This document shows positions 1 through 17,872 of a stretch of DNA of 17,872 nt, one piece after another. Under the pieces are notes generated by a model, which saw nothing but the letters and a program-made list of their open reading frames with translations, made no database searches and was not told where the DNA came from. The stretch spans positions 1 to 17,872 of the forward strand of contig MCFH01000201.1 of the NCBI GenBank assembly GCA_002104945.1, written 5' to 3'. Source of the DNA: Piromyces finnis finn (lineage: Eukaryota; Fungi; Neocallimastigomycota). Position numbers and translations under genes: made by a program. How positions within the stretch are numbered: the first letter of the stretch is position 1; every line of letters starts with the position of its first letter.

Positions 1-6
1 TTTGAA

Positions 7-88
7 GTCACTTTGGCGGAGTGGTTAACGCGGTGGCCTGCTAAGCCATTTCCCTTTGGGAGCGCAGGTTCGAGTCCTGCAGGTGACG
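7..88 (+). tRNA. tRNA-Ser (anticodon GCT), intronless, long variable arm
   Basis: Acceptor stem GTCACTT (7-13)/AGGTGAC (81-87), discriminator G88. D-arm with TGGCGGAGTGG. Anticodon stem GTGGC/GCCAT with loop CT-GCT-AA (GCT at 40-42). Variable arm CCC-TTT-GGG. T-arm GCAGG-TTCGAGT-CCTGC. No encoded CCA. Confidence 0.97.
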
Positions 89-99
89 TTTTAATTTTT
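89..99 (+). terminator. Pol III oligo-dT terminator of the tRNA gene
   Basis: T4 (89-92) and T5 (95-99) immediately follow the tRNA 3' end. Confidence 0.7.
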
Positions 100-465
100 G
101 TTTTATACTTTTTATATATATTATCTTTTTTATTTTATAATTTTTTTAATTGTATTTAATAAAAATTAATCCTAAATCGAATTATTTCATTTTTAATACT
201 AATACAATAAAAATAAGTTTTAAATATATTTGAAAAAATATTTTAATTTTATCTTATTTAATTTAATTATATAATTTTTTATAATAATAAAGATAAAAAG
301 AAAAGATATTATTCAATAATAATAACTTAGTTTATAGTAATAATAATTATTATTTTAAGAATAAGATAATACTTTTTTTATAATTATATTATGTTTTTTA
401 AGAAAAAAAAAACATATAATATATTTCTATAAATTACTCTTTTAAACTATTGCATGTTTTTGTAT

Positions 466-554
466 TAGAATATGATATATGGAATTATGTATAAATAAAT
501 TATGAAATATAGTAATACAATTTATTTATTCATAATTCCATATATCATATTCTA
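466..554. repeat. 89-nt near-perfect inverted repeat (hairpin, MITE-like)
   Basis: TAGAATATGATATATGGAATTATG (466-489) is the exact reverse complement of 531-554. After one T:T mismatch, 491-501 pairs with 519-529, leaving a 17-nt loop. Confidence 0.9.
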
Positions 555-1494
555 TGTCCTCCATACCTTTCAATTTACTTTGTGAATTACATTTAATAGT
601 ATTCTTTGTTTTATATTTTTCATTATTTTCCAATTATTTTTTTCATATAATTTTTTTAATTTTATGGAATTATTTTTATTTATTAAATTAATTATATTAC
701 TTGTAATTATATGTTTGATTTTTTATAATTTTTTGATATAAAAGCATTATTATGTAAATTAATATATCTTTAGTATTTTACATAAACAATGTAACTTACA
801 ATTAAATAACGGTGAAAATGCATTAATAATCATAAAGTCATATTAGTGAATAATTAATTATTGAATAATATTCACTTGCGTAAATAAAATATAGCTTTAA
901 TAGTATTAAAAAAATATTATTATAGTAATTTCATAAATTATAAAAGGTGATTTATATAAATATTTTCATTTTTATGGTAGATAAAAATATTGAAATTAAT
1001 AAAACAACATTCTTCAACACAAAACTTATTATAAAACTCTATCAAATTTAAAATACATATACTTTTTTTAATTTAATCATAATTTATTGTTTATTTTTCA
1101 TATTCTTATTCAATATATGATGATGATGATCATTAATTTTATCAATAGACCAATATATATTATATTAATATTTTGATATAGAAGTATAAGAATGAAATTG
1201 AAAAATCTTCTTAAAAAATAAAATATTTATAAAATATTTGCATATAAATAGTTATTTTGTTTTTAATACTTGTTTGCAATCGGAGATTACTTCTTATTAA
1301 TGTTTATTTATTTAATATATTTATATTAAATTATATATTAATTTTATATTAATTTTTGTTATTAATTTTTTTATTGACTACTTTTTATTTAGAAATAATA
1401 AAAAATATCTTTTTTTTCTTCAATAAAATAAAATATTAAATAATATAAAATAATATAAAATAAATGAAATGTTTTCTTTGATTTAATTTCAAAT

Positions 1495-1659
1495 AGCCAA
1501 TAGGTGAATTTAAATAAATTGAAATGTTGTTTTAATTTATTCTTAAAACTTTGTTTTTATTTTTTTTATTTTATTACTAAACTCTTTTTTATAATGTTTT
1601 GATATATTAAATTTTTGATTTTTATAATTCTTAAGGTTGCATAGGAGAGACTATAAATA
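1495..1659 (+). promoter_or_regulatory. Candidate promoter of the left gene copy (CCAAT box and TATA box)
   Basis: AGCCAATAG (CCAAT at 1497-1501) and TATAAATA (1652-1659) lie in relatively GC-richer islands ~390 and ~230 nt upstream of ATG 1888. Both are conserved in the right arm. TATA-like words are common in this AT-rich background. Confidence 0.35.
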
Positions 1660-1887
1660 CAAAGCCATTGTTCTCTTTTTTTTCTCATTTTATTTTTAAA
1701 ACAATAGCTTTAATTTATTTTTCAATTTCTTTAATTTTGTCCTACTAAATTTAAATTAAAAAAAAAGAAAGAAAACAATATCATTTTTAATTTTACATTG
1801 TTCTCATTGTGTTTTCATTGTCTTCAAAGAACAATATAATTCAATTTTAATAATATTTAAAATTCAAACATTTTATCTTTGACAAAA

Positions 1888-3635
1888 ATGAATGATCTTT
1901 GCTCTTTAGAAAAGTAAGTATTATAAGTATTATCATCCATTATTCATTATCCATCACATTTCAATTATCAATTATCAATTATATTTAATACTTTAGTAGA
2001 TTTATATTGTTTATTTTTTTAATTACATTATTTCTAACATAATTTTATTATTATTATTATTCTATCTATATATATCTATATATAATATAATTTTTATTAT
2101 TTTTATTATTTTTATCATTATTATTTTTATTCTATCTATATATTCTTTATATTAATGAATAATAATCGAAATTCAAAATTTTTAGTCCACTTAATGCATA
2201 TCTTTTAAAGCAAGAAGAATTTAAAAGATACATTAACGATATCCATCAATCTTTAAATTAAAAGAATATCTTAATCAAGGTTACAATCTTGATGATTATG
2301 TAAAATCAAAATGGAATATTTCAAAGTAAGTAAAAATAAAAAATATAAAATATAAAATGGTATAAAGTATATATAAATTATTAAATATTTTAAATAATTA
2401 ATAATATTATATTTTATTATATTTTATTATATTTTATTTATTATATTATAATTTATAGAACTCAAGCCTATCGTTATTTACTTTGTGCAAAACTTATTGA
2501 TCAACTTGAAGAATTTAAAATTCAACCAAGTATGTATATTATATGTATATTAAATAAACATTATTTTATTATTAAATATATATATAAATATAAATATATA
2601 TAAATATAAATATTTAAATAAAATGAATAAATACTAATATGAAATTTCAAAATAATTCAAGATTATGAACGTTTATGCAGATCTTTAAATAAATATGCTA
2701 AAACTACTCAACAAATAAAACTTTTATGGGGAATGATTCTTAAGAGGGTGAATAACAATGTCGATTTGATTACAAGTACTTTGGTTTCTAGAATTTGGAA
2801 TGAACTTTGTAAAGACAAGAAATATTCTCATATATGTCATTATGAAGAATCAATCATGAATAAAATTGAAATGACCATTAAAGAACATTCAAAAAAGTCA
2901 AAACAAAGCCAATTAAAACCAATAAATATTAAAAGAAAAAATTCAAATTCATATGATCATCATAATCAAAATGAAATTCAAAATGAAAACAATAATTGCA
3001 ATAACTGCAATAACTACAATAACTGCAATAACTACAATAACTGCAATAAATACAATAATAATGAAACTAGAACTACTTATTTAACTAGAACTACTTATTT
3101 AACTAGAACTACTTATTTAATATCACCAAAAGATTCATCTTATATTCCTGAAATTTCATCTCAATTAGTAATCATTCCATCGAATGATAATATTTGTAAA
3201 AATATTAATGAAAATATTAAAATTAATCAATATAAAATTGATGATCAATATGAAAATAATGATCAATTTTTATTAATTAACAGTAGCAGCAACAATAATA
3301 ACATTTTTTCTTTATCTCCAATAATTTCCGAACCTTCACTTTCTCCATCATCTTCCTATTCATCTTTATCACCATTGACCCCAAATGATGAAATAATCAT
3401 AACACCAACAATTCCAAGTAATGAAACTATGTTCACTCCAATAGTTTCAAGTAATGATGATGTCTTTACTCCAACAATTCCAAGTAATGAAACTTCAATG
3501 AATACCTTTTCTTCCTATTCAAGTAATGAAATTAATTTATTATCCATTGAATCTAACCAATATTACAATGAAAATCAAAACATTCCAATTTATTATACAA
3601 CTCCAAACAACCAACAAACAATTTTGTATTATTAA
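1888..3635 (+). CDS. 4-exon gene, copy A (~403 aa if repaired): N-terminal HTH-like helical domain plus N/S/T/P-rich low-complexity tail. 1-nt deletion in exon 2 as sequenced.
   Basis: Exons 1888-1913, 2186-2325, 2459-2529, 2662-3635. Donors GTAAGT/GTAAGT/GTATGT, acceptors TTTAG/TATAG/TCAAG, branch-like TACTAAT at 2632-2638. Splice phases 2, 2, 1 all join in frame once the missing C (between 2259 and 2260; present in copy B) is restored: MNDLCSLENPLNAYLLKQEEFKRYINDIHQSLNSKEYLNQGYNLDDYVKSKWNISKTQAYRYLLCAKLIDQLEEFKIQPNYERLCRSLNKYAKTTQQIKLLWG, then the 300-aa ORF 2733-3635. As sequenced, the deletion gives an immediate TAA. Confidence 0.82.
2991..3119 (+). repeat. In-frame coding minisatellites: 7 x 9 nt (N-N-C/N-N-Y, 2991-3053) and 3 x 18 nt exact (TRTTYL, 3066-3119)
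   Basis: AATAACTGC/AATAACTAC units, mostly alternating, and ACTAGAACTACTTATTTA x3. Mirrored identically at 7972-8034 and 7906-7959. Confidence 0.93.
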
Positions 3636-4149
3636 AACCTCTTACTTTTTTTTGGAAATTTTTATAATTGAAAATAGAAATTTTATAAAATTACTATATT
3701 AAATTATAGAAATTAAAATGACAAATAAATATAATTTTATTTGATATAATAATGTGCATATATTAATGATTGAATATATTATAAATAACAAACTATTTTT
3801 ATATATAAAAATTAATAAATAATTATAATTAATATTAATAAATGTACTAATTAACTATACTATAAATTATTATATTTATTTTTATAAAAAAATAAAAGAA
3901 ATATAAAATTTAATACAATTCATATTTTTTAAATAGTTAATATAGTAAAATGATTTCTGATTAATAAAATTGTTTAAACGGATAGAGGTAGTTTAAAGAA
4001 TTTATTTTAATAACCATTAAATATTATTAATTCTTATATTTCCTTATATACTATTTTCAGATGATAAAATGTAATATTTTTTTTAATTTTTGAAAAAAAG
4101 AGTTATTAATCACTATTTATAAAATTATATATTTTAATATTTGCTATTA

Positions 4150-4723
4150 TTTATTTTGAATAATTAAATAATACACATTAAACAGTATAGGTAAAATCTT
4201 TTATTACAAAATTTTTATTTATGTTTATTATTTATTTAGTTGGCTTACATTTGGTTTTATTTACTATTTAGTTGATTTTATTATTAAAATATATTATTAT
4301 ATTTTTTTTCCTTAATCTAAATTATATATATTTTTATTAAAGCCTTTTATAAAGTTAGTAATAAAAATACATATAGACAAACTATGAATTATAGAGTAAG
4401 AATAAATTAGAATGGTAATATTCTATAAATTATTAGTAATATAACAAATAATTAATTGTTACAAATCACTAAAAATGAATTAAAATAATTATTAATTTTT
4501 TTGCAGTATTATTGATAAAAATTATAAATGTAATTTTTGATGATTTTTATCTTCAAATTATTGTCTCTTTCATTTTTGATTGATTATAATTTAAAAGGTT
4601 TAAATTTATTGTTTGTTCTCTTCATCTTTTCCCTCATTAATATTTGAGTCACTTTAAAAGCTATTAATTAATATTATCTTTTGAAAAATTCTTTAGAATT
4701 TGTAGAGATATTTAATCTGAGCT
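4150..4723. repeat. Diverged middle arm of the palindrome (partner ~6339-6900)
   Basis: Exact inverted anchors 4317-4341 = rc(6720-6744) (25 nt) and 4359-4382 = rc(6693-6716) (24 nt), on the same symmetry axis. Looser gapped similarity continues on both sides. Outer limits are approximate. Confidence 0.7.
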
Positions 4724-5160
4724 TTTTCTTCTTCAGCTAGGATAGAATTTTTATGGAGCATATCATAGTAGATTTATTGAATTGGATTAATTCAATAATT
4801 GAAATTGTTAAATATTTATTAATTAATATAATAATACTAGGAAATATTTATTATATTAATAATGTAGAAAAAAAAGGTTTATTTTAACTAGACAGATTGT
4901 ATTATTAATTTTTATATATAAAAGAAAAAAAAGTATAATAATTAAACAATTGCTGCATCTGTCTAAGTAAGTAGTTATAAAAATATTTTATTCATAAATC
5001 ATCATAATAAGTTGCATGAAAGATTGCTGTACAAGTCTAATACCAGACATGTTTTTTTGCGTTTTTTTTAAATACTTTTGTATTTTTTTCTTTTCATCAT
5101 AAAGATGAAGATGATGATACTTAAATAATGATTTTGGTTCTTTTTTCTTCTTTTTATATA
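4724..5160. repeat. Left inner arm (437 bp) of the palindrome, ~99% identical to 5903-6338 (inverted)
   Basis: Base-by-base reverse-complement match with only a few differences (e.g. the H/Y codon seen in the ORF track; GATAGAATTTTT vs GATAAAATTTT). Central spacer is 5161-5902. Confidence 0.95.
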
Positions 5161-5902
5161 TTTTTTTAATAATAATAAAAATTGTTTGATAGTATAAAAT
5201 TTTTTTACAAGAATAAAAACAATATGAATCAAAAGAAGTGGTGAATAATAAAAAAAAATTCATTAAATAGCTTAATTTAATAATATGTCTGGACTTTGGG
5301 AAAATTTTTAAATTTTTATTTATACCACTGATAGGTTCAGTTATAAAATTATATTTATAAATGTTTTTAAGAGGATTTTATATCTACTTTCAATGATCTT
5401 TTATTATTATAATTATTTACTATTTTATGAACTATTAAGTTCCATGTTTAAATGAGCTATTTTCTACTATTTCTACTATTTTAAAAATAACATTTCTCCT
5501 ATTATAATATTAGGTAAAAAATTCTATATGTACTATAATAAAATATTAAAAAGTTTCCTACATTTTCAATACATTATATAAAATTTTATTACATTACGTA
5601 TACATTATTTGTTTAGTTCTTGTGAACGTTTTTTATTATTATTTTTAATCACAAAAAATATAAAATTTAGTATTATTAAATTTGAAATTAAAAATTAAAA
5701 TTTTAATGGTTAAGTTAAAAAATTCATCTATTTCTTGTAATATAAATGATATATTATTTTATTCAACAATAATAATATTAATATAAAAATGATAAAGATA
5801 GTTTTAAATATTTTGTAATTTATAATAATTTTATGTCGATTGTGTGGATAAGTAAATATTCTCCTTTTAATAAATCAAAGACTAAAATAAAACGAAACAA
5901 AG

Positions 5903-6338
5903 TATATAAAAGAAGAAAAAAAGAACCAAAATCATTATTTAAGTATCATCATCTTTATCTTTATGATGAAAAGAAAAAAATACAAAAGTATTTAAAAAAA
6001 ACGCAAAAAAACATGTCTGGTATTAGACTTGTACAGCAATCTTTCATGCAACTTATTATGATGATTTATGAATAAAATATTTTTATAACTACTTACTTAG
6101 ACAGATGCAGCAATTGTTTAATTATTATACTTTTTTTTCTTTTATATATAAAAATTAATAATACAATCTGTCTAGTTAAAATAAACCTTTTTTTTCTACA
6201 TTATTAATATAATAAATATTTCCTAGTATTATTATATTAATTAATAAATATTTAACAATTTCAATTATTGAATTAATCCAATTCAATAAATCTACTATGA
6301 TATGCTCCATAAAATTTTATCCTAGCTGAAGAAGAAAA
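5903..6338. repeat. Right inner arm (436 bp) of the palindrome
   Basis: Reverse complement of 4724-5160. It explains why ORFs 4988-5263(-) and 5833-6075(+) share a C-terminus. Confidence 0.95.
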
Positions 6339-7389
6339 TATTGAACTAGATTGGTTTAATATCTATTTAATATCTACTACATTTTTCAATAATATTCAAA
6401 ATAGTTTCAAAGTATCTTAAAAATAAAAGATAAAGAAAAGAAGAGGAAAAATAAAAGTAATAATTAATAATCAATTAAATTGAAAACTTAGTATGAAGAT
6501 TAAAACTTTCTAAGAAGATTATTAAATATTTATTAATTTCAATAATAATACTAAAAAAAAAGTTAAATAACTTTAAAGGCATACATATTTTTATTTATTA
6601 TTATTTAATTATTTATTATTTTCTAAATATTAATGAAAATAAAAAGAAATTTACAATGCAGTTCCAATATATTTTTACTCCGTAATTCAAATGTTTGTCT
6701 ATATGTATTTTTATTATAGTTTAATAAAAATATATATAATTTAGTTTAAAAAAAATAATACAATGTATTTGAATAATAAGTAATAAAATAAAATTAAATA
6801 AAAATGTCGTAAATTATATATAAAAAAAAATATATAAATAACGAAAATTAATATTCATTTTAATTTGTTTGTATATATTATTTAATGTGTAAATAATTAT
6901 TTGTTATATTTAAATAATATACTATAAGAAAATTTTATGAAAGTACAATTTATCAAATGTAAAATTAAGTTCTAATATATGAAAAATATTTAAAGATATT
7001 AATATATAAAAAAACTATTAACAAAATGGAAATTATAAGTTATCTTTTAAATATTATTTTATTGTTATGTTATATTATTATATAATTATTTTTTATTTAA
7101 TTTTATATCACTATTTTTAAAAATGAATATATTTATTATTAAAATTGTTATATATAGGTATTATGAAAATACTTTTTATCTATTATTAATATTTATTATA
7201 CATATAAAGTGTGCTATTTATAAATTATTTATAAACAATATATACAATTTTATATATACATTAAATTTGAATAGTAGAAAAAATAATAAAATGAAATATC
7301 ATTATTTATTTTTCTATAATTAGATAAGAATTAAAGCTCTATATTTTAGTCGTTTTCCATTACATTAGAATAATTAAATACATAAAATT

Positions 7390-9143
7390 TTAATAATACA
7401 AAATTGTTTGTTGGTTGTTTGGAGTTGTATAATAAATTGGAATGTTTTGATTTTCATTGTAATATTGGTTAGATTCAATGGATAATAAATTAATTTCATT
7501 ACTTGAATAGGAAGAAAAGGTATTCATTGAAGTTTCATTACTTGGAATTGTTGGAGTAAAGACATCATCATTACTTGAAACTATTGGAGTGAACATAGTT
7601 TCATTACTTGGAATTGTTGGTGTTATGATTATTTCATCATTTGGGGTCAATGGTGATAAAGATGAATAGGAAGATGATGGAGAAAGTGAAGGTTCGGAAA
7701 TTATTGGAGATAAAGAAAAAATGTTATTATTGTTGCTGCTACTGTTAATTAATAAAAATTGATCATTATTTTCATATTGATCATCAATTTTATATTGATT
7801 AATTTTAATATTTTCATTAATATTTTTACAAATATTATCATTCGATGGAATGATTACTAATTGAGATGAAATTTCAGGAATATAAGATGAATCTTTTGGT
7901 GATATTAAATAAGTAGTTCTAGTTAAATAAGTAGTTCTAGTTAAATAAGTAGTTCTAGTTTCATTATTATTGTATTTATTGCAGTTATTGTAGTTATTGC
8001 AGTTATTGTAGTTATTGCAGTTATTGCAATTATTGTTTTCATTTTGAATTTCATTTTGATTATGATGATCATATGAATTTGAATTTTTTCTTTTAATATT
8101 TATTGGTTTTAATTGGCTTTGTTTTGACTTTTTTGAATGTTCTTTAATGGTCATTTCAATTTTATTCATGATTGATTCTTCATAATGACATATATGAGAA
8201 TATTTCTTGTCTTTACAAAGTTCATTCCAAATTCTAGAAACCAAAGTACTTGTAATCAAATCGACATTGTTATTCACCCTCTTAAGAATCATTCCCCATA
8301 AAAGTTTTATTTGTTGAGTAGTTTTAGCATATTTATTTAAAGATCTGCATAAACGTTCATAATCTTGAATTATTTTGAAATTTCATATTAGTATTTATTC
8401 ATTTTATTTAAATATTTATATTTATATATATTTATATTTATATATATATTTAATAATAAAATAATGTTTATTTAATATACATATAATATACATACTTGGT
8501 TGAATTTTAAATTTTCAAGTTGATCAATAAGTTTTGCACAAAGTAAATAACGATAGGCTTGAGTTCTATAAATTATAATATAATAAATAAAATATAATAA
8601 AATATAATAAAATATAATATTATTAATTATTTAAAATATTTAATAATTTATATATACTTTATACCATTTTATATTTTATATTTTTTATTTTTACTTACTT
8701 TGAAATATTCCATTTTGATTTTACATAATCATCAAGATTGTAACCTTGATTAAGATATTCTTTTGAATTTAAAGATTGATGGATATCGTTAATGTATCTT
8801 TTAAATTCTTCTTGCTTTAAAAGATATGCATTAAGTGGACTAAAAATTTTGAATTTCGATTATTATTCATTAATATAAAGAATATATAGATAGAATAAAA
8901 TGATAAAATAATAATGATAAAAATAATAAAAATAATAAAAATTATATTATATATAGATATATATAGATAGAATAAAATAATAATAAAATTATGTTAGAAA
9001 TAATGTAATTAAAAAAATAAACAATATAAATCTACTAAAGTATTAAATATAATTGATAATTGATAATTGAAATGTGATGGATAATGAATAATGGATGATA
9101 ATACTTATAATACTTACTTTTCTAAAGAGCAAAGATCACTCAT
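7390..9143 (-). CDS. 4-exon gene, copy B (~403 aa if repaired). 1-nt deletion in exon 3 as sequenced.
   Basis: Exons 9143-9118 (MSDLCSLE), 8839-8699 (141 nt, in frame), 8565-8496 (70 nt vs 71 in copy A; the G of GAA-GAA is missing between 8514 and 8513) and 8363-7390. Same splice signals as copy A. Confidence 0.82.
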
Positions 9144-9368
9144 TTTTGTCAAAGATAAAATGTTTGAATTTTAAATATTATTAAAATTGAATTGTATTGT
9201 TCTTTGAAGACAATGTAAAATTAAAAATGTTATGAATGTATTTTGTATTGTTTACTTTCTTTTTTTTTTTAATTTAAATTTAGTAGGACAAAATTAAAGA
9301 AATTGAAAAATAAATTAAAGCTATTGTTTTAAAAATAAAATGAGAAAAAAAAGAGAACAATGGCTTTG

Positions 9369-9533
9369 TATTTATAGTCTCTCCTATGCAACCTTAAGAA
9401 TTATAAAAATCAAAAATTTAATATATCAAAACGTTATAAAAAAGAGTTTAATAATAAAATAAAAAAAATAAAAACAAAGTTTTAAGAATAAATTAAAACA
9501 ACATTTCAATTTATTTAAATTCACCTATTGGCT
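9369..9533 (-). promoter_or_regulatory. Candidate promoter of the right gene copy
   Basis: Mirror of the left promoter: CCAAT at 9531-9527 and TATAAATA at 9376-9369. Confidence 0.35.
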
Positions 9534-10320
9534 ATTTGAAATTAAATCAAAGAAAACATTTCATTTATTTTATATTATTTTATATTATTTAATATTTTAT
9601 TTTATTGAAGAAAAAAAAGATATTTTTTATTATTTTTTAATAAAAAGCAGTCAATAAAAAATTAATAACAAAATTTAATATAAAATTAATATATAATTTA
9701 ATATAAATATATTAAATAAAAAAACATTAATATGAAATAATCTCCGATTGCAAACAAATATTAAAAATAAAATAACTATTTATATGCAAATATTTTGTAA
9801 ATATTTTATTTTTTAAGATTTTTCAATTTCATTCTTATATTTCTATATCAAAATATTCATACAATATATATTGATATGTAAAATTTGTACAATGTTATTG
9901 ATCATTAACTAATTAGTTTATTAACTAACTAATTTATAATCTTCAAGAAAAATAATTAAATATAAAAATTTAATATTAATAATTTTATGAATTTATATAC
10001 TTTTGTAAATAAAAAAGGATAATTAAGTTGAAAGTGCTGATGAATATAATGATAACATAGGTTAGATTATATTCAATATTTTAGTTTATATCACTTTCTA
10101 ATAAAAATTCACCAAAATTTATGATGCGTTGACCGATATATTTGTGAATAATATAATGTTTTTAATAAATAATAAATTCTATATTATTATGATGAAACAA
10201 TAAATTTAAAATAAAATAAAATATGTTTTATAATTAACAAATAAATCACTCAAAACTCGAAAATAAACTCTTATTATGTTTTAAATTAAATCTTTATTAT
10301 ATTTTATAATTTATTTATTA

Positions 10321-10378
10321 TCTATTTATTGTCTTTTTATTCTCTTATTTATTGTCTTTTTATTCTCTATTTATTGTC
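10321..10378. repeat. Tandem repeat, ~2.6 x 22-23 nt
   Basis: Unit TCT(T)ATTTATTGTCTTTTTATTC starts at 10321, 10343 and 10366 (partial). Confidence 0.8.
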
Positions 10379-11027
10379 CCCTTTTTATAAAGAAGAATTT
10401 TATCTTCCTTTTATACATTTTCATTTACTATTAAATATTATTATTACTATTGTTATTGTTATTATTTATTAAAATTAAAAGAATAAATTAAAATTATGTC
10501 TTAGTATTATAAAATATTATAGAATATTATTTATTTGATTTTCTTATTACTTCAAAATGTTTAAATTTAGAAAAATTATTATAAATTATCATTGACTATC
10601 ATTAAATGTATAATACCTCGAATAAAATAATTAAAATTTAAAATTAAATAATATTAAAATAAAATTAAAATAAAATTAAAATTTAAAATTAAAATAATAT
10701 TAAAATAAAATTAAAATGAAATTAAAATATTAAAAGTATCAATTATTATAAACACTCATTTTATACAGAAACATAAAAGAGTTCTGTATTTTATCTTTGG
10801 AATTGTTATTATTGTTCTATTTCCAGGTTTTAAGTTTATCATTTTAGTAATAATTGCTCAATTAGCTATTTATTAATTTATAAGTTTAAGAGAATTTCTA
10901 AAGAACACTTGGATAAACACTAGAATTAATAATTTGATGTATACCATTTTATTTTTTAGTTAATTTATTCATTTTTATTTATTTATTATTATTTTATTAT
11001 TTTAGTACATTATTGGATTAAGTCGTT

Positions 11028-11105
11028 TTATTTTATTTAATAATTTATTTTATTTAATAATTTATTTTATTTAATAATTTATTTTATTTAATAATTTATT
11101 TTATT
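11028..11105. repeat. Tandem repeat, ~4.6 x 17 nt
   Basis: Exact unit TTATTTTATTTAATAAT starts at 11028, 11045, 11062, 11079 and 11096 (partial). Confidence 0.85.
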
Positions 11106-11929
11106 ATTATCACTATTAGGTCGTTTTTACTCAGAATTTATTATATAATAAAGATAATATTATTTATTTAAAGAAAGGGTTATATTTTCATAAAATTATT
11201 ATTCATTCATCTTTAAGGGTTATTATTGTTTATTTTTATTATAAGTTACTATGGGTTAAGTCGTGTTGTCAAAATCACAATTCATGAAATTTGACATTTC
11301 ATGAAATTTCATAATTTTGAATTATTAGTTAAATTAATTAAAATATTAATTTAATAATATTTTACTAATAATAGTTTATTTAATATAAATATTAATTGGA
11401 AAGCTATTTATTATCCGGAGATAAATAGTGTAACAATTAATTAATATTAAACAAACCAATTAGTAAAATAAGATTCATTTAAATAATTATTAATATTATT
11501 TTTAACAACTTATTAATATCGATATTTAAAGAAAATTATATTATTATTATTATTATATTTTATTAATATTTATATTTATATTATTATACATGTATAACTT
11601 AAATTATATTATTATTATACTTTATTAATATCAACATTATATTAAAAATGAAGTATAAATAAGTTGAACAAAGAACAACTTTAAGAAGTTCTTTGTGAGA
11701 TTATTATACTCATTTTTATATAGTAAATTCAATATTTAAAATTAATAATTATCATTTACTTATATTATAAAAATTAAATAAAATATTTCTTAAAAAAACT
11801 ATATTTATTACTCTTTTATTTATAAAAATTTATTATTTACTATATAATTAAGCCTATCCTAACCTAGTAGACTTAATTATAGTTCTAAATCCACTCTAAC
11901 TCTTGACAATAATCTCACCCTACCTTAGG

Positions 11930-12412
11930 ATGGCAGAACAAAACTTTGCTAGCTCTTGGCAAACTATGGATGAAGTTAATCAACTCCGCGAAGATGCTAA
12001 AACTACTGCTGTAGACATTATGAACAGCGTTCAAGAAAACTTTGCTACTATTAGTCAAGTTAAAGATTTTGAAAAACATATTGAATCTCAGTTCCAAGAA
12101 ATTAAAAGAAATACTGCTAATTTCGCACAAGTTTTGGAATCGGTCTCTAACAATATCAACACCATTCAAGAGTATTTAAATAAGAATGGAAAACCAAGTG
12201 GTGGTCAGCCAGACCTAACCCCTTCAGTTGCCCCTTCTACATCTACAAAATATGATTTGGATTTTGATGTAATAATGAGATCAAAATATTTCACTCCAAT
12301 AAATCAAGTTCCAGACCCAGGTCTTTTTTCTGGTGATCCTCATGAAACAGAACTATTCTGTCAAATTTGTGAAGATACTTTTAGCACTTATCCTAATTGT
12401 AACGAATCATAG
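11930..12412 (+). pseudogene. gag: Truncated Ty3/gypsy gag N-terminal fragment from a second retroelement family
   Basis: ATG at 11930 (the track's TTG start is unlikely in a eukaryote). A coiled-coil-like N-terminus is followed by PDPGLFSGDPHETELFCQICEDTFSTYP, resembling the P-x-x-F-x-G-D...F...CE..F...P start of the sushi/Ty3-type capsid domain (compare FAGDRKYLKGFLAKIELVFLLYP in the downstream element). The ORF stops there and no pol follows. Confidence 0.6.
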
Positions 12413-12417
12413 AAATT

Positions 12418-12488
12418 AGTAACCTGTCTTAGTGGTTAGTAACTAAGACCTTGGTTTGAACTACTCGAGTTCGAAACCTCATTAATAT
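12418..12488 (+). other. Possible tRNA-derived relic (Gln-TTG-like) or structured RNA at the gag truncation point
   Basis: A-box-like TGTCTTAGTGGTTA (12425-12438) and B-box GTTCGAAAC (12469-12477) at tRNA spacing, with TTG at the anticodon position (12451-12453). Cloverleaf stems pair poorly. Confidence 0.3.
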
Positions 12489-12713
12489 CTTTTTTTTAAT
12501 TATTAAAATATTTTATAACGAAATTTTACCAAAGAAGATAATTTCTGATTGGCTTAAAAAATTAAGTTGTAAAATTTTTATAAATTTACTTTTAAAAACA
12601 TTTATATAAATACGAGTGAAATTTCTCAAAAAATTATTTTGAATTCGAGTTTTTATTAACAAAGAAATTTTATAATAAAAATAAAATTATTAAACACTAA
12701 CCTGTTATAATTT

Positions 12714-13268
12714 TGTTAAGTGTTCAATAATAAAATTTTTATTTGCTTTTATTATTTTCCTTTTTATATATTTGTGTTTTTATTTATTGAACATTAGTTC
12801 TTTACAATAAAAACTCCTAAAATATATAATAACACCTTAGTGTTTAAAAAAGGAAGAATTTTTAATTTATTAAAAAATTAAGTAAGTCAGTGAAGCTTAT
12901 TTTAACAATAAGGGTACTGAAAACAAAAGTAAAACCCACAGTTATTATAAGGGGAGCGCCAGGACGCTTAATTTAATAATAAAGAAAAAATTCATTTTCT
13001 AATAAAACGTTTTCTACTTTTAATAAATAAAATTAAATTTTATTTATTATTTTTGAAAAAATATTAAAATAACAAAGAAGTTAGGATTCAATACCTCCCT
13101 TAGCGTGGATAGTTGGACACCTATACGTAATACTTTGTTGTTTAGATATTATTAATAATCGGGGAATTAAACCTATTTTTTTTCTTTCCGCTTAATTAAG
13201 TAAGTGACAATAAAGAAACTAATACCGTTAATTCCTTTTATTGAAAATTTTCATTTCCAATATTAACA
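12714..13268 (+). repeat. Candidate 5' LTR (555 bp)
   Basis: TG...CA ends with a 6-bp terminal inverted repeat (TGTTAA at 12714 / TTAACA at 13263-13268), AATAAA at 13209-13214, and a PBS-like segment directly after. The 3' LTR is outside the window, so the 5' boundary is unconfirmed (TGTTAT at 12703 is an alternative start). Confidence 0.55.
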
Positions 13269-13282
13269 ATTGATAATATCTA
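13269..13282 (+). promoter_or_regulatory. Candidate self-priming primer-binding site
   Basis: ATTGATAATATCTA directly follows the LTR-terminal CA and is complementary to TAGATATTATTAAT (13143-13156): 13 Watson-Crick pairs plus 1 G:U. There is no TGG-type tRNA PBS at this position. Confidence 0.55.
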
Positions 13283-13508
13283 CGTTATCAACAAAGAGCT
13301 ACAAGGGACCTAGTATTGAATACTAATAAAATTAAATATTTGATGGTCCAATACTATTTAATTTGACTCTTTGTCTATATTTAAAATATTTTAATCAATA
13401 AATAATAATAAAGATTTAATTTTTTTTTTCTTTCTTAATTTCTTCAAACATAACTTTATCTTATTTACATAATTTTTATTTTCAAACAATTATATTTTTT
13501 TAATTTTA

Positions 13509-16500
13509 ATGGAAGGACAAATATTTGATAACGCCTCACTAAAAGACGGTTTCGCAGGAGACAGAAAATATCTCAAAGGTTTCTTAGCTAAAATAGAACT
13601 TGTTTTTCTCCTTTATCCCGAAAGATATCAAGATGAAGAGAGCAAGGTTATCTACCTGATTTCTCGCCTTTATGGAAATGCATTAAATTGGGCCGCTACG
13701 CTTATTGACAACCATGATCCATGTCTGACCAACTACCAAGCATTCAAGGAAAGACTAAAGGCATTCTACGGGAACAATGATGCAGTCTACGTAGCCAATC
13801 AAATGCTACGTACTCTCAAGCAACATCGTTTGGGCGGCATCAGAGGATACATCCTTGAATTTAACAAATACTCTGATGAATCTAACTGGAATGAAGAGGC
13901 TAAGATGGATGCTTTTATCGCTGGGCTCAACCAAGAAGTTGCAATGAAGATATTAGAGATGTTCCCAGGACCAAGAGATTTGTTTTCCCTCCAAACTATT
14001 GCAGCTAGAATAGACTCCAGACTTGCTACCAGGGGATTATTTTTTGACAAAAATACTAAGGGACCAAGTTCTAATTCCAGCAATGGCTCCAGAAAGGCTT
14101 CCACAAATCTAAAAGAACATCCCAAGAAGAAAAGATACTTTGGTCCGTTATCCAAGGAAGAAAAAGAAAGAAGAAGTAAGGAAAACTTATGTGTCTATTG
14201 TGGATCTCCAGGACACCAACTGAAAGATTGTCATAAGAGAAGAAATAAAAACTCAGCATTCGAATCTTTAGTTTCTCTACAAAATAATTCTACCAATTCC
14301 AAGAAAAATCAACAAGATAGGGTAACCTCAAATTTTAAATTATCGTTTGAACTAGACACAAAAATTCTTATAGACTCCGGTTCTACACTTAATCTAATAG
14401 ATGTCGACTATTGCAACGATCACAATATTCCCTACCACTATGAAGAAGATTTACCCAACGTATTCGGTATTGGTGGTAGCCAAAAACTGTTCGGAGTTAC
14501 TCCACTTCTTAATCTTCGCTACATGGATCACCTATGCCGTACTGTCTTTTACGTTACTGATCTACCTGTATATCCTTGTATTCTAGGTCTACGTTGGCTT
14601 AAGGAACATAATCCAAGTATTGACTTTGAAAATAATAAATTATCCTTTGGTTCTTCATATTGCTTGGATCATTGTATGACTCTCCCTTCGAATGTTCCCG
14701 AATTCCATCAGGAAACTTCTGTTTTTTCTACTGATTGCAATAACTCTTCTTCCGTTTCTTTGCCTATTTTTATTGACAAACCTAAATCTTCTTTTTCAAA
14801 TTCTAAGTTATCTCATTCTCGTAATCCCAAAGAAAATCGTTCTAAATCTGTCTTAATTAACAATGAATCTGTTAACGATCCTTTATCACAAGAGACTTGT
14901 ACTGTCATGGCTTCTAATATATCTCTTTCTAAAGTTGATTCTTGTTCACCAAAAAACTCTTTTAAAGACTCAAATCCTACTACTAAACTTCCGAAGGAAT
15001 TAGAATCATATATGGACGTCTTTAGCGAATCTTCTGCTGCTCAATTACCACCTCATCGTCCTTATGATTGCCAAATAAACCTAATCGAAAATGCCAAGCT
15101 ATTTTATGGACCAATCTACCCACTAACAGACGAAGAAACAAGAGTTTTGAAGGATTATATCGATGAAAACCTCAAAAAGGGTTTCATTAGGAAATCCAAA
15201 TCTCCTGCTGGTGCGCCTGTACTTTTCGTTCCTAAAAAGAATGGTGAACTCCGTCTTTGTCAAGATTATAGGGAACTCAACAAAATTACCATTAGAGATT
15301 CCTATCCTCTACCTCTGATTCAAGATATGCTAGAGCATCTTGGTAAAGCGAAAATCTTCTCAAAATTGGATTTACGATCAGCATATAATTTGGTCCGAAT
15401 CAAAAAGGGTGATGAATATAAAACAGCTTTCACCTGCAAATTCGGCCACTTTGAATACCTGGTAATGCCATTCGGACTGAAAAACGCCCCGGCTGTTTTT
15501 CAGCATTTTATCAATGATGTTCTGGAAAATATTCTAGGGATTTTTGTTTATTCATATATTGACGATTTAATTATTTTTTCTGAAAACCATAAATCCCACA
15601 TTAAGCACGTTATCGAAGTCCTGGATCGCTTAAGAAATGCTGGTCTTTATGCTAAGCTTGAAAAGTGTGAATTCTTTGTTTCCTCTATTGATTTCCTTGG
15701 TCATCGGATATCCTCTGAAGGTATACATATGGACCCCAATAAAGTTTCTGCTATTATTAATTGGCCAGTTCCGTCCAGTGTCAAGGAAGTTCAATCTTTT
15801 ATTGGCCTAGCCAACTACTATCGTCGGTTTATTCCTAATTTTGCCAAAGTTGCACAACCCCTTCACAGACTACTTCGTAAAAACGTTAAATTTGATTTTT
15901 CCTCTGAAGCTCTTGATGCATTTAATACCATTAAATCATTAATTTCATCTGCTCCCATCCTGTCTCACCCAAATCGTGATCTTCCCTTTATTGTTGAAAC
16001 CGACTCTAGCAACTTTGCTATAGGAGCAGTTCTGTCTCAAAAATCTCCTGATGATAAAATGATCCATCCTGTCGCTTTCTATTCAAGATCTCTTACTTCC
16101 GCTGAAAGAAACTATCCTATATACGATAAAGAACTTTTAGCTATTGTTAATGCTCTTGAAACTTGGCGACATTTTCTCAAAGGTGCTTTAACCCCGTTTA
16201 CTATTTATTCAGATCATCGAAACTTACTATATCAAAAGAAACCGGAAAAAATGTCACAACGTCTTGTTCGTTGGGCCCTTTTCCTTTCCGAATTTAACTT
16301 TAAAATTCTCTACCGCTCTGGTTCATCTAATGGTAAACCTGATGCGCTTTCACGAAGACCTGATTATATGGATTCCTCTCTTCCTTCTGATGCTCCTTTT
16401 TCGGTTTTACGCCCTGAGAATTTCTGCGCTTTGATTTGTTCCATTTCTTCTCTTAATGATGAAATATTATCTGAATATGTGAACGACTCTTTTTACATTG

Positions 16501-17150
16501 ACATTTGCAATTTTCTTGAAAATAAGAATCTCCCAGCTCCACATCCACAAAGTAATAAATTCTCCCTTAGTAATAGTTTTCTTCTTTTTGATAGTAGAAT
16601 CTATGTCCCTTTAAAATGCCGTCCCTCCGTTTTGAAACTCTGTCATGATTCCCCCTCTGCCGGTCATTTTGGTATCCGCAAAACTATTTCTTTGATCTCT
16701 CGTGACTTTTGGTGGCCATCCATTTCTATTGATGTTAAGAATTATATCCGATCTTGCGAGATTTGTTGCCGCTCCAAGCCTTCTCGTCATAAACCATATG
16801 GTTTACTTCAACCCCTTGAGATTAGTGACCATCCTTGGGCTTCTATTTCTATGGATTTCATTACTGACCTCCCTCCTTCGGATGGATTTAACACTATTCT
16901 TGTTGTAGTTGACCGCCTTACTAAAATGTGCCACCTCATTCCCTTTAAAGGTATTCCTTCTGCTTCTGATACTGCTTTTGCTTTTTTGAATTATATTTTC
17001 AAAATTCACGGTCTCCCCTCTGAAATTATTTCCGATAGAGGCGCGCAATTCACTTCGAAATTTTGGAAATCTATTTGTCAATCTTTGGACGTCAATGTTA
17101 AATATTCTTCACCATATCATCATCATCCAATGGCCAAACGGAGAGGGTAA
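13509..17150 (+). CDS. gag-pol: Gag-Pol polyprotein (capsid, CCHC knuckle, aspartic protease, RT, RNase H, integrase) in a single frame
   Basis: Capsid motif SKVIYLISRLYGNALNWA; CVYCGSPGHQLKDC (14190-14231); protease LIDSGST (D at 14373); RT LRLCQDYRELN and YIDD (15555-15566); RNase H ETDSSNFAIGAVL...DALSR; integrase HDSPSAGH...CEIC, SMDFIT, IISDRGAQF. The stop at 17148-17150 results from a local frameshift. Confidence 0.97.
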   Translation: MEGQIFDNASLKDGFAGDRKYLKGFLAKIELVFLLYPERYQDEESKVIYLISRLYGNALNWAATLIDNHDPCLTNYQAFKERLKAFYGNNDAVYVANQMLRTLKQHRLGGIRGYILEFNKYSDESNWNEEAKMDAFIAGLNQEVAMKILEMFPGPRDLFSLQTIAARIDSRLATRGLFFDKNTKGPSSNSSNGSRKASTNLKEHPKKKRYFGPLSKEEKERRSKENLCVYCGSPGHQLKDCHKRRNKNSAFESLVSLQNNSTNSKKNQQDRVTSNFKLSFELDTKILIDSGSTLNLIDVDYCNDHNIPYHYEEDLPNVFGIGGSQKLFGVTPLLNLRYMDHLCRTVFYVTDLPVYPCILGLRWLKEHNPSIDFENNKLSFGSSYCLDHCMTLPSNVPEFHQETSVFSTDCNNSSSVSLPIFIDKPKSSFSNSKLSHSRNPKENRSKSVLINNESVNDPLSQETCTVMASNISLSKVDSCSPKNSFKDSNPTTKLPKELESYMDVFSESSAAQLPPHRPYDCQINLIENAKLFYGPIYPLTDEETRVLKDYIDENLKKGFIRKSKSPAGAPVLFVPKKNGELRLCQDYRELNKITIRDSYPLPLIQDMLEHLGKAKIFSKLDLRSAYNLVRIKKGDEYKTAFTCKFGHFEYLVMPFGLKNAPAVFQHFINDVLENILGIFVYSYIDDLIIFSENHKSHIKHVIEVLDRLRNAGLYAKLEKCEFFVSSIDFLGHRISSEGIHMDPNKVSAIINWPVPSSVKEVQSFIGLANYYRRFIPNFAKVAQPLHRLLRKNVKFDFSSEALDAFNTIKSLISSAPILSHPNRDLPFIVETDSSNFAIGAVLSQKSPDDKMIHPVAFYSRSLTSAERNYPIYDKELLAIVNALETWRHFLKGALTPFTIYSDHRNLLYQKKPEKMSQRLVRWALFLSEFNFKILYRSGSSNGKPDALSRRPDYMDSSLPSDAPFSVLRPENFCALICSISSLNDEILSEYVNDSFYIDICNFLENKNLPAPHPQSNKFSLSNSFLLFDSRIYVPLKCRPSVLKLCHDSPSAGHFGIRKTISLISRDFWWPSISIDVKNYIRSCEICCRSKPSRHKPYGLLQPLEISDHPWASISMDFITDLPPSDGFNTILVVVDRLTKMCHLIPFKGIPSASDTAFAFLNYIFKIHGLPSEIISDRGAQFTSKFWKSICQSLDVNVKYSSPYHHHPMAKRRG

Positions 17151-17872
17151 AACTCCGTTGTTGAACAATATTTAAGATGCTTTTCTAATTATAAAGGAAC
17201 AAACTGGATCAACTTTCTTCCATTGGCAGAATTCAGTTACAATAATGCTGTTCAAGACTCAACAAAATTCTCACCATTCTTCCTAAATTATGGTTATCAC
17301 CCAAAATACTCTCCGGTAATTCCTGACCAAACGAATGTTCCAAGAGCTGAAGAGTTTACAAGAGACTTTGAAGACCTAATGGAGAAACTAAAAGAAAACT
17401 TAAAGAAGGCCATCCAAGTTCAAAAAGAAATATGCCGACAAGTATAGACAAGAACCTCCGACATTCAAGACTGTGACAAAGTATGGTTGGATAGCTCCTT
17501 GATAATTCATAAGGAAAAAAAAATTTAATCCTAGGAAAACTTGGCCCGTTTAGGATAATTAGTAAAATCCTCTAATCTCACTTATAAATTAGAATTACCA
17601 AAATCGCTGAAGATTTACCCAATTGTTCATGTTTCAAACTAGAACCGTATTATGAAGATAGTTTTGGAAGAATCAAAGATCCACCTCCACCTATAATAGT
17701 AAAATGAAGAAGAAGAATACGAAGTAAGAAGAAATACTTGATAAAAGAAAGCATTATGGGAAGATTCAATATCTAATAAAATGGAAAGGTTATCCGCTTT
17801 CAGAAGCATCTTGGGAACCTGAAAGTAATTTAAACTGCGATGAACTAATTAAAAACTTTAATAATTCACATT
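17151..17872 (+). CDS. pol: Integrase C-terminal half with GPY/F motif and chromodomain, broken by multiple 1-nt indels as sequenced
   Basis: Frame-hopping recovers NGQTERVNSVVEQYLRCF, WINFLPLAEFSYNN, KLGPFRI, IVHVS.LEPY and EYEV/EEILDKRKHYGKIQYLIKWKGYPLSEASWEPESNL (chromodomain from ~17715). No stop appears before the window end. Confidence 0.9.

Follow-up and report, generated by a model that had tools for sequence, protein, structure and literature searches.

The palindrome in the window, a Piromyces finnis stretch of 17,872 nt that makes up the whole 17.9-kb contig MCFH01000201.1 (C115), is the tail-to-tail A4/A5 junction of a five-copy gene array. The explanation that we favour, and regard as probable, is that its patchwork of arm identities was produced by gene conversion at two levels, between gene copies and between the arms of a palindromic repeat unit (U) that lies between A4 and A5. 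The preliminary description had presented a lone palindrome derived from one old inverted duplication. The structure proved to be one junction of the array, in which a third copy, A3, nearly has the same perfect tract, and a single old duplication was not demonstrable, given that the outermost middle segments are not recognisably homologous, the A4 3′ flank is unrelated and the centre belongs to a separate repeat family.

Self-alignment of the window recovered inverted repeats at the positions originally reported, and the self-comparison revealed an inverted structure that is real and far above chance. Permissive BLAST scoring (+1/−1) gave meaningless 57% alignments over the AT-rich window, and stricter scoring with real-sequence controls was used. 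The left outer arm (1151–3637, + strand) is copy A5 (C208:3519-1041) and comprises a 737-bp upstream region and the whole gene, and the right outer arm (7388–9873, − strand) is copy A4 (C190:320913-318433), with the gene at 9137–7390. The two arms differ by substitution at 46 of 2478 columns and by eight indel events. About 25 of these 46 ‘substitutions’ are two offsetting ~20-bp indels at 1767–1815 that the aligner scored as mismatches, and a small inversion was rejected as the source of this dense patch on the same grounds. Apart from the patch, the outer segment (1151 to 1892) is ~97.7% identical, with 12/530 and 2/73 substitutions; the earlier characterisation of 1151–2185 as moderately diverged is correct in that divergence exists, but it overstates the degree and includes sequence with zero differences from position 1893 onwards. 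In the main assembly, the arms (C190:318181-320913 and C208:3773-1041) are 2.74 kb long and 97.5% identical, and the A4/A5 homology extends to the right as far as window position 10125. Two inverted arms and a non-duplicated spacer are present both in C115 and in C190 plus C208, and the flanks of the arms differ. The outer arms are centred on 5512.5 and the inner arms on 5531.5, an offset of 19 bp.

The copies of the array alternate in orientation, A1(−) A2(+) A3(−) A4(+) A5(−), and each consists of a 2.5–2.7-kb unit of ~0.7–1 kb of upstream DNA and a three-exon gene belonging to a family restricted to Neocallimastigomycota. The left gene copy spans 1888–3635 (+ strand), with exon 0 at 1888–1913, exon 1 at 2186–2325 and exon 2 at 2459–3635, introns of 272 and 133 nt at 1914–2185 and 2326–2458, and a stop codon at 3633–3635. 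The exons were searched by reference, without a joined spliced model of the window. The ATG at 2155 was rejected as the start codon; it is out of frame in every copy, and relatives have a conserved splice acceptor there, the true first exon being 1888–1913. AlphaFold2 modelling of the database paralogue P0001 from a 14-sequence alignment returned a helical N-terminal 160 aa and a disordered tail, with a mean pLDDT of 48.7, and the gene product is predicted to combine a helical N-terminal domain with a disordered Asn/Ser-rich tail. Foldseek comparison of the P0001 model with the PDB found nothing at E ≤ 0.001, a RuvB helical lid coming closest (E = 0.22), and Pfam searches with the 300-aa ORF and four homologues gave nothing above the cut-off. 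Identification as an F-box protein, which is the database name of the homologue P0010, was likewise rejected: the F-box-like profile reached E = 0.026 and 14.7 bits against a cut-off of 24.3, the F-box profile reached E = 0.15, and none of the four homologues passed a gathering score.

The last difference between A4 and A5 lies at 1892, and the following tract (1893–3637, + strand), which runs from codon 2 to 2 nt beyond the stop codon, contains no substitution and, in the main assembly, no indel. The statement that 2186–3637 is identical apart from two indels therefore holds for substitutions, and does so from 1893, whereas both indels are private to C115. A4 and A5 differ at 14 of 602 sites upstream versus 0 of 1746 across the gene; divided by part, the counts are 12/529 and 2/73 upstream versus 0/1689 and 0/57 in the gene (Fisher P ~1e-7 or lower). 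The affinities of A5 change along the arm. Upstream, it differs from A1/A2 at 4–5 of 527 sites and from A4 at 12 of 529, whereas in the gene it differs from A4 at no site and from A2 and A1 at 15–29. Its 3′ flank again groups with A1/A2, with scores of 145–225 versus a control maximum of 105–128, and A1, A2 and A5 still have ~300 bp of this flank in common; the A4 3′ flank is unrelated to that of A1/A2/A5 from 2 nt past the stop codon. The A5 flanks thus group with A1/A2 on both sides of a core that equals A4, and we infer from this sequence pattern that 1893–3637 is a gene-conversion footprint, one copy having been overwritten from another. A3 nearly has the tract, with two substitutions and two indels over 1688 nt relative to A4/A5; homogenisation is therefore family-wide, and donor and direction are unassignable, as the copy that converted A5 may have been either A3 or A4. 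The data are explained equally well by one recent conversion event and by a continuing process.

The tract matches the gene almost exactly (codon 2 through the stop), as would also be expected if no conversion had occurred and a low local mutation rate, or purifying selection, had kept the gene identical after inverted duplication. We find this hardly credible, since the identity extends to both introns and to a mutable 18-bp tandem repeat, other copies show no slower change in the gene body than upstream of it (A1–A5, 29/1670 versus 4/529), and the tree changes along the arm. The metagenome contig L041, from a related fungus, points the same way. Its gene body is the faster part of the array (8–10% versus 4–6%), yet the arms show 0/1200 differences there versus 8–10% in all other copy pairs, while the upstream regions differ by 4.1% between the arms versus 3.7–5.8%. 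The perfect tract in L041 is arm-specific, and on the evidence of these alignments the contig independently repeats the pattern. The present locus is a clean, checkable example, in that the tract equals the gene, both flanks come from another subfamily, and the arrangement is replicated in the contig of a related fungus.

The central palindromic repeat unit U occupies 4213–6884, with arms at 4213–5167 and 5896–6884 and a spacer at 5168–5895, which measures 728 bp instead of the 742 bp first given. Six palindromic units on C101:140-180 kb are homologous to U, with 71–72% identity (~82% across the inner arms), and also to ~90 bp at the left edge of the spacer; positions ~5299–5649 of the spacer correspond to a short repeat dispersed over more than 15 contigs. 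The homogenised parts of U, namely the left (4746–5167) and right (5896–6317) inner arms, show 99.0% identity over 421 columns, in agreement with the ~99% noted before. In the inner 420 bp, the arms are 99% identical to each other versus 86–89% to the C101 paralogues, and the outer halves are 82.5% identical arm-to-arm versus 79–85% to C101. Homogenisation within U is thus limited to the inner 420 bp beside the spacer. Together with the substitution counts in and outside the gene, the A1/A2-like flanks of A5 and the L041 array, these values bear out the earlier proposal of local re-homogenisation by gene conversion. The closeness of C101 arms within pairs was discarded as a further test of conversion, as all twelve arms are 94–100% alike and the comparison is uninformative.

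The inner arms and U showed no coding potential, all six frames being about equally conserved relative to C101, and an Rfam search with them found no family at the gathering threshold or at E ≤ 1. The absence of a coding signal, the ~1-kb inverted arms and the constant ~0.5-kb spacer in seven copies would suit a mobile element, with U as a foldback-type transposon between the gene copies or the whole structure as an element with long terminal inverted repeats. We consider this very improbable. U is not dispersed but occurs at two loci only, the present one and C101 (140–180 kb, with fragments to 203 kb), where the six copies lie within 40 kb and are embedded in larger segmental duplications. 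Furthermore, the gene arms show synteny with Piromyces sp. E2 and encode no transposase-like domain. In Piromyces sp. E2, the gene family is present as same-strand tandem copies beside the RanBP1-like and PDS5-like genes that are found next to A1 as well, in a short-read assembly that could have collapsed inverted copies.

Global alignment of the whole middle (3638–4745 versus 6318–7387) gave a score of 334, where dinucleotide shuffles scored 71 ± 16 and real AT-rich controls reached at most 256; the heavily diverged middle does align, as had been described, and the signal is located in 4213–4745. For the outermost segments (3638–4212 versus 6885–7387), the score exceeded real controls by only ~2.5 SD, and alignment in the wrong orientation scored nearly as high, consistent with the designation of 3638–~4150 as unalignable. 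The first ~300 bp of the left segment (3638–4212) are a diverged form of the 3′ flank common to A1/A2, and the right segment (6885–7387), which is the A4 3′ flank, is not demonstrably homologous to it. These measurements bear on the possibility that one ancient fold-back inverted duplication made the whole 9-kb palindrome, the remainder having diverged, partly beyond recognition. The 19-bp axis offset would have a chance of ~0.035 if U were placed randomly in the 3750-bp interior, significant on-axis homology extends from 4213 to 6884, and a palindromic unit already in place could plausibly have served as the nucleus of a fold-back. However, this on-axis homology is that of U, a unit that forms palindromes by itself at six other places, and the outermost segments are indistinguishable from wrong-orientation and real AT-rich controls. 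Nor do the remaining three array junctions have mirrored interiors: A1/A2, A2/A3 and A3/A4 showed no on-axis inverted homology and are neither palindromic nor related to the A4/A5 interior. The flanks add a further difficulty, as A4 has an unrelated 3′ flank directly behind the stop codon while A1, A2 and A5 keep their common ~300 bp; under a fold-back origin, the A4/A5 split must therefore predate the A1/A2/A5 splits, yet A4/A5 is the most similar pair. Overall, we view a fold-back origin of the whole structure as possible but unlikely.

The contig is redundant in that it re-assembles the C190|C208 junction, from the same data that gave C190. C115 reproduces the exact junction with 0 substitutions in ~18 kb and 44 small indels relative to C190/C208, which are clustered at the contig ends. 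C190 and C208 abut exactly at window position 4677|4678, inside the palindrome, and continuous sequence across this point is found in C115 alone, which has a mosaic left end. The left flank of C115 (1–1150), which contains a tRNA-Ser(GCT) at 7–88, is identical apart from 1-bp indels to C190:291664-290512, the upstream flank of copy A1 and not of A5. C115 switches from this A1 flank to the A5 arm inside the repeat, the left boundary at 1151 is private to it, and its left 1.2 kb probably represents a chimera joined via the repeat. Also private to C115 are a 7-bp indel at 8898, which resembles copies A3/A2, and 1-bp deletions at 2259 in the left gene copy and at 8513 in the right arm (2511-equivalent); the latter two are probably consensus errors, because they are absent from C208 and C190 at the same locus. 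Leftover small contigs of this kind duplicate real loci, and 1-bp indels found in them alone may pass for biological features such as ‘complementary frameshifts’ in twin genes.

These features lend some substance to the idea that the identical patches or the central join were produced by mis-mapping of long reads, by a chimeric fold-back molecule or by the collapse of repeats. The window is a leftover contig with pieces identical to three other places, it switches flanks within a repeat and has private indels, C190 and C208 are cut exactly inside the structure, and consensus cross-talk between near-identical copies is possible. We nevertheless judge an artefact of assembly or polishing improbable. 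The real upstream substitutions and indels, the unrelated 3′ flanks and the different outer flanks are impossible from a fold-back chimera, C190 alone spans A4, the spacer and the opposite inner arm, the U palindrome is found six times within an 857-kb contig, and the same pattern is seen in an independent metagenome assembly. In addition, the 1.75-kb tract is shorter than a typical long read, and reads should anchor in the unique flanks. A fold-back chimera in particular predicts spacerless arms that are fully identical, as are their flanks, and was rejected on the basis of the 728-bp spacer, the diverged middle, the unrelated 3′ flanks and the 14 upstream substitutions; the earlier argument against a fold-back read artefact is sustained by the same real differences between the arms and their different flanks.

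With the palindrome read as an array junction modified by conversion, its patchwork would result from non-reciprocal homologous recombination at two levels. The first would operate between gene copies over a tract of at least 1.75 kb coinciding with the gene, making A4 equal to A5 and A3 nearly so, and the second would operate between the two arms of U and homogenise only the 420 bp beside the spacer. A likely route would be non-crossover repair, templated by the partner arm, of breaks that arise within or close to the AT-rich, hairpin-prone interior; replication template switching may be an alternative. The inner boundary of the tract may be set where homology stops at the interior.

A tentative extension of this reading is that anaerobic gut fungi routinely expand gene families as inverted arrays (tail-to-tail/head-to-head), with centre-polarised conversion keeping coding regions identical while promoters and 3′ flanks drift, a lineage-wide habit possibly driven by extremely AT-rich, hairpin-prone DNA. 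If so, this locus, the six C101 U palindromes and L041 would all be instances, and a general pattern would bear on how large enzyme families expand and stay uniform. In the library that was searched, no publication connected palindromes with Neocallimastigomycota.

Gene conversion between paralogues in inverted orientation is an established phenomenon in mammalian sex chromosomes, yeasts and organelle genomes, and Rozen et al. reportedly described it in 2003 between the arms of primate sex-chromosome palindromes. The locus resembles those palindromes in its gene-bearing arms, unique spacer and arm identity above age expectation, and in both cases non-crossover arm recombination is inferred from concerted evolution. 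In contrast to the primate palindromes, the arms here are 2.7 kb rather than tens of kb to Mb, identity is patchy rather than uniform, a third copy of the five-copy array has nearly the same perfect tract, the centre belongs to a separate repeat family, and there is no sex-chromosome or testis-gene context. The human Y palindromes P1–P8 and the X palindromes have gene-bearing inverted arms with arm-to-arm gene conversion (review PMC3308322). Candida albicans contains ORF-containing long inverted repeats of a few kb with ≥99% identity, several kb apart (Todd et al. 2019, PMC6591007), for example a 3.2-kb pair at 99.5% identity and 11.3 kb apart, which are substrates for intrachromosomal recombination leading to inversions, CNV and LOH; the term ‘gene conversion’ has 0 occurrences in that paper. 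These repeats are likewise fungal, gene-bearing, inverted, a few kb long and highly identical, but C. albicans is a diploid ascomycete, whereas the evidence here is evolutionary (mosaic haplotypes) and comes from an early-diverging anaerobic fungus of ~15% GC. ODIRA generates interstitial inverted triplications with alternating orientation (PMC4689423), and the alternating copies of the array fit ODIRA, fold-back or breakage-fusion-bridge amplification, with a pre-existing inverted repeat such as U at the turn-around. However, such fold-back amplification should leave a mirrored interior at every junction, interrupted only by a short loop where a short inverted repeat already lay, and on-axis homology is found at A4/A5 only; it was rejected because the A1/A2, A2/A3 and A3/A4 interiors are unmirrored and the arm-adjacent A4/A5 segments are not demonstrably mirrored. 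The closest parallel is the concerted evolution of multigene families by interlocus gene conversion, with the same linked paralogues, sharp identical tracts and incongruent trees and with nothing essential that differs, and it is to this general class that the locus belongs.

The outer arms of the palindrome (1151–3637 and 7388–9873) differ by 12 substitutions in 530 sites plus 2 in 73 up to position 1892, with an indel patch excluded, and by none over 1893–3637. A candidate substitution cluster or inversion at 1767–1815 (~25 mismatches) was rejected, as it consists of two offsetting indels of ~20 bp. The inner arms (4746–5167 and 5896–6317) are 99.0% identical and enclose a spacer that measures 728 bp rather than the 742 bp first reported. 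The entire middle (3638–4745 against 6318–7387) aligns with a score of 334, compared with 71 ± 16 for dinucleotide shuffles, and also outscores real AT-rich stretches taken from this genome. When the middle was split into parts, the homology signal was confined to 4213–4745; the outermost 575/503 bp scored ~2.5 SD over real controls, with the wrong orientation scoring nearly as high. The inverted matches of the preliminary description are thus real and its account stands with small corrections: the outermost middle is unalignable, as had been claimed, and the part regarded as heavily diverged carries significant homology at 4213–4745.

The assembly comprises 56.46 Mb in 232 contigs, among which the 17,872-bp contig studied here (C115, the entire window; G+C ~15% across its first 11 kb) is shown by contig comparison to be a redundant re-assembly, a mosaic of three other places. 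Window 4685–17872 is the reverse complement of the final 13.2 kb of C190 (C190:310435–323601), window 1230–4677 is the reverse complement of the initial 3.4 kb of C208 (C208:1–3448), and window 1–1956 matches C190:291664–289707. C190 ends and C208 starts at window 4677/4678 with no gap or overlap, which looks as though a single contig had been split there. Over ~18 kb, C115 shows 0 substitutions and 44 small indels relative to C190 and C208, mostly of 1 bp in homopolymers and concentrated at contig ends. The two indels previously noted in the identical patch (2259; 8513, equivalent to 2511) are private to C115, where a different one of these 1-bp deletions breaks the frame of each twin gene; the C208 and C190 gene copies of the same locus have intact frames. 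The 'complementary frameshifts' of the twin genes therefore arise from these two private deletions and are most likely consensus errors. Indels are not a reliable source of differences in this assembly, and inference was therefore based on substitutions alone. A 7-bp unit at 8898 in C115 is missing from the corresponding gene copy in C190 (A4) and present in two others (A3 and A2); it is not a homopolymer error, and may be a real variant or stem from a C115 consensus that mixes reads of several copies. In C115, the left 1.2 kb comes from the region upstream of another copy (A1) and meets the left arm somewhere within 1230–1366; this join probably arose by chimeric overlap through the repeat, a genuine rearrangement being less likely. 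The left arm edge at 1151 proved specific to C115: in the main assembly the arms (C190:318181–320913 and C208:3773–1041) span 2.74 kb at 97.5% identity, and the full palindrome spans ~9.2 kb.

The arm unit occurs in five copies with alternating strands: A1 (C190:287806–290511, −), A2 (C190:294022–296882, +), A3 (C190:300423–302936, −), A4 (C190:318181–320913, +) and A5 (C208:981–3773, −). The palindrome under study is the A4/A5 junction, where the copies meet tail-to-tail, as they do at A2/A3; at A1/A2 and A3/A4 they meet head-to-head. Genes for tRNA-Ser(GCT) lie ~1.1 kb upstream of A1 and A3 (C190:291577–291658 and C190:304078–304159; also window 7–88). The outermost 250 bp of A3 (C190:302690–302936) is repeated in inverted orientation ~0.8 kb away at C190:303738–303987, adjoining the tRNA-Ser gene and forming another small local palindrome. 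The 15.3-kb A3–A4 interval is mostly a recent nested LTR-element insertion with 644-bp repeats that are 100% identical, and nested LTR retrotransposons lie in the right third of the window. One 644-bp repeat (11265–11908) is paired with an identical copy on C190 at a distance of 12.2 kb, and the pair encloses a Ty3/gypsy element with 413-bp LTRs of 99.8% identity (12398–12806 listed) and an intact gag-pol ORF of 1213 aa (13509–17150). Both elements seem to have inserted very recently into the A3–A4 interval. A 644-bp terminal repeat of the 12.8-kb nested block begins ~70 bp from the tRNA gene at C190:304078–304159, where Ty3-like targeting of Pol III genes would be expected to place it. In Piromyces sp. 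E2, three family members on one strand are followed by RanBP1-like and PDS5-like genes; the same two genes adjoin A1 in P. finnis, which makes the locus syntenic. The ancestral arrangement was likely a direct tandem array, with the caveat that the E2 contig comes from a short-read assembly.

The 300-aa ORF of the arms covers no more than the final exon of a larger gene, whose homologues extend ~105 residues further N-terminally. Exons were compared singly by reference. Mapping from homologues places exon 1, from their N-terminal residues, at 2186–2325 and exon 2 at 2459–3635, separated by an intron (2326–2458; GTAAGT...TATAG). The acceptor immediately before exon 1 is conserved in relatives, and a short exon 0 (1888–1913) encodes MNDLCSLE, matching MADISFLE of the database paralogue P0001. 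The nearest relatives of the protein are P. finnis proteins, and the family was found solely in Neocallimastigomycota and gut metagenomes. In one metagenome contig (L043, ENA k141_289088, 1–5149), a member of the family is separated by a few kb from a large polyketide-synthase gene and a CotH/CBM10 gene. No Pfam domain exceeded the cut-off in the family, and the 'F-box' name of one homologue was discarded, since it rests on E = 0.026, below cut-off. A model of P0001 predicts a helical N-terminal domain of ~160 residues followed by a disordered tail, and it had no significant match in a PDB fold search. An 18-bp tandem repeat in exon 2 (2946–3120, and its mirror) does not vary in copy number among A3, A4 and A5, but has one unit fewer in A1 and two fewer in A2. 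In A3, a 1-bp deletion near the equivalent of 3032 breaks the frame and is either a real variant or an error.

Kinship among the five copies shifts along the unit. Upstream (1230–1892), A1, A2 and A5 cluster tightly, at 3–5 differences in ~527 sites, from which A4 differs at 11–14 sites and A3 at 19–22. Within the gene (1893–3580), A4 equals A5 without indels; 2 substitutions and 2 indels set A3 apart from this pair, against 15 substitutions for A2 and 29 for A1. Past the gene, A5, A1 and A2 share ~300 bp of diverged 3' flank (scores of 145–225 against a control maximum of 105–128), A4 turns to unrelated sequence 2 nt past the stop codon, and the divergence of A3 already starts at 3581, within the coding region. 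A5 is thus A1/A2-like on either side of a core equal to A4, a mosaic that constitutes a classical conversion-tract footprint. The putative tract (1893–3637) runs from codon 2 to just beyond the stop, and its inner end is the point where A4 homology stops, as expected if A4 was the partner. A3 nearly matches both over the greater part of the tract, so at least three copies took part in homogenisation, and either A3 or A4 could have been the donor to A5. Identity covers both introns and the 18-bp repeat, so that selection on the protein cannot explain it, and preservation by selection alone is extremely improbable. Assembly cross-talk could in principle have made the identical tracts, but this is quite unlikely: their flanks are diverged, the tract is shorter than typical reads, and an independent replicate exists.

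That replicate is a 31-kb metagenome contig from a related fungus (L041, JGI Ga0302102_10002204), with genes ~84% identical in conserved parts. Here, the family forms a tandem array of 3.15-kb period with one tail-to-tail junction, whose palindrome arms (8626–10821 and 12081–14293) flank an unalignable interior. Upstream, the arms differ by 4.1%, compared with 3.7–5.8% for all other copy pairs; over the gene body and 150 bp past the stop they show 0 differences in 1200 sites, compared with 8–10% for all other pairs. The same pattern thus appears in another assembly and organism, with a strictly arm-specific tract.

At the centre of the palindrome (4213–6884) sits a copy of a palindromic unit, U, in which arms of ~1 kb flank a spacer of ~0.5 kb. 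Six further copies lie at C101:140–180 kb, with diverged fragments to 203 kb; no others were found in the assembly, and U is not dispersed. That U or the arms originated as a mobile element is very unlikely. In U, conservation is about equal across all six reading frames, and an Rfam search gave no family match; U looks non-coding. A relatively GC-rich 55-nt core (5006–5060; mirror 6003–6057) is 91% conserved in the diverged C101:186–203 kb copies and could be a small RNA or protein-binding site. Within the spacer, ~5299–5649 has 70–85% matches to short stretches on >15 other contigs and looks like an inserted dispersed short repeat; it is missing from the C101 units, whose spacer is ~500 bp. 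The palindromic form of U is older than the split of the two loci, which makes a test of concerted evolution possible. The outer halves of the window arms are 82.5% alike, no closer than to C101 arms (79–85%), whereas the inner 420 bp are 99% identical to each other and 86–89% to C101; the inner arms were therefore homogenised after the loci separated. Arm identity is likewise higher beside the spacer in three C101 units, and homogenisation of U arms is strongest near the spacer. Together, the A5 mosaic, the inner arms of U and the metagenome replicate bear out the earlier proposal of local re-homogenisation by gene conversion.

The axes of the outer and inner arms lie only 19 bp apart, an offset with a chance of ~0.035 if U were placed at random in the 3750-bp interior. 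This near-coincidence hints at a common origin, such as fold-back at U copying the neighbouring gene. A single founding inverted duplication for the whole structure is nevertheless rather unlikely, because the segments between U and the gene arms have no demonstrable homology, the A4 3' flank is unrelated whereas A1, A2 and A5 retain theirs, and none of the other three array junctions has a mirrored interior.

These comparisons show mosaic haplotypes, arm-specific identity and polarity towards the centre, and the best-supported reading is non-crossover homologous recombination between inverted paralogues. In this reading, conversion tracts abut the interior and reach 0.4–1.75 kb outward, possibly through breaks that arise in the hairpin-prone, AT-rich interior and are repaired with the partner arm as template, or through replication template switching. 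Inverted or palindromic cases in this analysis comprise the A1–A5 array, the C101 units and the metagenome contig, and interest would rise if the pattern were genome-wide. Our literature search found no paper combining Neocallimastigomycota with palindromes; the process is known, and the lineage is new, with no earlier description found for this group. ODIRA in yeast gives amplification in alternating orientation (PMC4689423), but it predicts mirrored junctions, a prediction that the five-copy array does not bear out. In Candida albicans, inverted repeats that carry genes have been documented at comparable size and identity (PMC6591007). Primate sex-chromosome palindromes undergo the same process, arm-to-arm gene conversion (PMC3308322), and the locus also belongs to the more general class of concerted evolution in linked gene families.
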